Part shown: in pieces, positions 1 to 64,000 of the stretch
Layout of the letters: every line of letters starts with the position of its first letter
Numbering within the stretch: the first letter of the stretch is position 1
DNA from: a phage
Sequence record: PZ386965.1
Length of the DNA: 64,000 bases
Reading direction: 5' to 3' (one strand)
Notes under the pieces: model-generated
What the model was told of the DNA's origin: nothing
Database searches by the model: none
The model's input: the letters and a program-made list of their open reading frames with translations, nothing else
Made by a program: the position numbers and the translations under genes

Positions 1-128
1 ACACTATGAAGGAATGCATCAGTGTAGTATTCTAATTGAACAGGTTCTTTAATCACTTTAGCCGCTTTGGTTTCAAACAGGCCCATAAGGGCCTTTTTAA
101 GAATTTGTTCGTTAGTGTTCAGTTTCAT
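1..128 (-). CDS. hypothetical protein, N-terminal part only (gene runs off window start)
   Basis: ATG at 128 on minus strand opens a stop-free frame to the window edge (MKLNTNEQILKKALMGLFETKAAK...). Confidence 0.3.
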   Translation of the reverse strand, partial: MKLNTNEQILKKALMGLFETKAAKVIKEPVQLEYYTDAFLHS

Positions 129-175
129 AGTCAAAATCTCTTCGTTAAGTTTATAATTAAAACTTTTTCTAGAAA

Positions 176-1345
176 TCATTCCGGGTACCTCAAAGCGTCA
201 TCAGAGTTAGTTATATCAATAATAGATATGGAGTTTTCTGCTAACCCGTTTTTAGATAATTGACGTTTATAATACCTTTCACAATATGTACACGTTGACC
301 CACAGATTTCATTAGCACAATCAAAATCTGGATGTCTGAACCACCTTTTTTCTAAAAAGCCATCTAACAAAGAGGTTTCAATATTTACTGTATGTGAAAA
401 CTCAGTCTCATTTTCAAGAGTGAAAATAGTCTCTAAAGGCTTCCACAGTTCTAACAAATTACCTTCAAACTTTTCAGAAGCGTATGCTTCAAGAACTTTC
501 AAAATGTAGTCTGTGCTACCTGTACGTCCTGAAACTTTGAATTGAGTGATACCAATATCATTATAAAGTTTCAAATCTTGAGGACGAACAAAACGAGTTC
601 TCAACCAGTTAAATGGGTCTGTATCACGAGCTTTAATACAGTGCTGCATTGGATATCCATTTAAGGATTTAGCATCATCAGCGGTAACATCAGTACTATG
701 GAAAATATAGCAAGAGTCACGATAGCTACAATGTGTTGTATACCCTTTACCAGCATTAGAACAGAACTCATTTACAAGAACTTCAAATATTATATTGTTC
801 TTATTGCAAAACTCTGCTGCACGCTTCAGGAAAGAAACTGAACGGTTCTTATGAATTCCACAGCAGACCTTTTTGATATTATATTGGTCATGCAAGTATT
901 TGATTTGAGTTACGGCATCAACATGTAGAATTGTTGAAACTTCAATCTCAATATCTTTATTGACTTCACGAACAATTTCCATAACAACAGGGTTAGCGAT
1001 AGTAATACGCCATACGCCTATTGACCAAAGATACTGAACATAATCCTGAATAGCTTTCTTCTTCCACTCAACTAGTTCTCTTTTTGAACCAGGATTTATC
1101 GTGTTGAGTGTATAGTTAAAGCAAATACCTAATTCATTACAACGTTTAACATAGTCTTCTAACATCTTTTTGTCAACGTCAGGAAGCCTAAAATCAGGTC
1201 TGGCTGCTACAAAAGCCATTTCTCTTGTAGAACCATATACTTCGTTTATCAAGCTATTAGGATAGGTTTTATTGAGCTCTACGATTTTATCAAGAAGAGC
1301 TAAATCAAAATTCGTTCCGATTTTAAAAGTATTCATTTTTTGCAT
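176..1345 (-). CDS. hypothetical 389-aa protein with C-terminal CxxxCxxC cysteine cluster; first gene of the sugar-nucleotide module
   Basis: Long ORF from track; C-terminal CANEICGSTCTYC cluster; immediately downstream of HAD phosphatase and NTase/kinase genes. Confidence 0.6.
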   Translation of the reverse strand: MQKMNTFKIGTNFDLALLDKIVELNKTYPNSLINEVYGSTREMAFVAARPDFRLPDVDKKMLEDYVKRCNELGICFNYTLNTINPGSKRELVEWKKKAIQDYVQYLWSIGVWRITIANPVVMEIVREVNKDIEIEVSTILHVDAVTQIKYLHDQYNIKKVCCGIHKNRSVSFLKRAAEFCNKNNIIFEVLVNEFCSNAGKGYTTHCSYRDSCYIFHSTDVTADDAKSLNGYPMQHCIKARDTDPFNWLRTRFVRPQDLKLYNDIGITQFKVSGRTGSTDYILKVLEAYASEKFEGNLLELWKPLETIFTLENETEFSHTVNIETSLLDGFLEKRWFRHPDFDCANEICGSTCTYCERYYKRQLSKNGLAENSISIIDITNSDDALRYPE

Positions 1346-1391
1346 CTCGCGTTAATTGATGCGATGGTTTTTACAGGTCTTACTTAAATTA

Positions 1392-1778
1392 TTATAGATT
1401 CGGTTTATATGATTTAAATGTTTCGAATTCGCCTTTATTCATAAGAGTTTTGAATTCGTCAGGACGCATAGCTTTGTCGTCGATAATCCAATCATATACT
1501 GGTTTATGTGTTAGCAAATTATGGTACTTCAAACCAATGTTTTCCAAGTTCTGAATCAGACTTGGGAGAATGTCAATTGCTATACGACCAGGACCTACTG
1601 ACTTCATACCACGAGCAGTGTAAAGCGTTATGGTATGCCCTGCATCATACAGGGCATTAATGGCAGACACCATTTCGACGTCCGGTTTGAAGTTCACGTA
1701 ATCACGATTGTTATTCCACTCTGTTATACAATCATCGACATCAAAACAAAGATTAAGCATGTTTTCTACACGGTGCAT
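1392..1778 (-). CDS. HAD-superfamily phosphatase-like protein
   Basis: Asp-rich DxD motif near N-terminus (FDVDDCIT); ATG overlaps upstream stop (TAATG); track ORF trimmed to internal ATG. Confidence 0.55.
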   Translation of the reverse strand: MHRVENMLNLCFDVDDCITEWNNNRDYVNFKPDVEMVSAINALYDAGHTITLYTARGMKSVGPGRIAIDILPSLIQNLENIGLKYHNLLTHKPVYDWIIDDKAMRPDEFKTLMNKGEFETFKSYKPNL

Positions 1779-3463
1779 TAGATTCGTTCCCATTGATGAG
1801 TGATATCGCCACCGATTGGACGATAGGAAACACCAGTTTCTTTATCAGTTAGTACCCATTTACCAGGATTTTTTGTAATCAGAGTAGCCATTACAGGTTC
1901 TGCTACGTCATAACTAATAGAGCCATCTTGAAGTACACGACCCATGTTACGTAATTGCTTAGTCAGAAGTTCCATACCTTTATAATATGCGGCTACCGCT
2001 TTAAGTGGATTATTCTTGAAATAACCACCTAATGCAATCCAGATAATTGCTACTGCCAAATGATGATACTCGTTAAACGAACTCATCTTTCCATATTTGT
2101 AAACTAATGGATTGATGTTAATAGTCACATTACAAGTTGTTTCATCAATAGTAAACTGTCCCCAGGTCGGATTAGCATTGAATTCATCATAACCTGAAAC
2201 AGCATAAAGCACTTTAGCTTCATCGTACAATTTTGGCCCGTAAATCTTGGTTTCACCAAAATATCCACGAGGGTCGATAAACTTGACTTCGCCGTTATCA
2301 GTAATCATAGTATTACTGAAGTTCGGGTCACCATGAATAACAGAGTACTGTCCCTGAGAACGGTTATGATAACGAATAAGATGTTCTAAAGCTTGTTTCA
2401 ACATTGGCTTCAGACGTCCAATCTTAGTGTAGTTCACGTGTGTGATTTTACCAAATGAATCAATCAATGGCTGAATGCTTTCACAACGATCAATAACTTT
2501 CGTATAGAACTCTTTAGTGAAATCACGGCGAACAGTTTCAGGACTTACAAAATAAGTGTCCGTGCTGAATTTCAGTGCATCTAAAATTGCATCAACAATT
2601 TGTGGACGAGCAAGACTTGATTTGGATTTAATATATTCAAATGCCGGCTTACCTTTAATACGTTCCATTTCAAAATTATTTTCATTTACCGAAACTAACT
2701 GAGGAACTGAATCTGATTTCACTTTCAAGTACCATGAAATCTCATCTTTTTGAAGAGCTCGACCTTGTTCGGTTAACGCGAATTTAGTTACAGTTTCTTC
2801 GCCAATTTCAACTGCATTAAAACTACGATTAAGTTCACGAACTTCATGAGCTTTTTCAAGTTTAGGCATATCACCTAAATCAATTAGATTCATAAGCTCT
2901 GATTTATTGAATGCACTCCCGTAAAGGAATTCTACAAAATCACGTCCTTTGCAGTATTCGTGAATTTCCTCATCAGTAGAACCCATGTAGAATTCCCAGT
3001 CTTTGAACTGATAAATTCCTACAACATTACCGCCTGTTGAACCTACGTTAGTGATATTTTCACCATCGAAATTATATCGACATTCATCACCCTTAACATA
3101 GATTGCGTTAACATTCCAAGACCATGAACCAAAATCAGGAATAATATCACACCAGTTAACAATTACGTTATGTCCATCTAAATCTTTGTATAATTTAGCA
3201 AGAGCATAAGCAGAACCATACGCTTCATCAACTGTACGAATAGTCACATTGAACCCTTCTTGCTCACAATAAGCTCGAACAGTTTCAGCAAATTTTGAAT
3301 GAACTACTACAATAATTTCATCTGCGCCAAGGTCAGAATAAATTGTATACAAATTGCTCAGAATAGTGTCTTGTTTATAGTTAACAAGCACCTTAGGAAT
3401 ATGATGCGTTATTGGATACAAACGAGTTGCCAGTCCAGCACCAAGAATAACAGCTTTTTTCAT
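1778..3463 (-). CDS. bifunctional sugar-1-phosphate nucleotidyltransferase / sugar kinase (APH-like)
   Basis: N-terminal GxGTRLxPIT-type signature (ILGAGLATRLYPIT) of NDP-sugar pyrophosphorylases; C-terminal HGDxxxxN (HGDPNFSN) and IDPRG kinase motifs. Confidence 0.7.
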   Translation of the reverse strand: MKKAVILGAGLATRLYPITHHIPKVLVNYKQDTILSNLYTIYSDLGADEIIVVVHSKFAETVRAYCEQEGFNVTIRTVDEAYGSAYALAKLYKDLDGHNVIVNWCDIIPDFGSWSWNVNAIYVKGDECRYNFDGENITNVGSTGGNVVGIYQFKDWEFYMGSTDEEIHEYCKGRDFVEFLYGSAFNKSELMNLIDLGDMPKLEKAHEVRELNRSFNAVEIGEETVTKFALTEQGRALQKDEISWYLKVKSDSVPQLVSVNENNFEMERIKGKPAFEYIKSKSSLARPQIVDAILDALKFSTDTYFVSPETVRRDFTKEFYTKVIDRCESIQPLIDSFGKITHVNYTKIGRLKPMLKQALEHLIRYHNRSQGQYSVIHGDPNFSNTMITDNGEVKFIDPRGYFGETKIYGPKLYDEAKVLYAVSGYDEFNANPTWGQFTIDETTCNVTININPLVYKYGKMSSFNEYHHLAVAIIWIALGGYFKNNPLKAVAAYYKGMELLTKQLRNMGRVLQDGSISYDVAEPVMATLITKNPGKWVLTDKETGVSYRPIGGDITHQWERI

Positions 3464-3504
3464 GTTGTGGTCCTCATTGGTAAGTAGGTGTATTGTACAC
3501 TATT

Positions 3505-3615
3505 CTAGTTAAAGCATTCATACTTTGCTTGTAGTCCAATCATAATCCATCCGATTATAAGAGTCGGAATCATTACTGGAGCCGTTAAGCTCCAGTAGAT
3601 AGTCATGACAAGCAT
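3505..3615 (-). CDS. possible small hydrophobic protein (36 aa)
   Basis: Short ORF MLVMTIYWSLTAPVMIPTLIIGWIMIGLQAKYECFN in the intergenic gap; no motif support. Confidence 0.2.
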   Translation of the reverse strand: MLVMTIYWSLTAPVMIPTLIIGWIMIGLQAKYECFN

Positions 3616-3644
3616 CAATAGTAAAAGTCCTATTGTTATTGCTT

Positions 3645-4280
3645 TCATTGCTCGCCTCGTAACATGGCACCTAGTGCACCGCCTGGATGGAACTTAAGGA
3701 AGTCATTAGAGGTAAATCCACGTTCAGACGAAAGGTTGATAGCGAACGTATCGATAAGCGCTAACAACAATGTAGTGGACATTGTCGGAGCTAAAGAGTT
3801 CTCGTCAACTTCTACCGCGATACCGGTACAGAACGTATAATCAAAAAGAGCTTCGTATTCTTGCGGAATGTCCGGGTTACAATGCAACAGAATCTGTTTA
3901 ACCTGAGGACGAATCATACGAAGATGTTTAGCAACACCTATCATTTCTTCAGTTTTACCAGAACGACTAATATGAATCAACACGTCATTAGGCGCAATGA
4001 ATCCTGCATCACCGTGAGAATAATGCCCAGTGTTCAAGTACATACTTGGGATACCGAGTGAAGCAAATGTCTCGGAAGCTTTAGTTGCAATATTAGCATT
4101 CTTACCAACACCTGTAATAATTACTCGGCTTTCATAATTACTAAGACCAGGGCGTCGAAGAGTTTCTAGAATAGCATTATAACGAGCAGGGTTTTGACTA
4201 ATTACTTTAGCCATAGCGGCCAAAGAAGAAGCTTGTTTTATGATTGCGTCAATAGCGATATTAATAGGAGTAGTTTTCAT
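3645..4280 (-). CDS. SIS-domain sugar-phosphate isomerase (arabinose-5-P / heptose isomerase-like)
   Basis: SIS-like phosphosugar-binding region (ITGVGKNANIATKASETFASLGI), ~210 aa typical of single-domain SIS isomerases. Confidence 0.65.
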   Translation of the reverse strand: MKTTPINIAIDAIIKQASSLAAMAKVISQNPARYNAILETLRRPGLSNYESRVIITGVGKNANIATKASETFASLGIPSMYLNTGHYSHGDAGFIAPNDVLIHISRSGKTEEMIGVAKHLRMIRPQVKQILLHCNPDIPQEYEALFDYTFCTGIAVEVDENSLAPTMSTTLLLALIDTFAINLSSERGFTSNDFLKFHPGGALGAMLRGEQ

Positions 4281-4320
4281 ATTTCTCTCATTTAATTAGT
4301 TTACCGTCCATGGTATTATA

Positions 4321-7032
4321 TCAAAAATCGAACATATCGAACAGAGATGCTTTCTTCTCGTAATCGAGTTTCGCTGCTGATGTGAATCCTTCAAGTGGTT
4401 TAATAAATGTCTTCTCAAGGAGAACAGTGTAGTCCATCCAATGAAGTACGTCGTCTTTAATTAAATCTGTGATTTCAGTACCAGAAGGCCATGCGATACA
4501 TTTATCACCGAATGGGTTTCCTTCACGTAAAGGCAGAACATATACTTTTTCACCTTCTACAACTTGTGGAGCATCAATATTACCTTTGATAGCCCGGTTA
4601 TACGTCAGAATTCCACGAATATGGAACGGACATTTAGGGCCAGGGAATCCACCAACATCATATTTAGCAATGTTATTCGCAGAAGATACCGACGCGATGC
4701 TAATATAATTCAATTGACGGAATTCTTTTTCAAACTCTTTAAAATATTCTTGTAATGATTCTTCACCTTCTTGAAGCATACGACGAATACATTCCTTAAG
4801 AGCTTTCTGTACTGCTTTAGGAGTCGAAGATTTCTGAGTCTCGAGACCCATGATTTTGAGTTTAGGCTCAGCGTATCTGGTTCCTTCCATATCCCACACG
4901 TTTAATGCATAACGTTTCTTACCAGTCCAAAATCCGCCAATACCTTTAGAACCGAGCGGAGGGCCAGCAATAGCTTCTCGGTCCATGAACATTAAGTGTT
5001 GTTTATTGTTCATGTATTCACACATTTCACGGAAACCTCTATCAATAGCTGGTTCCATACGTTCACGTGCAAACTTATCTAAGAAGTCTACCCAATGGTT
5101 AGTATCACGGAATTTAGATTCACCAACCTTATCAATAATTTTATCTGCAGATACGTAAATAGAGTCTGTATCACCATAAAGAACGAAAGCTTCACCTTCT
5201 GTACCACAAACTTCATTCAGATATTCATTAACTTTACGTTCAATCCACTGTAAAGCCATTTGTCCGAATGTTGTGATTGCAGTAGCATTACGCAAATCAT
5301 AATAACGGAACCAGACGTTGCCAAGTGCACCATAAAGTGAGTTGATAAGCAATTTACGGTTAATTTGTGCAGTCATACCTGCAACTTCAGTACGTTGAGC
5401 TCTAAACAACATTTCATTAAGAGATTTAGCAGACAACTTTTTAATCTTTTCTTTAATCTCATCACTGAAGTCGAAACGATAATCAACATCTAATGGTTCG
5501 TCAACAGAAAGATTAGGATTATGCAATGCCTCTTTAATTATTTCACCGTTACGTTGAGCTGCAAGCATGTAACCTTTATGTTCTTTACGTTGATTAAAGA
5601 CCTTAGTGATTTCAGTTGGAACTACACCATCACGATCTTTATAATACATCATGCCGTTAGGAGAACAACTGTACACATCTGAAGGACGTTCAGCGATTGC
5701 GTTAATATAATCATGCAATGGAGCTACTTTAAACGTTCCTGCTATTGTTTCCGGGCTAATATTCACTTGGCGAATAATACTTGGATACAGAGATGTAAGG
5801 TCGAAACTCATTACATATTTGTATCGATTTGGAATAGGTTCCTTAACAAAAGCGCCAGGATAAGGTTGAACCGGGTGAGAACGACCTTGTGGAATCACCT
5901 TGTTCTGCTCTTTAAGGCTATTAAAAATAATAGCATCCCATGTTTTAATTGGGCTAAACACAGATTGAATCTGTATCTTAGCATAATAACCCATGTCCAA
6001 ACTCAAGTTGATGAACTGACGCTTAGCATCAATTTGCAATACACGATACACGTCGATAATGTTATAAGAAATATATCGTTGGTGATTGCTTTCACGAAGC
6101 TTAGAAATAGGGCCGTCATATTTCAGTTTACCAACGTTCAATTCAAATTCTGAAATGTAATCCAGAGAATACGACGGTTGATTGGTAAAAGAGAATTTTT
6201 TGTAAAGGTCGATATAATCAAGAACAGAGATACCGAACAATGTAATGATTTCACGAGAACCATACATGTTTTCGATAACTTTAACACGAGTTTTACGATG
6301 TGGTGATAAACGTTTCGCAGTAGATTCGCCAAAAATATTCTTGATTCTGTTATACACATATGGAATATCAAATGACTCAACGTTCCATCCAGTCAAAATG
6401 ACAGGAGTTTTCTGTTGCCAGAAGTTGAGATATTCCATCAACAATTCTTTTTCGTTATCGAACGGCATATAAATGATTTTATCGATAATTTCAGATGGAA
6501 CTTCATCACCACCTTGTTCTTGAAGCTTAGCCGCAATTTCGATAGACCATTCTTCTACATTACCATACGGAGAATTCAATAGATCAAATACGTAGAACCT
6601 GTCGTCAATTGAGTCATAATGGGTGATAGCATCAATCGGATGTTTTGCTTGTGACGGCTCAGGGAACCCATCCGGAGATGTTACTTCGATGTCGAAGTTA
6701 GCCACACGAATTTTTGTATGGTCGTATTTGATTTCATAGTTATAAGTGTCAGACAAATACGCCAATTTGAAATCGTCCATGCCAAGTGCTTCAAGTCCGA
6801 TATCTTCCATGCGTTTAATCCATTGGGAGGCATCACGCATATTAGCGAACAACTTACGAGTACACGGCTTACCGTAGATATCGAAATATTTCGTAGCCTG
6901 ACTTTCTGGACAATGAGCAAACAGTGATGGTTTATATTCTACTTCACGAGTACGTTCACGGCCATTAGAATCGATGTAACGTTCAAAAATTGAATCACCA
7001 ATCTGTTCAACCGTTAAGTAAAATTCTTTCAT
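4321..7032 (-). CDS. 43: DNA polymerase (family B, T4 gp43 type)
   Basis: 903 aa; exonuclease FDIEVTS and polymerase YGDTDS motifs; N-terminus MKEFYLTVEQIGDSIFERYID matches RB69/T4 gp43 as I recall it. Confidence 0.97.
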   Translation of the reverse strand: MKEFYLTVEQIGDSIFERYIDSNGRERTREVEYKPSLFAHCPESQATKYFDIYGKPCTRKLFANMRDASQWIKRMEDIGLEALGMDDFKLAYLSDTYNYEIKYDHTKIRVANFDIEVTSPDGFPEPSQAKHPIDAITHYDSIDDRFYVFDLLNSPYGNVEEWSIEIAAKLQEQGGDEVPSEIIDKIIYMPFDNEKELLMEYLNFWQQKTPVILTGWNVESFDIPYVYNRIKNIFGESTAKRLSPHRKTRVKVIENMYGSREIITLFGISVLDYIDLYKKFSFTNQPSYSLDYISEFELNVGKLKYDGPISKLRESNHQRYISYNIIDVYRVLQIDAKRQFINLSLDMGYYAKIQIQSVFSPIKTWDAIIFNSLKEQNKVIPQGRSHPVQPYPGAFVKEPIPNRYKYVMSFDLTSLYPSIIRQVNISPETIAGTFKVAPLHDYINAIAERPSDVYSCSPNGMMYYKDRDGVVPTEITKVFNQRKEHKGYMLAAQRNGEIIKEALHNPNLSVDEPLDVDYRFDFSDEIKEKIKKLSAKSLNEMLFRAQRTEVAGMTAQINRKLLINSLYGALGNVWFRYYDLRNATAITTFGQMALQWIERKVNEYLNEVCGTEGEAFVLYGDTDSIYVSADKIIDKVGESKFRDTNHWVDFLDKFARERMEPAIDRGFREMCEYMNNKQHLMFMDREAIAGPPLGSKGIGGFWTGKKRYALNVWDMEGTRYAEPKLKIMGLETQKSSTPKAVQKALKECIRRMLQEGEESLQEYFKEFEKEFRQLNYISIASVSSANNIAKYDVGGFPGPKCPFHIRGILTYNRAIKGNIDAPQVVEGEKVYVLPLREGNPFGDKCIAWPSGTEITDLIKDDVLHWMDYTVLLEKTFIKPLEGFTSAAKLDYEKKASLFDMFDF

Positions 7033-7090
7033 TTAATTTCCTTTAGACGAGTTATTGTCTTTTGTTTGTTGATGAACTTATTATACTCCA

Positions 7091-7111
7091 AATGGGACCG
7101 AAGTCCCATTG
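7091..7111 (-). terminator. stem-loop with UUCG tetraloop between regA and gene 43
   Basis: GGGAC-TTCG-GTCCC hairpin on transcribed strand. Confidence 0.4.
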
Positions 7112-7113
7112 CT

Positions 7114-7482
7114 TTAATTACCAATTGTATATTTTGCTTTCAAAGTCCAGTCATCTTTCTGTTTAAAAGAGATAACACGGAAGTTATTAGTCAGGCCAAA
7201 CAGATCTTCACGAGCAGAGTCTTCAATAACAATTAATCCCCAGTCTTCAAGCAACTGAGCAATCGAATCACGTCGCTGATAGTCTTCACCATCAATATCA
7301 ACCTGACGTCCATCCATACGCAACATTTCTTTAAAGTGGACGATATAATACTTACCTTGCTTTTGGAGGATATGACAAGACTGGTAAAGGACTTTATCCT
7401 TGTTATTAGCGATGCCCATACGAGTCAAAGTCTCTTTGACTTTCAGAAAATCTTCAGGGTTCTTCAATTTAATTTCAATCAT
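7114..7482 (-). CDS. regA: translational repressor RegA
   Basis: 122 aa from MIEIKLKNPEDFLKVKETLTRMGIANNKDKVLYQSCHILQK, collinear with T4 RegA; start overlaps gene 62 stop. Confidence 0.9.
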   Translation of the reverse strand: MIEIKLKNPEDFLKVKETLTRMGIANNKDKVLYQSCHILQKQGKYYIVHFKEMLRMDGRQVDIDGEDYQRRDSIAQLLEDWGLIVIEDSAREDLFGLTNNFRVISFKQKDDWTLKAKYTIGN

Positions 7483-7484
7483 TT

Positions 7485-8048
7485 TTACCATTCCAATGCT
7501 ATTTTTTTAAATTGTTTTTGTTCTTTCACATTTTTTGTAACTTCTTTGAGAAACTCATCAGTGACCATGGCCTTCAGTTCTTTAAGGACTATTGGCAGCT
7601 TGTTATTTTTTTCAAGGAGCCGCTTATACTCGGTAGCATCATTCATGTTGATTGTGTAACGTTTCATCAACAGTTTGATAACTAGTAACTCTGAAGTGTC
7701 TTCGACTAGTTTAGCCCATTTAGAGAATCGACGACCATGCGGAATTGCCACCATCATATAGTTGAAGTGCGCTTCATCACTTAATTCAGAACCGACTAAG
7801 TTCATCATGTAAACAGCTGGCATACATTCCGGGAACTGTGATAATGAGTTCTCAACCATAAATTTTGAGTAGTCGACCTGAGCAATTGACATAGATTTCT
7901 TTTCATTAATAGCATTAATGATTTTAAAGAATTCATTCTCAGGTTTTTCTTTAAACATATCAGCACATTTTTGAATCGCATCAGCGTCATTAGACTTCCA
8001 TGCAATTTGGTGCTCGTTAAGTTGGACGTCATCATCAAATAAGTTCAT
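7485..8048 (-). CDS. 62: clamp loader small subunit gp62
   Basis: 187 aa, position between 44 and regA as in T4. Confidence 0.85.
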
Positions 8049-8049
8049 A

Positions 8050-9012
8050 TTATTTCCAAGTCAGTTCGCAGGTCAGTTGAAGAAGCATATACATAACATG
8101 TAATTCAATATTACTTGCTAATCCATGAAACTTATTATTTTCGCCTGCAATTTCATAAAGCGAAATAATACTTTTACCAGGTGCAACTTGGTCATAACAT
8201 TCTGAAACTAATTTATCGATGAACCATGAATAATCTGCAGCATATTTTGGAGCTAATGCACGAAGTTGTTTGATATCTTTGTTCTTCATTGCTTCGATAA
8301 CATCAGAGACTGTGCCACGGTCATTAGTTACGATAGACAAAATACCTGCATCAAGAACACCTTTAGACGAGTACTGGTCTAATTGACCAATTGTACGACG
8401 AAAGTCCGGGAAGTTCTTTTTAACCAGAGCTGCAACAACTTTCATATCAGCGATTTCGATATTTTCATTCTTACAGATTTCAACCATACGATGAATCATT
8501 TTCTTCATCATCGAGATTTTATCTTCTTCGGTTGGACGTCCGAATTCGATAACTCGACAACGACTACGTAATGGTTCAATAATTCCATCGATGTTGTTAG
8601 CAGTAATAACAATAGAGCAGTTACTAGAGAATTCTTCCATAAACGTACGAAGGTGACGTTGTGATTCGGCGAGGCCACTACGGTCAAATTCATCAATAAC
8701 AATAACTTTAGGCTTGCCTTCCATTGAGACTGAACGAGCGAATGCAGTTAACGGACCACGCACAAAATCAATCTTACAATCAGAACCGTTGACGAACATC
8801 ATTTCGGCATTGATATCATTACATAATGCTTTTGCTACGGTTGTTTTACCTGTACCAGGAGAAGGAGAGTGCAAAATAATATGAGGAAGTTTTCCTTTAG
8901 ATACTAAAGACTTGAATGTTTCATGGTCATACGCAGGCAGAATACATTCGTCAATGGAAGAAGGACGATATTTCTGTTCTAGAATGTGTTCTTTAGAATT
9001 GATAGTAATCAT
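8050..9012 (-). CDS. 44: clamp loader ATPase gp44
   Basis: Walker [11 protein letters not shown], Walker B VIVIDEFD; [19 protein letters not shown]-terminus as in T4 gp44. Confidence 0.95.
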
Positions 9013-9087
9013 GTAATTTTCCTCATTATCATTAAACTGGAGGATTTCTCCTCCATAATCGTATCACAATAAACGTAAAGCTTTGAC

Positions 9088-9774
9088 TTAGAAGTCGTGA
9101 GTAGAATCGGCTTCCATCGCAATAACATAACTTACTTGAGAGCTTTCAAACTTAGCTGCAACTTTATCACCAGCTCCCCACAACATTACTTTATAGTTAC
9201 CTGGCTGGATTTTCATATTAGCCATATTGATTACGAAGTTAAAGTTGTTAGAACCATCATAATCAGTAAGAGTCAAAGAATACTTAGGACGAGTTAGACC
9301 AGAATCTTCAACTTTATTATAACCATTGATAACAATTTTACCATCTTTATTTGTAATAGCAATTGTATCAATCTGAAGACCACGTGAAACTCGAAGCAAT
9401 TGTTGAAGGTCTTCAGCTTTAATTTCAGTAATCACAGAAGCCACTGGGAATTGAATTGGCTTATTAGGAAAAACAATGGTGCTCTTGTCAGCGGCAGGCC
9501 AATAAACCGTGGAACGTGTATCTGCAATTTTAATATTGCCATCGGTGTGCATTGAAATTTCGGCATCATCAGACACTAGACTCAAAATGCTTAAGAAGCT
9601 ATTCAAATCATAAAGTGCTACGTCAAAATCAATTTCATCAGAGATATTTGCTTCCGCATAAGTGGTGCCATTAACTGCACGAGTCATAATAAATTTACCT
9701 TGACTCAGCAGAATGCCGGAGTTAATAGAGGCAAAGTTTTTCAGAATAGCGATAGTATCTTTAGACAGTTTCAT
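9088..9774 (-). CDS. 45: sliding clamp gp45
   Basis: 228 aa from MKLSKDTIAILKNF; collinear with T4 gp45. Confidence 0.93.
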   Translation of the reverse strand: MKLSKDTIAILKNFASINSGILLSQGKFIMTRAVNGTTYAEANISDEIDFDVALYDLNSFLSILSLVSDDAEISMHTDGNIKIADTRSTVYWPAADKSTIVFPNKPIQFPVASVITEIKAEDLQQLLRVSRGLQIDTIAITNKDGKIVINGYNKVEDSGLTRPKYSLTLTDYDGSNNFNFVINMANMKIQPGNYKVMLWGAGDKVAAKFESSQVSYVIAMEADSTHDF

Positions 9775-9816
9775 TTTATTTCCTTTCAAGACAATTCAAA
9801 GTTTATAACAAATTTA

Positions 9817-10233
9817 TTATGCAGCAACCATTTGCTTTTTGATAGCTTCAGGCAGTGATTCAATATATTCTGGAATTTTAGAAGCAACAATTTCGCCAGC
9901 TGCAATTAGTTGTTCGTCGGCATCAACACAATAGAAATCTTCCAGACGCTCAGAACCATCTTTATCAAGAACGATTTTTCCACCTGCTTCAATAGAATCT
10001 TTATAGTGCTTACGCATCAGATGAATCCACATATCAGATACATCGTTATCAATAAAACCATAAATCATAAAACGAGTTTCTTGTGGCAAAGATTGAAGCT
10101 TTTTAGCACTTGCGTCATCACAATGCAGGACCCATGCTTTACGAACACGATTATGGTTATGCGGGTTAGCGTCAGTACGGATAGAAGTAACTTTCAGATC
10201 AGCAGCGGTAAAACCTTTAGCAGTAGTAAACAT
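9817..10233 (-). CDS. rpbA: RNA polymerase binding protein RpbA
   Basis: Position between 45 and 45.2; size similar to T4 RpbA. Confidence 0.7.
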   Translation of the reverse strand: MFTTAKGFTAADLKVTSIRTDANPHNHNRVRKAWVLHCDDASAKKLQSLPQETRFMIYGFIDNDVSDMWIHLMRKHYKDSIEAGGKIVLDKDGSERLEDFYCVDADEQLIAAGEIVASKIPEYIESLPEAIKKQMVAA

Positions 10234-10245
10234 ATTATTTCTCTC

Positions 10246-10437
10246 TTATTCGTAGAAGTCAGTAACTGTCCATGCGGAATTGCGATTAGACATTATTTTA
10301 TTATACTCATCTTTAAAAGCAGATTTGAGCATTTGTTCAGTAACAATATGTTCTTCACCTGAAAACGTATTGGTCAAAACATATTTTTTAATTTCAGGGA
10401 CAACGAGAAGATGTTGTCCGGTTGAATACTCCGCCAT
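10246..10437 (-). CDS. gp45.2-like small protein
   Basis: 63-aa ORF in T4 45.2 position. Confidence 0.6.
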   Translation of the reverse strand: MAEYSTGQHLLVVPEIKKYVLTNTFSGEEHIVTEQMLKSAFKDEYNKIMSNRNSAWTVTDFYE

Positions 10438-10461
10438 TATAAATCTCCGTGTTTAAAGCAA

Positions 10462-10469
10462 TATAAATA
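10462..10469 (+). promoter_or_regulatory. late promoter TATAAATA upstream of HNH endonuclease gene
   Basis: Exact TATAAATA about 45 nt upstream of ATG at 10515. Confidence 0.5.
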
Positions 10470-10514
10470 GGTTTATCAATTTATCTGTTGCTGTATCAAA
10501 TAAGGATTTAGTAA

Positions 10515-11231
10515 ATGAATTATAACTCAATATACGAAAAGCTTATTACCAATGCTAAATCAAGAAGTTTAGATGGTTATACAGAACGTCATCACATTAT
10601 ACCACAATGTTTAGGTGGAAGTGATGATGCTTCAAACTTAGTAGACTTAACACCAGAAGAACATTATTTGGCACATCAACTGTTGGTAAAAATCTATCCA
10701 GATAATGCCTCTTTAATATACGCTGCTCGTATGATGACCATATCATCTCCTAAAGCAGATAGAAGCAAAAACAAATTATTTGGATGGCTTCGTCGTAAGA
10801 ATCAAGAAGTTCAAAAGAACAAAGAATTCACGGCTGAAACCCGTAAGAAAATGTCCGAGTCTGCAAAAAATAAACCAAAGATTACCTGTCCACATTGTGG
10901 TTTAACTGGAACTGAAGGAAACATGCGTCGTTGGCATTTTGATAATTGTAAACAAGGTCCAACGCCTAAAATAGTAAAATTATCTGATGATGAAAAACAG
11001 AGGATAAGTTCTAAACTTAAAACAATAGAGTGGAAACTCCACACATGTGTACACTGTGGTCTAGAAGGAAAAGCTTGCAATATAGTTCCTCATGAGAAAA
11101 ACTGCAAACTTAATCCTAATAGAATAAAACCTAATGTAACAATAGTGGAATGTCCATACTGCTCTAAAAGTGGTTCTATATCAAATATGAAAAGATGGCA
11201 TTTCGATAATTGTAAATATAAGCCTCATTAA
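10515..11231 (+). CDS. free-standing HNH homing endonuclease with three Cys-rich repeats
   Basis: HNH core HHIIPQCLGGSDDASNLVDLTPEEHYLAH; three repeats of CxxCG...RRWHFDNCK; only plus-strand gene inside a minus-strand block. Confidence 0.85.
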   Translation: MNYNSIYEKLITNAKSRSLDGYTERHHIIPQCLGGSDDASNLVDLTPEEHYLAHQLLVKIYPDNASLIYAARMMTISSPKADRSKNKLFGWLRRKNQEVQKNKEFTAETRKKMSESAKNKPKITCPHCGLTGTEGNMRRWHFDNCKQGPTPKIVKLSDDEKQRISSKLKTIEWKLHTCVHCGLEGKACNIVPHEKNCKLNPNRIKPNVTIVECPYCSKSGSISNMKRWHFDNCKYKPH

Positions 11232-12916
11232 GAGGCTTTCATCACAGTAAATCGTCCAACTTTGCTCATTTGAAGATGTTGTCCATAAGCTTGTGGGTCA
11301 TGGTCTCTGTGACTAATTATAAACACGTTTGCATCGGTTAGAGAGTTAAGAATTGTTGAAATAGCTTTAATACCTTCAGAATCAGTCGCGGAATCCATGA
11401 CTTCGTCCATAATTAATGTATTGATTCTAACACCAGAGACCTTTTCAGCAATATCTCGCCATGTAAACAACAATGCGATATCGATACGTGCCTTTTCACC
11501 TTGACTAAATGAAGCATAACTGAACTCTTCACGGCCACGTGATTTTATAGATTCATTGAATTCTTCATCAATAGAAAACACGTAATCAGCTTCCATGATT
11601 TTAAGGTAATGGTTAATCTGCTTGTTGAACAGAGGCACATATTTTTTAATGATAGCACCTTTAATACCAGAATCTTTTAACATATCTGTGATAATACCAC
11701 GATGGTATTTTTCAAGAACGATATCTGATTTTGTTTTAATGATTTTATCAAGTTCTTTTTGAAGCAAAGCTATCTCATCGGCATGGTCGATAAATTCCGC
11801 CGAGGCTTGTTCTATTGCAGCTTTAACTTTCTTAGCTTTATCAATAGTGGCAATCATTGCTTGTTTCTTGGTACGAATATCAGATGCAAGGTCCTGTTTA
11901 GTCTTAACATTAGCTCTATATTCGTCCACTAGGACACTCAGATTATCTCTGTGACATGTAAGTTGCTCGAATGAGTGATTACATTCATGAAGCTTATCGG
12001 TAATCTTAGAGACAATAGGATCACCCTGGTGCAACTGTGATGCACAAGTAGGACATGTACCGCCATCATGATACATCTTAATAACTTTGTTATATGAGTC
12101 AATTTTAGATTTAATCAAGAATGCTTCTTGTCCGATCTTGTTGAATGCCTCAGTAGGGTCTTCGTCAAGAACGATATTAAGTAGACGCTCATTAGCTTCT
12201 TCGATTTCTGCTTTTAATGAACGAGCTTCTTTGGCTAGGTCGTCATACATATTCTGTAGACGCGCTACATTATCACCAGATAATTTCTTTTGACGTTCGA
12301 TATTCTCGTTATAAATCTTAATTTGTTGGATAACACCATCTTTCTTGGCATCGAGAACTTGTCCCTGGGAATTAAGTTCTCGAACTTGAGACTTATTGAT
12401 TTTATCCATTTCAGCAAGTGTGCCGACTTCTAAAAGGTCTTCGACAAGTTTTCTACGAGCAGGGGTGCTAAGAGCCATGAAAGGGGTATACCCTGCCGTC
12501 CCAAGCACAACGATCTGTTTAAAAGACGCGTATGACATTCCGATGCTACGTTCAAATTCTTCTTGGAAGTCACGACTGCTGGCAGATTCATCGAGACGAA
12601 CACCGTCAACGGAGATTTCGAAAATATTGGGCTTTTGGCCACGTTTAATGAAGTATTTTTTATCATCGAATTCCATCCAAAGCTCAACTAAGAGCTCTTT
12701 CTTGTTCGTGCTATTAATGATTTGTCCTTTCTTAACATCACGAAATGGTTTACCGAAAAGTCCGAAAGTAATGGCTTCTAACATCGTAGATTTACCACCG
12801 CCATTTTTACCAGTGATTAATGTTTTTTGGACTTTATCTAATTGGATATCAATAGGATTCCCACCTACCGACATGATGTTTTGATAACGAACACGATTTA
12901 ATTTAAATGATTTCAT
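11228..12916 (-). CDS. 46: recombination endonuclease subunit gp46 (Rad50/SbcC-like)
   Basis: 562 aa; Walker A GKNGGGKST; coiled-coil middle; T4 order. Confidence 0.93.
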   Translation of the reverse strand: MKSFKLNRVRYQNIMSVGGNPIDIQLDKVQKTLITGKNGGGKSTMLEAITFGLFGKPFRDVKKGQIINSTNKKELLVELWMEFDDKKYFIKRGQKPNIFEISVDGVRLDESASSRDFQEEFERSIGMSYASFKQIVVLGTAGYTPFMALSTPARRKLVEDLLEVGTLAEMDKINKSQVRELNSQGQVLDAKKDGVIQQIKIYNENIERQKKLSGDNVARLQNMYDDLAKEARSLKAEIEEANERLLNIVLDEDPTEAFNKIGQEAFLIKSKIDSYNKVIKMYHDGGTCPTCASQLHQGDPIVSKITDKLHECNHSFEQLTCHRDNLSVLVDEYRANVKTKQDLASDIRTKKQAMIATIDKAKKVKAAIEQASAEFIDHADEIALLQKELDKIIKTKSDIVLEKYHRGIITDMLKDSGIKGAIIKKYVPLFNKQINHYLKIMEADYVFSIDEEFNESIKSRGREEFSYASFSQGEKARIDIALLFTWRDIAEKVSGVRINTLIMDEVMDSATDSEGIKAISTILNSLTDANVFIISHRDHDPQAYGQHLQMSKVGRFTVMKAS

Positions 12917-13152
12917 ATGTATTCTCTTCGAATGAAGTCCTCTACATATTTTAACATGTCATCTCTATCAGCAAAATACTCATCTAGTTCTGCATACATA
13001 ACAACACCTGGTGCGTACTCACAGGTAACATACATTGTTCCAAAGAAACGAGGAGTTGTCTCCTCGTAATTCTCAGTCCATTCAACGATACCAATATAAC
13101 CGTCACCAATACTAAATTCGTGACGATGGATTTCATAGTCAGTCTTCGTCAT
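12913..13152 (-). CDS. gp46.1-like protein
   Basis: ORF trimmed to ATG overlapping upstream stop. Confidence 0.55.
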   Translation of the reverse strand: MTKTDYEIHRHEFSIGDGYIGIVEWTENYEETTPRFFGTMYVTCEYAPGVVMYAELDEYFADRDDMLKYVEDFIRREYI

Positions 13153-13396
13153 TATACGCATCCTCGATACACGCTTCAGCCATTTTAAGAATAGAGCCAG
13201 GAGTATCATTGTCCATTATATTAAAGCTAAATTCAATAGCCCAGTCGGTACAGACATGAACGGCTTTAACTTCATTGCCTTCAACGCGTAATGGCTCAAT
13301 CCAATACTTGATAGTGTTCTCGAATCCATCATCATCTTTAACGTCTATTTCAACTTCAAGCCCGAGCCCAGCATTATTAAATTCATCTAAAGTCAT
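13139..13396 (-). CDS. gp46.2-like protein
   Basis: 85-aa ORF, overlaps gene 47 stop. Confidence 0.55.
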   Translation of the reverse strand: MTLDEFNNAGLGLEVEIDVKDDDGFENTIKYWIEPLRVEGNEVKAVHVCTDWAIEFSFNIMDNDTPGSILKMAEACIEDAYNDED

Positions 13397-14412
13397 TGTG
13401 TTGCCTCAATATAAAGTTCGTTGGAATATTTGACCAGCGCTTCTCTGTCTTCGTCTGAGATATCTGGAATAGCGTCAATATATTCTTTAATGATATCTTG
13501 AAGTGATTTAATCTCGATTTCCTGGTCATCATCAGATTCAACACTGTTATCAACTTTAGAAACCATACGAAGAGAGTGAACTACTTTTTCAAGTTCAGAT
13601 TCAAACTTAGTCAACTCTGAATCAATTTCTGATACTATAACACGTACGGCTAGATTAGTATAATCAGAATAATTGATTTTGCCTTTAAATGGATAAGTGA
13701 TTCGTCGATGCCATGTTGTTTCATTAGGAATAAATTCCATACGTTCAACATCAGTGTCAAATACCCAGAATCCACGTGGGTCGTTCTCGTCACCTGCAGT
13801 AAGGGTCCATGGTGTCCCAATATATTTGACGTTAGCAGCTTCAGAGATTGTGTGGAAGTGGCCGGACCAGACTTGTTTATAGGTCTTTAAGAAATCAGGT
13901 TCAAGCCCATGGGACTTCATTCCTTTATAGAAATAAAAGCCGTTCAGTTCCCAGTGACCAACACAATACGCAGCAGAAGAAGTCTTGATGTGCTCTAAGA
14001 TTTCACCTGTATTTTCTTCACACATCCATGGAACGATATCAATCAGACATCCGTCAAAATCTACAGTAGTTGGATGCTCGTAAATAGTAAAGTTTTCAAA
14101 TTGAGTTAACAATTCAGAAACAGTGTTAGGTGTTATTGTATTCTTAAACGCCATGTCATGGTTTCCTATCGTGACATGAACGTGAATGCCTGCTTTAGAA
14201 ATCATATCAACGATTTCACGATTGAATTCCATTGTACGATGTGTTATTGCTTTACGGACGTCAAACCAATCACCGTACTGAATCCAAGTTTTAATCCCGT
14301 GTTTCTTAGAGTATTCAATTGCTTGTCGAATACCATCACGTTGAATATCTTGAACCCATGGGTCGTCTTGTTTGACTCCGATATGGAAGTCGCCTAAGTG
14401 CAAAATTTTCAT
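13393..14412 (-). CDS. 47: recombination endonuclease subunit gp47 (Mre11/SbcD-like)
   Basis: Phosphoesterase motifs LHLGDFH and GNHD; 339 aa. Confidence 0.93.
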   Translation of the reverse strand: MKILHLGDFHIGVKQDDPWVQDIQRDGIRQAIEYSKKHGIKTWIQYGDWFDVRKAITHRTMEFNREIVDMISKAGIHVHVTIGNHDMAFKNTITPNTVSELLTQFENFTIYEHPTTVDFDGCLIDIVPWMCEENTGEILEHIKTSSAAYCVGHWELNGFYFYKGMKSHGLEPDFLKTYKQVWSGHFHTISEAANVKYIGTPWTLTAGDENDPRGFWVFDTDVERMEFIPNETTWHRRITYPFKGKINYSDYTNLAVRVIVSEIDSELTKFESELEKVVHSLRMVSKVDNSVESDDDQEIEIKSLQDIIKEYIDAIPDISDEDREALVKYSNELYIEATQ

Positions 14413-14460
14413 ATTATTTCCTCATTAGTTAATTCATTCTATCATCCGTTTATAAAGCAA

Positions 14461-14490
14461 AAAAGGAACTCCGAAGAGTTCCTATCCACA
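14461..14490 (-). terminator. rho-independent terminator
   Basis: GGAACTC-TTCG-GAGTTCC hairpin followed by TTTTTTG on minus strand. Confidence 0.75.
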
Positions 14491-14655
14491 TAGTACACCA
14501 TACAGAGGCTCATTTGAACTTTTAAATCGAATTGGCTTGTATGTAATAGTTCCTTCGGCTTTAGCTTTATCATAAGACTCTTTAAAACGTCTCATTCTTT
14601 CTGCTTTGCCTTTACGGATTTTATCAAAATTTTCAGAAGTCGGGATGTTCGTCAT
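14482..14655 (-). CDS. small basic protein (57 aa)
   Basis: ORF MTNIPTSENFDKIRKGKAERMRRFKESYDKAKAEG... ending at terminator hairpin; below track length cutoff. Confidence 0.4.
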   Translation of the reverse strand: MTNIPTSENFDKIRKGKAERMRRFKESYDKAKAEGTITYKPIRFKSSNEPLYGVLCG

Positions 14656-14694
14656 GCATAAGCACCTCTCAGAAAATGCCTAAATCGATTTCTC

Positions 14695-14901
14695 TCATCG
14701 TTTCCACCATTTCTTAACTTGAAATGAATCAACCCACACGAGTTGTTTTGGGTCTGCCTTTACAATAGGCGGACAAATTTCTGTAATAGAACCGTCGTGA
14801 TATTCCTTTTCGGAAATTTTAACACAAAGAGGACCACCCAATTTAATGGTGAACCCTGCGTTCAGCTTCAGACGTTTAAACTTTGTTTGAACTAGCGCCA
14901 T
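14695..14901 (-). CDS. hypothetical protein
   Basis: Track ORF, trimmed start. Confidence 0.45.
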   Translation of the reverse strand: MALVQTKFKRLKLNAGFTIKLGGPLCVKISEKEYHDGSITEICPPIVKADPKQLVWVDSFQVKKWWKR

Positions 14902-15199
14902 TAATGATGTCCTCAATAGCTTGACGAGTAGTAACCCACTGGATTTTAATTAACTTGTCATTATATGGTTGTCGTAGAATATCCCGAGATTTCTTAATAG
15001 CATATTCGTAAGCTTCGAAGTTGTTTTGAATTGCTGCTTCTTGAGCATGAGCATAAAGACGGTTTAGTTCAAAACGGTTCTTTTTAAGAATCTTTTCGGA
15101 TTTTTTACGTGCTTCAGCTTCATTTTTCTTTTGGATTTCTTGTAGCATTTTAGCTACTGCATCTTCTGCTTCTTTATTTTCAATAATCTCGGTAGTCAT
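14876..15199 (-). CDS. hypothetical protein (55.x region)
   Basis: 107-aa ORF, lysine-rich. Confidence 0.5.
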   Translation of the reverse strand: MTTEIIENKEAEDAVAKMLQEIQKKNEAEARKKSEKILKKNRFELNRLYAHAQEAAIQNNFEAYEYAIKKSRDILRQPYNDKLIKIQWVTTRQAIEDIINGASSNKV

Positions 15200-15200
15200 A

Positions 15201-15416
15201 TTATCTCATTAAATTAAAATAAAAACGTCCGTCCTCTTCAATACAGAACTCGTACTCAACTGGAGTCCCATTTATCGAAAATGACACGTCATGCGGGTTC
15301 AAAGGGTCGATGTCAAAATTAATTTTAAATTCTCGACCCAACAGTTTTACCAAATAAGGGATTGCTTCGTCAAAAGGTTCTTCTAAGTAGTTAGAGATGT
15401 CAATTGTCATCCTCAT
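15201..15416 (-). CDS. hypothetical protein
   Basis: ATG overlapping gene 55 stop. Confidence 0.45.
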
Positions 15417-15975
15417 ATAAAAAATCCAAACTAGGCGAATCGCTAACAACTTCCTTCTTTTCAGCCCCAGGAGCTTTATAAGCGGATTCTTCATAATGCG
15501 TCATTTTATCGTAGATGTCTTGAATAAACGTTTCATCTACCAACGCTACCATATCATCGTCATGACTGTCGTAGACATTATGAACGAAGTAACTATATTT
15601 CTTTGCAACTTCCTTACGTTCTTTTTTGATACGTTGGACAAAAGCATTAAAACAAGCTCGAGTTATGTATGCATGTGGGTTATTGTACTTAGTTTCGTCG
15701 AAATTATGAAGTCCCTTAATAGAGGCTTCAATCCCATCTGCAATCATCTCCTGCTTCCAAGACTGGGTATATCCTGAAAAGTTGAAACGTTTGGACAGGC
15801 CTTCGGCGATAAGCATAATTGCTAAACCGATGGTATCATTCTGACGAATAATTTTGTTTGGGTCTTTATTATTTAAGAGCTCCTTTTTCCACTCGATTAT
15901 AGCGGCGAGAAGCTCTTTATTATTCACATAGTTATTTTTAGGTTTTTGTTCAGTCATAAGTACCTCTTGGCTCAA
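15400..15975 (-). CDS. 55: late transcription sigma factor gp55
   Basis: [21 protein letters not shown] region collinear with T4 gp55; ~190 aa. Confidence 0.9.
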
Positions 15976-16029
15976 TTCATAGGTCTATTATATCATAATA
16001 TTTAGAGGCCTATCTTAAAGCACGAGATA

Positions 16030-16299
16030 CTATCGGAGCAAACAATACGCCTGGAATACTTTTTCCATTAAACGTTTGAACTCATGTATATCAATATAAA
16101 GCTCGGTTAATCCAGCTCCATAAAGAAAATCTAAAAAGTTCTCATGTGTTTCGTTATAGTCGCCTTCGTTTAATTGAGATACATGAGTTTCCCAAAAACC
16201 GACACCTTTAACAAATGGAAAATACGTAACTTTCATAAAGTTGTCGACGTAAAATTCGCCCAGCTTTTCTTCAGTTATACTGATTCGAGTTAATTTCAT
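16030..16299 (-). CDS. hypothetical protein
   Basis: Track ORF. Confidence 0.5.
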   Translation of the reverse strand: MKLTRISITEEKLGEFYVDNFMKVTYFPFVKGVGFWETHVSQLNEGDYNETHENFLDFLYGAGLTELYIDIHEFKRLMEKVFQAYCLLR

Positions 16300-16523
16300 T
16301 CTAGTTCCTTTGCCGCTTCAAGAGCAGCATCCAATGAATCAAATTGGTCAACGAAATCAATATTCAACGCATCGTCAACCGTAGCATATAACCACCATTG
16401 TTTGAATTCGTATTCTAGAATAAATCCAAGCCCTTCAATCTGAGAAAGACCTAGACTATTTGTACCAACTTCGTAACCAGCTAGACGCAGGTCATTAATC
16501 AAAGCTTCTGTTAATACGCTCAT
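16296..16523 (-). CDS. hypothetical protein
   Basis: Track ORF, coupled stop/start. Confidence 0.5.
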   Translation of the reverse strand: MSVLTEALINDLRLAGYEVGTNSLGLSQIEGLGFILEYEFKQWWLYATVDDALNIDFVDQFDSLDAALEAAKELE

Positions 16524-16855
16524 TTTACCGCCTTAACAATTTTCAGGTCAACGAATTTTTTCTTACGTTGATTTTTCATACGACGGATAGTCTTTTCAGA
16601 GATTTCATGTTTCTGATAAGCTTTAGATTCAACACCAAATGCAGCAACGTCAAATTCAGAAAGAATATATTGTACTAGAATTTCACGAATAGAATTACGT
16701 CCAATTTTCTGGTCGTGTTTTTGCATGATTTCATAAAGACGGAATTCCCAGGCGTCAAGAACTTGAGGAGTAACAATATTGCCAGATTCCAGAAGAGCAA
16801 CAACTTTATCGAAAGCGAAAGAATTAACTACGTTTTTGATTTTAGTAGACATATT
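16520..16855 (-). CDS. hypothetical protein
   Basis: ATG with GAGGA RBS; downstream of promoter cassette. Confidence 0.5.
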   Translation of the reverse strand, partial: NMSTKIKNVVNSFAFDKVVALLESGNIVTPQVLDAWEFRLYEIMQKHDQKIGRNSIREILVQYILSEFDVAAFGVESKAYQKHEISEKTIRRMKNQRKKKFVDLKIVKAVK

Positions 16856-16880
16856 ATTTTCCTCGGTTATTTTATTATCC

Positions 16881-16922
16881 AACGAGAGAATTATACTCAT
16901 CTCTCAAGAGTTTGTATATTAT
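16881..16922 (-). promoter_or_regulatory. early promoter / stem-loop cassette
   Basis: TATAAT -10 on minus strand embedded in GAGAGA/TCTCTC inverted repeat. Confidence 0.5.
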
Positions 16923-17158
16923 TTTTTAAGCATGAAAAGTAAGTAATTTGTATCACGTGGAGTAATATCAACACCCATATCAAAGATGCCTTTATAGATT
17001 GGGTATTTGTTTTCGGTTGTATCGAAGCTGAAACTATTTCCATCACAACTAACAGTAATAGCATCTGTTAAAATGTCATACTCAATCCTAACAATTGAAT
17101 CCCCAATTTTAACGTCGAGGTGTTTTTTGAATTTGATAAAATCTAATTCTTGGGCCAT
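16919..17158 (-). CDS. hypothetical protein
   Basis: Track ORF. Confidence 0.5.
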   Translation of the reverse strand: MAQELDFIKFKKHLDVKIGDSIVRIEYDILTDAITVSCDGNSFSFDTTENKYPIYKGIFDMGVDITPRDTNYLLFMLKK

Positions 17159-17170
17159 GATATTTTCCTC

Positions 17171-17222
17171 ATTTTAAGACGATAGGAAGATAATAACATG
17201 TCTTCCTATCGTTGTACATTAT
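17171..17222 (-). promoter_or_regulatory. early promoter / stem-loop cassette
   Basis: GATAGGAAGA...TCTTCCTATC inverted repeat plus TGTACA -35-like. Confidence 0.45.
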
Positions 17223-17434
17223 TAACCGAACTTTTTAGCGCCTTTCCAGCCTTCGTACATAACTGCACAAGTCAATAGTACAGCATGTTGGCATTCTTTG
17301 TATTTGTAAATCCAGAACCAGCGTAAGAAGTCTTCATCCTCAACACCATTGAGTTTCATGTTGGCAAAGAATTCGGCACGTTCTTCACGAAGCTTTTGCG
17401 ATAACATAGATTCAGGATTCATTTTATATTCCAT
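17222..17434 (-). CDS. hypothetical protein
   Basis: Track ORF. Confidence 0.45.
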   Translation of the reverse strand: MEYKMNPESMLSQKLREERAEFFANMKLNGVEDEDFLRWFWIYKYKECQHAVLLTCAVMYEGWKGAKKFG

Positions 17435-17646
17435 GCCCCATTTTCATCGATGAACTTAATCCAGTCATTTACAGACCATTTAGTTGTATCACCCTTTGGA
17501 TTAACATTTAAAGTATATAATCCCTGCTTAAAAAGCATTCGTTTGATATTCATAATTTCCTCAACTGTAACGATAACATTCGTTAGCTTTACGTTTGGCT
17601 TCAGTATGAGAAGTATTATAATCATACTCTTCTTTACTGTAAACAT
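17419..17646 (-). CDS. hypothetical protein
   Basis: Track ORF. Confidence 0.4.
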   Translation of the reverse strand: MFTVKKSMIIILLILKPNVKLTNVIVTVEEIMNIKRMLFKQGLYTLNVNPKGDTTKWSVNDWIKFIDENGAWNIK

Positions 17647-17854
17647 CTTTTTTCAACTTACGAACTTCTTTGCGGAGTTGTCGATTCATTTCATTCTTGA
17701 CTTCAGAATCAACACCTTTCATACGTTTCCATTTATCTGAGCGGAAGATGTTTTCAACCATGTCTTTGTGGCTAACACCATCAGGAGCTTTACGCTTACC
17801 AAAATAGTCGTAATCGCGAACTTTCAAATCTTTACGACGATATGTTTTACCCAT
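17561..17854 (-). CDS. hypothetical basic protein
   Basis: Track ORF trimmed; overlaps neighbour in another frame so one of the pair may be spurious. Confidence 0.35.
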   Translation of the reverse strand: MGKTYRRKDLKVRDYDYFGKRKAPDGVSHKDMVENIFRSDKWKRMKGVDSEVKNEMNRQLRKEVRKLKKDVYSKEEYDYNTSHTEAKRKANECYRYS

Positions 17855-17861
17855 AAGTACC

Positions 17862-18110
17862 TCAGAGGTTGATTGATACAATGCGTTTGATAAAATTCAC
17901 TTCACTTACTGAAAGGTCTTTAAGACCGATTGATTCTAAACGCTGAGTAAGCGTCAACATCGGGATATAATCCCAATGAGTTTTATTTGCTTGATAAGTA
18001 CGAACGCCATTAGCAATTTCAACATGCAAATCTGAAATGGTAACGAATACCAGACGCTCATCATTAACTTTAAGGGTTAGAACAACTTTCTTTGAATCTA
18101 AACTAATCAT
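17862..18110 (-). CDS. hypothetical protein
   Basis: Track ORF. Confidence 0.45.
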   Translation of the reverse strand: MISLDSKKVVLTLKVNDERLVFVTISDLHVEIANGVRTYQANKTHWDYIPMLTLTQRLESIGLKDLSVSEVNFIKRIVSINL

Positions 18111-18289
18111 AGTTTAATTTCCTTCGCGATTGAACAGAAGATACCACGGTCACAAAGCAGTTCACCAATTTCTGGATATTTGATTGAACGGTACCAAACA
18201 TCCAGGCTTGAAATTCTGGTTATCTGTATTGCATTACCGTTGACAGAATAGTACTGGTCAACCTTAATTTCTTTATCTTCAATTGACAT
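18107..18289 (-). CDS. hypothetical protein
   Basis: ATG with AGGAAA RBS. Confidence 0.4.
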   Translation of the reverse strand: MSIEDKEIKVDQYYSVNGNAIQITRISSLDVWYRSIKYPEIGELLCDRGIFCSIAKEIKL

Positions 18290-18456
18290 TTTGTTTTCCT
18301 CTGTGGTAGATGATGCTAATCTTAACATATCTATCGAGGATGTAAACTGTTTTATGAAAATATTTTTGATTTGAGAGGGGCACAAGGAGATAGTGAAGTG
18401 AAGATTCTAATGGATTATATTAGAAATAAGGATAAAGAAGACCAGGCGGCACCTGG

Positions 18457-18780
18457 TCAATCTTCTATGATATCAGAGTCGTATCCTAATGAAATCAAGG
18501 ACTTTTTAAACTCTGCAATATTCTTTTGTTTCTTATCATTTAAAAATATGACAGGATAACGAATATTAAGTGAAGTGAATCCTGCACGTTTAGCAAGAGA
18601 TACGATTAAAGGACGATCATATTCAATCTTACCATTATTAGTGAGGACTTTATAAAATGTATAAGGAGCATTGAGCTCCTTTAAAAGTTTTGTAACGGTA
18701 TAACATCCTGGACAACGTCCAACTTCTTCAGGGATGCCATAGACTTCAATCTTATTCTTTAAGTTCGAGTTTTGTTCCAC
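18457..18780 (-). CDS. nrdH: glutaredoxin-like protein (NrdH-like), probable GTG start
   Basis: CPGC redox motif after KIEVYG strand; T4 nrdH position; GTG with AAGGAA RBS. Confidence 0.65.
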   Translation of the reverse strand: MEQNSNLKNKIEVYGIPEEVGRCPGCYTVTKLLKELNAPYTFYKVLTNNGKIEYDRPLIVSLAKRAGFTSLNIRYPVIFLNDKKQKNIAEFKKSLISLGYDSDIIED

Positions 18781-19063
18781 GAGAAATAATTCCTTGGTAA
18801 GCCCAATAAGGAGGATTAACAGAATCATCACCAGAATTTTCTTCAGGGAAATAAACCTGGATAACGAAGCCGGATTCATCAAAGGTGAAATAAGTAGTAG
18901 GCAGTTCACCTAACAAATCGGCACGAGCGTTGATTTCTTCGAGGTCTTGTTCACGTCCAGCCCAGAAGCTTGGGTTCAGACTACATTCATAGAAATAATA
19001 GTCATTACCGAACATATCAAACCCCTTCCAACTCTCTACCACGTACTGCTCAAAACTAATCAT
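18752..19063 (-). CDS. hypothetical protein
   Basis: 103-aa ORF. Confidence 0.5.
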   Translation of the reverse strand: MISFEQYVVESWKGFDMFGNDYYFYECSLNPSFWAGREQDLEEINARADLLGELPTTYFTFDESGFVIQVYFPEENSGDDSVNPPYWAYQGIISRGTKLELKE

Positions 19064-19065
19064 AA

Positions 19066-19281
19066 TTAAGCCTTTTTATCAAGAACAGAATTCAGTTTGT
19101 TAGTAATTTTGTCCAGACGCTCATTGAACTCACTAGAAGATAAGCCCTTTTCTGGAGAAATTAAACTAATCACGAAAAATACACCAGTAAAAGGAATAAG
19201 AAAAATAGCTCCAACTGCCATAAACAAAAAGAACGTTACAGTTGTAAGAAAATCAGCTAAACCTTTACGAAATTTATACAT
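19066..19281 (-). CDS. small membrane protein
   Basis: Hydrophobic core FFLFMAVGAIFLIPFTGVFFVISLI. Confidence 0.5.
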   Translation of the reverse strand: MYKFRKGLADFLTTVTFFLFMAVGAIFLIPFTGVFFVISLISPEKGLSSSEFNERLDKITNKLNSVLDKKA

Positions 19282-19392
19282 ATTTACCCTTAATTAATTA
19301 ACCAAGCGTTGATAAGCAAACAATATTGCGAATAAAATTCTGGACCAAAATGAAAAATCATATCATTTATAGTGTCCATAATGTAATTCAAT

Positions 19393-19863
19393 TTAATCAT
19401 GTTTCCACACCCCATCGGTATTTGACCAAAGTCGCTGATTATCTGATCCTCGCCACAACTTTTTGGTCGGAAGATTTTTCTCATACTTACCATCAATAAT
19501 AACATCAACATATTTAAGCATTTCTAGTTGTTTAATATCTTCAAACTTATATCCTGTCCACAACCAAATGCTTTTACTGGGATAAAGATTTTTAATAGTT
19601 TGAACCACAGAGTGAATCACATCTCTGTTATCAGGATAGAGAGGGTCACCTCCGGTTATAGTCAATCCTTCTATATAATCATTATTCAAACATTCAATTA
19701 ATTGTTCTAGTGTCTCTCCGGTGAATGGAGCACCATTTCTAGCGTTCCATGTTGATTTATTATAACACCCTTCGCATTTATGCAAACAACCTGTAACGAA
19801 AAGAACGACCCTGCAACCAGGGCCATTAACAAAATCGCAAGGATAAAATCTATCATAATTCAT
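19393..19863 (-). CDS. nrdG: anaerobic ribonucleotide reductase activating protein NrdG
   Basis: Radical-SAM CxxxCxxC (CLHKCEGC); 156 aa. Confidence 0.93.
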   Translation of the reverse strand: MNYDRFYPCDFVNGPGCRVVLFVTGCLHKCEGCYNKSTWNARNGAPFTGETLEQLIECLNNDYIEGLTITGGDPLYPDNRDVIHSVVQTIKNLYPSKSIWLWTGYKFEDIKQLEMLKYVDVIIDGKYEKNLPTKKLWRGSDNQRLWSNTDGVWKHD

Positions 19864-21677
19864 TGGTGTTTAACCCTATGCATGATTTCTTTATTTTTAC
19901 CGAGATTAAATCCGCGTTCGTTCGGATTTCCAAGATAACCGCATGTTCTTCTTATGGTGTTCATCTTTTTAGGATCAGTTTCTCCACAAACTGAACAAAC
20001 AAATCCATTTTCAGTAGGAGTCATTTCATGAGTACTTCCGCATGTAAAACATTTATCCACTGGCATATTAACACCAAAATAATCTAAATGTTGCGCAGCA
20101 TAATCCCAGACAGCCTCAAGTCCCTTTAAATTGTTTTTCATATCTGGAAGTTCAACATAAGAAATGTGACCACCTGTCGCAATGAAATGATACGGCGCTT
20201 CACGAGAAATCTTTTCAAACGGAGTAATATTTTCTTCTACTGAAACATGGAAACTATTAGTGTACCAGCCTTTATCGGTAACATCTTTTACGCTTCCATA
20301 TTTTTCAGTATCAAGTTTACAGAAGCGATAACAAAGGTTTTCAGCAGGAGTAGAATATAAACTAAAAGCAAATCCAGTTCTTTCGGTCCACTGTTTAAGA
20401 TGAGCATTCATTTTAGTTAAAATTTCTTGTCCAATATCACGACCAACAAGAATATTCAATTCATGAATACCAATGTATCCTAAAGACACTGAACTTCTGC
20501 CGTTTTTAAATAACTCAATTATATCGTCATCAGGTTTAAGACGAACCCCGAATGCACCTTCTTGGTAAAGAATAGGAGCAACAGTCGCTTTAACTCCTTT
20601 TAAAGAACTAATTCTACACATCAAGGCTTCAAAACACAGATCCATTCGTTCATTAAATAGCTCAACAAATTTCTGTTCATTGAACTGTGTTCCAATATAA
20701 GAATCTAACGCGATACGAGGAAGATTCAGTGTTACAACACCAAGATTATTACGTCCATCAAGAATTTCATTACCAGTCGAATCTTTCCATACGCTCAAGA
20801 AACTACGGCAACCCATTGGAGAAACAGGAACTGAAGAACCGGTAATAGCTTTATTATTCTTAACAGAAATAATGTCAGGATACATTCTTTTGCTTGCACA
20901 TTCTAACGCAAGTTGTTTAATATCATAGTTTGGATCATCTTTATAAAGATTAACACCTTCTTCAACAAACATAACAAGTTTAGGAAAAATAGGAGTTATT
21001 CCATCACGACCAAGACCTTTAATGCGGTTTTTAAGAATTGCCTTCTGAATCATTCGTTCAGTCCAGTCGGTTCCTGTTCCAAATGTTATAGTAACAAAAG
21101 GAGTTTGCCCGTTTGAACTAAAAAGAGTATTTACTTCATATTCATAAGCTTGGAATGCATCGTATACGTCTTTTTCCGTTTTAGATTGAGCATAATTCAA
21201 CGCATCAGCGATTTGCCATTTTTCTGCATCCTCAATATGTTTTGCATAGGTGCGTTTAACATAGGGAGAAAGTACTTTATCTACATTAGCAAAAGTCGTT
21301 CCGCCGTATTGATGGGAAGCAACTTGTGCAGTAATTTGTGCCATAATTGCAGTAGCAACACCAATCGATTTAGGCGTTTCGATTTGAGCATTGCCTAATT
21401 TAAAACCATTCTCAAGCATCCCCTTTAAATCGACTAAACAGCAATTAGTAAACGGAAGAGCAGGAGAATAATCAATATCATGCATGTGGATAATTCCACT
21501 TTCATGCGCATTCATAATAAAAGACGGGACCGTATTTTTGGCAATGTGCTTAGACACAATACCAGCCATAAGGTCCCGTTGAGTTGGAAAAACACGAGAA
21601 TCTTTATTAGCATTCTCGTTCAAAAGATCTTTATTAGTTTTACGAATTAATCCTTCAATTTCTTTTTCAATTTTCAT
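19860..21677 (-). CDS. nrdD: anaerobic ribonucleoside-triphosphate reductase NrdD
   Basis: 605 aa continuous; C-terminal glycyl radical motif RRTCGYLG and Zn-ribbon cysteines. Confidence 0.95.
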   Translation of the reverse strand: MKIEKEIEGLIRKTNKDLLNENANKDSRVFPTQRDLMAGIVSKHIAKNTVPSFIMNAHESGIIHMHDIDYSPALPFTNCCLVDLKGMLENGFKLGNAQIETPKSIGVATAIMAQITAQVASHQYGGTTFANVDKVLSPYVKRTYAKHIEDAEKWQIADALNYAQSKTEKDVYDAFQAYEYEVNTLFSSNGQTPFVTITFGTGTDWTERMIQKAILKNRIKGLGRDGITPIFPKLVMFVEEGVNLYKDDPNYDIKQLALECASKRMYPDIISVKNNKAITGSSVPVSPMGCRSFLSVWKDSTGNEILDGRNNLGVVTLNLPRIALDSYIGTQFNEQKFVELFNERMDLCFEALMCRISSLKGVKATVAPILYQEGAFGVRLKPDDDIIELFKNGRSSVSLGYIGIHELNILVGRDIGQEILTKMNAHLKQWTERTGFAFSLYSTPAENLCYRFCKLDTEKYGSVKDVTDKGWYTNSFHVSVEENITPFEKISREAPYHFIATGGHISYVELPDMKNNLKGLEAVWDYAAQHLDYFGVNMPVDKCFTCGSTHEMTPTENGFVCSVCGETDPKKMNTIRRTCGYLGNPNERGFNLGKNKEIMHRVKHQ

Positions 21678-22147
21678 TTTAAACTCTTTCTAAGCTGCTT
21701 TTTGAATGAAGCTATTAATTGTGTTTTAGTATCAGATTCATTATATTCAAATCCTCTTTGAAGCATCTCGGCCATCATTTCCTCTTTACCTAGTCTTGAG
21801 AACTCTTTAGTTTTGTCTGGAACAAAATTAGGATGGATATTATTATCAGAATAATCTTGTTTCAAATAAGCAAGAAGAGCTTCAAGCCATTCTAAGTAGT
21901 CAACGTTTTGACCTTTCAAACCGGAACGGTTGAACTTATGCTTCATTTGACCTTCTGCTGCGTTGCACAGATTACAGAGTAATCCACGAACTCTACCGGC
22001 TTTTGGCCCATTTAATTCGTGGTCATGGTCAAGATGGTTACCTTGAACATCAGGGTCTAATTCACGGTGGCAAATAGGACACTTACCGTTCTGTGCATCA
22101 TAAAATTTTTGTTTTTCTTCTTTATATTTTGCGCCTGATAATAACAT
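21674..22147 (-). CDS. 49: endonuclease VII (Holliday junction resolvase) gp49
   Basis: 157 aa; CPICHRELD and HLDHDHELNG motifs as in T4 EndoVII. Confidence 0.93.
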   Translation of the reverse strand: MLLSGAKYKEEKQKFYDAQNGKCPICHRELDPDVQGNHLDHDHELNGPKAGRVRGLLCNLCNAAEGQMKHKFNRSGLKGQNVDYLEWLEALLAYLKQDYSDNNIHPNFVPDKTKEFSRLGKEEMMAEMLQRGFEYNESDTKTQLIASFKKQLRKSLK

Positions 22148-22166
22148 GATAAACCCTTACCTTAAA

Positions 22167-22175
22167 TAGATAAGG
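22167..22175 (-). promoter_or_regulatory. late promoter TATAAATA upstream of gene 49
   Basis: Plus-strand tatttata at 22168 = TATAAATA on minus. Confidence 0.5.
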
Positions 22176-22185
22176 GTATTTATAA

Positions 22186-22365
22186 TTTAGTAAACGTTAT
22201 AAAAGTCTCGATGGAAACGCTTATACTGACGAATCATTCTTTTAGTAGGACGAGTTTCTGAAATAATTGAAGTCCTCATATTTGGATTGTTTGGGGCCCC
22301 AATCATAATAAATTTCCAAGATTTTTGACCGTTTGTTCTTTCGCCAAAAAATAACGCAGTTTTCA
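22186..22365 (-). CDS. small hypothetical protein (59 aa)
   Basis: ORF MKTALFFGERTNGQKSWKFIMIGAPNNPNM... below track cutoff. Confidence 0.35.
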
Positions 22366-22375
22366 TAATAAGCCC

Positions 22376-22789
22376 TTAACTTAAACGTCTTTCTAAATAT
22401 TCAATGTATTCCGCTGCGGCTTGCATCAGATTGCCTTCATAACCGTCATTATTTTCTTGACCAGCTAATTTAGCTAAAGCATAAGAAATACGTTCACCTT
22501 CGAATTCGCCAAGTCCACCATCACAAACTACTTGGTCAATTTCTTCGAGTTCGTCTATTGAATGGGATTCCCAGAAGCACCAAAGAGAAGTATCACGGTC
22601 ATAGATGCAAAGTTTCTCACCTGTGTTCAACATCACTTCGATAATGCCATGGTCGCCATAACCATCTTCGGTAGTAGTACCAATTACCTTGATGATTGTT
22701 CCTTTCTTTAATTCAGGAAACTTGTCTTGTAGTTCTTCGTCTTCTTTAACAATCTTGAACCATTTACCGCGAGTTTCAGAAATATTCAT
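22376..22789 (-). CDS. hypothetical acidic protein
   Basis: Track ORF trimmed to internal ATG. Confidence 0.5.
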   Translation of the reverse strand: MNISETRGKWFKIVKEDEELQDKFPELKKGTIIKVIGTTTEDGYGDHGIIEVMLNTGEKLCIYDRDTSLWCFWESHSIDELEEIDQVVCDGGLGEFEGERISYALAKLAGQENNDGYEGNLMQAAAEYIEYLERRLS

Positions 22790-22790
22790 A

Positions 22791-22988
22791 TCAATATTCT
22801 CTATAAAAGTTACGATGAGAACGTTTAGCTTTGCGAAGCTGACGTTTAGTAGGACGAACTGTAAATGGTTGTCCAGAGAAAAAATTCGGATCGGTTTTAA
22901 TAAGCAAACACCAATCATGCTTGCCATTTTTTAATAAACGGTACAATAATTTAACTTGCATAATAATCTCTTCCCATTTCCATATCAA
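22791..22988 (-). CDS. hypothetical basic protein
   Basis: Track ORF. Confidence 0.4.
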   Translation of the reverse strand: MIWKWEEIIMQVKLLYRLLKNGKHDWCLLIKTDPNFFSGQPFTVRPTKRQLRKAKRSHRNFYREY

Positions 22989-23089
22989 TTAATTCATTTA
23001 TTGAAGGTTCATCATAACATGGTTCTTCGTCGTTGTAAACCGTTTCGACGTCTGGCTCGACAGTCTCCCATCGAGCCGAATACCACGGT

Positions 23090-23446
23090 TTAACCCCGGA
23101 GTTTATTGAGCTCTTCATAATCAATCCAGGATTCTAGCCCTGATGGCAGGTCACATTCAATGTTCCACAGAAGCTCTTCAATGGCTTGCAGGCGATTATA
23201 TTCTTCAACGGTAATGGTAACCATTGGTGCAACCGGTTCTGCCTTTTTAACCATCATATCGTTCATCAGGACGTAAAGGTCATCACGAACGACAGTGTCG
23301 TTCCAACCCCATGATTTGGCTTCGTAAGCTAATGACGAAGGGAGCACATTTAAAACTTCAATAATAGATGGAGATTCAGGACCAAGCTCTGATACACAAA
23401 CTTCGTATGCATCTTGGAAATCTTTAAGATTTAATGAATATGTCAT
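23090..23446 (-). CDS. hypothetical protein
   Basis: Track ORF. Confidence 0.5.
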   Translation of the reverse strand: MTYSLNLKDFQDAYEVCVSELGPESPSIIEVLNVLPSSLAYEAKSWGWNDTVVRDDLYVLMNDMMVKKAEPVAPMVTITVEEYNRLQAIEELLWNIECDLPSGLESWIDYEELNKLRG

Positions 23447-23464
23447 TTAAAATATTCTCGCAGT

Positions 23465-23761
23465 TTATTGTTCTACCCAGGCACAGGAAACTTCGAAATC
23501 AGGACCACCGTATTCCCAGTGATATTCACCAACAGGAATCCAGTCACCGTGCTCGTTTTCTTCGTAGTCTTCAGGTTCAAGACCAACGAATCGCCATTGA
23601 ACACCTATGATTCGATTACCCATTAATATACGAAATTCACCCCATGGATTATCGATAGCATATTGGATATCGTTCTTAGCACGAGAACACATTTCTTGAT
23701 ATAACAAAGCTTCTAATTCGCCCTGATCATAAGGGCCCGGGAAAGTTAAATCAATACTCAT
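23465..23761 (-). CDS. hypothetical protein
   Basis: Track ORF. Confidence 0.5.
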   Translation of the reverse strand: MSIDLTFPGPYDQGELEALLYQEMCSRAKNDIQYAIDNPWGEFRILMGNRIIGVQWRFVGLEPEDYEENEHGDWIPVGEYHWEYGGPDFEVSCAWVEQ

Positions 23762-24021
23762 TTAAAATATTCTCGCAGTTGGTCAAATCCACCAATATGA
23801 CTTCCGTCAGGAGCAAATACTTGAGGCATAGTCAATCCAACTTGTGATTCACGTCCAAGCTTAACCAGAAGCTCAGCAATTTTTTCTTCATCGAATACAC
23901 CTTTTTCTGGCATAATGTTGATAAATTCAAACGGCTGTTTCTTAACAGTCAGCAATCGTTTCGCATTATCGCAATAAATGCATTTATGAATAGTAGAGTC
24001 ATACCCGTACACTTTAAACAT
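23758..24021 (-). CDS. nrdC: thioredoxin/glutaredoxin NrdC
   Basis: MFKVYGYDSTIHKCIYCDNAKRLL... collinear with T4 NrdC (87 aa), CIYC redox site. Confidence 0.93.
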   Translation of the reverse strand: MFKVYGYDSTIHKCIYCDNAKRLLTVKKQPFEFINIMPEKGVFDEEKIAELLVKLGRESQVGLTMPQVFAPDGSHIGGFDQLREYFK

Positions 24022-24427
24022 TATTTTTCCTTTCATCGATTAAATATGCAACGCCAAATACAATACATGTAATAAAACCTGTGATACAGATAGAAACCAA
24101 CAACACTGTACCAAAGAACCAAATCAAGTTATCTTTAGTAGTTTGTTTGATATCCATCTCACGAATTTCTATAGCTATCGTATCACCTTTATTCAGAAGC
24201 GTATAAAATGACGGTGATACACGCCTGTCAAAAACTCGTCCTTGCTCATCTTTATAGACTGCAATAAATTCTAATTTAGAATATTTTCCTGTAGATTGGC
24301 CTGAGATTAATTCCACTACCTCCACAGGAATTACTTTAGTTTCCATGTAAGTATTCTGGCTGTTCCAAATGAATGGAATAATAGCAAAAACTAAAGCTGC
24401 GATAAAACAACGAAGGCTATATCTCAT
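24014..24427 (-). CDS. membrane protein (nrdC.1-like position)
   Basis: N- and C-terminal hydrophobic segments. Confidence 0.55.
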   Translation of the reverse strand: MRYSLRCFIAALVFAIIPFIWNSQNTYMETKVIPVEVVELISGQSTGKYSKLEFIAVYKDEQGRVFDRRVSPSFYTLLNKGDTIAIEIREMDIKQTTKDNLIWFFGTVLLVSICITGFITCIVFGVAYLIDERKNNV

Positions 24428-24732
24428 TATAATGTTCTCTCAAATTTGTGGAAGCATTTACGGCATTTCAATTTCAAGTTATCAGTGGTCCAGTTAACCA
24501 GTTGGACTTGGATAGTTCCACATTCCGGGCATGGATGTTTTGCTGCCGATTTGGCAGCATTTTCACGTCGTTCAACCATTTTCATTATTTCGTTCCATGC
24601 TGGAGGAACGAACTCTTCTTCACCGTGGATTTTATCTCGCTGAACAAATTCAATCTTTGAACTATCGTCAATAAACTTAACCAAGCCATGATTAGTGCTC
24701 ATATCAATATCCTCTAAAAGACGTAGGTTCAT
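24427..24732 (-). CDS. zinc-ribbon protein
   Basis: CPECG ... CRKC cysteine pairs at C-terminus. Confidence 0.55.
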   Translation of the reverse strand: MNLRLLEDIDMSTNHGLVKFIDDSSKIEFVQRDKIHGEEEFVPPAWNEIMKMVERRENAAKSAAKHPCPECGTIQVQLVNWTTDNLKLKCRKCFHKFERTL

Positions 24733-25673
24733 TATAACACCTCAATGGCATTTCGTAAACCGTCCGCTTTCGCATTCAGAGCTTTTAACGATTTAGTCTG
24801 TTCTTTAATCTGAGCTTCGACTTCTTTCAGACGAGATTTGAGATATTCACGTTCTTCGCTCAGGTTATCAACCTTTTCAACTTTAGGTTCTTTAGGCTTA
24901 TACTCGTTAGGATTCTTCAGTTTAATTCGAATTCGAGAACTGAATAACATTGAACCGTTATCTTCGGTTTCGTCGAACATTTCAACAACATCCATAGTCT
25001 GTAACATCACGCAGAGTTTATAAGACAACGAACGAATAGTTTTGTTGTGCTTATTAATTTCTTCGGCTTTCATGGCACCGAGATTACGTGAGTAGTAATA
25101 AGGAACCTGGATATCAATTGATAATGATGCGTTACCATTACCTGTTGGTTTGAATACTGCAGTAACCCAATCTTTAACATGAACTTTATTTGTACGATCA
25201 TCGCCGCCTGTGAATAATTTACGAGAATGTTTAAAAAGCATATTCACTTGGTTATTGAATTCACAAGCAAATTTATCAGCAAATTTAGTTTCAGGAATGG
25301 TAGATAACCAATCAGCCAAATGAGTCTTTTTAACATCATTAACAATAGTGAATTCAACCAAATCGGTTTTAGATGTCACAGATTTAATAAAGCTCGGTTT
25401 CATAAAGTTTTTAATGTTATCGCGAGCTACAGTAGAAGATAATAAACGAGAACGTTTGAACCATTGAAGCAGCGTCCCTAATGAATGAGAATATGCATTT
25501 TGAGTATCTTTACAGATATGATTTTCTTGGTCCGTGTATGTACCAAAATCTCGAAGAATACCACTTACTACATCTCGGTGTGGAATATCAAATCCTAGTG
25601 CACCAGAAGCGCGCTGAGCATGAACGTTAGCGATAAGACCGGCAAAGTATTCAATGTAATGTGAACGTGTCAT
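24732..25673 (-). CDS. hypothetical 313-aa protein with C-terminal coiled coil
   Basis: Long ORF; heptad-like tail; own upstream promoter cassette. Confidence 0.65.
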   Translation of the reverse strand: MTRSHYIEYFAGLIANVHAQRASGALGFDIPHRDVVSGILRDFGTYTDQENHICKDTQNAYSHSLGTLLQWFKRSRLLSSTVARDNIKNFMKPSFIKSVTSKTDLVEFTIVNDVKKTHLADWLSTIPETKFADKFACEFNNQVNMLFKHSRKLFTGGDDRTNKVHVKDWVTAVFKPTGNGNASLSIDIQVPYYYSRNLGAMKAEEINKHNKTIRSLSYKLCVMLQTMDVVEMFDETEDNGSMLFSSRIRIKLKNPNEYKPKEPKVEKVDNLSEEREYLKSRLKEVEAQIKEQTKSLKALNAKADGLRNAIEVL

Positions 25674-25698
25674 AATATTTTCCTCTCGTTAAGATAGA

Positions 25699-25738
25699 AA
25701 GATTATACTCTAACCATCCTTGGTTGTAAACTGATTTA
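25699..25738 (-). promoter_or_regulatory. early promoter / stem-loop cassette
   Basis: Minus strand GTTTACA-N17-TATAAT with AACCA..TGGTT hairpin in spacer. Confidence 0.55.
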
Positions 25739-26695
25739 TGATTTTAATGCATTCATTGCGTTAAAAAGTTTAGAGTATTGCAACTGGAGATTGGTCACCA
25801 CCTGTTGAGCATCACGAAGCTTAGCTTGTGCCTTATCAAGTTCAGCAGACAGTTGGTCTACAGTAGCCTTGATTTGATTGTAATAATAATCTTCAGCCGG
25901 AAGAAGGTCATTAGAAACATTTAGTTTTACTGCCGACAGTTTGCACACATTTGGCAAACCTTTAAACATACCAGATTGTGCTGGAGAATATGCACCTAGA
26001 ACCTCTGCATTACCGACTGGTGTTGCTGTAATATTGCCTTCAAACAATGCATTTTCCTTTTTAAGATTTTGATAGTATTCAGAGTCTTTGTGCCACCATG
26101 GTGCAGGAACCTTTTTACCAATAGATACACGAGCTTGGATAGCGATATGGCCCTTATTCTTGATAAGGTCGACAATATTAAGCTCACGAGAATAAATTGC
26201 TTTAATCTGGTGGATATTATCACCTAAAACTTCCAACGCTTGGTGGAATACACGAGCAACGTTATCATTCTTAGGTTTATACGTAAGAGTGAACTCATTC
26301 TCACTGATAACCATGATTTCCAACTTATCGTAAGTATATTTCAAATGTTTCATGTTAATTGCTTGAGGACGAATACGAGAAGCAATGGCCATCAGATTGT
26401 TAAGGTTATTCCGGAACTGCTTAGCGAAATATTGTCCTTCACCGCCAATACAAAAATTACGAAGTTTCTGTTTGGCCAGTAAACGACTGAACTCGCCATT
26501 TTTAATGAACTCTTTAACGGGTGTGTTAGTAACGCATTCAAATTGAGTAAACTTACGAGAATTAATCCCATAATACGAACAGATTTCTTCAATCTCTTCA
26601 GGAGTCTTTACAGGCATACGGATAGGATTAGGTCCTGGGGTATATGCGTTCGAGGTAAATTCTTTGATAAGTTCTCTACGTGTAATAAAAGCCAT
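25736..26695 (-). CDS. hypothetical 319-aa protein with C-terminal coiled coil
   Basis: Long ORF; same architecture as neighbours. Confidence 0.65.
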   Translation of the reverse strand: MAFITRRELIKEFTSNAYTPGPNPIRMPVKTPEEIEEICSYYGINSRKFTQFECVTNTPVKEFIKNGEFSRLLAKQKLRNFCIGGEGQYFAKQFRNNLNNLMAIASRIRPQAINMKHLKYTYDKLEIMVISENEFTLTYKPKNDNVARVFHQALEVLGDNIHQIKAIYSRELNIVDLIKNKGHIAIQARVSIGKKVPAPWWHKDSEYYQNLKKENALFEGNITATPVGNAEVLGAYSPAQSGMFKGLPNVCKLSAVKLNVSNDLLPAEDYYYNQIKATVDQLSAELDKAQAKLRDAQQVVTNLQLQYSKLFNAMNALKS

Positions 26696-26718
26696 TTTAT
26701 ATTCCTCATGTTGAAAAA

Positions 26719-26758
26719 TTTATTATACTCCAACCATCCTTGGTTGTACATCATTCCT
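26719..26758 (-). promoter_or_regulatory. early promoter / stem-loop cassette
   Basis: Near-identical to cassette at 25699. Confidence 0.55.
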
Positions 26759-27746
26759 TAAGAAGTTTTACTACTTGAATAAGATTAGCTCGTTCTGTTT
26801 TATTTTTACCATTTAAGCCTGCTAATCGTGAGATTTCATCGTCAGTCTGTTGAATAGTTACATTAAGTTCGTTAATCAAAGCTTCAAAGTATTTGATTTG
26901 CTCAGCATGTTTTGATTCAAATTTCTGAACCGGAATAACGTCTTGGTTTAGTTCGTCAATAAGGTCTTTAAGAGCATCTTCTTGGTTGATATCGTATTCA
27001 ACTTCTTTTATTTCTTCAACTAGCTCGTCTTTATATCTAACGTCTTTTAGTCCTGGTGCTGGTCCTGAAATCTCTTCTTTAAGAGTACAAACATACCCAA
27101 TACGGTATCCAGTGCCGTCTCGCTTGATATCAACTTCGTCGATAAATCCACAATGTTTGAGACCAGAGCCGATTAGGTCAAAATATCCTTGACGACGTCC
27201 TTCAAACGTTACACGAACTACTAAGACAGTTTTGCCTGCAATCTTTTGAAGCTCACATTTATAAAAGTCAGTTGAACCTGAATAACGTGGATGAGTTTTA
27301 AAGTTCATCTGACGATCTAGGCCCATTTGTAAACGTGCTGTTACGGCCATAAAACGTGTTTGGTTCTCGTTAAGATGAGCAACAATCCATTTCAAAGGCA
27401 TTTTACACTGTTCACGACCGAACAAATCAGTACGTCCTAGATTACGCAGGATGTTGTTAGAGTTAATCATCGACAGAACGTTAAGTTTATTCAGCGCGCT
27501 GAAGATTCCATCAGCCATTGATTTTCCGTAGCCTTTACACGCTTTAATAAGCGCTCGCGGTAGATTAGTATAGATTTCAGACGGCATATGAAAATCAAAT
27601 TTACTAACCAGTAATTGATGAACTTGGATAGCAATTCGTTCATAATTAAGCGCTCTGCGATCATTATGGTCTTTAAACCACACTTTAATCTGTGAAGCAC
27701 ATAAACCGTTAATTTCATGTTTTATCGCATCAGATGTAATGCTCAT
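26751..27746 (-). CDS. hypothetical 331-aa protein with C-terminal coiled coil
   Basis: Long ORF; acidic then coiled-coil tail. Confidence 0.65.
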   Translation of the reverse strand: MSITSDAIKHEINGLCASQIKVWFKDHNDRRALNYERIAIQVHQLLVSKFDFHMPSEIYTNLPRALIKACKGYGKSMADGIFSALNKLNVLSMINSNNILRNLGRTDLFGREQCKMPLKWIVAHLNENQTRFMAVTARLQMGLDRQMNFKTHPRYSGSTDFYKCELQKIAGKTVLVVRVTFEGRRQGYFDLIGSGLKHCGFIDEVDIKRDGTGYRIGYVCTLKEEISGPAPGLKDVRYKDELVEEIKEVEYDINQEDALKDLIDELNQDVIPVQKFESKHAEQIKYFEALINELNVTIQQTDDEISRLAGLNGKNKTERANLIQVVKLLKE

Positions 27747-27808
27747 AACTATTTCCTCAGATTGAATTGGAACTCAAAACCATTATAACCCGTCCTTGGG
27801 TAAAGCGT

Positions 27809-28336
27809 TTATGCGTGAACCGTCTTTAAACGTTCTTCAAATTTCCGAAGAGTACTAATACGTTCTGCTTTCTGTTTTGTATAGTTTGCAATACGTTCTG
27901 AAGTGAGAGCGTATCGTTCGTTTACTGTTTCTTTCATGAAGTCAGGGATTTCACGAGAAGCTTTAATTTCATCAAACTTGTCGAGTACTGCCTGGTCTTC
28001 AGCGATTAAATTTTCATACATCTCGATATCTTTCTTGATAAACTCGATATCTTCCTGAGTTACTTTGGATAAACGAGATGCTTTATCCTTTTTGTACTGC
28101 TCGTTAGTTTCACGAGACCAGAATAATGTACGTTTTTTGTTAGTGTTTTTGTAGACTTCCACAATTCCAACTGAATCGATGATAACAATCCAATTCCAGC
28201 GAGATTTGAAAATCTGACCTCCATCCACAGTAATCTCGTTACCATAAGCAACGTCATTAAAGAACTTGCTCTGTGCTTCAGATTTAAATTTACCGTCGTT
28301 ATAATTTACCAGGTTGAAAATATCTTTAGCGTTCAT
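27809..28336 (-). CDS. hypothetical protein
   Basis: 175-aa ORF. Confidence 0.55.
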   Translation of the reverse strand: MNAKDIFNLVNYNDGKFKSEAQSKFFNDVAYGNEITVDGGQIFKSRWNWIVIIDSVGIVEVYKNTNKKRTLFWSRETNEQYKKDKASRLSKVTQEDIEFIKKDIEMYENLIAEDQAVLDKFDEIKASREIPDFMKETVNERYALTSERIANYTKQKAERISTLRKFEERLKTVHA

Positions 28337-28350
28337 GTTTTACCTCCAGT

Positions 28351-28398
28351 AGTTGATAGGTCTATAATAACATAACCATAGACCTTGTAAACAACTAA
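28351..28398 (-). promoter_or_regulatory. early promoter / stem-loop cassette
   Basis: GTTTACA -35 and TAGGTCTAT/ATAGACCT palindrome. Confidence 0.5.
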
Positions 28399-28682
28399 AA
28401 GAAACTTTTTTCGGTATTTTTTCCACTGAACCAAACAGACTTCGGGATTTTTTGTAATTTTTCAGATTTAAGTTTCTCTTCCTGTTCTTTCTTATATACA
28501 CTCTTGTCGTACTGGAGCATCTCTATGGCATTCTTTTGCAAATGATCTAAGGTAATTAAGGCTTTAGTTTTTCCTTTCAAGGAAGAGTCCTGGCGAACCT
28601 CCTCGCTATATTGCATTGTAGAACTAACCATACGATGTGCATAGAGTTCGACTGCGGCTTTAATTTTTTGCATAAAATCCAT
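28395..28682 (-). CDS. hypothetical protein
   Basis: 95-aa ORF. Confidence 0.45.
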   Translation of the reverse strand: MDFMQKIKAAVELYAHRMVSSTMQYSEEVRQDSSLKGKTKALITLDHLQKNAIEMLQYDKSVYKKEQEEKLKSEKLQKIPKSVWFSGKNTEKSFF

Positions 28683-28820
28683 AACATATCCTCTTTGATT
28701 TGTACATCATTATTTTTAAATATTTCTATGCCCTCAGTAGGTTCCTGGTGTCCTTCTTTGAGGTAAGCCATATGATTATTCATCTTTATGGCTTTTGTTA
28801 CCTCAGAACTTCCTATAAGC

Positions 28821-29822
28821 TTATTTCAGTAAAGTAACTTCCGAGATTTCTTCCCAACCATCTTTATCAGTTGAAATAAAATCTGCTACATAAAGAGCCG
28901 TACGTAATGATACATTGCGAAGACGAGATACGTTAGCCTTCATCCAGGACAATGCTTTATACGTTTCTGCATCCGTCAGACCACGTTTCTGCATCATGTC
29001 AGTAGATAATATTACATCTTCAACTCGAACCATAATCTCTTCATTAGAGTGTACTCCAAGGTCGAGATACACTGAACGAGATACTAAAGCTTGAAGGTGT
29101 GGAGCAAGTTTCGAACCCCGTTCTAACTCTTTATCGATATCAACGTTTGTAATGAAAACGATAGTACCTTCAAACTCAAATTCTTTATCAATACCCTTAT
29201 CCTCGAGATAAGATGACGCAGTGCTCCAACAAACTTTGCGTTTATCTCCGGTATCTAATGCGGCTTTAAGAAGGTTCAGGATGTCCATATCTGAGAATAC
29301 GTCAACGTCATCGATTAAGAGAACGCTGTCTGCATCACGGTTGAGCCAAAGTTGTTCGTAAAGGCCAATACCAGAGATTTTACCATTAATGCTTTTGTAT
29401 TTGATGAAACCATTATCATTAGCATTACTAAGTGCTTTATCCAGAGAATACGTCTTACCAATACCAGCTGCACCTGAAATAATGAGTGAACGAATTTTGC
29501 CATCGATAATGCCATTCGTCATCATGTTCATTACTTTAAAGCGTTTGTTGATACGAGTTTTCATATCTTCAGTGCTTTCAACAACTGCAACTGGTGATGT
29601 CTCAACTCCTTCCATTACGATGTCTGATTTGAAGACCCATACTCCACGTTCAGAACCATCAATCATAACGAAAATTTTACCGTCACCTAAGTGAGAACAT
29701 TCAGGATTAAGCTTTGCCGGGAACCAGGTCTTTGTGGCAACATAAGAACCAGAGATTTCGTTATTACGATAGATACCTTTTTTGATTTGAACGTTGAACA
29801 TTTTATTCTCCAATTTACTCAT
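28821..29822 (-). CDS. P-loop NTPase (Walker A/B ATPase)
   Basis: Walker A SGAAGIGKT, Walker B VLLIDDVD; 333 aa. Confidence 0.7.
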   Translation of the reverse strand: MSKLENKMFNVQIKKGIYRNNEISGSYVATKTWFPAKLNPECSHLGDGKIFVMIDGSERGVWVFKSDIVMEGVETSPVAVVESTEDMKTRINKRFKVMNMMTNGIIDGKIRSLIISGAAGIGKTYSLDKALSNANDNGFIKYKSINGKISGIGLYEQLWLNRDADSVLLIDDVDVFSDMDILNLLKAALDTGDKRKVCWSTASSYLEDKGIDKEFEFEGTIVFITNVDIDKELERGSKLAPHLQALVSRSVYLDLGVHSNEEIMVRVEDVILSTDMMQKRGLTDAETYKALSWMKANVSRLRNVSLRTALYVADFISTDKDGWEEISEVTLLK

Positions 29823-29889
29823 TTCGTTTCGATAGGTCTATAGTATCATATCCTAAAAGCATGTACACTACTTTTTAAAAATATTTTAA

Positions 29890-29918
29890 CCCCCTAAAGG
29901 GACCCGAAGGTCCCCACA
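29890..29918 (-). terminator. stem-loop with UUCG tetraloop after secreted-protein gene
   Basis: GGGACC-TTCG-GGTCCC hairpin right after stop. Confidence 0.45.
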
Positions 29919-29919
29919 T

Positions 29920-30186
29920 TTACTTATCACACTTAGCAACATAATTAGGCATATCACAGAATACGGAGCGTGTAACTACTCGACCCTTTGACCATGCTTC
30001 AGTTGCTTGTCCGGCCGTGCTATTAATATAGCTTGATTTGATATTCTCAATACCCTGAGAATGTGATGCATTTACCGAACCGTTAGAAGGCGCAGAAGAC
30101 TGGTTACCACCAGCTCCTGTACCTGTGGTAGCACCAACAGAGAATGCCATCATTACTGCGAATAAACCAATTACTAATTTTTTCAT
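29920..30186 (-). CDS. small secreted protein (signal peptide)
   Basis: N-terminal MKKLVIGLFAVMMAFSVGA signal-like segment, Gly/Ser-rich mature part. Confidence 0.6.
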   Translation of the reverse strand: MKKLVIGLFAVMMAFSVGATTGTGAGGNQSSAPSNGSVNASHSQGIENIKSSYINSTAGQATEAWSKGRVVTRSVFCDMPNYVAKCDK

Positions 30187-30217
30187 ATTTACCTCAAGTT
30201 AATGGTTATTTATCTAC

Positions 30218-31207
30218 TTATTTATAGTAAGAATTATGATTTTCGAGATAGACTTGCTCAAGGAAATCATCCCAGAAACTCATATCTACTTTTTGTTGCA
30301 TACCATTCTTGGCAGCTTGTTCTGACGCATGTTCAACTTGGTCAACGATATCTTCTAGGAATTCTTGTACAGTTTTAAACGTATGTTTACCAAGCTTAAC
30401 ATCGAGAATAAATGGAGCATCTTGAAGTGGGTAAACCAGGTCGCCGGTTTTGTAAATTTCCAATAATTGAAGTCCACCACGACATGCATGACTCAATGCT
30501 TTCCAGTCAATACCTTCGTTAGCTTCTGCCTTACGAGCACGTTCACCATAGTTCTCTTCTAGTTTAACCAGGATGGCATTGAACTCTTTATTGGTTAACG
30601 TGTCTTGGAATTTACGGTCTAACAGATTATAGAATGTTTGCTTACCTGTTTTCTCGTTTTCGGTTTCAACCCACGAAGCAAATTCACCTACAGGCAGAAC
30701 ATTCTTCATATGTGATAAACGAATTACTGCACCATTATCAAAGTATTGTCCCCATTCATTAGAACGTTTAAGGGCTTGACGAAGAACAGCCAGTCGAGAA
30801 CCCTTGACACCGTATTTAGAAGCTTGCTTACGGACATACCCTAAATAAGATTTCATGTTAGTGGTATAGAAACGAGACCTGTTATCTTGAATATACTTCC
30901 ATACATCAGGCAAATCAGATTTAACTACTAGACTTGGTGGAGTGTGAAGCATATCTAATGCGACGGTTTCACCATCCGCAGCTAGTTTAAAGAAATATTT
31001 GAGACTATACAACTCATGGTCTACGTCGTCTTTTGTGTTCTTAGAAGATGTGTTATTCGTGTTCTTGCTCATGTGTTCTTTAACGTTACCGGTCAAGATA
31101 TCACGAGCATGAGGGACATAAATTTCTTTAAAATCGACGTCAGATTCAGGAGTAGACGTTCCATAAAGGTGGCTACCAAAGTAGCTTTTCATAATTGTTT
31201 TCATCAT
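30218..31207 (-). CDS. Pol-beta-superfamily nucleotidyltransferase-like protein
   Basis: GS-x11-DxD at N-terminus (YFGSHLYGTSTPESDVDF) typical of minimal nucleotidyltransferases; 329 aa with helical C-terminal domain. Confidence 0.6.
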   Translation of the reverse strand: MMKTIMKSYFGSHLYGTSTPESDVDFKEIYVPHARDILTGNVKEHMSKNTNNTSSKNTKDDVDHELYSLKYFFKLAADGETVALDMLHTPPSLVVKSDLPDVWKYIQDNRSRFYTTNMKSYLGYVRKQASKYGVKGSRLAVLRQALKRSNEWGQYFDNGAVIRLSHMKNVLPVGEFASWVETENEKTGKQTFYNLLDRKFQDTLTNKEFNAILVKLEENYGERARKAEANEGIDWKALSHACRGGLQLLEIYKTGDLVYPLQDAPFILDVKLGKHTFKTVQEFLEDIVDQVEHASEQAAKNGMQQKVDMSFWDDFLEQVYLENHNSYYK

Positions 31208-31677
31208 TTAGCCTTATATTCAAGAGTAGGACAGACTTTTTCTTTACGAGCTTTAAGGTATTCACCTATTAATGATTTCTTACGTTCAATAGGTTCAAGT
31301 CCATTTTTAATTCGTTCTTGGTTTTGCGCAATGAGCTCAATTTCTTTATAATATTTTCTGTCGTTATATTTGTCTAATAACCAAGATGGACCAATTACCG
31401 CCCCGACAGCAATAAGAACCATTACTGATATTGTTAAAATGCCTATACCAATTGAAGCAGGAACTAATGTCCATAAACTACTAAAGACAAAGAATTTAGT
31501 TAAAATTTCTTGGCCAATGATTGCGGCACCTGCTAAAGTTGCAAATCCAACAATTGAAACAGCCAATACCGGAATAAACGTTTTCCAAAAATAAGCACAT
31601 AATGTTTTCGGACGATTCCATGTACTATTGAACGTGGCATAAATTTTAAAGTGCCAAGAGTTTTCATTGATAATCAT
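31204..31677 (-). CDS. membrane protein
   Basis: Two long hydrophobic segments. Confidence 0.55.
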   Translation of the reverse strand: MIINENSWHFKIYATFNSTWNRPKTLCAYFWKTFIPVLAVSIVGFATLAGAAIIGQEILTKFFVFSSLWTLVPASIGIGILTISVMVLIAVGAVIGPSWLLDKYNDRKYYKEIELIAQNQERIKNGLEPIERKKSLIGEYLKARKEKVCPTLEYKAK

Positions 31678-31686
31678 AATAATTCC

Positions 31687-32229
31687 TTATTTCAAAGTCG
31701 GGATAATAGAATCGAGATAAGCTTTAAGAGCAACTGCTTCATCTTTGTCTAATGTAATGATATGTTGACGAAGGTCGTCAATTTGACGAATAACTACAAC
31801 ATCACCGTCTTCATAAGAAGGATTAACGCTCAGGACTGTTGTATAGTCAGGGTTGTCCTGATTTGTAATAAAAGCATTACGACATTTAGCCCATTGAAGT
31901 TTGGCCTTTTTGGCTGTTTCAGATTCCATGAATTCTTTCACTTTAGCGACGAATGTTTTCCAATTATTAATAGAAAAACATTCGTCTTCTGTTTCGATAT
32001 TAACCCCACTATAAAGTCCGTGATAAAAACGAACTTGAAGGTCTTCATCAATGTTAATTACAGATGCATGGCCTGGTGGATTGAGTTTCAAAATCTTGTC
32101 CAGTTCCATAGGAAGAATAGTAACAGCATCATCTTCTTGCGTCAGAACGTAAGCATAACCGCGTTTTTCAATACATAAATCACCAAACAATTCAGTTGTT
32201 TCAATTACAGTTTTCATATTATTCACCAA
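31687..32229 (-). CDS. hypothetical protein
   Basis: 180-aa ORF. Confidence 0.55.
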   Translation of the reverse strand: MVNNMKTVIETTELFGDLCIEKRGYAYVLTQEDDAVTILPMELDKILKLNPPGHASVINIDEDLQVRFYHGLYSGVNIETEDECFSINNWKTFVAKVKEFMESETAKKAKLQWAKCRNAFITNQDNPDYTTVLSVNPSYEDGDVVVIRQIDDLRQHIITLDKDEAVALKAYLDSIIPTLK

Positions 32230-32399
32230 TTAAAGTTTCAACAAAATTCACCAAAGCATTCTGGCAAGCGTCAACCTGATTTTCATAAAAGTCTCCGTTA
32301 TCATTTACCGCATGATAAGCTACATCATTCAAATCTGAATCGGCTTCACGTAAGTCATGGATAAGGTCCATCAATTTATTAGCTTGTTCACGGGTCATT
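32222..32399 (-). CDS. small acidic protein (~59 aa)
   Basis: ORF MTREQANKLMDLIHDLREADSDLN... below track cutoff; coordinates approximate. Confidence 0.3.
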
Positions 32400-32520
32400 T
32401 TACCATACTCGTTTCAATAAGATTCACTATGCCGTTTACCATGTTATAAGTAAACATCGGATAATTGTATTGTACTACAACATAAGCGATAAGCAAAAGT
32501 TTCATTTTGTTCTCCGTTCG

Positions 32521-32566
32521 TTTTGATAGGACTACTATAACATAGTCCTATCAAGTTGTAAACTAC
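32521..32566 (-). promoter_or_regulatory. early promoter / stem-loop cassette (high-identity copy)
   Basis: TTGATAGGACTACTATAACATAGTCCTATC + GTTGTAAAC. Confidence 0.55.
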
Positions 32567-32799
32567 CGATTGTGTTTTAAATGTTGATAAAGTTCTTCAA
32601 CTTGTTTAGGGTCCAAAACAATTAAGTCATTTTCTTGACGAAGATAAATCCATCCCTTATCCCCAGGGCCATTTTTACAAAACATCACCGTCGTCATATC
32701 GTCATCTTCAGCGCTTTCAGGTAAAAGTTCAAGTACACCATCTTCAGATTTTCCAGTATAATCGTAAAGCATAATATCCTCACATAATCTCGTTAACAT
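32563..32799 (-). CDS. hypothetical protein
   Basis: 78-aa ORF. Confidence 0.5.
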   Translation of the reverse strand: MLTRLCEDIMLYDYTGKSEDGVLELLPESAEDDDMTTVMFCKNGPGDKGWIYLRQENDLIVLDPKQVEELYQHLKHNR

Positions 32800-32959
32800 A
32801 CATTTGCAATTCGGTGTGCGTATCAGCCATCTTTTTCATAGCTCTGTTAATGTCGATGTCTCCATCTTCGCAACCATGAGCATTTTCCCAATCAGATACC
32901 GCATTAGCGTACTCTTCAATCAAAAACATTAACTTAGAAATTTTTTCTTTACGTGACAT
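32780..32959 (-). CDS. hypothetical protein
   Basis: ATG with GAGGAGAA RBS just downstream of cassette. Confidence 0.45.
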   Translation of the reverse strand: MSRKEKISKLMFLIEEYANAVSDWENAHGCEDGDIDINRAMKKMADTHTELQMYVNEIM

Positions 32960-33030
32960 AACGTTCTCCTCTAGTAAGTAAGGTCTACTATAACACAACC
33001 TGAGGAAAAGTAAACTGCTAAATGCCAAAA

Positions 33031-33058
33031 AGCCCCAACCTTTCGGAAGGGGCTATTA
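33031..33058 (-). terminator. rho-independent terminator after rI
   Basis: AGCCCCTTCCGAAAGGTTGGGGCT hairpin followed by TTTTTGG. Confidence 0.7.
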
Positions 33059-33060
33059 AA

Positions 33061-33363
33061 TTAGATAGATGTAGGCTCTAATTTTATTTTCATGAACTCA
33101 GCAAATTGTCTGGCGGTTTTTATGCCTTGTTCATGACATTCAAATGCATCATCACAGGGACTATTTTTGTAATGCTTTGCCATATACTTATAGAATTTTT
33201 CAGAATTCTCGACATTTTGAATTTCAAACAAAGTATATACGTTTTTAATCCCTGATTCCATAAAGTTATCAAAATATGGGTCGATATGTGCAGTACCAAC
33301 GATAGGAGTTGTTGCTGCAAAAAACCCCAGCATCGCTATGACAGCTATCGCTCTTAAGGCCAT
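33061..33363 (-). CDS. rI: lysis inhibition regulator RI (antiholin)
   Basis: MALRAIAVIAMLGFFAATTP signal-anchor then DPYFDNFMESGIKNVYTLFE, collinear with T4 RI. Confidence 0.85.
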   Translation of the reverse strand: MALRAIAVIAMLGFFAATTPIVGTAHIDPYFDNFMESGIKNVYTLFEIQNVENSEKFYKYMAKHYKNSPCDDAFECHEQGIKTARQFAEFMKIKLEPTSI

Positions 33364-33375
33364 ATAGGCCTCCTG

Positions 33376-33588
33376 TTAATTTTGGCCAGTATTTATTTTT
33401 CGCCTTTGGACGGCCTTAACATCTGTGAGGTATTTTTCCAGCTTGCGCTTGCGTGTATAATCAGCTTTAGAACCAGTTTGACGGATATCCTCATTTAAAT
33501 GAGAAATAGAATGTCCTAATTCTCTTCGGATTTCATCCAATTGGGTTACAGTAAGATTACGAAGTTGTCTTTCGTTTAATTGCTGCAT
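33376..33588 (-). CDS. hypothetical protein
   Basis: 70-aa ORF. Confidence 0.5.
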
Positions 33589-33615
33589 ATATACCTCTTG
33601 GTTAGATATTAGTAT

Positions 33616-34197
33616 TTATAACAACCCTGTCAAATCATTCCAATGCTTCCGGCATAATGACACGTATCTATCAGTATCACCAATTTCAATTTGACTGCCA
33701 TCTGTAATTGGAAGTCCGTCTTCCGTGACTCTAGCTACCATTGTGGCCTTTTTACCACAATGACAGACACCTTTAAGTTCAACAAGCTTATCGGCAATAG
33801 CCATTAATGCTTGAGAACCTTCAAATAGATTACCTTTAAAATCTGTTCGTAGTCCATATGCCATTACTGGCACATTGTATACGTCAACAATACGACTAAG
33901 TTGATACACCTTTTCAGTAGTTAAGAACTGAGCTTCGTCAACAAATACACAATGAATATCCTTTTGTGCTGCAGCCCATTTATAGAATTCAAAGATGTCC
34001 ATGTCTTTTGTAATTATATTGGCATCCTGACGAATACCAATACGAGAGACTATTTCACCTTTTGAATCACGAGTATCAATAGCCGGTTTAAGAACTAATA
34101 CACCCATGCCACGTTCTTTATAGTTATGTGCAGCAGTAAGTAATGAAGCAGACTTACCGGCATTCATAGCGGCATATGTAAAAATTAAACTAGCCAT
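33616..34197 (-). CDS. tk: thymidine kinase
   Basis: 193 aa; P-loop YAAMNAGKS; C-terminal zinc cysteines. Confidence 0.95.
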   Translation of the reverse strand: MASLIFTYAAMNAGKSASLLTAAHNYKERGMGVLVLKPAIDTRDSKGEIVSRIGIRQDANIITKDMDIFEFYKWAAAQKDIHCVFVDEAQFLTTEKVYQLSRIVDVYNVPVMAYGLRTDFKGNLFEGSQALMAIADKLVELKGVCHCGKKATMVARVTEDGLPITDGSQIEIGDTDRYVSLCRKHWNDLTGLL

Positions 34198-34206
34198 AAG
34201 AGTCCC

Positions 34207-34389
34207 TTATAGTGAATTCACGTAGTCAATGAGTTCTTGTTCTTTCCTGTCAAATGATTCCATCAATGCGTGATATTCTTCGTCCGTCAAAGGAGCATAT
34301 TCATCGTACGCATTGGTGGCTGCTTGTTCATCCAATAGGTCATGGATAAGTTCGAACAGTTTAGCTTTCTCTTCTTTAGTTAATTTCAT
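34207..34389 (-). CDS. hypothetical protein (tk.x)
   Basis: Track ORF. Confidence 0.45.
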   Translation of the reverse strand: MKLTKEEKAKLFELIHDLLDEQAATNAYDEYAPLTDEEYHALMESFDRKEQELIDYVNSL

Positions 34390-34598
34390 TTAGGTTCACC
34401 TTCTTTAACGAAATCTGGGTAAGGGTAAAATCCTGAGTAAAATCCTTCACCTTTATGATTGCTACAACCTTTGTTCGAACAGTAACACCAATAATCAAAA
34501 TCACAAGCCATTTCGTCATTGCATAAAGCAAAAACTACAGGCCATTCGCATTTTTCGCATTTAGCACCTGTAAGAATTTTTGTTTGGCTCATAACCAT
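34386..34598 (-). CDS. cysteine-rich small protein (tk.x)
   Basis: CEKCEW...CDFDYWCYC...CSNH. Confidence 0.5.
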   Translation of the reverse strand: MVMSQTKILTGAKCEKCEWPVVFALCNDEMACDFDYWCYCSNKGCSNHKGEGFYSGFYPYPDFVKEGEPK

Positions 34599-34816
34599 GT
34601 CACCTTTAAGCAGTATTCTTCTACATGCTGTTTACGACCTTTCTTATCAATAAAGGTATATTCAACGAATGTTCCAATGTAGTCTTTATCTACGTCATGT
34701 GGACTATTAATTGGACATTTAGTACGACAAATGCGTTCCCATTGACGAATAATTACTGCTTTATTTTTAGGATCAAACGGATGTGGGTAATGCACATTCA
34801 TAATAATGGTTCCCAA
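34589..34816 (-). CDS. hypothetical protein (tk.x)
   Basis: Track ORF. Confidence 0.45.
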   Translation of the reverse strand: MGTIIMNVHYPHPFDPKNKAVIIRQWERICRTKCPINSPHDVDKDYIGTFVEYTFIDKKGRKQHVEEYCLKVTWL

Positions 34817-35265
34817 TCAACAATCACAATTTCTAGTTTAGTGGAATATGTATCAAGAATTTCTTCAATGATATCCCAGTTTCCACCACCTATACCTGCA
34901 CCAATTCTTGGCATATAAATTACAGGCTTTGTTATCTTATTTTTTCCGAATTCATTTAATTCTATTATACAATTCATTAAAGCATAGTACTCAAAATTAG
35001 GTCCCGGCTCAAACTGTGTATAAAGATTAAAGCAATAAGCTTTATGGGTCTTAAAATATTTTTCATAAACCGAATAAGTCCCGAGTTTAGACTCATCTCC
35101 GAATTCGGTTTGAAGTTTATCGGCTTCTAAAATTTTTGGATAAGCCTTTGCCAATTGACCTGCTACACCGGCGCCCATTGTATGAAAACAATTGCACCCA
35201 TGAGCAATATTATTACCTTTAGAAAACAGGGCGATATTGTCGCCCTTGATATAGTTTTTAATCAC
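34798..35265 (-). CDS. macro-domain protein (ADP-ribose binding / hydrolase-like)
   Basis: Aligns by eye to macro motifs: NIAHGCNC..MGAGVAGQLAKAYP (cf NAAN..GGGVxGAI..AAG) and RIGAGIGGG (cf ISTGIYGYP). Confidence 0.6.
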   Translation of the reverse strand: MIKNYIKGDNIALFSKGNNIAHGCNCFHTMGAGVAGQLAKAYPKILEADKLQTEFGDESKLGTYSVYEKYFKTHKAYCFNLYTQFEPGPNFEYYALMNCIIELNEFGKNKITKPVIYMPRIGAGIGGGNWDIIEEILDTYSTKLEIVIVDWEPLL

Positions 35266-35605
35266 TTGCTACAAGTCCTCTAGTATAAGAGTCAACTAGA
35301 CGGTCCACCATAGAATTGCATGCTGCCTTATCTTTAGGTTCCGCCACCGAGCATTCTAATATTTGCCATTTTTTATAGTATCTTTTAATTAAAGTAGACG
35401 CCTTGAACCTACTAGACGCCCCATCTTTTTCTCCGTCTTTATATGCATATAACAATTTTTGTGAAAAATCTACTTTACACTCTTGACTTTTACCACAATA
35501 ATCAGACGCCGTTCTGTTTGTATACTCCGTTACATCAGTATATGTAGTATTAGCAAGAGCGTTAAATGAAACCAAGCCAACTATTAAAGCCAACATTTTG
35601 GTCAT
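35258..35605 (-). CDS. secreted protein in vs position (115 aa)
   Basis: Signal peptide; same length and position as T4 Vs, identity not verifiable from memory. Confidence 0.5.
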   Translation of the reverse strand: MTKMLALIVGLVSFNALANTTYTDVTEYTNRTASDYCGKSQECKVDFSQKLLYAYKDGEKDGASSRFKASTLIKRYYKKWQILECSVAEPKDKAACNSMVDRLVDSYTRGLVASD

Positions 35606-36144
35606 TCTTTTATTTCCAGTAGTTTATTTGATTTAAGGTAATTAGCCTTTTCTAGGACTTCAGAAGCATATTTACTTCCAGCACTTGTCTTCCATCCCGC
35701 ATTATATGAGGATATAGCTTTTCTTATATCCCCGTTATGTATATTTAACCAATAAGAAAATTCGATATAAGCCCATCTGGTTGAATTAGACCGCTTAGAT
35801 AGCATTTTCTTAATTTGGGCATCAGACATATTATAACCAAGCTGGTTAATTCTTGCCCTCATTGTTGGTAGATAATTTTGGAACATTCCATACGCATGGT
35901 GACCTTTCTTATCTTTAAGATTAATACCGGCAGATGATTCCTGCCATAGTATTGCGGCCATTATGTATCCAAGTCCTTTCTTATGCATATTTTCATGCGT
36001 TTTAAATTTTCCATCCTTAGAAAACTGTTCCCCAAACTGATAAGCATAATTCAAGTTATCGAGTTGGACATTACTAAAAGTATGCTCGGAGCTATGTGCT
36101 GATAATGAAAGAGCAAATAGACCAGCGAGTAGTGCTTTTCTCAT
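35602..36144 (-). CDS. secreted lytic transglycosylase-like protein (SLT domain)
   Basis: Signal peptide; SLT motifs WQESSAG, AYGMFQ, YNAGW. Confidence 0.6.
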   Translation of the reverse strand: MRKALLAGLFALSLSAHSSEHTFSNVQLDNLNYAYQFGEQFSKDGKFKTHENMHKKGLGYIMAAILWQESSAGINLKDKKGHHAYGMFQNYLPTMRARINQLGYNMSDAQIKKMLSKRSNSTRWAYIEFSYWLNIHNGDIRKAISSYNAGWKTSAGSKYASEVLEKANYLKSNKLLEIKE

Positions 36145-36152
36145 GTTTACCT

Positions 36153-36611
36153 CTAGATTTTAATCACTGCTTTAGAAGCTTTTCCTGGTAGTCGTTTATT
36201 GTTAATAATAGCCATTCTGCATTGAAGAGTCTTCATTTTGAATGCTGGATTTTCGCGACAAACTGTAAGTCCTAACCAAAGATTTCCATCAGTTATTTCT
36301 AAACGGCCTGGGCGATATTCGACACCTTCGACAAAATCTTCATCAACATCTGGACGTGCCGGCATTGATAAAAATTCTGCAACTTCTTTAACATGATTTT
36401 TTACTTTACGAAATAATTCAAAAACGTAATTCTCATCTATTTCTCTCTGGATGGCACGATCTAAGAGATGTTGAGAATACTTGATATGAAAGCCCGGTAG
36501 TCCAAGAGACTTTGCAGCATCTTTTATACTGGCATTTATTTTGCGGAACTCCGTTTCAAAGATTCGACGGAGTTTATTGCGGCGGATAAAAACGTCTGAA
36601 TTGATAGTCAT
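36153..36611 (-). CDS. regB: endoribonuclease RegB
   Basis: 152 aa in T4 regB position and size. Confidence 0.7.
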   Translation of the reverse strand: MTINSDVFIRRNKLRRIFETEFRKINASIKDAAKSLGLPGFHIKYSQHLLDRAIQREIDENYVFELFRKVKNHVKEVAEFLSMPARPDVDEDFVEGVEYRPGRLEITDGNLWLGLTVCRENPAFKMKTLQCRMAIINNKRLPGKASKAVIKI

Positions 36612-36623
36612 TTTGATTTCTCC

Positions 36624-36668
36624 TCTAGTTGACAGGTCTATAGTAACACAACTAGAGGAGAAGTAAAC
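36624..36668 (-). promoter_or_regulatory. early promoter / stem-loop cassette
   Basis: TCTAGTTG..CAACTAGA inverted repeat, GTTTAC -35 on minus. Confidence 0.5.
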
Positions 36669-36967
36669 TACTCTTTGAAAGGAATTAACTTTTTAACTGC
36701 TTTAGATACTTCGTCACGAACCTGGTGGAAGTTCTTGAGCTGTTCAAGGCGTTGTTCGTAATACGCAATCTCATCTTCTTCAAGACAATCGTCAGCGTCT
36801 TCTTTCAGATATGCCTTGTACTCATTAAAGAGGGCCCATAGGCGATTCTCAAAGTCATCAAGGCTTTGAATTTTCTTGTGCTTCGGAACAAGGCCAAAAG
36901 GATTGCTTTCAGTTATGCGTCGAGATGCTTCATAATGAGTTCCAAAGCCTGATAGGATTTGAGCCAT
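36668..36967 (-). CDS. hypothetical protein (vs.x)
   Basis: ATG overlapping upstream stop (TAATG). Confidence 0.45.
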
Positions 36968-37212
36968 TAGTATTTTTCCTCTGGTTGAAATACCGCACGA
37001 CAAGCCCACATACTAGCTTCCTTTAGGCGTTCTTTAGCACAGTTCAATTGGGACAAAGCCGTCAGAGCTTCAGGAGTATTTGCTGATAATGCTTCTTCTG
37101 CCAGGGCGTCTAGAATAAGTCCTAAACGAACTTCGGCATCTTTAATAGCGTTCACTTTACCGATTTTATCATCGGTATGCGGCTTGTAGCCTTTGATGTC
37201 TTCAATCGACAT
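36967..37212 (-). CDS. small helical protein (vs.4 position; possible Acb2-like sponge)
   Basis: 81-aa ORF with coupled start; position only. Confidence 0.4.
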
Positions 37213-37426
37213 AAGGAATTTCCTCATCTGTGGCAAGGTCATATTCGACCAATTGGATAGGCTCATTAATACCATATCCACGTACAGTGATATCAGTTGT
37301 CGGATAGTTTCCAGTAATATCACCCATTCTAAATGCTTCAATGAATGATTGCTCGCCTGAGCAACTAAACCAGGCGGCAAAACATTTTAAAACATCTTCA
37401 GACCCTTCTATAATCAATTTAGTCAT
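37202..37426 (-). CDS. hypothetical protein (vs.x)
   Basis: 74-aa ORF. Confidence 0.45.
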   Translation of the reverse strand: MTKLIIEGSEDVLKCFAAWFSCSGEQSFIEAFRMGDITGNYPTTDITVRGYGINEPIQLVEYDLATDEEIPYVD

Positions 37427-37788
37427 TATAGACTCTCGGTAAAGGTACGAGCGATAACGTCGCGCTGCTGTTCCGGAGTCAGAGAGTTAAAGCGAACTGC
37501 ATAACCGGATACACGGATGGTCAGCTGCGGATATTTTTCCGGATGCTTAACTGCATCTTCCAGAGTTTCACGACGCAGAACGTTAACGTTCAGGTGCTGA
37601 CCACCTTCAATTTTAACTTTAGGTTGATGTTCAATTTCAATTTCACGAGCATTCAAACCGTAGAAAATTTCTGGATCTACAATAGCGTCTTCTTTAAAAG
37701 TCTTAGAGACAATAATCCGGGCTTGAGTACCGTCTTCAAAATAAATAGTGCCTTTATGTTCACCTTCAAGAATTTGATATGCTTTCAT
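37426..37788 (-). CDS. autonomous glycyl radical cofactor (GrcA/YfiD-like)
   Basis: C-terminal glycyl radical motif RVSGYAVRF in ...[60 protein letters not shown]. Confidence 0.9.
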
Positions 37789-37794
37789 ATAACC

Positions 37795-38103
37795 TCAATT
37801 AGAAAATAAATTTATCCAAGTTTTTTCTTTAATCAAAAATGGGTCGGAATTAAACGCCATTAAACTTTGGGTGATTAATCCTTTAAATGGCCCATCAATA
37901 AATTCCATTTTGAAATGCGGAATACTAGTCATCAACCGTGCATTAGGAGCGGTACAAAGAACCTGCTGCCCTGCGAACGGACCTTTAGTCAAACGGTATC
38001 GTTTAGGTTTAAAATGGTAAATCTCATAATTTTCTACAAGTGCCCTTTTATTGCATACTGGACTGTTATAACAATATTCAAAAACTTCAATAGTTGTCAT
38101 CAT
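37795..38103 (-). CDS. hypothetical protein (vs.x)
   Basis: ATGA-coupled start. Confidence 0.45.
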   Translation of the reverse strand: MMTTIEVFEYCYNSPVCNKRALVENYEIYHFKPKRYRLTKGPFAGQQVLCTAPNARLMTSIPHFKMEFIDGPFKGLITQSLMAFNSDPFLIKEKTWINLFSN

Positions 38104-38639
38104 TGCATTCCAATCACAAAAAATTGAGGACGAGCAATACCACCGATGCAATATTTGCTTTTGCAACAGTGTTGGACTGTTTTAATATGGATGTCGTAAA
38201 TCTTATCCATATCAGGAGCTTTAATAGGCTCGTCAATTATGTACAGAATACGAGAAAGTGTTAATCCACGGAATTTATGTCCTTCATTACCAATAAAACT
38301 ACGGACAGAATCAGTAAATAAACGGAATCGAATATCATCGCTAGAATATCGAGAAAATTCTTTTTCAATGTTGCCAGCAGAAATTTTAGCATAAGCTGAA
38401 GTATTAGAAAGAACAATAACCGTTCCGCCATCATACAACCAATTAGCAGCAAAATTAGTCACAGCAATTGATTTACCTGATTGTCGGCCGCCGTCTAAAC
38501 GAAGTGTACAGTACTGCTTGAGTACGTCTTCAAATGGTGGGACATAACCGTTCTTACAAATTTCTTCTACTCTAGCATCAGAATGGTGTGTAAAAGCATT
38601 CATCAGGGATAGATAAGGTCCAGTTAAAAATGTTCTCAT
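38100..38639 (-). CDS. P-loop-containing hypothetical protein (vs.x)
   Basis: GGRQSGKS Walker-A-like. Confidence 0.5.
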   Translation of the reverse strand: MRTFLTGPYLSLMNAFTHHSDARVEEICKNGYVPPFEDVLKQYCTLRLDGGRQSGKSIAVTNFAANWLYDGGTVIVLSNTSAYAKISAGNIEKEFSRYSSDDIRFRLFTDSVRSFIGNEGHKFRGLTLSRILYIIDEPIKAPDMDKIYDIHIKTVQHCCKSKYCIGGIARPQFFVIGMQ

Positions 38640-38811
38640 ATTATTTCTCTTAAGGTTTGGGCCATTCCGTGGCACATGTTAGGTCCTTCGACTCGCTATG
38701 TAAACCCATTACCGCATTGCGCTCGACCTTATTACAGGTTGGAAAAGGTACATCACTCAGAGGACTCGACGTTCATGAGGAGAGGTTGCGTTTCCCTTTA
38801 TTAGGCAAGAA

Positions 38812-39141
38812 TTATACTCTAGGCTTTTGAGCTTGTTTGGTATTGGATTCCCATGCGGCTTTGGTAATTTTGTTAGCGGCATAACCAAAGGCATTAGATA
38901 GAACACCTTTAGAGTTGAATACATCCAATCCAATAAGTACACCGGCTGCGTTAAATTTAGGAGCAAAGTACGCATTAGTTTTAGAAAGAGCTTTTTTCAA
39001 TTCAGGGTCTTGAACCAAGCCATCAAAAACGCCTTTACTATTTACTTTATATGTTACTTTGGGATTCTTACCTTCTTCGATAGCAGCTTTCTGTTCCGCA
39101 GATAATGTAACTTCAGTGATAAACTCCTGATATGTTTTCAT
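38812..39141 (-). CDS. internal head protein (capsid-targeting MKTYQEF N-terminus)
   Basis: MKTYQEFITE start like T4 IP capsid targeting sequence. Confidence 0.7.
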   Translation of the reverse strand: MKTYQEFITEVTLSAEQKAAIEEGKNPKVTYKVNSKGVFDGLVQDPELKKALSKTNAYFAPKFNAAGVLIGLDVFNSKGVLSNAFGYAANKITKAAWESNTKQAQKPRV

Positions 39142-39166
39142 TTTGTTCCTATTGTTTTAATTTATG

Positions 39167-39481
39167 TTATTCTTTAGGGAAGTTTTTAGAGTATGCATCA
39201 TAAAGTTTATTACCAATACGACGGAAGACTTTAGCTGCAAAACGGTTTTCAGGGTTTTTAATCATGATTTGCATCATGTAAGTTCCTGCATCCGAAAGAG
39301 CTTCTTCATAGTACCCATTAATTTCTTTAAGAGTCCTACGTTTACCACCAGGACCGTCAACAGTAATTTTCCATTTACCTGTAGAAGTGCGGCTCGGTGG
39401 CTCAACTTGTTCAATCCAAATATAACCACCTTCAACGCGTTGGTTGGCGGATTCTGCAATAAATTCTTTATACGTTTTCAT
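39167..39481 (-). CDS. internal head protein (capsid-targeting N-terminus)
   Basis: MKTYKEFIAE start. Confidence 0.7.
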   Translation of the reverse strand: MKTYKEFIAESANQRVEGGYIWIEQVEPPSRTSTGKWKITVDGPGGKRRTLKEINGYYEEALSDAGTYMMQIMIKNPENRFAAKVFRRIGNKLYDAYSKNFPKE

Positions 39482-39545
39482 TTTTTGTTTCCTTGTTTGT
39501 TTTGATAGAGTAATTATACCATATTAATACTTAAGCGTAAACAAT

Positions 39546-39806
39546 TTAAGCTTTACCTCCAGAAATAATTCCGAAGTTGTTAAAATCGTATCCAATATCG
39601 TCAACATCTACTTTAGGACTTACTACAACATAAGCAATTTCACTACGTTTTGCATAGGTGTTGATTTCTTTACCATCGCCACCTAAGAAAGAATACCCAT
39701 TACGTTTTAATGAGCCAAAGTCTTCCGCATCACCAATGAAAGCTTTAACTTTAAATTTGGGGTCTTTGGCATCTGCTTCAATGATAAATTCTTGATACAT
39801 TTTCAT
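39546..39806 (-). CDS. internal head protein (capsid-targeting N-terminus)
   Basis: MKMYQEFIIE start with AAGGA RBS. Confidence 0.6.
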   Translation of the reverse strand: MKMYQEFIIEADAKDPKFKVKAFIGDAEDFGSLKRNGYSFLGGDGKEINTYAKRSEIAYVVVSPKVDVDDIGYDFNNFGIISGGKA

Positions 39807-39813
39807 TTTTTCC

Positions 39814-40227
39814 TTAGTAAATTGATTTACCATAGTATTTGTACCAAGACGGCCGTTGAGCAATTTTTTCATCTAAGCGTGCTTGACTTATCGCAATGGA
39901 CGCTTCGGACGGGACGTAATTATTACGAAATTCTACAGGAATGTCGGAAATATCCTGGACAGTCGTGTCCTTGATTTTGAAACCACGTTTCAAGCATTCA
40001 GCGATTAGCTCGATTTGACGTAAACGTAAAAATTCGAGTTTGTCGTAAAAGAATGTTACGTGACCTGTGCCTAAGATAAATGTTGGAGAGATTTTAAAAT
40101 CCTTTACACGTTTACCGTTTTGAACATGTTTACGGACTGCACCAAATACGCGTGGTAATTCACGATACTCGGCCATAAGATGTTGGTCGGCCAGTTCAGA
40201 AACAAGTGTTAAATTGATACGGGTCAT
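39814..40227 (-). CDS. denV: pyrimidine dimer DNA glycosylase DenV (endonuclease V)
   Basis: [34 protein letters not shown] collinear with T4 DenV; 137 aa. Confidence 0.95.
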
Positions 40228-40230
40228 AAT

Positions 40231-40280
40231 TTCCTCCAAGTAGTTGATGAATGTATAGTATCAAAACTCTTGGAGGAAGT
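40231..40280 (-). promoter_or_regulatory. early promoter / stem-loop cassette
   Basis: TTCCTCCAAG..CTTGGAGGAA inverted repeat around -10, GTTTAC -35 on minus. Confidence 0.5.
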
Positions 40281-40285
40281 AAACA

Positions 40286-40567
40286 CTATTTTTCTGAAGC
40301 GCCTGAAATATATTTTTCAAGACGTTGTTTCATCAGCGAGCCGTTCTTAGCAATTTCTTCCGGTTTATCGCACATGCGCAACAATGCTTCAAGCTTAACG
40401 ATATCACTGGTACGTTCAAATTTGCGAGTATCTATCTTACTAGCAAGTTCAGAAATACGTGCTAATAGACTTTCAGCTTCAACCAAAGCTGCACCTAGCT
40501 TAGTTGCAAATGTGTCAGTAGCTTCGTTAAGAATAGATTCTGATAAAAATTCACTATATGTTTTCAT
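40286..40567 (-). CDS. internal head protein (capsid-targeting N-terminus)
   Basis: [10 protein letters not shown] start. Confidence 0.65.
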
Positions 40568-41052
40568 ATATACGCTTTCCAAGTTCCTGTTTTAAATGTT
40601 GAGATTACGCGTTTCGCTCGATTAGGTGTCTGACGATACCATTTAGATTGGGCTAGATTTACTGCCGCCTCGTCCCAACGTTTCTGTTGAAGCATACGAA
40701 GAGAATTAGTAAAACCGGCAACGCCTGCTACACCCATTTGGAAGACCATATTGATCAATGCACATCGACGAACCGCATCTAAAGAATCATATACCGGTTT
40801 AAGTTTAGCATTACCCAAGATTCCTCGAACGGCTTTATCAACGTCTTCATTAAATAGCTTTTCAGCCTCATCAAGGGTAATTGTACCGTTGCATTTACGA
40901 CCGATCATTCTGTCAAGTTCAGCTTTAGCTACGGCTAAAGACGGGTTCTTTGTTACTAAATGGCCTATGCCAATCGTCCAAAAGCCTTCAGTGTCTTTAT
41001 ATAAAGTCAGTCTAAGACCTTCGTCATTACGAAGCATTTCAAATATATTCAT
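40564..41052 (-). CDS. e: endolysin (T4 lysozyme)
   Basis: [32 protein letters not shown] with catalytic Glu/Asp/Thr positions as in T4 lysozyme. Confidence 0.96.
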
Positions 41053-41080
41053 AATACCTCCCACGTTTATAGGAGGTATT
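41053..41080 (-). promoter_or_regulatory. RBS-sequestering hairpin with embedded late-promoter-like TATAAACG upstream of e
   Basis: Minus RNA ACCUCC-UAUAAACGU-GGGAGGU-AUU-AUG: SD paired in stem. Confidence 0.6.
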
Positions 41081-41086
41081 TATTAC

Positions 41087-41545
41087 TTATAGGATGGTAG
41101 TGAGCACCTTATATAACGATTTGCCCATTACATATTCCCATTGAGAAGGTTTAATTAAAGCGAATGCATCAAATTCAGGAATCTGACGTCCGTCTGGGAA
41201 TGTATGATAGGAATTACAAACACTGTTTCTGAATTGCTCGTGCTCTACAGGGATGGTATATAGGAACAGATGAATATTCTTATTGTCTGAGTAATGATGT
41301 TCACCTAGGTCTTTCAGGAAGGCAGGGTCATATTGTGTAAACCCAGTTTCTTCTTCGCATTCACGAATAGCGGCTTCGATAGGAGATTCACCTGGCTCGA
41401 CACGGCCTTTAGGAATATCCCACCGATGAGCTAAAGAACCTTTAGGACGAGAACCAGTTACACGCCCCATGAATAATTCTTTATCTTCGGTAAGGAAAAT
41501 AATACCGGCTGATAGTTCTTTCACTTTATTTTTCTTACTCATCAT
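41087..41545 (-). CDS. nudE: Nudix hydrolase NudE
   Basis: Nudix box GRVEPGESPIEAAIRECEEETG. Confidence 0.9.
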   Translation of the reverse strand: MMSKKNKVKELSAGIIFLTEDKELFMGRVTGSRPKGSLAHRWDIPKGRVEPGESPIEAAIRECEEETGFTQYDPAFLKDLGEHHYSDNKNIHLFLYTIPVEHEQFRNSVCNSYHTFPDGRQIPEFDAFALIKPSQWEYVMGKSLYKVLTTIL

Positions 41546-41786
41546 CTCGGTCCCATGATTTAGCCATTAATTCGGACATAAATTCTTCAATGCGCGTTTC
41601 TTTAGATGGACTTTCACTATTAGAGACCGCAAGTTTGTAATCTGCAATAGGACAGAACATATCAAGGTCCGTATTAAGGTCGTCTTTGATTTTTTCTTCT
41701 GACACATCTTTATCGTATGTGTACAGATAACTATCACATGATTCTGATTTAATGTAAATTGCTATACTCATCTCAAATTCCTGCAT
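41535..41786 (-). CDS. hypothetical acidic protein
   Basis: Track ORF. Confidence 0.45.
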   Translation of the reverse strand: MQEFEMSIAIYIKSESCDSYLYTYDKDVSEEKIKDDLNTDLDMFCPIADYKLAVSNSESPSKETRIEEFMSELMAKSWDRDDE

Positions 41787-42259
41787 TCGGTAATAAAACG
41801 TTCAACTTCATTATTCTTGGCCTTTATCTTGTCTTTACGTTCCTGTAAACTACTTTTAACAAGATTAATAATGATGGCGGCGGTACCGCCGCCAATGATG
41901 CCACCAACAACACTTATGATACTAGATGCTAATAAGATAGCAATAATATCAACAAAACCGAAAGAACTCACCTTAGTACTGAAAAACCATACCGACGGTA
42001 CAAATATAATCCATCCTGTTATCCATTGGCACTTATTGAAAAACTTTTCAAGCTCAGCTTGAGTTGTTCGTATTACTTCATCGATAGGTTGATATCCATT
42101 AATGTATCTGTTCACGATAATACCTGCTGGCTGGTCGATTTTAAATTCTTGGCAAATACGTTTCACTAAGTAGGATGGACATCCTGTCCAATCTACTGAA
42201 TAGTATGAAATACCTTCGTTGCCATCGTCTATATTAGACCAATATGTTTTGTTAATCAT
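41768..42259 (-). CDS. membrane protein
   Basis: Hydrophobic segments plus Gly-rich IGGGTAAIII. Confidence 0.5.
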   Translation of the reverse strand: MINKTYWSNIDDGNEGISYYSVDWTGCPSYLVKRICQEFKIDQPAGIIVNRYINGYQPIDEVIRTTQAELEKFFNKCQWITGWIIFVPSVWFFSTKVSSFGFVDIIAILLASSIISVVGGIIGGGTAAIIINLVKSSLQERKDKIKAKNNEVERFITECRNLR

Positions 42260-42945
42260 TACCAGCCTTCCATAGGGAATTCTAGATAAACTTGAGCGTT
42301 GACACGAATTTCATTGGTAATCTTTTTAACTCGGTCTGTATTACGAGATACACGTCCGAACCAACGCCATCCATTACTAATTGCACGAGAACCAGTGTGC
42401 CATGTTTGCCAATCAAACTGAAGAAGAGTACGGTCTGGAGCTTCCCATTTCTCTAGTTCACCTTTTTCAATTTTTTCGAGGACTTCTTTGTGCCACTGGC
42501 GATAGATAAGTTCGCCATCAGGAATCTGACTGAACTCTGCAGTTCCTGTTGCAAAATGAGTAGGACACACGTCAGCGTTAACAAGACCAAGAATATGTTC
42601 AGAATGGTAACGAGGGTTATCATAGTCAGGTTGTCCTGCAGTAATAAAGTGTTGGCCGACTGGAATATCAGGGCGAGGAACATCGTCATGGTGGTATCCA
42701 GGAATAGCAGGATACCAACCAGGCATAAGCATATGAACACGTGAATCGAATACTACTTCATTAGTGTTCCAGTCATCAGGCAGATTCATGATGAAAGAAC
42801 GAGTGATAGGACCGCCGTTATCAAAAGCAAACTTCAGGTTGCAGTTGAAGAACATAGGCTCATTTTTAATTTTATCATTACTGATACGGCCAGCGAAACC
42901 ACCTACTGCACGAGCTTGACTATTAAACACTTTAGAACTATTCAT
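42259..42945 (-). CDS. hypothetical protein (Trp-rich, 228 aa)
   Basis: Track ORF. Confidence 0.55.
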   Translation of the reverse strand: MNSSKVFNSQARAVGGFAGRISNDKIKNEPMFFNCNLKFAFDNGGPITRSFIMNLPDDWNTNEVVFDSRVHMLMPGWYPAIPGYHHDDVPRPDIPVGQHFITAGQPDYDNPRYHSEHILGLVNADVCPTHFATGTAEFSQIPDGELIYRQWHKEVLEKIEKGELEKWEAPDRTLLQFDWQTWHTGSRAISNGWRWFGRVSRNTDRVKKITNEIRVNAQVYLEFPMEGW

Positions 42946-42946
42946 A

Positions 42947-43252
42947 TTATTTTCCTCGACATTCTTTAATGAAATTTTCTAGATTGGTAGATTCAATAGC
43001 TTTTTTACGAGCTTCAGCGTGTTCTTCTTCAGTTAATCTACGTTTAAACTTGACCCAAACATTATGGTCGAAACCTGTTGTCGCGTATAATAACAGAGCA
43101 CCAACGAATAACAAAAACGGTGATAAAAATACACAACCAGGAACACCATCCATATCGTAAGCCTTTTGTAATACTGCAACAGAAAGAGCTGCGTAAAAAG
43201 GTGATGCAAATATTGTTAAAAGACCAATTCGGTTGGTTTCGCCTAATTTCAT
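42947..43252 (-). CDS. membrane protein
   Basis: Two hydrophobic helices. Confidence 0.5.
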   Translation of the reverse strand: MKLGETNRIGLLTIFASPFYAALSVAVLQKAYDMDGVPGCVFLSPFLLFVGALLLYATTGFDHNVWVKFKRRLTEEEHAEARKKAIESTNLENFIKECRGK

Positions 43253-43267
43253 AATATTCTCCTCATG

Positions 43268-43316
43268 TTTTAATAGGACTACTATAACATAGTCCTATCT
43301 TGTTGTAAACAGTTTT
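43268..43316 (-). promoter_or_regulatory. early promoter / stem-loop cassette (high-identity copy)
   Basis: TAATAGGACTACTATAACATAGTCCTATCTTGTTGTAAAC. Confidence 0.55.
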
Positions 43317-43322
43317 GTGAAG

Positions 43323-44279
43323 TTATTTGAAAGGTTTTACCATATGAAAATTTTGTTTGAAACGCTTGACGTAATCGTCGTGTCCTAAGCTTTGATACAT
43401 ACTTACTACTTTGCCATAGTTCTCCCAGGCATACTCACGGAACCAGCCTGATGTGATTGAAGTACAGACCTTTTCTAATGCCATCATAAAACTATCACGA
43501 GGATGGATTTCAAAGCCATTAGGAATCTGAGAACGTTCTAATGCTAGTACACATGATTCTTCGTATACGCCGGCCAATTTGACCATTTCCGGTAATGATT
43601 CGAACTTCTCGCGTGAGGTCATGACTTCAGAACCATCTTTCATATAAAATGTATACGCTGGACGGTCTGTTAGTGCAATGGCTTCGTGAATAGTATCATG
43701 GTCATACGTATAGATGTCATCTTTAAAGAATGCGCTTTTAGAAGTGTCAAGAACCGGGTGAGCATAGTTCAAGGTTTCTTTCTGGCGTTTCAGCATAATT
43801 TCAGTAAGTTCATCGTCCAGTGTAACACCTTTACCACGAAGATACTGAATATGGTTCATAGTCTTTAAAAAGAATGGATTATTTTTCTTGAAACGATGAG
43901 ACATCTTAATTGCAAGACACATCTCAGGAGTTGCCCAGTAAAACCCGTTCAAACGGTCTTTAGTCAAATTTTTCTTGGCGTATTTTAAAAGGTCATAAGA
44001 AGACGTGAAATCTTCAGGAGTGAGTTCACCGACTAATTCACGGACATTAGTGATTGCCGGAACAATGTATGCTTCAAAATGAGTTTCGCGTCCGTTATGG
44101 AAGCATTTGAAAACTTGGACATCAGGGTTATCTTGGTGAACATATACACCCATCATTTGATTTTTGAATACATTCCAAGAACCTTGGTCCGCAATAAAGT
44201 CCCAATCACTATTTTTGATAGCGCTAGAATCAATAAGGCCGTGATAGTGAAGTGCACGAGAACCAATAACCAACATCAT
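43323..44279 (-). CDS. hypothetical 318-aa protein
   Basis: Long ORF. Confidence 0.6.
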   Translation of the reverse strand: MMLVIGSRALHYHGLIDSSAIKNSDWDFIADQGSWNVFKNQMMGVYVHQDNPDVQVFKCFHNGRETHFEAYIVPAITNVRELVGELTPEDFTSSYDLLKYAKKNLTKDRLNGFYWATPEMCLAIKMSHRFKKNNPFFLKTMNHIQYLRGKGVTLDDELTEIMLKRQKETLNYAHPVLDTSKSAFFKDDIYTYDHDTIHEAIALTDRPAYTFYMKDGSEVMTSREKFESLPEMVKLAGVYEESCVLALERSQIPNGFEIHPRDSFMMALEKVCTSITSGWFREYAWENYGKVVSMYQSLGHDDYVKRFKQNFHMVKPFK

Positions 44280-44304
44280 AATAATTTCCTCGAATTTAGA
44301 TTAC

Positions 44305-44556
44305 TTAAATTTCGCGACATGCGATATTATATTCATCCCAGAGGTCGTCATGTGAAGCCTCTACCAATGGAACGATTGTGCCGTTTATGTCTTCATTATA
44401 AGGGCAAATTGTACAGTGCGCATCTTCGAATCGGATGCCTTTGTGTTCAGATTTTTTATAACGCATATCGAATATCTTTGCAAACTTTTCACGAGTAATA
44501 GTTTTAGCAACTACTTCGGTTCCGATACTTTCGTAATAAATCATTGTAGACTCCAT
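44305..44556 (-). CDS. hypothetical cysteine-containing protein
   Basis: Track ORF. Confidence 0.5.
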   Translation of the reverse strand: MESTMIYYESIGTEVVAKTITREKFAKIFDMRYKKSEHKGIRFEDAHCTICPYNEDINGTIVPLVEASHDDLWDEYNIACREI

Positions 44557-44557
44557 T

Positions 44558-44602
44558 TAATTTGATAGGACTACTATAACATAGCCCTATCTTGTTGTAA
44601 AC
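44558..44602 (-). promoter_or_regulatory. early promoter / stem-loop cassette (high-identity copy)
   Basis: TTGATAGGACTACTATAACATAGCCCTATCTTGTTGTAAAC. Confidence 0.55.
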
Positions 44603-44606
44603 TGTT

Positions 44607-44804
44607 TTAGCAAGAATAACTAGATGATACCCAGCCTTGAACAGTAATACTATTATTTGATAACGAGATTGCGTCCTGGAGATTAAGACCTGCGTTATCT
44701 TCAATCCACAATGTAACTTCTTCACGCTCTTCGGTTGCAATCTGGAACAGGTTTTCTAGGGCAGCTACTGCTGTACGTACAGCACAATCTAATTCACGAG
44801 ACAT
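44607..44804 (-). CDS. small protein, WVSSSxxC C-terminal family member A
   Basis: Ends ...QGWVSSSYSC. Confidence 0.55.
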   Translation of the reverse strand: MSRELDCAVRTAVAALENLFQIATEEREEVTLWIEDNAGLNLQDAISLSNNSITVQGWVSSSYSC

Positions 44805-44813
44805 ATGATTTCC

Positions 44814-45086
44814 TTAACAAGTGTGAGAAGATGCAACCCAACCGCCATCTTCAAGGCTCAAGTTGTAGTCGTATTGGTAAACATCGGCCCATTCAGCATA
44901 ACCGTTTTTTGTACAACGTTCAAGATCGGCTTTAAGATGTCCTGGCGAATGATAGGTTCCACCCATGCCATAAGCTGGATACAAGTCGAATGTTGTGTTT
45001 TGTTTATCAGCAATTTCTTTGGCAGCCTCAATAGCTGCATAGATTTTTGCTACGGCTTCAGCCAGTTCGGTTTGTTCTTTAGACAT
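44814..45086 (-). CDS. small protein, WVSSSxxC C-terminal family member B
   Basis: Ends ...GGWVASSHTC; shares YGxGxTY motif with member C. Confidence 0.6.
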   Translation of the reverse strand: MSKEQTELAEAVAKIYAAIEAAKEIADKQNTTFDLYPAYGMGGTYHSPGHLKADLERCTKNGYAEWADVYQYDYNLSLEDGGWVASSHTC

Positions 45087-45095
45087 AATGATTCC

Positions 45096-45401
45096 TTAGC
45101 ACAACGCAGAAGACGAAACCCAAGCACCTTCAGTAATAACGTAACCATTACCTTCACGCTTAACGTCGCCACCATTATTTTCAATTTCATTTTTCATCCA
45201 CTGGGATACGATTTCACCCTTAGGATAATAAGTACGACCGCTACCATAATCACCTACAGAAAACGATACAGCGTATTGGTCTGCGATCTTTGTTGCTTCT
45301 TCTTCGATACGTTCAGCTTGATTCAGAAGTTTATAAATTGCATCTGAAGCGGATTTGGCATCATTAAACTCTGGTACTTTAATTTCAATAATCTTACTCA
45401 T
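45096..45401 (-). CDS. small protein, WVSSSxxC C-terminal family member C
   Basis: Ends ...GAWVSSSALC. Confidence 0.6.
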   Translation of the reverse strand: MSKIIEIKVPEFNDAKSASDAIYKLLNQAERIEEEATKIADQYAVSFSVGDYGSGRTYYPKGEIVSQWMKNEIENNGGDVKREGNGYVITEGAWVSSSALC

Positions 45402-45757
45402 TTTCTACATTCCTTAATAAAGTTTTCGATTGTTTCATTTTCACGTCTAGCTAGGAGTTCATTATAACTAATCATTTGAGAAGCGTAAACCTTTTTATTT
45501 TTCTTGTTATGGTTTATAAAATCGTAGTAAAAATAGACTACAGTACAAAAGGATGCTATTGATGCAAAGGCTTGGGTATACCGTAAGTCCTGCCATTGGT
45601 CTGTGAATCCACCGGTGTTACCTATAAATCCTAACACAACGCCATCAATAAGAAATCCAACTAATCCAAAGGCAAATCCCATGCCAATACTCATAATAAA
45701 AATTAGAATGTTCTCGCCAAGAGAAGGCCATACGGTTAAGAGTTGAGGCTTTTGCAT
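45398..45757 (-). CDS. membrane protein
   Basis: Multiple hydrophobic helices. Confidence 0.5.
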   Translation of the reverse strand: MQKPQLLTVWPSLGENILIFIMSIGMGFAFGLVGFLIDGVVLGFIGNTGGFTDQWQDLRYTQAFASIASFCTVVYFYYDFINHNKKNKKVYASQMISYNELLARRENETIENFIKECRK

Positions 45758-46131
45758 CTTATTTCCTTAACGAATTCCATAGCTTCTTCATATTCATACT
45801 TTTTAACAGCTTCAACATACTGAGCTTGGGCTTTTGCGCACTGAACTTTCCACTCGCGAACTCGAGCTCTGTGATGACGGCCTTGGTGCCAATATCCTGC
45901 CCAATTAATAGGCATTAATAAAAACGGTACAATAAGTGGTGCGACGAACATTAATGAAAACGCTGCATCAGACGATATAACTTTATTGGAATCTAAAATA
46001 GCTCCTATAATCATAAAGATTAAAAATGCTAAAGCTAAAATAGGGCCAAATAGTACTTCGTTTGGGATTAATTTACGTTTGTATTCGTATGCCCAGGGCT
46101 TAATTGGCATGTACAGGGTTGGCTTTGACAT
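45736..46131 (-). CDS. membrane protein
   Basis: Hydrophobic helices; start uncertain (track start is non-ATG). Confidence 0.45.
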   Translation of the reverse strand: MSKPTLYMPIKPWAYEYKRKLIPNEVLFGPILALAFLIFMIIGAILDSNKVISSDAAFSLMFVAPLIVPFLLMPINWAGYWHQGRHHRARVREWKVQCAKAQAQYVEAVKKYEYEEAMEFVKEIRCKSLNS

Positions 46132-46696
46132 ATTCTCTACATTCCATAATAAATTGCTCAAGGATTAAATTGTTAGTGAAATTAGGACTAACAACCATAG
46201 TTTCATAAAGCGCATCAATAGCACTTAAAGCATCAACTCTTTTAAGCAAAGGCTTGCCTTCATACATAGTTTCAGAATCGATGATTAACGTAAAGTAATA
46301 TTTTTTATTATCGACTAGAACTTCTGTATCGATATAAAACATATTAGACCTCAGAAGCTTATCTCTAAAACCATAATAATCTTCTGAACGTTCGCTGATA
46401 TATTCCCATTCAGTGTTTAAACAACAAACAGACCATGTAGGAGCAACGAAATCAGTGAATCTAATATCATGGTCTGCAACTAGTTTAGCAATAGCTCCGA
46501 TATCATGAATCATAATACCTGGGGCTAATAAAGATTTTCGGCGATTTGCGTATTCAGTTGTCTCATAAGAAGCTGACCAGTACCATTTACGTCCAGTTGC
46601 AACATATCGTAATGAATCAACTAAAGACGTAGGTGGATTTACCTTATCTCGGAACTCTTCGAACATTGAGTCAATATCATTATTTTGGTTTCGCAT
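46100..46696 (-). CDS. hypothetical protein
   Basis: ATG with AAAGGAG RBS. Confidence 0.55.
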   Translation of the reverse strand: MRNQNNDIDSMFEEFRDKVNPPTSLVDSLRYVATGRKWYWSASYETTEYANRRKSLLAPGIMIHDIGAIAKLVADHDIRFTDFVAPTWSVCCLNTEWEYISERSEDYYGFRDKLLRSNMFYIDTEVLVDNKKYYFTLIIDSETMYEGKPLLKRVDALSAIDALYETMVVSPNFTNNLILEQFIMECREYVKANPVHAN

Positions 46697-46745
46697 GTTA
46701 ACTCCTTTATTATCCAAAAGGAGGACCGGAGTCCTCCGTATTATT

Positions 46746-47339
46746 TTATTTCAAAGAGTTAATATATTCTTGTACATCAGCAGAAGTGGTTTCGACACCG
46801 GCTGGAGTACCATTGAACGTTTCAACACGAGTCAGAGTGTCTTCGATATCAACCTTGGTCAGTGCAGCAATTTCGATCACATCATCGGCCGTAGAGATAC
46901 CAAGGGCATTGGCTGCTCGAGTTTCGCGGATGTATTCAAGTTTGATTGCCAGATTCTGACGAGCATCGTCAAGTTCAACCACCTTACGAGCAATTTCAAT
47001 TCGCATAGCGGCATAACCGTCAGCTTTTGTATTAAGTTGTTCGGCAGTTCGACGATACAGAAGACCAAGCTTAGCATGCATGGTAACATCTTGTCCTTCA
47101 GCCAGGAGCTTACGAATTTCACGTTCCTTAGAAGCGGCTTGCTTGTTCTTTTCATTAACAAGTTCGCGAATACGTTTTTCTTCATTAATAGATTTAACAG
47201 AAGCCGTTTTTAGTTCTTTGATTTGGGTAATCAACTTATCTGCGGCTGCGTTATACTGTTCTTCGACAGTCAGATTTTTAGCCATAGCAGTACCCAGTTT
47301 AGTGCGGATGAATTCAACAAGTTTCTTCAGTGTGTTCAT
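46746..47339 (-). CDS. coiled-coil protein (PspA/IM30-like architecture?)
   Basis: ~197 aa, mostly helical heptad repeats. Confidence 0.5.
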
Positions 47340-47364
47340 ATTATTACCTTTCAATTGGTGGTTT

Positions 47365-47410
47365 ATTATCCATGAGAGCATTATACTCTGCTCTCAAGAG
47401 TTTGTACACT
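47365..47410 (-). promoter_or_regulatory. early promoter / stem-loop cassette
   Basis: GAGAGC..GCTCTC inverted repeat around TATAAT, TGTACA -35 on minus. Confidence 0.5.
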
Positions 47411-47691
47411 TATTTGTACGAATTAATAATCTCTTCCATTTTATCCAGAACATGGATATCGATTATACGAGGAAGTGCCGAAAGATTAGAACCGTCGAAA
47501 GATTTAAGGTCTTCCAAAATAATATTTTCAATGGCCTTTAAAGCTTCCGCAGATTCTGATGCAGAATTAAATTCAGGAATTTCTCCAAAAAGACGTAAGA
47601 ATGAACCAAAGTATTCTGCGGCGATTTCTTTAGCTTGTTCGATATCAGACTTAAACATTTTGTTTTCCTCATTTGTTGGTGGAGTAATCAT
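47410..47691 (-). CDS. hypothetical acidic protein
   Basis: 93-aa ORF. Confidence 0.5.
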   Translation of the reverse strand: MITPPTNEENKMFKSDIEQAKEIAAEYFGSFLRLFGEIPEFNSASESAEALKAIENIILEDLKSFDGSNLSALPRIIDIHVLDKMEEIINSYK

Positions 47692-47715
47692 ATCACCATC
47701 CTTGGCGTTTGTACA

Positions 47716-47943
47716 TTATTTTTTAATCAAGTTGACATAAAATTCTGCATCTTCAGGGTGCATGCCTTCGCAGTATTCTTCAACCATGAACTTCTTAACA
47801 GCTTCATAAGGACCGCTCAGATTAAGTTCAGTTGTCCAGAACTTGGAATCTTGAACCGAATCGATACGAACTTCAGGGTGTCGGTTGCGAATAACTTCTT
47901 CGGTGTATTCATAATCAACTACATCAATACTAACTTTAGCCAT
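47716..47943 (-). CDS. hypothetical protein
   Basis: 75-aa ORF. Confidence 0.5.
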   Translation of the reverse strand: MAKVSIDVVDYEYTEEVIRNRHPEVRIDSVQDSKFWTTELNLSGPYEAVKKFMVEEYCEGMHPEDAEFYVNLIKK

Positions 47944-47989
47944 TTTGTTTTCCTCTTGATTTGATGTGATTACTATAACATAAACTTAC

Positions 47990-48154
47990 TTAGATGTAAA
48001 TTATTTCAACGTCACCTTTAGCTGCTTTATAACCTTCAGCCCAAGATACAACAGAGTTTTTATCTGAGGATTCAAATTCAGGCATTGGACTTTCACCAAT
48101 ATTCACACAGTATGTTTCTTCATTTTCATCGAACCAAATAATTAAAGTAGTCAT
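47990..48154 (-). CDS. small hypothetical protein
   Basis: ATG with AGAGGAG RBS directly downstream of cassette at 48171. Confidence 0.4.
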   Translation of the reverse strand: MTTLIIWFDENEETYCVNIGESPMPEFESSDKNSVVSWAEGYKAAKGDVEIIYI

Positions 48155-48170
48155 TTTGTTTACTCCTCTG

Positions 48171-48220
48171 TAGTTGATAAGTCTATAGTAACACCGTCCT
48201 TGGTGTTTGTACATCATTTA
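48171..48220 (-). promoter_or_regulatory. early promoter / stem-loop cassette
   Basis: GATAAGTCTATAGTAACACC...TTTGTACA. Confidence 0.45.
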
Positions 48221-48223
48221 TTT

Positions 48224-48529
48224 TTAATTTTTCCAACTTAACAACTTGTAGTGTCCTTCATTCGTACGAGGTTTATCCCAAGAAATACTAATATATGATT
48301 CGCCATCAATAGAAGTCGCCGGGTTTTTCTCTACTGTAAGACCTTCACTTTCCAGCCATTCAATAGTATTTGCGCATAAATCGGAAGAACACCTCATCGG
48401 AAACTGGCAAGATTTTTCACCTTTAGCTGCAGTGTTATACATCTTTTCTAAAATACGCTTTTGCACGTTTTTAAAAATAGTTTCAGCAGATTCTTCAGAT
48501 TTTTTATTCAGTTCAGTGTAAAGACTCAT
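48224..48529 (-). CDS. hypothetical protein
   Basis: 101-aa ORF. Confidence 0.5.
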   Translation of the reverse strand: MSLYTELNKKSEESAETIFKNVQKRILEKMYNTAAKGEKSCQFPMRCSSDLCANTIEWLESEGLTVEKNPATSIDGESYISISWDKPRTNEGHYKLLSWKN

Positions 48530-48540
48530 AACATTTTCCT

Positions 48541-48590
48541 CATGTTTTGATAGGTCTATAGTAACACATCTATGGAAGAAGTAAACAACT
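48541..48590 (-). promoter_or_regulatory. early promoter / stem-loop cassette
   Basis: Minus strand GTTTAC-N17-TACTAT with GATAGGTCTATAG element. Confidence 0.5.
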
Positions 48591-48610
48591 TTTTCAGTAA
48601 GTTATAGACC

Positions 48611-48636
48611 CCCTAATGGGGACCGAAGTCCCCATT
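48611..48636 (-). terminator. stem-loop with UUCG tetraloop
   Basis: GGGGAC-TTCG-GTCCCC directly after stop of 48639..49259. Confidence 0.4.
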
Positions 48637-48638
48637 CT

Positions 48639-49259
48639 TTACTTACGAGTTTTTGCATACTGAGCAGCGTCAGCAGCCAAACGACCTGCCTGACGAAGTT
48701 TTTCTTTAATCTCATCATGAAGTGGTTGAGTATACTTCAAACCTTCGATAGTCAAATAAAGACGATAAAGGTCTGGGGTGTCAAGGTTGTTGATATGTTG
48801 GCCATTACGAAGAATATTGAATTCACGAACGAGTGAAGATGTATCAGATTCAATATCACGAACAAGCGAAGATAGTTGTTTATATTTTTTTTCCAGGCTA
48901 GAAGTATCAAACTTAAGAGCAGGAGCTTTAGGAGCTGCTTTTACTTCCGGCTTAGGCTCAGGTTTTGCTTTAGGGGTCGCAGGTTTAGGAATGGTAGGAG
49001 CAGGTTTTACTTTAGGCGAACCAGATTTAGCAGAAACACCACCACTAACAATATCTTTGAATGCTTTAGAAGCTCTGTAATATTCTTTTTGGCTGGAAGT
49101 GTCGATACCATACATGGCTTGAACGTTTTTGAAAAACTCTGTACTAGTTTTTGTACCAGAAATAGCATCGTAAGCAGCTTGCCATTTCTCTTTTGTCATG
49201 CGTACACCGGCTTCGGTGATTACTTCCGTTTCGGCTAAAAATTCATTAAAAGTATACAT
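48639..49259 (-). CDS. internal-protein-like protein with Pro/Lys-rich linker (variant capsid-targeting N-terminus)
   Basis: MYTFNEFLAE start; PKPATPKAKPEPKPEVKAAPKAP linker; late promoter TATAAATA upstream. Confidence 0.6.
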   Translation of the reverse strand: MYTFNEFLAETEVITEAGVRMTKEKWQAAYDAISGTKTSTEFFKNVQAMYGIDTSSQKEYYRASKAFKDIVSGGVSAKSGSPKVKPAPTIPKPATPKAKPEPKPEVKAAPKAPALKFDTSSLEKKYKQLSSLVRDIESDTSSLVREFNILRNGQHINNLDTPDLYRLYLTIEGLKYTQPLHDEIKEKLRQAGRLAADAAQYAKTRK

Positions 49260-49286
49260 TGATGGTCCTTAGAAAGTAGGTTTATT

Positions 49287-49296
49287 GTTTACTATA
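49287..49296 (-). promoter_or_regulatory. late promoter TATAAATA
   Basis: Plus-strand tatttata = TATAAATA on minus about 30 nt upstream of ATG at 49259. Confidence 0.55.
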
Positions 49297-49304
49297 TTTA
49301 TACA

Positions 49305-49337
49305 AAAAAGCCCCAACCTTTCGGAAGGGGCTTTATA
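49305..49337 (-). terminator. rho-independent terminator
   Basis: AGCCCCTTCCGAAAGGTTGGGGCT hairpin followed by TTTTTTG on minus. Confidence 0.75.
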
Positions 49338-49339
49338 CC

Positions 49340-49634
49340 TTGTTGGGGTTTCCACCTACTAGGTAAGTGTTTGTACGAAACGCCGGGATTTGAACCCGGT
49401 TATTAAGTAGTTGACGCTACTCAATATTTTTAAAAGGCCATATCTCGACCATATCCGAACGTTCCGTCAAAAACGCTACTCGGCTTACGGCAAAGATATT
49501 TCCTCGAATCGTTAATTAGGTGCGCCGTTTCTGCTGTGATGTAAGGGGATATTAACAAATCGTAAAGATTTATTAAGACCAGTCCTTACTCAGGGAACAT
49601 CAGTCCGACGACTTGCCGGTAGCGACCCGGCTTC
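49340..49634 (-). ncRNA. candidate structured stable RNA region with tRNA-like T-arm
   Basis: ~300 nt non-coding, GC-rich; CCGGG-TTCAAAT-CCCGG T-arm-like hairpin at 49392..49410; no full cloverleaf found. Confidence 0.3.
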
Positions 49635-49979
49635 TTATTTTGGCATATCATCAATTTGCTCTCGACGCCGACGCCATAGATTAATCGCTTCATAAACACA
49701 TTCAGCATTTGGTATATGGCGACAATAGTATAGTGATTCGCGTTTCTGGAACCGATGTTGTAATGGAATTTCGTTTAAAAGGTCTTTACGGTCAAAGTAT
49801 TCAAAACTAGTTAACCCGGAACGGTTTTTAAGAAACTTCCAATGTCCGAATTCATTTTTAAAATAAACGTAATCAGCGTGTTGATATAACGAATTAATCA
49901 ACCGGTCGGAAATAACTGTATCTTGTTCGTTAAAATAAAACGTTAAATCATGAACTACTAAGTAAACATTACCTTTCAT
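49635..49979 (-). CDS. hypothetical protein adjacent to tRNA genes
   Basis: ATG with GAGGAAAA RBS; track ORF trimmed because its 5' end overlaps tRNA-Arg. Confidence 0.5.
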   Translation of the reverse strand: MKGNVYLVVHDLTFYFNEQDTVISDRLINSLYQHADYVYFKNEFGHWKFLKNRSGLTSFEYFDRKDLLNEIPLQHRFQKRESLYYCRHIPNAECVYEAINLWRRRREQIDDMPK

Positions 49980-49997
49980 ATTTTCCTCACTTAAAGT

Positions 49998-50074
<77 letters not shown>

Positions 50075-50080
50075 AATATA

Positions 50081-50154
50081 TGACCCAGACCAGATTCGAA
50101 CTGGTAACCTTTCCCTTATGAGGGGACTGCTGCTAACCATTGAGCTACAGGGCC
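50081..50154 (-). tRNA. tRNA with CAU anticodon (Met or lysidine-Ile)
   Basis: Hand-folded: D-arm TAGCTCAATGGTTAGC, anticodon loop CTCATAA, T-arm ACCAG-TTCGAAT-CTGGT, acceptor with one mismatch. Confidence 0.7.
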
Positions 50155-50250
50155 TAAATAACTTTCTATTATGAAAGGCACTTGAGGGAGCACCTTTGGT
50201 AATAGAGGGTAGATTAATAATAACACATAATTCTTAAAGCAAATTACGTT

Positions 50251-50541
50251 TTACCGTACCATATTAATGTAGTTATATTCAATGCAACGTAATTTCAAAG
50301 GGTTCTTGAAAATATCATATTCAAGAGGGCCTGATTCAGTTTCAATAAAGAAATCAAAGTTCACACTATTAAATTTGCGGTCTTCCCAAAGTAATTTAAC
50401 CTGTGAAGATGAACGGTCGACGTAAACCTTTTCAACCTCAAAGTTAGTCAGAATACCGTAGTCATCGACTAGTGCTTTAGCTGCACGTCGGTCACTTTCA
50501 TATCCATTCTCAACGGATTTTACCTTAGCATAAAGAATCAT
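50251..50541 (-). CDS. hypothetical protein
   Basis: 96-aa ORF. Confidence 0.5.
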   Translation of the reverse strand: MILYAKVKSVENGYESDRRAAKALVDDYGILTNFEVEKVYVDRSSSQVKLLWEDRKFNSVNFDFFIETESGPLEYDIFKNPLKLRCIEYNYINMVR

Positions 50542-50900
50542 GAATGTTCCACCACTTCGAAGGTATGAGCATCAACAATATGATACCAGTCAAAATTTTC
50601 TTCTGCGTTTTTATAAATTTCGCGAAGAGCATCCACAGTTTTTCCTGTAGCAACAAGGTCGTCAATACCACCAAGAGGATAACAGTCATAACCAGCAAAC
50701 AGAAGGAAATTAATAGTTTCTGTAGGTTCTGGATGCAGTGTACCATTGTCATCGACTACTTCAAAGAACATATAACCAGGCGATTTAGTTTTAATCCAAG
50801 CCCATGCTTGAGCCGCTGAATCAAATGGTCTGCGTATCAAACGACAATCAGTGTCTTTAGAAGGATTTGCTTCAAAATCCGCATATACATGATATTTCAT
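50538..50900 (-). CDS. hypothetical protein
   Basis: 120-aa ORF. Confidence 0.5.
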   Translation of the reverse strand: MKYHVYADFEANPSKDTDCRLIRRPFDSAAQAWAWIKTKSPGYMFFEVVDDNGTLHPEPTETINFLLFAGYDCYPLGGIDDLVATGKTVDALREIYKNAEENFDWYHIVDAHTFEVVEHS

Positions 50901-51107
50901 TTACTCACCTTTTGCAATTTTATCCATAACGATAGCGATTAAGCCGATTAGAAATGCTACTACCAATGAGATAGAATTTTCGGTTGTTGTCAGTAGTCCG
51001 CAAATGAATCCTACAAACATCGAAAAACTAAAAGCCATTGAAGCAATTACTACAGCAACATTACGAATCAGTTCAGCGCGTTTCATTTTATTTCTCCATT
51101 TACTCAT
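50901..51107 (-). CDS. small membrane protein
   Basis: Two hydrophobic segments. Confidence 0.5.
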   Translation of the reverse strand: MSKWRNKMKRAELIRNVAVVIASMAFSFSMFVGFICGLLTTTENSISLVVAFLIGLIAIVMDKIAKGE

Positions 51108-51152
51108 TTGTTTTGATAGGACTACTATAACATAGTCCTATCGGCATGTAAA
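51108..51152 (-). promoter_or_regulatory. early promoter / stem-loop cassette (high-identity copy)
   Basis: TTGATAGGACTACTATAACATAGTCCTATCGGCATGTAAAC. Confidence 0.55.
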
Positions 51153-51156
51153 CTAC

Positions 51157-51444
51157 TTACAGAAGAGTTTTTGCAATAATTTTAAGTTGAGCTACAGAAA
51201 TATGCTTAGCTTTAAACAGTGCGGTCTCTTCAGCCGGAGAGATAACAATAGTAGCGCCATCTTTCTTAGCAGACCATCCATCCCCTAAGTAAACAGTACC
51301 TTTTACTTCTTCGCCGTCAACCAGACTAATCATTGGTTTACCCTCACGGCCTTTGTTTGCTTTAATAACTTCGGAAGTAAGGGTTGCTTCGGTCAGAGTA
51401 GAAACGTTAGCAACAGGTGATATAAATTCTTTATAGGTTTTCAT
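51157..51444 (-). CDS. internal head protein (capsid-targeting N-terminus; ipI position)
   Basis: MKTYKEFISP start; 95 aa; adjacent to 57B as T4 ipI. Confidence 0.7.
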   Translation of the reverse strand: MKTYKEFISPVANVSTLTEATLTSEVIKANKGREGKPMISLVDGEEVKGTVYLGDGWSAKKDGATIVISPAEETALFKAKHISVAQLKIIAKTLL

Positions 51445-51460
51445 TTTATTTCCTTGAGGT

Positions 51461-51510
51461 TGTTTATTTGATAGGATGATAGTAACACACCATCATCCTT
51501 ATGTAAACCA
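51461..51510 (-). promoter_or_regulatory. early promoter / stem-loop cassette
   Basis: AGGATGAT..ATCATCCT inverted repeat, GTAAAC element. Confidence 0.5.
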
Positions 51511-51521
51511 TTTTGTGAAAA

Positions 51522-52207
<686 letters not shown>

Positions 52208-52211
52208 TTTA

Positions 52212-52946
52212 TTACCTTAAGATTGTTTCAATTTTAGAATAAAGCTCTTCTAAAGAGCCGTCGTTTGTAATAACTAAATCGCCTTCTTCAATAGGCAACC
52301 CAGCTTCTGTAATATGTTTATCAGTGGATTCCGTACCAGAGCGAACCACATGAATAACTGTAGCACCCATCGCTCTAGCGGTTTCCATTTCATGGACTTG
52401 GCGTGTATCGGTTACAACATAGTAATCGAAATCACTTCCAATATAATCCATATAATTTAATGCAAAAAGTTTAACCCAATACATACGGTCAAATAAATTA
52501 ACGACAACATCCGTACCGAGGGCTTGCATAAGACGGCGGATTGACCATGTGTCGTTGATATTATTTATAGCTTCACGCAGGGCTTCATATGGTTTAATAT
52601 CTAGATACGAATATCCACCTTCTAACGATGATAATACTTTAACATTATTAATTGGTAAATATTGACTTTGTAAATAAATTAACGCTTCTTCCAATAATTC
52701 AATAACATCCAACTTATTGAGATTTAATGGCGTTTCACGGTCGTATCCAATGCCTTCAAAGTATTCGTATTTCAACTCTGTGAATACATCAGGATTTTCA
52801 GCATGCCTACGTCCCCAGGCTATTGCTAGAGCGTCTTTAATCGGATATGCCAATTGGTATTTTACGGATTTAAAGTTTGAATTGATGTAATCAGCAGTAG
52901 TGTCTTTACCACTACGTTTGATGCCGCTTAAAAAGATTAGCTCCAT
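52212..52946 (-). CDS. 1: deoxynucleoside monophosphate kinase gp1
   Basis: FLSGIKRSGKDTTADY P-loop; GATVIHVVR..ITNDGSLEEL collinear with T4 gp1. Confidence 0.93.
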   Translation of the reverse strand: MELIFLSGIKRSGKDTTADYINSNFKSVKYQLAYPIKDALAIAWGRRHAENPDVFTELKYEYFEGIGYDRETPLNLNKLDVIELLEEALIYLQSQYLPINNVKVLSSLEGGYSYLDIKPYEALREAINNINDTWSIRRLMQALGTDVVVNLFDRMYWVKLFALNYMDYIGSDFDYYVVTDTRQVHEMETARAMGATVIHVVRSGTESTDKHITEAGLPIEEGDLVITNDGSLEELYSKIETILR

Positions 52947-52999
52947 AGGTTTTCCTCATATAATTTATGAGTGATTATAACATACGGAGCTAGAAGCGA

Positions 53000-53590
53000 T
53001 TATCGCAAGGAAGGGTGTCTAGAAATGGATTTAGATTCGACTGCTTGACGTGGTTGTTGAGATACAATGACTTCGCCATCCTTTTCTATCGTCATATACG
53101 CGTAGTGAATAGTTGCTACGCACGTAACGGCAGGGTCAGAGTCTTCAGTGTAACTAAATTCAATTTCACTCAAATCAGAAATCCATGGTTTATAGAAATT
53201 TGCCGTCAAAACTACTTCGGTCTTATTGTTGTTTAAAATGTGCAAAGTAACAAACTCAGGACCATCTGAGTGGGCCGTATTATGTCCGGTTATATAGTTA
53301 TTAGTGCTGAGCATCCATTTATACATGTTCATCCAGGACGTCATGTCTTCATCAACTATAAATCGTACAACAAAAGGGTCATATTCAAATGTGGTGCCTG
53401 CACGCATTGCACGTCCTAACCCCATTGTGCCTGTCACAGTTTCAACAACAGGAATTCTCACACCTGGCAATGGTGCCGTTTGGGCATTGAGCACAAAACC
53501 TGAAGTTCGTGTACTATCCGGGATATCCACAACAAAGTTTGTTATATTTGTTTGGTTAAAAATCTGTCTCGCTGGACGAGTCATAAGCAC
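53000..53590 (-). CDS. 3: tail completion / sheath stabilizer gp3 (by position)
   Basis: ORF between genes 1 and 2 as in T4; start uncertain. Confidence 0.65.
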   Translation of the reverse strand: MLMTRPARQIFNQTNITNFVVDIPDSTRTSGFVLNAQTAPLPGVRIPVVETVTGTMGLGRAMRAGTTFEYDPFVVRFIVDEDMTSWMNMYKWMLSTNNYITGHNTAHSDGPEFVTLHILNNNKTEVVLTANFYKPWISDLSEIEFSYTEDSDPAVTCVATIHYAYMTIEKDGEVIVSQQPRQAVESKSISRHPSLR

Positions 53591-53686
53591 CTCAAAAACG
53601 CTTTAATAAAAATGCAGTATAATGGTTTTAGGTCTCTTCCATTAATCCGGTTCAACAGAATATCAGAAGAACGGAAGAGAATAGAA

Positions 53687-54508
53687 TTAAGATTTCCAAA
53701 CAGTATTCGCGGAGAAACGTTTTCCTTTTGACATAAACTGCTGAGTAGGTAACATGATTATGTTAGCCCAGTCTTTAGGAGCTATTTCTGTTATTGTTCC
53801 TCTAATGTGGCCTGGCAGGTATGCTTTAATCATTTTGTCAGCACCTTGAAATCCTTTCACCTTGCTCCAGTCTATCTTCAACTTCGTGTTATTAGTAATA
53901 GTAGTTGTGCTAGCATATTGCTTCAGCAATTCTTCAAGAAACTGTTGTCGTGCTTTAGGTGGGATATAGTGCAAGTTTAACCCATACATCAAATTATGTT
54001 TACCCAATCCTAAATAAATAATCAAAGGATATCTGTCCCAATACGGCAGAGTATCTTTATGTTTAGCATCATACACGTAAGTATAAATTTTGCCTGGCGT
54101 AGGCTTGACTACTTTATGACCTTTTACACTTTTCTTAATTGTTTCAACAAACCACTTAGATGATTTGTTGTTTACTGCTGCGCCTTCATTTCTAATCTTT
54201 TCTCGTATTGAACTGCGAAACGAGTTTATCATCAGAAGTTGACGTTCTTGCTTATTAAGTTTATTTTTAGGTTTAGATTCAAGCGTTTCAATTTTCTGTG
54301 CAGTCTTAATAGATGATGCATATCTAGACATTGCAGATGTAAACGACGAGTATTTTATTCCTTTTGATTCTGCAAATGCTTTTGCAGTGATTCCTTTCTC
54401 TTTAGCTTTCTTGTATTCTAATCCTATCTCAATCCATTTTCTTTCATTCATAGACTGAGCAATCTTAGGGGCTTGTACGCCTTCAGATATAATTTGGAAT
54501 ATGCTCAT
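53687..54508 (-). CDS. 2: DNA end protector gp2
   Basis: 273 aa; [39 protein letters not shown] collinear with T4 gp2. Confidence 0.9.
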
Positions 54509-55155
54509 TCAACTTTCCTCATTTTACAATTATCACCATGCCAACGTTTATAAGGCGCAGGTTTACATTCTATACCGCAGTATTGGCATATCTTATTAGG
54601 AGTATTTAAGTATCCTAATCTCATGTTTTCCTTTTCTTCAGGAGTTCTATTTCGTCCCGTAAGAGTATTTTTTATTTTGTCTCTAATCTCTTTAGGCATT
54701 ATCCTGCCTCGGCCTGCTTTACCTATTTTAGCTTTATGCTCTTCGGATAATTTCTTACCCTTCTTAGCTAAACTCATTTTCTTTTTAGATTCTTCGGAAA
54801 TAGGACCTAATTTTCTACCTCTGGATGAATCGCCTATTCTTTTTCGCACATCAATAGAACGGCCTCGTCCTCCCTTTCCTCCTAGGTCTATATTATATGT
54901 ATCTTCTCTATCCACAAAAGATTGATCAACTAATTCTGCTTCCTTTTGGAAAGCCATTTCTTCATTTAGTAATTCGTCACCGGTATCATACACATATAAT
55001 ACTTCTTTTACAAAATTATCTAATCCGTATTTAGCATGGGCTTTTAAGATAATTTTACCTGTTCCTTTATAAGAATCATCCGGGTTATTAGTTTTATGAA
55101 CACCTATATAAATTTTATTATTTACGATGTTAGTTATTTTATATACAGTATACAT
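54505..55155 (-). CDS. free-standing GIY-YIG homing endonuclease (Seg-like)
   Basis: [27 protein letters not shown] motif; basic linker; C-terminal [22 protein letters not shown]; inserted between genes 2 and 4. Confidence 0.85.
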
Positions 55156-55156
55156 A

Positions 55157-55606
55157 TCATCCCTTATATCCTAAACGACGTAAACCGTCTTCTGTGAGAA
55201 TTCTGAATTTAATATTTCTTTTAGCCGCTAATGCTGACGCAGCTTTCCATTTGTCGCAGTTCACAGACCACACGTAGATCTCGTTCATATAACGTTTCTT
55301 TGCTGCAGTAGTAAGATTTGCAGGCTTAATAGGCGGTTGAGTTTCTTTCTTTGGTTTTATTTCTACAAAAAACTCTTGACCTGATGCATCTTTCATCCAT
55401 ATGTCCATATAGTATCGACGTTTCTTACCTTCTGCGTTACAGAAATATGGAATTACTGCTGTTTCACTACCCCATGCAATAATTTCTGGATTTTTATCTA
55501 ACCATTCGAAAAAGAATTTTTCCCAGTTTGAACGATACGTTATTTTGGTATGGTCTCCACGGTATTTTTTTAAATTTTTCGGGACCCATTTACCAGAGTA
55601 GGCCAT
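55157..55606 (-). CDS. 4: head completion protein gp4
   Basis: MAYSGKWVPKNLKKYRGDHTKITYRSNWEKFFFEWLDKNPEIIAWGSETAVIPYFC collinear with T4 gp4. Confidence 0.93.
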   Translation of the reverse strand: MAYSGKWVPKNLKKYRGDHTKITYRSNWEKFFFEWLDKNPEIIAWGSETAVIPYFCNAEGKKRRYYMDIWMKDASGQEFFVEIKPKKETQPPIKPANLTTAAKKRYMNEIYVWSVNCDKWKAASALAAKRNIKFRILTEDGLRRLGYKG

Positions 55607-55617
55607 GTTGTCCTCCT

Positions 55618-55625
55618 TATAAATA
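55618..55625 (+). promoter_or_regulatory. late promoter TATAAATA for gene 53
   Basis: Exact TATAAATA 43 nt upstream of gene 53 ATG. Confidence 0.6.
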
Positions 55626-55633
55626 GTATTATT

Positions 55634-55641
55634 ATTTATAC
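55634..55641 (-). promoter_or_regulatory. late promoter TATAAATA for gene 4
   Basis: Plus tatttata = TATAAATA on minus, ~28 nt upstream of gene 4 ATG. Confidence 0.55.
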
Positions 55642-55667
55642 CAATTTCATATTGGAAGGAGACTATC

Positions 55668-56243
55668 TTGTTATTTACATTCTTCGACCCAATAGGATAT
55701 AGTGCTAAAACAGTTGATAAGAATGCACCTACTATTCCTATGACAGACATATTTCGTAACTATAAAGAGTACTTTAAGCGTGTGGCTGCCAATTATAGAT
55801 TACGTTCTTATTACATTAAAGGCTCTCCACGTCCTGAAGAACTAGCAAACATAATTTATGGCAACCCGCAATTATACTGGGTTCTTTTGATGTGCAACGA
55901 TAACTACGACCCGTATTATGGTTGGATTACATCTCAGGAAGCAGCGTATCAAGCGTCTATTCAGAAATATGCAAATGCTGGTGGAGACCAAATTCTTTAC
56001 CATATTAACGAGAACCGTGAGAAATTTTACAATTTAGTTTCATATCCGGATGAGCCTTTAGTGTGGTATGATAAAGGTGATGAAGCTCGTAAGTATCCAC
56101 AATATAAAGGACCTTTAGCTGCAGTAGATACTTATGAAGCGGCAGTATTAGATAATGAAAAACTTCGTAAAATAAAAATTGTTGCAAAAGAAGATATAAA
56201 CTCGTTTATTACTGATTTGATTCGTGAGATGGAGATTGCATAA
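55668..56243 (+). CDS. 53: baseplate wedge protein gp53
   Basis: MLFTFFDPIGYSAKTVDKNAPTIPMTDIFRNYKEYFKR... near-identical to T4 gp53 as recalled. Confidence 0.95.
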   Translation: MLFTFFDPIGYSAKTVDKNAPTIPMTDIFRNYKEYFKRVAANYRLRSYYIKGSPRPEELANIIYGNPQLYWVLLMCNDNYDPYYGWITSQEAAYQASIQKYANAGGDQILYHINENREKFYNLVSYPDEPLVWYDKGDEARKYPQYKGPLAAVDTYEAAVLDNEKLRKIKIVAKEDINSFITDLIREMEIA

Positions 56244-57976
56244 TGGAAATGATTAGCAGTAGCCTTAATTGGTTCGTGGGTGTTGTCGAGGACAGAATGG
56301 ACCCATTAAAACAAGGACGAGTTCGAGTTCGAGTCGTTGGTCTTCATCCGGCACAGAGAGCACAAGGTGATGTACAAGGTATTCCTACAGAAAAACTTCC
56401 ATGGATGACTGTTATTCAACCTATTACGTCTGCGTCAATGTCAGGTATTGGTGGTTCTGTTACAGGTCCTGTTGAAGGAACTCGAGTATATGGTCATTTC
56501 TTAGACAAATGGAAAACAAACGGGATTGTACTTGGTACATACGGCGGGATTGTACGTGAAAAGCCTAATAGACTTGAAGGTTTTTCTGACCCTACAGGTC
56601 AATATCCACGACGTTTAGGTAATGATACGAACGTATTAAACCAAGGTGGTGAAGCTGGTTATTATTCAAACTCTAACGTAATTCAAGATAACAACTTGGA
56701 TTATGGTATAAACCCAGATGATACAGATTTAGCAAATATTCCAGAAGATGACGACCCTAATTTTACAATAACAGAAATGTTACGTCGTGACGAAGGTCTT
56801 CGTGATAAAGTGTATTGGGACCATCTCGGGTATCCTACAGTAGGTATTGGACACCTTATCGTAATGGAAAAGACCCGAGATATGTCTCGAATTAATAAAT
56901 TGTTATCCGATCAAGTAGGGCGTGAAGTAACAGGAAATCCCGGGACTATTACATTAGAAGAAGCAACAGCGTTATTTGAGAAAGACCTTGCTAAGATGCA
57001 GAAAGACATTCGTTCTAATTCTAAAGTAGGTCCTGTTTATGCTAAAATGAACAGGTCTCGCCAAATGGCATTAGAAAACATGTGTTTCCAAATGGGCGTT
57101 GGTGGTGTAGCAAAATTCAATACTATGCTTAAAGCAATGGCCACAGGTGATTGGAAAACAGCATACAAATCTGGGCGTGATTCATTATGGTTCCAACAGA
57201 CTAAAGGTCGTGCTTCACGCGTAACAACAATTATTTTAACTGGTAACATGGAATCGTACGGTGTTCCTGTTAAAACACCACCTTCACCAGGAGTCGGTGC
57301 CGATTTAGTTACTAGAAATACCGATTCAGAAGACCCGGCCGGTCCTCCTGTTCCATTAGATTCACGTATCCTTTTTAAAGAACCGGAATCAAGTTATCGC
57401 GGTGAGTATCCATACGTTCATGCTATGGAAACAGAAAGTGGTCATATCCAAGAATTTGACGATACTCCAGGTAATGAACGTTATCGATTAGTTCATCCAA
57501 CAGGGTCATATGAGGAAGTTTCTCCGTCTGGGCGTCGTACTCGTAAAACTGTAGAAGACCTTTTTGACATCACTAATGGTGATGGGAACTTCTTGATTTC
57601 CGGTGATAAACTTGTTAACGTTGGTGCTAATGAAATATATTATAACATGGCAGACCGCCTCCATCAAATAGACGGCAATGACACAATCTTTATTCGTGGT
57701 AACCAAACTAAAACTGTTGAAGGCGATGGAACTCTTTACGTTAAGGGCAATATCAAAATAGTTGTTGACGGAAATGCAGATATTCTTGTTAAAGGTGATG
57801 CTAAAACTCAGGTTGAAGGGAACCATGATTACACCGTCAACGGAAACGTTAAATGGACTGTTAATGGTAATGTTGATATGACTGTTGCCGGGGATTGGGC
57901 AGAAACGATGTCCACAATGAGCTCAGTAGCTTCAGGACAATACACTGTTGACGGATCTCGTATTGATATTGGGTAA
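56243..57976 (+). CDS. 5: baseplate hub / tail lysozyme gp5
   Basis: 577 aa; internal lysozyme domain EMLRRDEGLRDKVYWDHLGYPTVGIGHL; C-terminal beta-helix octapeptide repeats. Confidence 0.95.
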   Translation: MEMISSSLNWFVGVVEDRMDPLKQGRVRVRVVGLHPAQRAQGDVQGIPTEKLPWMTVIQPITSASMSGIGGSVTGPVEGTRVYGHFLDKWKTNGIVLGTYGGIVREKPNRLEGFSDPTGQYPRRLGNDTNVLNQGGEAGYYSNSNVIQDNNLDYGINPDDTDLANIPEDDDPNFTITEMLRRDEGLRDKVYWDHLGYPTVGIGHLIVMEKTRDMSRINKLLSDQVGREVTGNPGTITLEEATALFEKDLAKMQKDIRSNSKVGPVYAKMNRSRQMALENMCFQMGVGGVAKFNTMLKAMATGDWKTAYKSGRDSLWFQQTKGRASRVTTIILTGNMESYGVPVKTPPSPGVGADLVTRNTDSEDPAGPPVPLDSRILFKEPESSYRGEYPYVHAMETESGHIQEFDDTPGNERYRLVHPTGSYEEVSPSGRRTRKTVEDLFDITNGDGNFLISGDKLVNVGANEIYYNMADRLHQIDGNDTIFIRGNQTKTVEGDGTLYVKGNIKIVVDGNADILVKGDAKTQVEGNHDYTVNGNVKWTVNGNVDMTVAGDWAETMSTMSSVASGQYTVDGSRIDIG

Positions 57977-57979
57977 TAT

Positions 57980-58495
57980 ATGGCACAAATACTTCCTTTA
58001 AATACCGACTTAGGAGAAGACATGGAAGGGGCGTCTATTGACGTCCTTTTTACTCCACAGTTAGAAACAACCGAAACTTTAGTGTCAATAAATATAACAG
58101 ATTATGAACCGACACAAGGCATTACGGTAGATGGTAATCGTTTATATGGAACATATGAAAGTGTGTTTAGCTTTTCTTCGGATGCATTGAAATACCGATT
58201 AAATGATGATTTTGAAACCGCATCTTCATGGGATGATTTACCGAAAGATGAATCCACACAGTTATATTTGTGGAGAGCTCCTCAGAATCTTCGTAAAGTG
58301 TTTAGTTATACGGTTGAAATGATTTATAACTACCAAGAAGAAAGTTCATCAGGCGGCACAAGAAGTGACTCTGGTACAGAACCTCCACCGGCTCCAGTAC
58401 AAAAAACTCTTACTAAGGTTTATACAAAAACTATAGTAGGAAATTGGAGCAAATGGGCACAACAATTACGAAACTATGTTTATATGAGGCCATAA
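57980..58495 (+). CDS. gp5.1-like protein
   Basis: 171-aa ORF between 5 and 5.4. Confidence 0.6.
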
Positions 58496-58497
58496 AA

Positions 58498-58791
58498 ATG
58501 TCTGGCTTAAGTTACGACCAGTGCGTTACAACAGGTCATGAAGCATGGCCTCCTACGGTAATTAACGCTTCTCAATCTAAAGTATTCACCGGTGGTATTC
58601 CTGTTCTTGTAGCAGGAGACCAAATAACACCTCATACAGAAATTAAAAAACCATACGAGACTCATGGAGGTGTTACTGAACCTCGTACATCTAAAGTATA
58701 CGTCACCGGTAAAAAGGCCGTTCAAATGGCTGACCCAATTTCATGCGGGGATACTGTTTCTCAGGCCTCGTCAAAAGTCTTTATAAAATAG
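58498..58791 (+). CDS. 5.4: PAAR-like spike tip protein gp5.4
   Basis: 97 aa from [41 protein letters not shown]. Confidence 0.75.
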
Positions 58792-58799
58792 GAATTAAA

Positions 58800-60773
58800 A
58801 TGGCAAACACTCCTGTAAATTATCAATTAACCCGAACAGCGAATGCTATTCCCGAGATTTTTATCGGGGGCACATTTGCCGAAATCAAACAAAACATTAT
58901 CGAATGGCTCCACGGGCAGAATGAATTTCTTGATTATGATTTTGAAGGTTCACGCTTAAACGTATTGTGCGACCTTTTAGCATATAACACTCTTTACATC
59001 CAACAGTTCAGTAATAGTGCAGTGTATGAAAGTTTTATGCGTACGGCAAACTTGCGTAGTTCTGTTGTACAAGCGGCTCAAGATAACGGATATCTGCCTT
59101 CATCTAAATCAGCAGCACAAACAGAAATTATGCTCACATGTACGGATGCATTAAATAGAAACTATATCACCATTCCACGTGGCACTCGTTTCTTAGCATA
59201 CGCTAAAGATACTTCTGTTAACCCGTATAACTTTGTTTCTACTGAAGATGTCATTGTAGTTAAAGACAAAAATAATCAATATTTCCCACGTCTTCGATTA
59301 GCTCAGGGTCGTATTGTTCGCACTGAATTAACATTTGATAAATTAAAACCTATCATTATTCGTGATAAGAACATTGACCGTAATTTGGTTAAGTTGTATG
59401 TTGACGGGGCAGAATGGATTAACTGGACTCGTAAGTCGATGGTTCACGCCGGTTCTACATCAACAATCTATTATATGCGTGAAACTGTTGATGGTAACAC
59501 CGAATTTTATTTTGGTGAAGGCGAAATCTCTATTAACACATCAGAGGGTGCGTTAACATCTAACTATATTGGTGGCCTTAAACCTGTTCAGGGTTCTAAA
59601 ATCGTAATTGAGTATATTTCTACTAATGGTGCAGATGCTAACGGAGCTGTAGGATTTTCTTATGCTGATACATTAGCTAATATCACGGTAATCGATATTA
59701 ACGAGAACCCTAGCAATAACCCAGACTTTGTTGGGGCTGACGGTGGTGGTGACCCTGAAGATATTGAACGTATCCGCGAATTAGGCACAATTAAACGCGA
59801 AACTCAACAACGTTGTGTAACCGCTTCCGACTATGACACATTCGTTTCTGAGCGGTTTGGTTCTATTATTCAAGCAGTTCAAACATTCACAGATTCATCT
59901 AAACCAGGGTACGCATATATTGCCGCTAAGCCTAAATCTGGATTGTATTTGACTTCTGTCCAACGTGATGATATCAAAAATTATTTGAATGATTATAACT
60001 TAGGGACTATTACACCTGTTGTTATTTCGCCTGATTATTTGTTTATCAAAATGAATATCAAAGTTACATACGCGTTGAATAAACTTCAAGAATCAGAGCA
60101 ATACCTTGAAGGACAGATTATTAATAAAATTGACCGTTATTATATCGAAGATGTAGAAATTTTTAACTCATCGTTTGCAAAATCTAAAATGCTAACTTAT
60201 GTCGATGATGCAGATATTTCTATTATTGGTTCTTCGGCTACTATTCAAATGGTTCGCGAAGTACAGAACTTTTATAAAACGCCTGAGGCCGGTATTAAAT
60301 ACAATAATCAGATTAAAGATAGATCGATGGAATCTAATATATTCTCGTTTGATTCACACAGACCTAATCCAGAAAATGCAAACGAAACTATTAAATACGG
60401 CGTTCGCATAGTATCTTCTGACCGTAATGACCGTGGCATAGGTCAAGTTATTATTGGTCCATTTGCAGACGGTGATGTTGTTGAAAACGAAAATATACAA
60501 CCTTATACAGGTAATGATTTTAATAAACTTGCTGTTACTGACGGACGAAACAAATACTATTCAATTGGTGAAGTGAATTATCCTGCCGATTCGATTTATT
60601 GGAACATTGCTAAAATTGACCTCACTTCAGACCGTTTTGAAGTTCAAACAATTGAACTTTATTCCGACCCTGCAGATGATATTATTTTTACAAAGGATGG
60701 TTCTTTAATCGTATTTGAAAATGACTTACGTCCTCAGTACTTAACTATAGATTTGGAGCCTATTTCACAATGA
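58800..60773 (+). CDS. 6: baseplate wedge protein gp6
   Basis: 657 aa from MANTPVNYQL; T4 order. Confidence 0.9.
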   Translation: MANTPVNYQLTRTANAIPEIFIGGTFAEIKQNIIEWLHGQNEFLDYDFEGSRLNVLCDLLAYNTLYIQQFSNSAVYESFMRTANLRSSVVQAAQDNGYLPSSKSAAQTEIMLTCTDALNRNYITIPRGTRFLAYAKDTSVNPYNFVSTEDVIVVKDKNNQYFPRLRLAQGRIVRTELTFDKLKPIIIRDKNIDRNLVKLYVDGAEWINWTRKSMVHAGSTSTIYYMRETVDGNTEFYFGEGEISINTSEGALTSNYIGGLKPVQGSKIVIEYISTNGADANGAVGFSYADTLANITVIDINENPSNNPDFVGADGGGDPEDIERIRELGTIKRETQQRCVTASDYDTFVSERFGSIIQAVQTFTDSSKPGYAYIAAKPKSGLYLTSVQRDDIKNYLNDYNLGTITPVVISPDYLFIKMNIKVTYALNKLQESEQYLEGQIINKIDRYYIEDVEIFNSSFAKSKMLTYVDDADISIIGSSATIQMVREVQNFYKTPEAGIKYNNQIKDRSMESNIFSFDSHRPNPENANETIKYGVRIVSSDRNDRGIGQVIIGPFADGDVVENENIQPYTGNDFNKLAVTDGRNKYYSIGEVNYPADSIYWNIAKIDLTSDRFEVQTIELYSDPADDIIFTKDGSLIVFENDLRPQYLTIDLEPISQ

Positions 60774-63700
60774 CAGTAAAAGCGCCAGCAGTCACAAGTC
60801 TCAGAATATCCAAGTTGTCCGCTAACCAAGTTCAAATACGCTGGGATGACGTTGGTGCTAATTTCTACTATTTCGTAGAAATCGCTGAGACTAAAACGGC
60901 AGACGGGGAAACAATTCCTCCTGCCAGCTACAGATGGATAAATTTAGGATATACTCCTAATAGCAACTGGTTCGAAAGTAGCTTAGACCCATTAACTTCT
61001 TATATTATTCGTGTATCAACTGCCGCTGAAGGCTTCGAGAGATCTGATTGGGTATATACCGAAATATTTGAATCATTTCAGACTAACGCGTATACATTTC
61101 AACATATGATTGAAATGCAATTGGCTAACACTTTTATTAGAGAAAAATTTACAAATAACAACACGGCTTATGTCGATTTTAATAACGACACTATAATGGC
61201 AGCTCTAATGAATGAATCGTTCCAATTTAGCCCTGCTTATGCGGATATTTCATCTATTAAAAATTTCATTATTGGCGAAAATGAGTATCATGAAATTCAA
61301 GGTTCGATTCAACAGGTGTGTCATGATATAAACCGTGTTTATTTGATGGAATCTGAAGGAATTCTTTATTTGTTTGAACGGTATCAGCCTGTGGTTAAAG
61401 TCTCTAATGATAAGGGACAAACCTGGAAATCGGTTAAATTGTTTAATGACCGTGTAGGGTACCCTGTATCAAGAACAGTGTATTACCAAACAGGTTATAC
61501 CACGTATGTTCTTGGGTATGATAAATTATTTTACGGCCGTAAATCAACTGACGTTCGTTGGTCTGCTGATGATGTGAGATTTAGTTCTCAAGATATAACA
61601 TTTGCTAAAATTGGTGACCAGTTAAATTTAGGATTTGATGTAGAAATATTTGGTAACTACGCATCATTACCTGCTAACGTATCACGTATTGCAGAAGCTA
61701 TCGTTTGCAACGACGATTATGTATACGTTGCTGCTCGAGATAAAGTTCGTTTTATTAAAACTAGCAATGCCCCTATTGATTCAGACCCGTTATCTCCGAC
61801 ATATTCCGAACGTTTGTTTGAACAAGAAACATTTAACATCACAGGTAACCCTAAGGCAGTTTGCTATAAAATGGATTCTGTTGGCGGTAAAATATTTGCA
61901 CTGATTATCGGCGAAGTTGTTAATCTTAATGACGACCCGAGGACCACTCCTATTGTTGATTCTGCTGATAAGGGCGTTTACGTTCTAGACCATGATGCTG
62001 GCACATTTAAACGTGTGTTTGGTAATACTGAAGAAGAACGCCGTCGTATTGAACCTGGGTACACCAGTATGTCTACTGATGGTGTTGAGTTATCTATTTC
62101 ATCTAGTAATTTTAAATTTCTAGAATCGGATATTGTTGATGACCCAAAAACACAAATCAAGTACGGTTTAATCGGTGCTGTTAAATATGAGTATCCTCGC
62201 GAATGGTTGGCTGATAAACATTATCATATGATGGCATTTATTTCAACTGAAGACTCTCAATGGGAATCGTTCACTCCCCAACCAATGGAATACTACGCTG
62301 AGCCATTCTTTAGTTATTCTAGAAAGTCTGGTACTCGTTGTTGGATTAATAACTCGGACAAGGCCGTTGTAATTTATTCTGATTTACTTTACACTAAGGT
62401 TATTGAGAATCATCCACTTAGTTCTTCAGACCGTGAAGTTCATGAATATTGGAAGGACGGTGACTGTACAATAGTGATGCCTAACGTGGATTTCACCGGA
62501 TTTAAAAAATATGCATCCGGCATGATTTTCTATAAATCATCGGGTGAGATTATTTCTTATTATGATTTTAGTTATCGTGTTAGAGATAATGTTTCTATAA
62601 TTTGGAAGCCTACTAATATATTCTTAACAGCATCGTTACAAAACCAAGAAAAAGATACCACATGGACTCCTGTAGAAGAGAACGGCATTGCGGACCCAGA
62701 TTTACGACCATTGCTCACTACAATGATGCCGGAGTCTTATCTTTTAGATAATACAAACTTCGAAGCATTCTGCGAGGCTTATATTCAGTATCTTTCTGAC
62801 GGTTATGGGACCCATTATAACAACCTTTTGAATCTTATTAAAAATCAATATCCGCGAGAAGAACATGCGTGGGAATATTTATGGTCTGAGATTTATAAAC
62901 GAAACATTTACTTAAACGCCGAAAAACGCGATTTAGTGTCTCGTTTCTTTGAATCAAGAAGTTATGACTTCTATTCAACTAAAGGAACTGAAGCGTCATA
63001 TAAATTCTTGTTTAAAGTGCTTTATAATGAAGATGTTGAAATTGAAATTGAATCTAGTTCCGGGACCGAATATGATATCATCATTGAATCTGATTCGTTG
63101 ACAGAAGATTTGGTCGGACAAACCATATACACCGCTACAGGACGTTGTAATGTGACGTATATCGAGAGAAGTTACTCTAAAGGTAAATTACAATGGACTG
63201 TAACAATTCACAACCTCTTAGGTCGTTTAATCCAAGGACAGGAAGTTAAAGCTGAAAGACTCCCGGGTTTTGAAGGTGAAATTGTTCGTGGTATTAAAGG
63301 TAAAGAGCTTTCTCAGAACAACATCGATTACATAAATCGTGGTAGAGCATACTACGTAATGAAGATTAAATCTAAACTTCCATCATCTCGTTGGAAATCA
63401 GACGTATTACGTTTTGTTCATCCGGTTGGATTTGGATTTATCGCAATTACCCTTCTCACAATGTTTATTAACACCGGATTAACACTTAAACATGTTGAAA
63501 CCATTATTAATAAATACAAAAACTATAAGTGGGATTCTGGATTACCGACTAAATATGCAGACCGAGTGGCTAAATTAGACCCACAAGGAAATGTTGAGTT
63601 TGACCCTATTACAGGTAAAGCGATATATGAAATAGGCCCTATGGCCGGTCAAGATTATCCATTGCCTGAAGATTATAACGCTGAAAACAATAACTCCATA

Positions 63701-63868
63701 TTTCAAGGTCAACTTCCATCGGAACGACGTAAACTGATGAGCCCATTATTTGATGCGTCCGGAACAACATTCTCTAGATTTAGAGATTTGGTTGAACAAC
63801 GGTTAATCGATAATGTAGGAAATCCAAGAGACCCCGTGAATCCACCACAGGTTAAATTAGATGAATGA
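60770..63868 (+). CDS. 7: baseplate wedge protein gp7
   Basis: 1032 aa, same length as T4 gp7; ATGA-coupled to gene 6. Confidence 0.9.
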   Translation: MTVKAPAVTSLRISKLSANQVQIRWDDVGANFYYFVEIAETKTADGETIPPASYRWINLGYTPNSNWFESSLDPLTSYIIRVSTAAEGFERSDWVYTEIFESFQTNAYTFQHMIEMQLANTFIREKFTNNNTAYVDFNNDTIMAALMNESFQFSPAYADISSIKNFIIGENEYHEIQGSIQQVCHDINRVYLMESEGILYLFERYQPVVKVSNDKGQTWKSVKLFNDRVGYPVSRTVYYQTGYTTYVLGYDKLFYGRKSTDVRWSADDVRFSSQDITFAKIGDQLNLGFDVEIFGNYASLPANVSRIAEAIVCNDDYVYVAARDKVRFIKTSNAPIDSDPLSPTYSERLFEQETFNITGNPKAVCYKMDSVGGKIFALIIGEVVNLNDDPRTTPIVDSADKGVYVLDHDAGTFKRVFGNTEEERRRIEPGYTSMSTDGVELSISSSNFKFLESDIVDDPKTQIKYGLIGAVKYEYPREWLADKHYHMMAFISTEDSQWESFTPQPMEYYAEPFFSYSRKSGTRCWINNSDKAVVIYSDLLYTKVIENHPLSSSDREVHEYWKDGDCTIVMPNVDFTGFKKYASGMIFYKSSGEIISYYDFSYRVRDNVSIIWKPTNIFLTASLQNQEKDTTWTPVEENGIADPDLRPLLTTMMPESYLLDNTNFEAFCEAYIQYLSDGYGTHYNNLLNLIKNQYPREEHAWEYLWSEIYKRNIYLNAEKRDLVSRFFESRSYDFYSTKGTEASYKFLFKVLYNEDVEIEIESSSGTEYDIIIESDSLTEDLVGQTIYTATGRCNVTYIERSYSKGKLQWTVTIHNLLGRLIQGQEVKAERLPGFEGEIVRGIKGKELSQNNIDYINRGRAYYVMKIKSKLPSSRWKSDVLRFVHPVGFGFIAITLLTMFINTGLTLKHVETIINKYKNYKWDSGLPTKYADRVAKLDPQGNVEFDPITGKAIYEIGPMAGQDYPLPEDYNAENNNSIFQGQLPSERRKLMSPLFDASGTTFSRFRDLVEQRLIDNVGNPRDPVNPPQVKLDE

Positions 63869-64000
63869 TTCAAGTGTTATCTATCGTGCAATAGTTACAT
63901 CAAAATTTAGAACAGAGAAAATGCTGAATTTTTATAATTCGGTTGGGGATGGAGATGATAAGAACTCCATTTATATTACGTTTGGGCGTTCAGAGCCTTG
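63861..64000 (+). CDS. 8: baseplate wedge protein gp8 (N-terminal part, runs off window)
   Basis: MNDSSVIYRAIVTSKFRTEKMLNFYNS matches T4 gp8 N-terminus. Confidence 0.85.
   Translation, partial: MNDSSVIYRAIVTSKFRTEKMLNFYNSVGDGDDKNSIYITFGRSEP

Follow-up and report, generated by a model that had tools for sequence, protein, structure and literature searches.

In 2005, Zeidner and colleagues reportedly documented intragenic recombination between the cyanophage and host copies of psbA and psbD. The exchange between cyanophage and host psbA and psbD was first noticed as patchiness of G+C content (Sullivan et al. 2006, PMC1484495), and its detection relied on composition together with recombination tests (PMC1484495). 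Earlier work on the T4 gene vs.6 concerns its protein product. The phage protein Y06I and the bacterial protein YfiD are both activated by the PFL-activating enzyme and restore the activity of oxygen-cleaved pyruvate formate-lyase (Wagner et al. 2001, as summarized in PMC8683613); the statement of the initial annotation that T4 carries a spare-part cofactor of this kind is correct according to the same source. The function of the vs.6 product is therefore already known, in the sense that the biochemistry comes from T4 Y06I and would extend to the protein described here by homology. The literature searched for vs.6 gave no description of mosaic DNA or of host-to-phage conversion, though an earlier remark on the nucleotide identity may exist: vs.6 appears only as a conserved Gly_radical ORF in Nolan et al. 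2006, its mosaic is not mentioned in Petrov et al. 2010, and the biochemical papers treat the spare-part protein only and not its mosaic DNA.

We analyzed a stretch of 64,000 nt from sequence record PZ386965.1, here called the window, which originates from a Mosigvirus. An ORF of 120 aa on its minus strand (Table 1) is predicted to encode the phage autonomous glycyl-radical cofactor, a homologue of GrcA and the vs.6/Y06I "spare-part" protein. The translated sequence matches the Pfam family PF01228 (Gly_radical) with 67.3 bits, against a gathering cut-off of 22.2, over residues 59-101, and the GrcA structure PDB 6owr with E = 2e-42. The ORF with the motif RVSGYAVRF named in the initial annotation is present, with the motif at codons 92-100, where it aligns with GrcA and with residues 696-759 of PflB. 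The same annotation proposed a C-terminal match of ~60 residues to GrcA/YfiD, and all 60 C-terminal residues (EGGQH...FTESL) are indeed identical to those of E. coli GrcA. Large glycyl-radical enzymes match the window protein over their last 55-65 residues only; the window protein, with its 120 aa, belongs to the small stand-alone type (a family of ~14 kDa) that has the radical domain and no catalytic barrel. The N-terminal half has 35% identity to GrcA across 40 residues. Because of this divergence the whole window protein, at 159.1 bits, stays below the cut-off of 170 of the NCBIfam equivalog TIGR04365 (spare_glycyl), a model made for bacterial GrcA. Two observations concern the database entries of these families. 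An Enterobacteriaceae-type GrcA (L112, cluster member P0010) is labelled "Vagococcus sp. WN89Y" and shares a 90% cluster with Klebsiella GrcA; the genome label is probably wrong or the assembly contaminated. Several viral-labelled IMG/VR contigs (L072-L081) contain full-length pflB-type C-termini in ORFs of 155-264 aa ending in ...FTQSM, and look like bacterial pflB fragments, not phage genes.

The position of the gene agrees with this assignment. The window vs.6 is flanked by denV and the regB/vs genes, which is the place of vs.6 in T4, and sits between the vs.7 and vs.5 positions with the same neighbours as in T4 and IME537. The gene is 99.7% identical to that of the Mosigvirus Shigella phage SSE1, and ~93% identical at the nucleotide level to Tequatrovirus vs.6 over the full gene length. 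Its TAA overlaps the ATG of the downstream ORF by one base. Other small ORFs occur in the same part of the window. Three of them lie in tandem on the minus strand (38812..39141, 39167..39481 and 39546..39872) and have the motif MK(T/M)YQEFI in common, with different bodies; the first two begin with MKTYQEFITE and MKTYKEFIAE, and in the third MKMYQEFIIE is internal, at a later Met of the ORF as listed. The motif resembles the capsid-targeting sequence of the T4 internal proteins IPI, IPII and IPIII, whose genes adjoin denV in T4. The ORF at 38100..38675 on the minus strand, listed with 191 aa and a GTG start and annotated in SSE1 as a hypothetical gene of 540 nt, contains the P-loop-like stretch LDGGRQSGKSIAV.

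Table 1. Features of the vs.6 locus in the window (positions in the 64,000-nt stretch)
Feature	Position	Strand	Basis
Downstream gene, vs.5 position, phage-type flank	37202..37426	-	ORF list; no E. coli match
vs.6 / Y06I-type gene (predicted), 120 aa	37426..37788	-	ORF list; Pfam; structure match; orthology
Phage-type 3' tail: third base of codon 117, codons 118-120, stop	37426..37438	-	codon comparison
Host-derived patch, from codon 60 (second base) to codon 117 (second base), entire glycyl-radical domain	37439..37610	-	exact E. coli grcA match, 172 nt
Glycyl-radical motif RVSGYAVRF, codons 92-100	37489..37515	-	translation; GrcA and PflB structure alignment
Radical glycine, codon 95	37504..37506	-	within RVSGYAVRF
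Phage-type 5' part, codons 1-59 and first base of codon 60	37611..37788	-	GC 0.331, GC3 0.18
Upstream gene, vs.7 position, phage-type flank	37795..38103	-	SSE1 annotation mapped; GC 0.34; no E. coli match

The patch is identical to the O157:H7-type grcA allele (L243) at 172 of 172 nt, and shares an exact run of 158 nt with the grcA allele of strain 1190. Mismatches to E. coli grcA number 106 in the 180 nt of the 5' part and two in 171 nt of the patch (Fisher p = 1.4e-37). On the 5' side the transition is abrupt and falls at 37611/37610, between the first and the second base of codon 60. At the other end, the phage-type tail is mismatched to host grcA at three of nine nt (p = 8e-4 compared with the patch): codons 117-120 (37429..37440) read ACC GAG AGT CTA in the window and ACT GAA AGC CTG in the host, each difference being synonymous. 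The GAG, AGT and CTA codons at the 3' end, as well as an AAA codon just 5' of the patch, are common to the distant homologues of RB16 and L019, which have no host-identical tract, and therefore represent ancestral phage sequence. The composition changes along with the identity. The step in GC content claimed by the initial annotation is real: GC is non-uniform across the gene and rises from 0.331 in the 5' part to 0.500 in the patch, which alone among the 172-nt stretches of the 64 kb attains 0.50 (window mean per 172-nt stretch 0.371, sd 0.038). The GC3 of the patch (0.46) is close to that of host grcA (0.42), compared with 0.18 in the 5' part. Megablast of the whole window against 5,426 complete E. 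coli genomes returned a single match, at 37426..37610, and no other host-like DNA in the 64 kb. The patch is almost certainly of host origin, from E. coli grcA, and the host-derived DNA is an internal tract enclosed by phage-type sequence; the end of the gene was not replaced. Of the earlier proposal that the C-terminus had been swapped from the host, the recent conversion from host grcA is supported; the extent needs correction, as the patch is internal and the tract stops short of the stop codon.

The identity of the protein domain is not the cause of the nucleotide identity. The vs.6 homologue of phage RB16 (L014) encodes the 60 C-terminal residues unchanged, with DNA that is only 83% identical to that of E. 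coli, which rules out amino-acid conservation as an explanation. Over the 57-codon patch (171 nt), dS to E. coli is 0.0 for T4 and 0.023-0.048 for the window, depending on the E. coli allele, compared with 0.38 between E. coli and Citrobacter, 1.13 between E. coli and Salmonella, and 1.58 between RB16 and E. coli. The divergence of the patch from E. coli is a within-species distance. The initial annotation had named nucleotide identity no higher than expected from amino-acid conservation as grounds against its proposal; the identity found is far beyond that level (dS 0.02-0.05, versus 1.58 for RB16).

The mosaic is not private to the window phage. With the last 186 nt of E. coli grcA as a query, a patch of at least 95% identity is found in 639 phage records, most of them named as Escherichia or Shigella phages and some as Yersinia, Salmonella, Citrobacter or Hafnia phages. 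We read 16 coliphage alleles and five E. coli alleles base by base; the former included Mosigvirus alleles from the window, SSE1, Av-05, L004 and WFL6982, and Tequatrovirus alleles from T4, OES_C-2, IME537, L005, L006, ZN18 and L008. All 16 share one 5' boundary, and their 3' boundaries almost coincide. Comparison among related phages, which the first reading of the sequence had suggested, thus reveals a defined and common 5' breakpoint. The 3' ends of T4 (GAA AGT TTG) and OES_C-2, which is host-type save for its GAG (GAG AGC CTG), differ, and the 3' boundary of the patch therefore varies between phages. The vs.6 gene of Escherichia phage OES_C-2 (L247) is 357 nt long, not 363, and the sequence just 5' of its patch is unlike that of other Tequatroviruses. 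In steps of 60 nt, identity between the window and T4 is 0.92, 0.85 and 0.88 in the 5' part, 0.98 and 1.00 in the patch, and declines from 0.75 to 0.63 in the downstream gene, below the value of the patch. The patch is far less diverged between Mosigvirus and Tequatrovirus than its surroundings are.

The variable sites in the coliphage patches coincide with polymorphisms segregating in E. coli. The window, SSE1 (Mosigvirus) and ZN18 (Tequatrovirus) share CAG at a Gln codon with the O157:H7-type allele, to which the patch of SSE1 is identical at 171 of 171 nt. T4, L004 and L006 show 0 differences from the strain 1190 allele over the 171 nt (57 codons), and L008 has the TCA of the strain 13TMH22 allele. 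IME537 has GTA, GGA and ATT at three linked sites that span 132 nt, and these are found in the allele of strain LH50-c and others; its patch is 98.2% identical to the best E. coli genome and 96.5% to the strain 1190 allele. Parallel mutation could produce the L008 and CAG matches, which are single synonymous sites. Among the three coliphage allele matches, only the IME537 haplotype is hard to ascribe to it: by a rough calculation, in which ~100 synonymous changes are taken as possible in the patch and no more than 50 alleles as tested, the chance that three of the six IME537 differences are the three SNPs of one allele would be ~1e-3 or lower. The alleles of 13TMH22 (L244) and LH50-c (L254) have synonymous A/T-ending codons inside the radical motif, with TCA in place of TCC for the Ser and GGA in place of GGT for the radical Gly, and these states are also seen in L008 and IME537. 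E. coli is the best donor for the coliphages, followed by a separate Escherichia species with 95.6-97.8% identity; Citrobacter gives ~91%. The patch of WFL6982 (Escherichia phage vB_EcoM_WFL6982, L248) contains five private changes, four synonymous and one non-synonymous, that occur in 0 of the 5,426 E. coli genomes; the non-synonymous change turns GAA into GGA at patch codon 46 (PEQQ to PGQQ) in an otherwise invariant domain. With a best identity of 97.1% and no match in these genomes, the WFL6982 changes were rejected as an E. coli allele, and they form the pattern expected of change after conversion. Judged from these alleles, more than one independent host-to-phage event is very likely.

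A patch of the same architecture is present in phages of a different host. Among Jiaodavirus-type Klebsiella phages it is carried by five sequences: JD18, RCIP0102, Merci, AM_K4 and the IMG/VR contig L029. This patch differs from that of the coliphages, is GC-richer (GC3 0.61 in L029) and begins at the same 5' boundary as in coliphages. Bacterial grcA loci from metagenomes share 94-97% identity with it, and E. coli ~85%; the protein of these metagenome loci equals GRCA_KLEP7, the GrcA of the K. pneumoniae complex, exactly. K. pneumoniae grcA is absent among the 80 species-representative loci listed, and its loci come from a metagenome scan with exact protein look-up. They fall into two allele types, L163 and L167, which the phages combine differently. 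JD18 and RCIP0102 have three L167-type SNPs in common; AM_K4 has a different, overlapping trio of L167-type SNPs near the 3' end, the rest of its tract being L163-type. Identity of at least 95% to the L163 allele is found in 106 phage records in total. Together with the coliphage alleles, these sequences are evidence for host-specific conversion in two phage groups and for more than one event in each. Two of the records have peculiarities of their own. In L029 (IMGVR_UViG_2974754850_000001) the vs.6 frame is interrupted, with an open frame of 80 aa through the motif and a tblastn match of 359 nt, by either a frameshift or a sequencing error. In AM_K4 (Klebsiella phage vB_Kpn_AM_K4, L253) the gene adjoins tRNA genes, not vs.5/regB, and the record is 288,685 bp long, other Jiaodavirus-type genomes being ~166 kb, perhaps because the assembly is rearranged or concatenated.

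A Salmonella-type patch is found in no phage: the best identity is 83.8%, and the matches concerned are E. coli-type patches. The RB16-, Slopekvirus- and T5-type homologues have no recent patch either, with 72-87% nucleotide identity to any sampled host. In these homologues the GC3 of the patch lies between 0.19 and 0.46, a spread that may reflect older events drifting to phage composition. Conversion appears, on the sequences compared, to be restricted to certain phage lineages.

We explain these observations by conversion of a patch of vs.6 from host grcA through homologous recombination, repeatedly and in several phage lineages, and give this explanation as a whole a probability of roughly 0.8. 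The recombination mechanism as we propose it is held with moderate confidence. In this proposal vs.6 is an old, diverged phage homologue of bacterial grcA, with N-terminal halves that are still recognisably related, in which the radical-domain segment 37439..37610 has been overwritten from the chromosomal grcA of the infected cell. The limits of the patch would mark the end of usable homology, on the 5' side at the start of GAAGGTGGT and on the 3' side ~10 nt before the stop. Boundaries would be shared among phages because the flanks are non-homologous and exchange is confined to the segment. Up to this point the proposal is based on the sequence comparisons. After a first event the phage would equal its host in the segment, and later conversion would presumably be easier; the segment may then have been re-synchronised to current host alleles, gaining private changes between events. 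Recombination in T4 is highly active and can use short stretches of homology. The recombination functions of the phage itself (UvsX/UvsY and gp46/47) may act on the host fragments that arise from chromosome breakdown. For the protein, the effect would be neutral or mildly beneficial, with a domain kept matched to the local GrcA for PflA and cleaved PflB. A benefit is not required, because RB16 keeps the same protein without conversion.

Exchange may also run in the opposite direction. If so, some of the E. coli and Klebsiella grcA SNPs would have come from phage copies, and host and phage would draw on a shared pool; such traffic would be an addition to the main explanation and not an alternative, and we regard it as rather unlikely. 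All four host states shared with IME537 and L008 (GTA, GGA, ATT and TCA) end in A or T, which is the direction of mutation expected in an AT-rich phage genome, and psbA is transferred both ways in cyanophages (PMC1484495). However, a GC-to-AT bias is general in bacteria, and survivors of lytic infection are rare. For the patch as a whole the direction would be from host to phage, because the patch has host codon usage, tracks host phylogeny and lies between phage-type flanks. A bolder form of the idea, which we offer tentatively and likewise think unlikely, if slightly less so, is that vs.6 and grcA constitute one continuously exchanging gene pool over the 170-nt segment, with the segment reset to each new host population, the spare part staying matched to the local PflA/PflB, and phage changes returning occasionally to the bacteria. 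If true, virulent T-even phages would routinely recombine with the chromosome of the dying cell, and vs.6 would be a natural reporter of the rate of two-way exchange between host and phage in the wild.

Less probable again is that a shared ancestor of Tequatrovirus and Mosigvirus underwent one conversion or capture, which was then inherited vertically, with the shared SNPs as parallel mutations. The common boundaries of the 16 coliphage alleles are in keeping with a single event, as is the fact that most shared variants are single third-position changes; identical boundaries, however, are expected anyway if conversion is limited to the homologous segment. Vertical inheritance also fails to reconcile a patch that is 98-100% identical across genera with adjoining coding DNA of 63-92% identity, and a single event in this ancestor accounts neither for the linked three-SNP haplotype by which IME537 matches one E. 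coli allele, nor for Klebsiella phages with the same architecture, a Klebsiella donor and mosaics of two host alleles. A marginally poorer candidate is that one or few host-to-phage events were followed by spread and homogenisation of the patch through recombination among T-even phages, which occurs at high frequency in mixed infections. The CAG/CAA polymorphism is present in both phage genera, and the single 5' boundary in coliphages would also fit; but the coincidence with alleles segregating in E. coli and the presence of Klebsiella alleles in Klebsiella phages would be left unexplained. Recombination between phages probably adds to host-to-phage conversion.

Two further explanations are so improbable as to be negligible. 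Selection on the nucleotide sequence (codon usage or mRNA structure) of an anciently captured gene, with no recent exchange, is compatible with grcA codons typical of highly expressed host genes and with the strong protein-level constraint of 60 of 60 residues, but in RB16-type phages, some of them isolated on E. coli, the 60 residues are unchanged and the synonymous divergence is saturated (dS 1.58), a dS of 1.13 separates the grcA genes of E. coli and Salmonella, and SNPs specific to host strains would not arise from such selection. An assembly or contamination artefact, in which host reads were merged into a phage contig, could be suspected from the identity of the patch to DNA of the usual propagation host, which is no specific support, but the junctions are in frame within one ORF, the same structure recurs in 639 independently sequenced phage records including T4, and the phage-type tail 3' of the patch runs directly into phage genes.

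The textbook case of virulent phages that shut down and degrade the host chromosome, and whose own DNA is chemically distinct from it, is T4 with its relatives. Copying from the host is unexpected in phages that destroy host DNA, and the allele-resolved, apparently repeated signature of conversion from grcA indicates that in nature these phages still use chromosomal DNA as a template for recombination. The locus is compact and measurable, with 170 nt between phage-specific primer sites, and could be used to quantify the exchange, to learn how far it depends on the recombination genes of the phage and to find the minimal homology. It also calls for caution, in that a phage protein identical to that of the host is not proof of one recent capture. 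It illustrates how an auxiliary metabolic gene may remain matched to its host after host shifts, as in E. coli and Klebsiella. For annotation, the vs.6 patch is the one stretch of these phage genomes in which a short match identical to the host is genuine and not contamination.

Compared with the described systems, the window vs.6 resembles T4 Y06I and GrcA in its gene position, shared with the T4 gene, its Gly_radical domain and radical motif, and its GrcA-identical C-terminus, and differs from GrcA in the diverged N-terminal half that keeps it below the equivalog cut-off. With the RB16-, Slopekvirus- and T5-type proteins it shares the family and the conserved C-terminal domain, which in RB16 is identical over 60 residues. 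The closest known parallel to vs.6 conversion is cyanophage psbA. As in cyanophage psbA and psbD, a host metabolic gene is borne by a phage, has patchy G+C content and exchanges segments with the host copies. The differences are that the hosts of vs.6 phages are Enterobacteriaceae, that the patch is one defined segment of ~170 nt with fixed boundaries, and that its donor identity reaches 100%, so that host alleles within one species are recognisable. T-even phages, in contrast to cyanophages, are virulent, degrade the host DNA and modify their own cytosines. Conversion of vs.6 is in this respect a new instance of a process already described elsewhere, in a gene whose protein function was known beforehand.

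What the first reader, a model, noticed from the sequence alone, without database searches (positions are those of the whole stretch)
38640..38800. Short GC-rich intergenic island between vs.8-like gene and the internal-protein cluster
About 150 bp (roughly 38640..38790) is far more GC-rich than surrounding phage DNA (for example GGGCCATTCCGTGGCACATG...GCATTGCGCTCGACC) and has no ATG-initiated ORF on either strand. Its composition resembles host DNA or a structured RNA. It could be a fragment of acquired host sequence, a small RNA or a degraded mobile element.
Basis: seen in the sequence. Interest (0 to 1): 0.4.

Follow-up and report, generated by a model that had tools for sequence, protein, structure and literature searches.

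The report
New conserved structured phage RNA
The GC-richer gap upstream of gene vs.8 is not host DNA: it is a single-copy, strongly conserved, pseudoknotted RNA element shared by T4-like, rV5-like and N4-like phages, often beside their tRNA genes, that matches no curated RNA family and whose function is unknown.

Summary
The window is an RB69-like (Mosigvirus) phage. The flagged gap lies between an internal-protein-like ORF and vs.8, and all genes here are on the minus strand. GC is raised but not extreme: 46.6% against 37.1%, in the top 1% of windows.

The composition matters less than the conservation. A 141-nt element (38799→38659, minus strand) is 80-88% identical in T4-like genera whose Vs.8 proteins are only 33-45% identical. 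It has no E. coli match, no tRNA prediction and no Rfam hit.

Alignments support a gene-sense RNA fold: a long stem, a pseudoknot, a three-way-junction core with about 16 invariant bases, and a terminal hairpin. In 21 T4-like sequences 95% of cells pair, against 24-47% in slid controls, and 12 pairs show compensatory changes.

The 45-nt core also occurs in Vequintavirus, an N4-like Klebsiella phage and uncultured phages. There it usually sits on the same strand as nearby tRNA genes, once with its own promoter.

My best reading is a new family of structured phage RNA, probably released as a small stable RNA that binds a conserved partner. The RNA-level identity is well supported. The function is inferred. 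In T4 the annotated vs.8 start overlaps the element and is probably wrong.

The parts
38659..38799 (-). Whole conserved RNA element, 141 nt (nt 1 = 38799; nt n = 38800-n): AAAGGG...GGCCC
   Evidence: Conserved in about 940 phage records. Boundaries come from alignment A1. The structure model is 95.0% paired with 12 compensatory pairs.
38744..38799 (-). Stem A (nt 1-56): outer helix H1 (1-5/52-56), middle helix H1' (14-18/46-50), apical helix H3 (21-24/41-44)
   Evidence: H1 pair 5:52 occurs as GC, CG and AU. H1' pair 14:50 is CG in 11 sequences and AU in 9. H1' was found independently by RNAalifold.
38788..38791 (-). Pseudoknot 5' strand (nt 9-12, ACGC), in the internal loop of Stem A
   Evidence: It pairs with nt 104-107. 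All four pairs show changes on both sides (CG, AU, GC, UA, GU) and 91.7% of cells pair. RNAalifold predicts the same helix.
38701..38745 (-). Three-way-junction core shared with unrelated phages: closing helix Pb (60:92, G93 bulged, 59:94, 58:95) enclosing hairpins hp1 and hp2
   Evidence: The covariance model R1 gives 63.6 bits (E 1.8e-17) here; the next best hit in 64 kb scores 11 bits. Across 36 sequences from several phage families, core pairs are 95.8% paired and the three best Pb pairs are paired in 36 of 36 with 3-5 pair types.
38726..38739 (-). hp1: A-CCU / AGG-U stem with loop GUAAUA (nearly invariant CCUGURAHAAGG)
   Evidence: These columns are invariant in A2. The closing pair covaries as AU, GC and CG.
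38714..38722 (-). hp2: short GC/GC hairpin with a variable loop
   Evidence: Pair 25:32 of A2 occurs as CG 25, UA 8 and GC 2.
38709..38713 (-). Invariant junction strand GGUAA
   Evidence: Invariant or nearly invariant in all 36 core sequences.
38693..38696 (-). Pseudoknot 3' strand (nt 104-107, GCGA)
38683..38688 (-). Conserved A(A/U)GGA(C/U) segment in the T4-like-specific 3' domain
   Evidence: G114, G115 and A116 are invariant in A1. Its role was not determined.
38661..38673 (-). Terminal hairpin GCCA-CGGAA-UGGC with a GGA-containing loop
   Evidence: Pair 149:159 of A1 occurs as CG, GC and UA, and 95.2% of cells pair.
38100..38639 (-). Flanking gene vs.8 (P-loop protein of unknown function); conserved start ATG at 38639-38637
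   Evidence: PHROG 1488 at 5.7e-78, with no Pfam hit.
38812..39141 (-). Flanking upstream ORF (RB69ORF123c-like, internal-protein-like); stop codon at 38814-38812

Best explanation
The region encodes a structured RNA domain of a family not yet curated. It is read from the same strand as the surrounding early genes.

Shown: it is single-copy and far better conserved than its flanking genes. It folds, with covariation support, into four parts. These are a long stem (Stem A); a pseudoknot between the stem's internal loop and a downstream segment; a three-way-junction core with about 16 invariant bases (CCUGURAHAAGG-NC-N-AG-hairpin-C-GGUAA); and, in T4-like phages only, a 3' extension ending in a hairpin with a GGA loop.

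Inferred: it works as RNA, not as DNA or protein. The minimal unit of about 100-110 nt (Stem A, core and pseudoknot strand) is probably released from the polycistronic transcript as a small stable RNA. This is the same route as the tRNAs it accompanies in other phages, and as T4's RNA C and RNA D. The RNA would then act by presenting its invariant junction to a conserved partner, either a host or a widely shared phage factor, plausibly linked to tRNA or translation. I put about 0.9 on 'conserved structured RNA element'. The figure below is for the stand-alone, partner-binding mechanism.
For: Conservation:
- blastn finds the element in 941 phage records, including T4, Klebsiella, Erwinia, Serratia, Enterobacter and Yersinia phages.
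- It is 80-88% identical in genera whose Vs.8 proteins are only 33-45% identical to the window's.

Not coding:
- The window has stops in all three sense frames.
- One-base indels lie inside conserved blocks.
- T4's open frame reads the conserved blocks in a different frame relation.

Structure in T4-like phages: 33 pairs in 8 helices are 95.0% paired, against 24-47% when partners are slid. Twelve pairs have compensatory changes, against 5.3±1.1 in shuffles (0 of 500). The covariation score is 0.227 against 0.067. RNAalifold independently recovers the long-range helix and H1'.

Core across phage families: 95.8% paired, covariation 0.513 against 0.134 (0 of 500), and slid controls at or below 0.08.

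Strand: in the core alignment 13 cells are G.U or U.G and only 1 is A.C or C.A.

Copy number: one copy in the window, 63.6 bits against 11 bits for the next hit.

Evidence for stand-alone use elsewhere:
- In a Vequintavirus-like contig the element follows a TTGACA-17-TATACT promoter and precedes the next promoter.
- In L084 it lies between a tRNA-Ser and an intrinsic terminator.
- In L067 the core starts 53 nt after a tRNA-Glu.
- In L069 the core ends 27 nt before a tRNA-Thr.
- 21 of 32 non-T4 instances have a same-strand tRNA within 700 nt, against 10% of positions in the same loci.

Independence from vs.8 and denV: no homologue of either lies near the non-T4 copies.
Against: - No transcript-end, abundance or stability data were available, so release as a discrete RNA in T4-like phages is inferred only by analogy.
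- In the window there is no convincing promoter or terminator of its own. One weak promoter-like site was found, no terminator, and the count is no higher than in shuffles.
- The minimum free energy of the single sequence is worse than for shuffles (z = +1.86 on the sense strand). The fold therefore rests on comparative evidence only.
- The structure was derived from the same sequences on which it was counted, and many of those sequences are related. This inflates shuffle-based measures.
- The three inner hp1 pairs never vary, so they are uninformative.
- Outside the T4-like group the pseudoknot is only suggestive. A naive per-sequence search for complementary stretches was not significant.
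- No partner has been identified.
Confidence: 0.5

Rival explanations
1. It is a cis-acting element of the polycistronic early mRNA. In this reading it is a folded punctuation mark that directs or blocks RNase action (RNase E, RNase III or exonucleases), stabilises the flanking messages, or tunes translation of the gene that follows (vs.8, or an internal-protein gene in Jiaodavirus).
For: In every T4-like genome examined the element sits between two same-strand ORFs and ends 15-40 nt before the next start codon. No promoter or terminator of its own is evident in the window. The T4-like-specific 3' extension, with two GGA-containing loops, lies next to the ribosome-binding site.
Against: The downstream gene is not constant: it is vs.8 in most genera and an internal-protein gene in PKO111. 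The same core occurs where no ORF follows. Examples are between two promoters, between a tRNA and a terminator, and directly abutting tRNAs. A generic nuclease barrier would not need about 16 invariant junction bases conserved across three phage lineages.
Confidence: 0.2
2. It is a self-cleaving ribozyme of an undescribed class that cuts phage polycistronic or tRNA-operon transcripts.
For: The fold is compact and pseudoknotted, with a small set of invariant junction nucleotides, as is typical of small ribozymes. The order of helix strands (H1, pseudoknot, apical hairpin, H1', junction helix, pseudoknot') is the same as in HDV-like ribozymes. This is my own reading. The element is close to tRNA genes in other phages.
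Against: No Rfam ribozyme model matches, even at E ≤ 10. The L071 subfamily has a GNRA tetraloop where an HDV-like ribozyme needs its L3 loop and P1.1, and there is no joining strand with a candidate catalytic C between the junction helix and the pseudoknot. Where the element abuts tRNAs, ordinary tRNA processing would release it without self-cleavage. No cleavage assay was possible.
Confidence: 0.1
3. It is a ligand-binding aptamer, either a riboswitch for the downstream gene or a free RNA that binds a small molecule.
For: The invariant three-way junction plus pseudoknot resembles aptamer architecture. A 2010 review noted that no riboswitch had been found in T4 and that genomes of relatives might reveal candidates (PMC3014915).
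Against: There is no expression platform: no terminator was found, and the conserved fold does not overlap the ribosome-binding site. The downstream context is not constant, and many copies are not upstream of any ORF. No Rfam riboswitch matches.
Confidence: 0.08
4. It is a DNA-level signal: an early promoter, a PeSL-type promoter/stem-loop recombination cassette, or another protein-binding site.
For: A promoter-like TTTACA-17-TAACAT lies inside the element (38704→38676). T4-type PeSL promoters have the consensus TTTACW-N17-TAYWAT and lie in plastic regions such as this one (PMC4122927). The gene content between denV and vs.8 varies among relatives.
Against: The -10-like hexamer is not conserved among homologues, as seen by inspection. 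PeSLs are short multi-copy cassettes, whereas this element is 141 nt and single-copy. Compensatory changes in eight helices, including a pseudoknot, together with the excess of G.U over A.C pairs, point to a folded sense-strand RNA. The core also occurs in phages without this -35-like sequence.
Confidence: 0.05
5. It is protein-coding: either an N-terminal extension of Vs.8, as annotated in T4, or a small ORF on one of the strands.
For: T4's record annotates vs.8 from 64912, which covers the element, and that frame is open in T4. The window has a 42-aa ATG ORF and a 57-aa TTG ORF on the plus strand.
Against: In the window the vs.8 frame has two stops inside the element, and all three sense frames have stops. 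The conserved blocks are read in different frame relations in T4 and in the window. One-base indels separate close relatives, for example the window and L055. RB69 and Ac3 annotators start vs.8 downstream of the element. The Vs.8 N-terminus aligns from the downstream ATG in all genera.
Confidence: 0.02

Closest known systems
T4 RNA C and RNA D (species 1 and 2 stable RNAs, rnaC/rnaD)
   Same: All are small phage-encoded RNAs without a known function, transcribed with tRNA genes and released by processing. In non-T4 phages the new element occupies the same kind of position, inside or beside tRNA arrays on the same strand (PMC3014915).
   Different: Inspection shows no sequence resemblance. In the window, rnaD- and rnaC-like genes lie about 11 kb away at roughly 49372-49634, whereas the element lies between protein genes. 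The new element is shared across Straboviridae, Vequintavirinae and Schitoviridae.
HDV-like self-cleaving ribozymes, including phage tRNA-associated variants (the latter from my own recollection, not checked here)
   Same: The order of helix strands along the chain is the same nested double-pseudoknot order (outer helix, pseudoknot strand, apical hairpin, outer helix, peripheral domain, pseudoknot strand). Both occur in phages near tRNAs.
   Different: No HDV or other ribozyme model matches at E ≤ 10. The apical loop can be a GNRA tetraloop, so L3 and P1.1 are missing. There is no joining strand with a catalytic C. Conservation is concentrated in what would be the dispensable P4 domain.
PeSL (promoter-early stem-loop) cassettes of T4-type phages
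   Same: Both are conserved non-coding sequences in hyperplastic regions of T4-like genomes, and both contain a TTTACA -35-like motif.
   Different: PeSLs are short, multi-copy promoter/terminator cassettes. This element is single-copy, 141 nt, has a covarying pseudoknotted fold, has no conserved -10 and no terminator, and shares its core with non-T4 phages.
ROOL and GOLLD large ornate RNAs
   Same: These are also structured RNAs of unknown function. My recollection is that they are frequent in phages and often lie next to tRNA genes; the paper held here covers only their cryo-EM oligomers (PMC12286853, listed).
   Different: They are about 580-800 nt and are in Rfam. The element is about 105-140 nt and matches no Rfam model.
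T4 translational operators such as the gene 32 pseudoknot and the RegA/gp43 operators
   Same: These are structured or pseudoknotted RNA segments located just upstream of a T4 gene.
   Different: They are bound by the product of the regulated gene and are tied to that gene. This element is independent of the identity of the downstream gene and also occurs away from ORFs.

Membership tests
Any curated Rfam family (release 15) | A covariance-model score at or above the family's gathering threshold | tested here: not met
   Only two tRNAs reach threshold in the 64-kb window. With permissive filters on 38400-39000, only four chance-level hits to eukaryotic lncRNA and snoRNA models appear, at E 0.9-9.3. 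There is no hit at the motif in nine other loci.
tRNA / tmRNA / tRNA-like gene | A cloverleaf detectable by ARAGORN or the Rfam tRNA model | tested here: not met
   ARAGORN finds only tRNA-Arg and tRNA-Met at 49998-50154. The Rfam tRNA model gives no hit in the region.
HDV-like ribozyme | Nested double-pseudoknot strand order (P1, P2, P3, P1', P4, P2') | tested here: inconclusive
   The strand order H1, PK, H3, H1, Pb, PK agrees. Topology alone does not define the family.
HDV-like ribozyme | An L3 loop forming P1.1, and a joining strand J4/2 carrying the catalytic cytosine | tested here: not met
   The apical loop is GAAA or GCAA in the L071/L078 subfamily. The pseudoknot 3' strand follows the junction helix directly or after a conserved U-rich linker that has no conserved C.
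PeSL cassette | Many copies per genome, flanking variable ORFs | tested here: not met
   The core model finds one hit in 64 kb (63.6 bits), and the next best scores 11 bits.
PeSL cassette | An early promoter TTTACW-N17-TAYWAT followed or preceded by a simple stem-loop terminator | tested here: not met
   TTTACA-17-TAACAT is present in the window, but the -10 part is not conserved in homologues. No terminator-like site was found. The consensus comes from PMC4122927.
Riboswitch | An aptamer coupled to an expression platform (terminator, or sequestration of the ribosome-binding site) upstream of a consistent gene class | tested here: not met
   No terminator was found. The downstream gene varies. 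Many copies are not upstream of an ORF.
Riboswitch | Specific ligand binding | not testable with these tools
   This needs in-line probing or ITC.
T4 rnaC/rnaD stable RNAs | Sequence homology to T4 species 1 or species 2 RNA | tested here: not met
   Inspection of the T4 rnaC/rnaD sequences and their window homologues shows no resemblance to the element. No formal alignment was run.
T4 rnaC/rnaD stable RNAs | A discrete stable species processed from a tRNA-operon transcript | not testable with these tools
   Context is compatible in non-T4 phages, but no RNA data are available.
Protein-coding sequence (Vs.8 N-terminal extension) | An open, frame-conserved reading frame in homologues | tested here: not met
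   There are stops in all sense frames in the window, frame relations differ from T4, and 1-nt indels occur within conserved blocks.
Host-derived DNA | Similarity to host chromosomes | tested here: not met
   No blastn match in 20,395 E. coli records. The pattern occurs in 2 MAG contigs of 185,579 species genomes; one scores only a 24-bit partial core hit and the other gives no hit.

The most novel reading that the evidence does not exclude
The element is the founding example of a new functional RNA class used by virulent phages of Enterobacterales from at least three unrelated lineages, including T4. It could be a new self-cleaving ribozyme. Alternatively it could be a decoy or adaptor RNA whose invariant three-way junction binds a host component of tRNA or translation metabolism, or a tRNA-directed defence nuclease. 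Either would explain why it travels with phage tRNA arrays.
Probability: 0.3. Interest if true: 0.85.

Novelty: new variant of a known kind. Interest (0 to 1): 0.7.

Why it matters
T4 and RB69 are among the best-studied viruses. A 2010 review still stated that no riboswitch or trans-acting regulatory RNA had been characterised in T4, and that RNA C and RNA D had no known role (PMC3014915).

Here is a compact RNA domain supported by covariation, present in T4 itself and hidden under a probably mis-set vs.8 start. It is more conserved than its neighbouring proteins. Its core is also shared with rV5-like and N4-like phages, where it accompanies tRNA genes.

That distribution argues for an interaction with something common to these infections. 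The question is directly testable with T4 genetics: deletion, compensatory mutants, Northern blots and pull-downs.

In practical terms, the finding gives annotators a model for an unannotated feature in roughly a thousand deposited phage genomes. It also corrects gene starts that overlap the element.

Tried and rejected
- **Host origin.** blastn against all complete E. coli genomes found nothing. The genome-collection pattern scan gave two MAG contigs that do not score as members.
- **Known RNA families.** Rfam at gathering and at permissive thresholds, and ARAGORN, found nothing.
- **Thermodynamic stability.** z = +1.86 on the sense strand and +1.09 on the antisense strand, which is less stable than shuffles. 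This is uninformative or negative, so the case rests on comparative data.
- **Relationship to T4 rnaC/rnaD.** I fetched and compared them and saw no similarity.
- **Coding hypotheses.** Rejected because of stops, frame shifts and 1-nt indels.
- **First pseudoknot guess (AAAC/GUUU next to the junction helix).** Abandoned in favour of nt 9-12/104-107, which covaries and which RNAalifold also finds.
- **First two registers for the junction helix.** Each was partly right. The cross-family alignment showed a bulged base after the first pair.
- **A local two-pair helix (nt 107-108/118-119).** Only 70% paired, so I dropped it.
- **Cross-family pseudoknot by naive complementarity search.** Not significant per sequence.
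- **Linkage to Vs.8.** No vs.8 or denV homologue lies near non-T4 copies. Vs.8 has no informative family.
- **PeSL identity.** Rejected.
- **hp1 as an anticodon-loop mimic (CUGUAAU against tRNA-Tyr CUGUAAA).** The covarying closing pair fixes a 6-nt loop, so the resemblance does not survive.
- **Literature.** Searches by gene names, by the core sequence itself and by topic found no description. The catalogue of about 10,000 unnamed viral RNA candidates (PMC10690425) could contain it, but its tables are not held.

Full report
**Setting.** The window is an RB69-like Mosigvirus. The 4 kb around the finding is 97-98% identical to RB69 and its relatives. All genes here run on the minus strand:

| Gene | Coordinates |
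|---|---|
| e lysozyme | 40564-41064 |
| denV | 39814-40239 |
| three small internal-protein-like ORFs | between denV and the gap |
| the flagged gap | about 38640-38811 |
| vs.8 | 38100-38639 |
| vs.7, vs.6 and onwards, ending with regB | below 38103 |

RB69's own record leaves the gap unannotated, between vs.8 and RB69ORF123c.

**The observation.** The quoted strings are there. GC of 38640-38800 is 0.466, against 0.371 for the window (sd 0.039 for windows of that size). That is z = 2.44, in the top 1.0%. The conserved element itself is 0.504. The enrichment is therefore real but moderate, and other, mostly coding, stretches match it. The claim of no ATG ORF is not accurate. A 42-aa ATG ORF lies at 38676..38804 on the plus strand, and the vs.8 frame is open to a GTG at 38675. 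None of these frames is conserved, as shown below.

**What it is not.**
- There is no blastn match in 5,426 complete E. coli genomes.
- A degenerate core pattern hits only two MAG contigs among 185,579 species genomes. Of these, L065 scores only a 24-bit partial match and L066 gives no match with the core model.
- ARAGORN finds only tRNA-Arg and tRNA-Met, 11 kb away.
- Rfam 15 gives nothing at gathering thresholds and only chance-level hits at E ≤ 10.
- The single-sequence folding energy is worse than for shuffled sequence on both strands. A thermodynamic screen would therefore have dismissed the region.

**Conservation.** The 164-nt gap finds 941 phage records by blastn. Klebsiella (Jiaodavirus), Erwinia (Roskildevirus), Gaprivervirus and others align over about 90% of it at 80-89% identity. 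T4 and other Tequatrovirus align over its 3' 60% at 77-83%. Karamvirus and Winklervirus align over its 5' part.

In the same genomes, Vs.8 is only 33-45% identical in protein sequence to the window's Vs.8. The non-coding stretch is thus far better conserved than the adjacent gene.

In T4 the element (64807-64898 and upstream) lies inside the annotated vs.8 ORF, which the record starts at 64912. That frame is open in T4. The window, however, has two stops in the corresponding frame and stops in all three sense frames. The conserved blocks are read in different frame relations in the two phages. Close relatives differ by 1-nt indels inside conserved blocks. Annotators of RB69 and Ac3 start vs.8 downstream of the element. 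The conservation is therefore not protein-coding, and the T4 vs.8 start is probably mis-set.

**Structure in T4-like phages.** I aligned 21 distinct long-form sequences (A1). Inspection, supplemented by RNAalifold, gave the model below. Window nucleotide n corresponds to coordinate 38800-n.

| Helix | Window nucleotides |
|---|---|
| H1 | 1-5 / 52-56 |
| Pseudoknot | 9-12 / 104-107 |
| H1' | 14-18 / 46-50 |
| H3 | 21-24 / 41-44 |
| Junction helix Pb | 60:92, bulged G93, 59:94, 58:95 |
| hp1 | 61-64 / 71-74, loop GUAAUA |
| hp2 | 78-79 / 85-86 |
| Short helix | 100-102 / 123-125 |
| Terminal hairpin | 127-130 / 136-139, loop CGGAA |

Counted on A1, 95.0% of 680 cells are standard pairs, against 24-47% when the 3' partners are slid by 1-3 columns. 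Twelve of 33 pairs have changes on both sides, against 5.3±1.1 in shuffles (0 of 500). The covariation score is 0.227 against 0.067.

All four pairs of the pseudoknot show compensatory types: CCG/CGG, CGC/GCG, CAC/GUG, CCA/UGG, CUCG/CGAG and CCUG/CAGG. RNAalifold cannot predict pseudoknots, yet it independently chose this long-range helix, plus H1' (pair 14:50 is CG in 11 and AU in 9) and the three hairpins.

Three caveats apply. The model was derived from these sequences. The sequences are related, which inflates the shuffle control. Several pairs never vary and so carry no information.

**The core is shared with unrelated phages.** Two pattern scans of IMG/VR returned many T4-like contigs. 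They also returned about 30 contigs that are not T4-like and have no vs.8 or denV homologue. BLAST placed two of these groups in named phages. One is Vequintavirus (rV5-like; bov10K2 and phita32). The other is the N4-like Klebsiella phage KpCHEMY26 (Schitoviridae). Other groups have no isolate match, and one contig is 360 kb.

Only about 45 nt are shared:

`Pb-5' / N-CCUGURAHAAGG-N' / C(N)A / short hairpin / GGUAA-N-(G) / Pb-3'`

In a 36-sequence alignment (A2), 16 columns are invariant. I tested two registers for the closing helix. Each had some columns paired in 36 of 36 sequences. That pattern revealed a first pair, then a bulged base (usually G), then the rest of the helix.

With that structure, 95.8% of cells pair. 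The covariation score is 0.513, against 0.134 in shuffles (0 of 500) and at most 0.08 in slid controls. Three closing-helix pairs are paired in all 36 sequences with 3-5 pair types each. G.U or U.G cells outnumber A.C or C.A cells 13 to 1 in the core, and 27 to 17 in A1. This identifies the gene-sense strand as the folded one.

A covariance model of the core finds exactly one copy in the window, at 38701-38745 on the minus strand (63.6 bits, E 1.8e-17). The next hit scores 11 bits. The model scores all family members at 47-67 bits.

Upstream of the core, every subfamily has its own Stem A. Within subfamilies the stem covaries: GCGU/ACGC, GCAA/UUGC and GUGC/GCAC; CAUG-GAAA-CAUG and CAUC-GAAA-GAUG; and in Tequatrovirus GGGAA/UUCCC and GGGAG/CUCCC.

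An internal-loop or apical-loop segment of Stem A is complementary to the segment just after the core: GGGUA/UACCC against GGGAG/CUCCC, GCCAG/CUGGU, and CGGA/UCCG. This suggests the pseudoknot is general. A naive per-sequence complementarity search is not significant, although it picks the same geometry in six contigs. I rate the cross-family pseudoknot as suggestive only.

**Context outside T4-like phages.**
- In a Vequintavirus-like contig the element starts a few bases after a perfect TTGACA-17-TATACT promoter. About 190 nt later comes the next promoter, then an ORF, then tRNA-Arg and tRNA-Tyr.
- In N4-like relatives it is one module of a non-coding leader of about 850 nt that runs from a promoter into four tRNAs.
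- In L084 it lies between tRNA-Ser and an intrinsic terminator.
- In L067 the core starts 53 nt after tRNA-Glu.
- In L069 the core ends 27 nt before tRNA-Thr.

Overall, 21 of 32 non-T4 instances have a same-strand tRNA within 700 nt, against 10% of strand-positions in those same loci. No nearest tRNA is on the other strand. These instances collapse to roughly nine independent lineages.

The positions give natural ends for a unit of about 100-110 nt (Stem A, core and pseudoknot strand) that ordinary tRNA processing would release. T4-like phages add a 3' extension, and Karamvirus carries two tandem copies. In the window no own promoter or terminator is evident. There is one weak TTTACA-17-TAACAT site whose -10 part is not conserved, and no terminator.

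**Interpretation.** It is well supported (about 0.9) that this is a conserved, single-copy, gene-sense structured RNA domain of a family absent from Rfam. How it works is inferred.

I favour (about 0.5) a small stable RNA released from the transcript that acts through its invariant junction on a conserved partner. Four observations support this. The same core is used where no ORF follows. It is embedded among tRNA processing sites. It is independent of the neighbouring proteins. It keeps about 16 invariant bases across three phage lineages that share hosts (Enterobacterales) rather than ancestry.

The rivals are:
- a cis-acting processing, stability or translation element (about 0.2);
- a new self-cleaving ribozyme (about 0.1). 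The helix order matches HDV-like ribozymes, but the L3/P1.1 and catalytic-C features are absent;
- a ligand-binding aptamer (about 0.08), although no expression platform is present;
- a DNA-level promoter or PeSL (about 0.05), contradicted by copy number, covariation and G.U bias (PeSL features from PMC4122927);
- coding sequence (about 0.02).

**Comparison with the known, and novelty.** The nearest biological analogues are T4 RNA C and RNA D. These are stable RNAs of unknown role from the tRNA region (PMC3014915; PMC9697503). They are unrelated in sequence, and their homologues sit elsewhere in this window.

Searching the literature for the core sequence and for related topics found no description. 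A 2023 catalogue of 10,006 unnamed viral RNA candidates (PMC10690425) might include it, but I could not check because its tables are not held.

I therefore class it as a new family within a known general kind: phage structured RNAs of unknown function that travel with tRNA genes. There is a substantial chance that its mechanism is itself new.

Noticed in passing
window about 49372-49634 (minus strand): Homologues of T4 rnaD (about 49634-49518) and rnaC (about 49516-49372) lie downstream of tRNA-Met and tRNA-Arg (49998-50154) and an intervening ORF (49635-50027). An intrinsic-terminator-like hairpin follows at about 49305-49335. Rfam reports nothing for them.
   Followed up: partly
L002 (T4 NC_000866.4) 64792-64912; window 38640-38675: T4's annotated vs.8 start (64912) makes the ORF cover the conserved RNA element. 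The conserved Vs.8 N-terminus (MRTFLTGPYLSLMNAF / MK(Y/F)LTPIYLTLMHAF) begins at the downstream ATG in all genera, so the T4 start is probably about 120 nt too far upstream.
   Followed up: partly
L006 (Aeromonas phage PS49), L010, L036, L040: Karamvirus genomes carry two tandem copies of the element. Copy 1 lacks the usual 3' domain and ends in an extra hairpin. Copy 2 has a shortened Stem A. SonariX-type relatives have only copy 1 fused to the 3' domain.
   Followed up: partly
L029, L053 (IMG/VR T4-like contigs): A roughly 40-nt insertion (GGCAAGGAGCCCAAUUCGAUUCUAGGAAGGAAA) interrupts the 3' domain just after the pseudoknot 3' strand. The rest of the element is intact.
   Followed up: no
L019 reverse strand, about 5860-6720 (N4-like relatives; also L026, L038, L047): A non-coding leader of about 850 nt runs from a TTGACA...TAGATT promoter into four tRNAs. 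It is built of several modules bounded by a repeated ACAACAGGTAA(G/T)(A/G)GCAT motif and closed by long-range stems. The element is only one module, and the others look like further unannotated structured RNAs.
   Followed up: no
L077 about 100-180 nt downstream of its element copy: A diverged second copy keeps a short Stem A-like segment (GGACCCCGACCCUCUUAAUAAUGGGCCUUCC). In place of hp1 it has a different hairpin (ACCUUAAUCUUAAUUAAGGU).
   Followed up: no
L052 3115-3418 (+) and L033 7609-7894 (-): Group I introns (Rfam RF00028, 81 and 68 bits) lie a few kb from the element in two non-T4 phage contigs.
   Followed up: no
window 38676-38704 (minus strand): An early-promoter-like site TTTACA-17-TAACAT lies inside the RNA element. 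The -35-like GGUUUACAU is conserved in long-form T4-like copies, but the -10-like part is not.
   Followed up: partly
window 38661-38688 (minus strand): The T4-like 3' domain presents two conserved GGA motifs, A(A/U)GGA(C/U) and a hairpin loop A(A/C/U)GGAA, about 20 nt apart. In Gaprivervirus the first reads AUACAUGGAUGA. From memory this resembles CsrA-type GGA-loop binding sites. I did not test this.
   Followed up: no
window 37426-37788 (minus strand): vs.6 is annotated in RefSeq relatives as an autonomous glycyl radical cofactor (GrcA-like), which is an unusual auxiliary gene for this early region.
   Followed up: no
searches hit lists: Several records named 'Campylobacter phage' (for example A116, 59.5 kb, unannotated) carry the Vequintavirus-type element. 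They may be mislabelled or partial rV5-like coliphage assemblies from poultry samples.
   Followed up: no

Follow-up and report, generated by a model that had tools for sequence, protein, structure and literature searches.

Six open reading frames of a phage genome start with nearly the same short peptide and continue into dissimilar proteins, which raises the question of what this leader does and what kind of cargo it carries. The window analysed here, a stretch of 64,000 nucleotides (sequence record PZ386965.1), shares 98.4% identity with Escherichia phage p000y, 98.0% with APCEc01 and 97.7% with RB69 in sequence comparison, and by these values it is a Mosigvirus, an RB69-like phage of the T4 family. 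The original prediction had placed six ORFs led by a T4 capsid-targeting sequence (CTS) in this window; all six, designated A to F below, are present at the coordinates given there, and all lie on the minus strand. The combination of diverse cargoes with a conserved CTS that is seen here is the established internal-protein (Ip) system of T-even phages and as such is already known. We consider it likely that the six ORFs are the ip genes of an RB69-like phage, that is, exchangeable cassettes whose products are packaged by means of the CTS, cut by gp21, injected together with the DNA and most likely directed against nucleases.

The leader was searched for with the pattern MK[TM]Y.EF[IL], which has five matches in the six-frame translation of the window, each at the start of an ORF, and no occurrence in 100 shuffles of the window. 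A relaxed form of the pattern has six matches, again all at ORF starts, compared with 0-0.06 expected. A relaxed motif scan for a seventh CTS gene returned only one weak candidate (18752-19063). According to mutational work, targeting depends mainly on residues 4 and 7 of the leader, while processing depends on residues 8 and 10 (PMC9026906). The published targeting and processing residues are present in all six ORFs, in line with the original reading of the leader as the capsid-targeting sequence of T4. Position 4 is aromatic and position 7 is Phe in six of six cases (Y4/F7 in A-E, F4/F7 in F). The tripeptide (L/I)-x-E stands at residues 8-10 as ITE in A, IAE in B, IIE in C, LSE in D and LAE in F; E has LTE at residues 17-19, where T4 IPI has ITE. 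A putative site of this form for the prohead protease gp21 closes the propeptide in all six, and cleavage at it is predicted. The RB69 copy of A carries Ala instead of Glu at position 10, so that cleavage there is not universally conserved.

The two Ip loci of T-even phages are e-denV and ipI-57B. A-D are found at the former, where T4 has ipII and ipIII, and E is found at the ipI locus. The clustering around denV described in the original prediction is real: denV (endonuclease V, 39814..40239, minus strand; Pfam Pyr_excise, E = 7e-14), a landmark inside the Ip array and not itself an internal protein, sits between C and D and is thus flanked by A-C and D. The first member of the array, A (38812..39141, minus strand; 109 aa, beginning MKTYQEFITE), is a CTS-bearing internal-protein candidate with a predicted mature form of 99 aa and a pI of 9.7. 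It is equivalent to RB69ORF123c and belongs to phrog_3966; its sole relatives among 5.8 billion proteins are at least 98% identical. Matches to A were obtained in 91 phage records; identity is below 80% in 14 of these, and it is 35-36% in the two weakest among the matches listed.

B (39167..39481, minus strand; 104 aa, beginning MKTYKEFIAE; predicted mature form of 94 aa, pI 9.6) was grouped with Ip10 of phage Pol (CAA84455) in one cluster at 90% identity, which also holds Tequatrovirus entries named 'IpII/internal head protein'; by this clustering B is an internal protein of the Ip10 type. RB69ORF124c represents B truncated at the C-terminus. The occurrence of B at 90% identity or more in both Tequatrovirus and Mosigvirus implies that cassettes clearly move between genera. 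The internal protein C (39546..39806, minus strand; 86 aa, beginning MKMYQEFIIE; predicted mature form of 76 aa, pI 5.2) starts at an internal ATG of a longer ORF (39546-39872), with a TAAGGA Shine-Dalgarno sequence 5 nt upstream. The same start is used in the annotation of RB69, where C is RB69ORF125c. C matches phrog_2667 ('internal head protein') and occurs in 218 phage records. The internal protein D (40286..40567, minus strand; 93 aa; predicted mature form of 83 aa, pI 6.3) is RB69ORF127c, matches phrog_3499 ('internal head protein', E = 1e-46) and occurs in 497 phage records. Both C and D are already labelled 'internal head protein' in the RefSeq record of APCEc01; the RB69 equivalents of A-D (RB69ORF123c, 124c, 125c and 127c) are 'hypothetical' in the 2003 record of that phage. 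The ATG of D overlaps the stop codon of the lysozyme gene e (40564..41052, minus strand; Pfam Phage_lysozyme), located just upstream, as ATGA, and this overlap implies translational coupling of D to a late gene.

E (51157..51444, minus strand; 95 aa) is composed of a 19-residue propeptide (MKTYKEFISPVANVSTLTE) and the 76-aa IPI*. It matches the Pfam family IPI_T4 (PF11634) with E = 1.3e-50 and a score of 169.7 bits (gathering cut-off 25) over all 76 positions of the profile, and the PDB entry 2JUB with E = 5.8e-42. Mature E differs from T4 IPI* at four residues. The same four differences have been published for RB69 IPI, which reportedly protects against restriction by GmrSD and enzymes related to it (PMC6024577). 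On the strength of this homology, E is the orthologue of IPI (Ip1).

The predicted promoter layout of the window follows the T4 plan, in which individual ip genes are preceded by early promoters and e by a late one. Early promoters of the T4 type were located just upstream of B (39513..39542, minus strand; GTTTAC-N17-TATAAT, with TG) and upstream of ipI (51479..51508, minus strand), where T4 has a homologous promoter, and an early-type promoter precedes denV (40255-40284). In T4, such promoters (GTTTAC...TAnnnT) lie directly before ipIII, ipII, denV and ipI. Upstream of e there is a late-promoter-like AATAAATA (41077..41084, minus strand) with one mismatch to TATAAATA; the homologous site of T4 has two TATAAATA late promoters. 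The e promoter probably supplies late transcription of the Ip array.

The remaining ORF, F (48639..49259, minus strand; 206 aa), begins with the variant CTS MYTFNEFLAE. Its position, outside both classical Ip loci, is a third locus past the tRNA genes, with e.8 as one neighbour and the tRNA-Arg/Met genes as the other. F is preceded by an exact T4 late promoter (TATAAATA, 49295..49302, minus strand) at a distance of 43 nt, and directly upstream of this promoter there is an intrinsic terminator, GCCCCTTCC-GAAA-GGTTGGGGC followed by T6 (49304..49331, minus strand). The same arrangement of terminator and late promoter is kept in an IME281-like contig (locus L037). F belongs to phrog_2280, whose function is unknown, and all of its 18 homologues are unnamed. 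The site of F is occupied in RB69 and in two IMG/VR contigs by a very divergent allele, which starts with MKTYAEFLTEA and, in the RB69 record, is split into ORF149c and ORF148c.

Structure prediction of the cargoes, suggested as a check in the original prediction, was informative in part. From the N- to the C-terminus, the AlphaFold2 model of F (mean pLDDT 72) shows a small helical domain (residues ~20-72), a disordered linker (74-111) and a three-helix domain predicted with confidence (117-206); the linker, originally described as rich in Pro and Lys, is rich in Pro, Lys and Ala. This model gave no informative match: the best Foldseek hit in PDB had an E-value of 1.9, with generic helical hairpins, and the BFVD search returned uncharacterised homologues from T4-like phages only. 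The predicted structure of C, with a mean pLDDT of 44.6, was unusable for a fold search.

F might alternatively be a late protein that has another role in the virion or its assembly and is not injected, with its likeness to the CTS due to shared ancestry or chance. Such a role would fit the position of F outside both Ip loci, its size of twice that of the others, its long disordered linker, the absence of annotation for the family everywhere we looked, and the departure of the window allele from the leader consensus at two positions (Tyr2/Phe4 instead of Lys2/Tyr4). However, the canonical MKTYNEFLNES opens most of the 14 aligned members of the family, and the window allele has the variant MYTFNEFLAET; all members keep Phe7, and all have Tyr or Phe at position 4. 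T4 IPI likewise has Phe at position 4 (MKTFKEF), T4 IPIII (193 aa) is near F in size, and the exact late promoter suits a virion component. A role other than that of an injected protein is in our view unlikely for F, though it keeps some weight. Tentatively, and at the same low level of confidence, we suggest that the F family may form an unrecognised two-domain class of internal proteins of ~200 aa, with its own late promoter, a third Ip locus beside the tRNA genes and at least two very divergent alleles that replace each other there, and that, together with the Mosigvirus-restricted A, it might target defences specific for the arabinosyl-hmC-DNA of RB69-like phages, not the GmrSD variants met by glucosyl-hmC phages.

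Behind the leader, the claim that the ORFs are otherwise unrelated to one another was borne out at sequence level. BLAST among the six leaderless proteins gave nothing better than E = 0.76. In hhalign comparisons of every window family with a further 25 CTS clusters, T4 IPII and IPIII among them, probabilities did not exceed 1.8%, the exception being F against its RB69-type allele (17.5%); with this best value of 1.8%, a remote link of the cargoes to T4 IPII/IPIII or to other CTS clusters was rejected. None of the window proteins falls into the PHROGs of T4 IPII (phrog_7857) or IPIII (phrog_5341), and in PDB, sequence searches with A, B, D or F as the query yielded nothing below E = 0.07. The sole contrary hint is that A and B both match phrog_3966, and do so after removal of the leader as well. 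A relationship of A to B was tentatively rejected at a leaderless hhalign probability of 0.7%, obtained from alignments with Neff of ~1, and phrog_3966 is treated as heterogeneous or leader-driven. The six cargoes are mutually unrelated as far as sequence methods tell.

The notion of an expanded arsenal holds relative to T4, which has three internal proteins, but not relative to the group norm: RB69 has seven in the same regions, and T4-like contigs from IMG/VR have 4-6, so that the six Ip genes of the window are more than in T4 but normal for the group. An IMG/VR search with a CTS-coding DNA pattern retrieved at least 120 stretches, and at least 135 distinct CTS-starting ORFs of up to 300 aa from these stretches fall into at least 69 cargo clusters. 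Tandem arrays are common in this sample, with five genes at locus L085 and six across loci L017 and L037 of the IME281-like contig. The Ip gene content is also polymorphic among close relatives. RB69 has the additional ORF156c (beginning MKTYQEFIAEATKADKNF) between ipI and 57B, which is absent from the window, as well as the different allele of F, and T4 has another set. Since RB69-group phages are without the IPII and IPIII of T4, their targets likely differ.

The T4 precedent on which the original prediction drew agrees with published work: the leader directs proteins into the prohead core, gp21 cuts after Glu10, the products are injected along with the DNA, and IPI acts as an inhibitor of a restriction enzyme (PMC9026906, PMC3012670, PMC12373910). 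This mechanism is documented directly for T4 only and, in part, for RB69 IPI (PMC6024577). For the present phage, the motif, the locus, the promoter layout and homology point to targeting, cleavage, co-injection and neutralisation of nucleases, and from these we infer packaging of A-D and F and inhibition of defence systems by them. In the proposed mechanism, the CTS would bind the scaffolding core, by which the protein would be built into the prohead, and the gp21 cut after (L/I)-x-E would fall behind residue 19 in IPI and behind residue 10 in the five others. Once processed, the protein would stay in the head with the DNA and would enter the host with it, before any phage gene is expressed. 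The cargoes would be non-homologous cassettes swapped between phages, and their most likely job would be to neutralise host nucleases that are the first to strike the incoming modified DNA, above all GmrSD type IV enzymes, with one inhibitor per enzyme variant. Because internal proteins enter with the DNA and act ahead of phage gene expression, they would amount to a natural catalogue of inhibitors of first-response defences.

Silas et al. (2025) found that Ip1, Ip2 and Ip3 act as inhibitors of GmrSD type IV restriction enzymes, each of a different one; with at least 10 Ips reported, all genes of both loci were proposed to target GmrSD variants (PMC12373910). Ip4-Ip10 showed no reproducible inhibition against representatives of 15 GmrSD groups (PMC12373910 and its supplement), so that the targets of these proteins, the B-type Ip10 included, may lie outside GmrSD. 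Internal proteins help to set the host range, and IPIII is needed for infection of ECOR17 (Srikant et al. 2022, PMC9391042).

The result for Ip4-Ip10 also speaks for an older explanation, by which the packaged proteins are mainly structural counter-ions or condensation aids for DNA, as classically assumed for the basic internal proteins of T4, and not inhibitors of defence. Lysines of the T4 proteins touch DNA phosphates by NMR (PMC3012670), and the mature forms of A, B, E and F have basic pI values of 9.0-9.7. However, mature C and D lack the basic character of the T4 proteins, being acidic or neutral, a generic charge leaves non-homologous and quickly exchanged cargoes unexplained, and specific enzyme targets are now known for all three T4 internal proteins (PMC12373910). 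We regard a mainly structural function as improbable and retain co-injected nuclease inhibitors as the preferred reading.

At the DNA level, a blind repeat finder detected a direct repeat of four copies, one at the 5' end of each of A-D, which corresponds to the 32 nt that encode the CTS and has 72-81% identity. The wobble codons vary within the leader (ACA, ACG, ACC or ACT for Thr3 and ATC, ATT or ATA for Ile8), and this synonymous variation argues for selection on the peptide and not on the DNA alone. That the shared 5' segment is a DNA-level module of ribosome-binding site and recombination linker, with a peptide devoid of targeting function here, would agree with the reach of the repeat into the 5' UTR of A-C and with cassettes that cross genera, as B does, but is highly improbable against amino acids kept while wobble positions vary, a peptide kept in all those unrelated cargo clusters of the IMG/VR sample, and the finding that, in T4, GFP and other foreign proteins are packaged when they carry only ten CTS residues (PMC9026906). 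A role of the segment as a DNA module and a role of its peptide in targeting are not mutually exclusive.

The polymorphism of internal proteins has a long history. Repoila, Tetart, Bouet and Krisch (EMBO J 1994) reportedly described polymorphic T-even proteins of the Ip4-Ip12 type and named Ip10 of phage Pol. A later account likewise places a conserved CTS on diverse cargoes in two hypervariable loci on record since 1994 (PMC3012670). No virion proteomics for RB69-like phages was found in the searchable literature, and a literature search with the RB69 ORF names and the names Ip7-Ip10 returned no relevant paper. Several of the six proteins are already named or annotated, and the practical value of the present analysis is limited. 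What is modestly new concerns A and the F family, both 'hypothetical' in all records seen, and the third locus. In the records retrieved, neither A nor the F family carries an Ip name or the label 'internal protein'. These two families of 'hypothetical' database entries can be flagged as probable injected proteins, and the locus of F, a third one, is driven by a late promoter, shows allelic replacement and is worth screening.

Several known systems resemble the genes described here to different degrees. The Dar proteins of phage P1 are large, are incorporated hierarchically via DarA/Hdf and target type I R-M rather than type IV enzymes. They have no sequence relationship to the window proteins; they are likewise packaged in the capsid, injected with the DNA and block restriction at entry (PMC12810830). 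The ejection proteins of the giant phage SPN3US and of other phiKZ-like phages also lie inside the head and have propeptides cut by a T4-like prohead protease (PMC5694885, PMC7411985), but they are much larger and have other propeptides. The internal proteins IPI, IPII and IPIII of T4 have the same MKTYQEFIAE-type leader, gp21 motif, e-denV and ipI-57B loci and mixture of early and late promoters. The differences are that T4 has two ip genes between e and denV, whereas the window has four on both sides of denV, that the window is without a homologue of IPII or IPIII, and that F occupies an added site beyond the tRNA genes. As for the ejection proteins, we know of no report of an MKTYxEF leader among them, and with the polymorphic Ip4-Ip12-type proteins the window shares precisely the combination of a conserved CTS, unrelated cargoes and hypervariable loci, B clustering with Ip10 itself.

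Between ipI and 57B, RB69 carries an extra gene with a T4-type N-terminal capsid-targeting sequence (CTS), RB69ORF156c (MKTYQEFIAEATKADKNF..., phrog_2667; positions 5784-6110 of the RB69 reference locus L004), and the corresponding position in the window is a bare 77-nt intergenic spacer (51445-51521). As judged from the sequence comparison, RB69ORF156c is a cassette that is present or absent between phages about 97% identical. The RB69 counterpart of the CTS protein A (window 38812-39141), RB69ORF123c (L001:2313-2642, in a second RB69 reference locus), lacks the cleavage residue Glu10, because residues 7-10 read FIAA instead of the FITE of the window. The next (L/I)-x-E site downstream in RB69ORF123c is IEE at residues 21-23.

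Some differences concern the RB69 GenBank record itself. The N-terminus of the CTS protein D is given there as MKTYMNFYQNLSLNE (RB69ORF127c, L001:3786-4067), whereas window D (40286-40567) and APCEc01 agree with each other and differ from it. It looks as if a compensating frameshift pair masks the CTS of RB69ORF127c in the reference; the discrepancy may reflect a sequencing error or a genuine difference. Two further reference entries look truncated by frameshifts when compared with their relatives: the Ip10-type protein RB69ORF124c (L001:2711-2983), with 90 aa versus 104 aa, and the RB69-type F allele RB69ORF148c/149c (L004:2429-2991), with 146 aa versus 187 aa in the IMG/VR contigs L073 and L115.

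In PHROGs, phrog_3966 takes in both A and the Ip10-type protein B (window 38812-39481), each of which matches it at E < 1e-23 even with the leader removed. Profile-profile comparison of mature A with mature B found no similarity (0.7% probability). Among the listed matches of the IMG/VR scan, ORFs with the MKTYxEF leader formed recurring families, MKTYQEFISEAKKCWPGYKKKGTQK... (L007, L012, L056, L065) and MKTYREFIAEAGDWWHPDPEQDK... (L066, L083, L097, L119). The contigs that carry them are metagenomic, measure 4-72 kb and do not obviously belong to coliphage genomes of ~170 kb. The leader may be in use well outside enterobacterial Tevenvirinae. In the window, the sole additional match of a relaxed CTS scan was a 103-aa ORF of unknown function (18752-19063, minus strand; phrog_2749), the start of which, MISFEQYVVE, is a weak CTS-like pattern with aromatic residues at positions 4 and 7 and V-x-E at 8-10.

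The stretch that separates the ipI region from F holds the tRNA-Arg(TCT) and tRNA-Met(CAT) genes (49998-50154, minus strand), a far smaller group than the eight-gene tRNA cluster of T4. T4-type early promoters (GTTTAC-N16-18-TAnnnT) were located on the minus strand at 40284, 39542, 38705, 51508, 51153 and 48586. Nearly every boundary between an Ip cassette and its neighbour in the window carries such a promoter. These boundary promoters could have a second role, as conserved linkers through which cassettes recombine. In T4, early promoters are likewise found at almost all Ip cassette boundaries.

Follow-up and report, generated by a model that had tools for sequence, protein, structure and literature searches.

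The gene e leader of an RB69-like phage as a probable counterpart of the T4 lysozyme timing switch

Introduction

The leader of the bacteriophage T4 lysozyme gene, e, is a classic case of gene timing by choice of the mRNA 5' end, with no repressor involved. Early transcripts that extend into e form a structure that sequesters the ribosome-binding site and lowers lysozyme synthesis about 100-fold (PMC3014915). The hairpin structure has been demonstrated, and it is bypassed by two late promoters whose transcripts lack its 5' arm (McPheeters et al., 1986, NAR 14:5813, as summarised in PMC3014915). T4 late promoters consist of TATAAATA at positions -13 to -6 (PMC1524935). At the T4 gene 49, soc and I-TevI leaders a late promoter is likewise placed so that late transcripts lose the 5' arm of a helix that masks the Shine-Dalgarno sequence (SD) or the AUG (PMC3014915); compared with e, these are different genes with unrelated stems, that is, analogous devices and not homologous leaders.

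Leaders similar to that of T4 e have been predicted in close T4-type relatives, with a T4-type late promoter in the region of the 5' strand, as depicted in Figure 5A of a review (Uzan and Miller, 2010, Virol J 7:360; PMC3014915). RB69 is presumably among the phages shown there, because, as far as the figure legend goes, it is missing from the lists of phages that lack e or lack the structure. Here we analyse the e leader in a stretch of 64,000 nt of phage DNA (record PZ386965.1), called the window below. A sequence-only reading of this DNA had noticed a hairpin at the lysozyme start and pointed to the silencing of T4 lysozyme by such a structure, a mechanism that is in the literature and was shown experimentally for T4 gene e (PMC3014915).

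Results

The window comes from a Mosigvirus, an RB69-like T4-type phage; over 1.1 kb it is 98.5% identical to several Escherichia phages, with 'Mosigvirus mar005p1' among the matches. Its lysozyme gene is the orthologue of T4 e (soluble lysozyme) in conserved synteny (Table 1). The product matches Pfam Phage_lysozyme (51 bits against a cut-off of 22.3) and also phrog_7 endolysin, and shares 84.5% amino acid identity with the product of the T6 e gene; the order nudE-e-internal head protein-denV is common to the window, T4 and RB69. The stop codon of nudE (TAA, 41089..41087) ends 2 nt before the late-promoter-like 8-mer at the foot of the hairpin described below, so that read-through out of nudE would carry the full hairpin. 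A GTG at 41064 that was listed as a possible ORF start lies inside the hairpin and lacks an SD; it was rejected, and the ATG at 41052 is preferred.

The e leader of RB69 is identical to that of the window, which was found in 153 phage records, in 152 of them at no less than 95% identity. In the RB69 RefSeq record NC_004928 the annotated e CDS (65200..65673, 157 aa) begins at the second in-frame ATG. Because leader, SD and first ATG are identical to those of the window, a 162-aa product beginning MNIFEM, like that of T4, appears more likely for RB69.

At its other end, e overlaps the gene for an internal head protein (93 aa, phrog_3499) in an ATGA, formed by the TGA of e (40566..40564) and the ATG of the head protein gene (40567..40565), which suggests that the two genes are co-transcribed from the e late promoter and coupled in translation. 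Small ORFs near e (38812..39141, 39167..39481 and 39546..39872, minus strand) have N-termini of the MKTY(Q/K/S)EF type typical of T4 internal proteins.

Table 1. Features of the e locus and of the gene 49 leader, in window coordinates.
Feature	Position	Strand	Remarks
Whole hairpin	41053..41080	minus	5' arm AAUACCUCCUAU 41080..41069, loop AAAC 41068..41065, 3' arm GUGGGAGGUAUU 41064..41053
Shine-Dalgarno GGAGG	41057..41061	minus	4 nt before ATG; 5/5 nt paired in MFE structure
Anti-Shine-Dalgarno arm CCUCC	41072..41076	minus	occupies -5..-1 of predicted foot late promoter
Candidate gp55-type late promoter AATAAATA (-13..-6 element)	41077..41084	minus	5' foot of stem
Predicted late transcription start (+1)	41071	minus	six nt after last A of foot 8-mer; directly 3' of anti-SD arm
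Loop element TATAAACG	41064..41071	minus	positional counterpart of T4's proximal late promoter TATAAATA; degenerate
Lysozyme (gene e) CDS, 162 aa	40564..41052	minus	ATG 41052..41050, stop TGA 40566..40564
Nudix hydrolase gene nudE/e.1	41087..41545	minus	phrog_1185; upstream of e, co-oriented
Sigma-70/T4-early-like promoter match TTTACA-17-TATAGT with TG	43281..43309	minus	nearest strong upstream; consensus match only
Gene 49 leader (endonuclease VII, 157 aa, ATG 22147)	22145..22184	minus	TATAAATA (22184..22177) adjoins SD-pairing hairpin CCCUUAUC/GGUAAGGG

On the minus strand, positions 41080..41053 read AATACCTCCTATAAACGTGGGAGGTATT, laid out as AATACCTCC-TATAAACGTG-GGAGGTATT, and are followed directly by the ATG of e (wider context ...CCTATAAGTAATAAATACCTCCTATAAACGTGGGAGGTATTATGAATATATTTGAA...). 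Secondary-structure prediction gives a hairpin of 12 pairs, nine of them Watson-Crick. The outer nine, all Watson-Crick, join AAUACCUCC (41080..41072) to GGAGGUAUU (41061..41053), and the inner three join UAU (41071..41069) to GUG (41064..41062) as U.G, A-U and U.G. The sequence-only reading had placed the SD in a 6-bp stem; the hairpin is real and the SD fully paired, but the stem is longer than proposed. Within an 81-nt context the hairpin is both the MFE and the centroid structure.

The 34-nt e leader folds with an MFE of -16.3 kcal/mol, compared with -4.45 +/- 2.14 kcal/mol in 200 dinucleotide shuffles (z = -5.54; 0/200 shuffles fold as well). When the 34-nt leaders of all SD-bearing ORF starts were folded across the window (n = 81), the e leader was the most stable (rank 1/81), the others averaging -2.9 +/- 2.9 kcal/mol. 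Judged by the computed fold, a stable helix that pairs the SD would be present in transcripts started upstream. Rfam covariance models gave no match with E <= 1 on either strand of 40000..42000. The region is short and A+T-rich, and AATA/TATT complementarity arises easily in such an intergenic spacer, so that its pairing with a strong SD could be fortuitous and without function. Such a chance origin is effectively refuted by the z score, the shuffles and the rank among gene starts, together with the conservation of the hairpin, through alternative helices and one compensatory change, in all 19 distinct leaders (see below).

Second in the same ranking (2/81) is the hairpin of gene 49, at -12.9 kcal/mol. 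Gene 49 is a known T4 case of such control and thus serves as an internal positive control for the fold ranking. The leader of a 198-aa ORF (phrog_2607, ATG 46696) ranks fifth of 81, with an SD-masking stem CUCCUUU/AAAGGAG of -8.1 kcal/mol at 46663..46696 (minus strand); no late-promoter 8-mer was seen upstream of this ORF. At the rI.1/rI lysis-inhibition pair, also on the minus strand (segments 33588..33620 and 33340..33400), a perfect TATAAATA (33620..33613) stands 32 nt before rI.1, as in T4, and a second 8-mer, AATAAATA (33397..33390, minus), stands inside rI.1, 34 nt before rI, where T4 has AGTAAATA. A small helix, AGGCC/GGCCU, that reaches from the end of the rI SD to codon 2 is common to the window and T4 (locus 1480..1760). 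The rI-like gene was not counted as a third instance of the device, as its 8-mer is not conserved in T4 and lies within the rI.1 coding region.

The genes between a promoter-like site at 43309..43281 and e all point the same way and are closely packed; this site, recognised by consensus scan only, is a candidate source of early read-through transcripts. A consensus scan of the minus strand found no terminator-like site between nudE and e. Between the promoter-like site and e, the only terminator-like sites, 42062..42048 and 41894..41875, are inside ORF 42259..41768. The second of these is a strong G+C palindrome, TGGCGGCGGTACCGCCGCCA (41875..41894, minus), in the glycine-rich segment GGIIGGGTAA of this 163-aa ORF; it lacks a proper U-tract and probably arises by coincidence from the coding sequence.

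The position of the e hairpin, a stable stem containing G+C that comes right after the stop codon of nudE, would also suit a terminator, a 3' stabiliser of nudE mRNA or an RNase-processing or protection site, in place of a device that blocks translation of e. In T4-type phages RegB targets GGAG motifs, and pairing could also shield such a site (PMC3014915 for RegB). However, the 3' arm is the SD of e in every lineage, and while the shape of the stem changes, the SD is always paired; in T4, moreover, early transcripts do read into e (PMC3014915). A Rho-independent terminator was rejected, since the stem's tail, AUUAUGAAUAUAU, has no U-tract and the terminator scan did not report the hairpin. 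Taken as a whole, this group of roles is highly improbable as an explanation of the hairpin.

The foot of the stem carries AATAAATA, an imperfect consensus with a single deviation from TATAAATA, an A at -13. The last four nucleotides of this 8-mer, AATA, are the outermost 5' bases of the stem, and the other four lie outside the segment that the sequence-only reading had singled out. Among 50 listed T4 late-promoter sites, 32 are perfect, nine have A at -13, the commonest variant, and just two depart from the consensus at more than one position (PMC2988020); A or T at -13 is common in RB69 and other relatives (PMC1524935). Both the late sigma factor gp55 (15400..15957; phrog_234, E = 3.7e-68) and the gp45 clamp (9088..9774; Pfam gp45-slide_C and DNA_PPF) are encoded in the window.

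The distance from the foot 8-mer to the ATG, 32 nt, resembles that of other minus-strand 8-mers in the window. Six of the eight minus-strand [TA]ATAAATA 8-mers sit 28-43 nt before a first ATG (3% expected, P about 2e-8), and the well-placed ones include 8-mers upstream of gene 49 and of the head-closure gene. By number, neither TATAAATA nor AATAAATA is over-represented in the window (8 against 8.3 expected and 6 against 11 expected, respectively). A perfect TATAAATA also occurs 53 nt upstream of an HNH-type homing endonuclease ORF (238 aa, phrog_655, 10462..11231, plus strand), which lies on the opposite strand between the gp45 gene and a 562-aa ORF (12916..11228) and looks like a mobile-element insertion with late-promoter control.

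The geometry of the foot promoter predicts a late start at 41071. With CCUCC at -5 to -1, the anti-SD arm would be present only in read-through (early) transcripts, and with +1 just 3' of CCUCC, late mRNA would lack this arm and be unstructured; the computed energy of a leader begun at 41071 is only -0.4 kcal/mol. For RB69, a published HMM scan reports 31 late promoters, but none in the vicinity of e, at about 65.7 kb (PMC1524935, Additional File 5), from which it follows that the foot element scores poorly in a context-aware model, perhaps because CCTCC, just downstream, is rich in G+C. A similar sequence, CCTTC, follows the mapped upstream e promoter of T4.

The TATAAA that the sequence-only reading had seen in the loop is in the sequence as claimed and belongs to the 8-mer TATAAACG. 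This element, matching T4's proximal TATAAATA in position, could be the late promoter in use, or could add a second one, T4 having two for e; late transcripts would then start 3' of the loop. Variant T4 late promoters can be active (PMC2988020), and some Mosigvirus genomes carry TATAAATG in the loop, with one mismatch only. In the window, however, the loop element has two mismatches to TATAAATA, at -7 and -6, a degree of deviation seen in just the two of 50 T4 sites mentioned above. Because the loop is 2 nt shorter than that of T4, a transcript started by this element would begin at 41058, within GGAGG, and its leader, GGUAUUAUG, would no longer contain an intact SD. The element is also only 19 nt from the ATG, compared with 28-43 nt for the other 8-mers. 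Within Mosigvirus it is polymorphic, C41065 being replaced by T in AV109 to give TATAAATG. Among the leaders examined, a perfect TATAAATA in the loop is confined to Tequatrovirus, and the loop region of the Dhaka-, Gapriver-, Karam- and Winklervirus leaders bears no resemblance to a late promoter.

We consider late initiation from the loop unlikely, and its identification as the late promoter was probably wrong: the foot AATAAATA, 13 nt away, is probably the better candidate for what is a predicted promoter. Going by its sequence, the loop element is probably non-functional as a promoter and most likely a decayed remnant of a T4-type proximal late promoter; the second, proximal promoter of T4 would then be absent here, and the mechanism can do without it. 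If the foot promoter is true, changing AATAAATA to AATGAATA would abolish late lysozyme mRNA.

Compared directly with T4, the window has the same outer stem (AAUACC.../...GGAGGUAUU) and the same SD-to-AUG spacing. In both phages a late-promoter 8-mer adjoins the anti-SD arm, with the predicted +1 just 3' of it, and co-oriented early genes lie upstream. The two leaders differ in their promoter elements: T4 has two perfect TATAAATA, at the foot and in the loop, whereas the window has AATAAATA at the foot and TATAAACG in the loop, the latter 2 nt closer to the SD. As anti-SD the window has a perfect CCUCC and T4 has CCUUC, with a G.U pair, and the computed stability is -16.3 kcal/mol against -13.3 kcal/mol for the T4 leader folded in the same way.

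For a wider comparison, we collected 75 loci encoding lysozyme relatives from IMG/VR together with named GenBank phages of several genera. The succession of (T/A/G)ATAAATA, anti-SD arm, loop, SD arm and ATG occurs in each of the 33 T4-like loci whose protein identity is 63% or more, and likewise in every named Tevenvirinae phage examined. In an Aeromonas T4-like phage that was examined the device is absent, consistent with PMC3014915. Nineteen leaders were distinct; they represent at least six named genera (Mosig-, Tequatro-, Dhaka-, Gapriver-, Winkler- and Karamvirus) as well as a Klebsiella T4-like phage. MAFFT alignment followed by RNAalifold yielded a meaningless 5-pair consensus for these 19 and was dropped; it failed because an extra C between the 8-mer and CUCC in one group shifts the register of the anti-SD. 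We instead folded each leader separately and tabulated the pairs with the SD as anchor.

The CUCC and GGAG of the core pair with each other in every one of the 19 leaders. An outer helix, AAUAC/GUAUU, is found in Mosig-, Tequatro-, Dhaka- and Gaprivervirus; it is lost in the Karamvirus, Winklervirus and Klebsiella types, where the 3' side reads GUCCU and an inner helix, UAUC/GAUA, is formed instead. One double compensatory change, U-A to C-G, occurs in the SP18 type (Gaprivervirus); covariation support is thin because SD and promoter are both constrained in sequence. Folding energies range from -8.7 to -16.6 kcal/mol for the full leaders, in which 4-5 of the 5 SD nucleotides are paired, and from 0 to -4.4 kcal/mol once the leaders are truncated to the predicted late start. 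The ATAAATA core is also invariant (19/19), even in lineages in which those bases are unpaired; the stem cannot explain this conservation, which points to a promoter.

Discussion

The e leader of the window is very probably the RB69-type (Mosigvirus) orthologue of the translational timing switch of T4 gene e, with transcript 5' ends, read-through and a translational effect that we infer from the computed folds and from the T4 case. The proposal of the sequence-only reading that a T4-type SD hairpin, escaped by internally started late transcripts, is conserved here holds up, given the orthologous gene in its synteny, the z score of the fold and its recurrence in all 19 leaders.

In the proposed switch, early and middle transcripts would start upstream and, having crossed nudE, include the 28-nt inverted repeat in full. 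The hairpin, at about -16 kcal/mol, would pair the entire SD with the anti-SD CCUCC; with the SD buried, 30S subunits could not bind and no lysozyme would be made early, sparing the cell while it is still needed. Late, after DNA replication, RNA polymerase carrying gp55 would initiate at AATAAATA (41084..41077). Since this 8-mer adjoins the anti-SD arm, the transcript would start at about 41071 and could not form the hairpin, leaving the SD free and the lysozyme translated.

We lean towards the view that Mosigvirus and most Tevenvirinae genera other than Tequatrovirus depend for late lysozyme expression on just one late promoter, which is fused to the anti-SD arm, that the two-promoter layout of T4 is the exception, and that selection acts on SD masking as such, because the genera keep the SD paired by means of different helices. 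If true, this would refine a known mechanism and not constitute a new one. Both the mechanism (T4, 1986) and its conservation in relatives (2010 review) are already published, and the copy in the window is an ordinary one that opens no new question.

The comparison is of use for annotation, both of start codons, in that the RB69 RefSeq e begins at the second ATG, and of late promoters, the foot site having been missed by the published HMM scan. In phage engineering, payloads placed near e would inherit late-only translation. For the phages themselves, such a leader would delay the endolysin to late infection so that premature lysis is avoided, and the device in the window mainly confirms that this arrangement is conserved in RB69-type phages.
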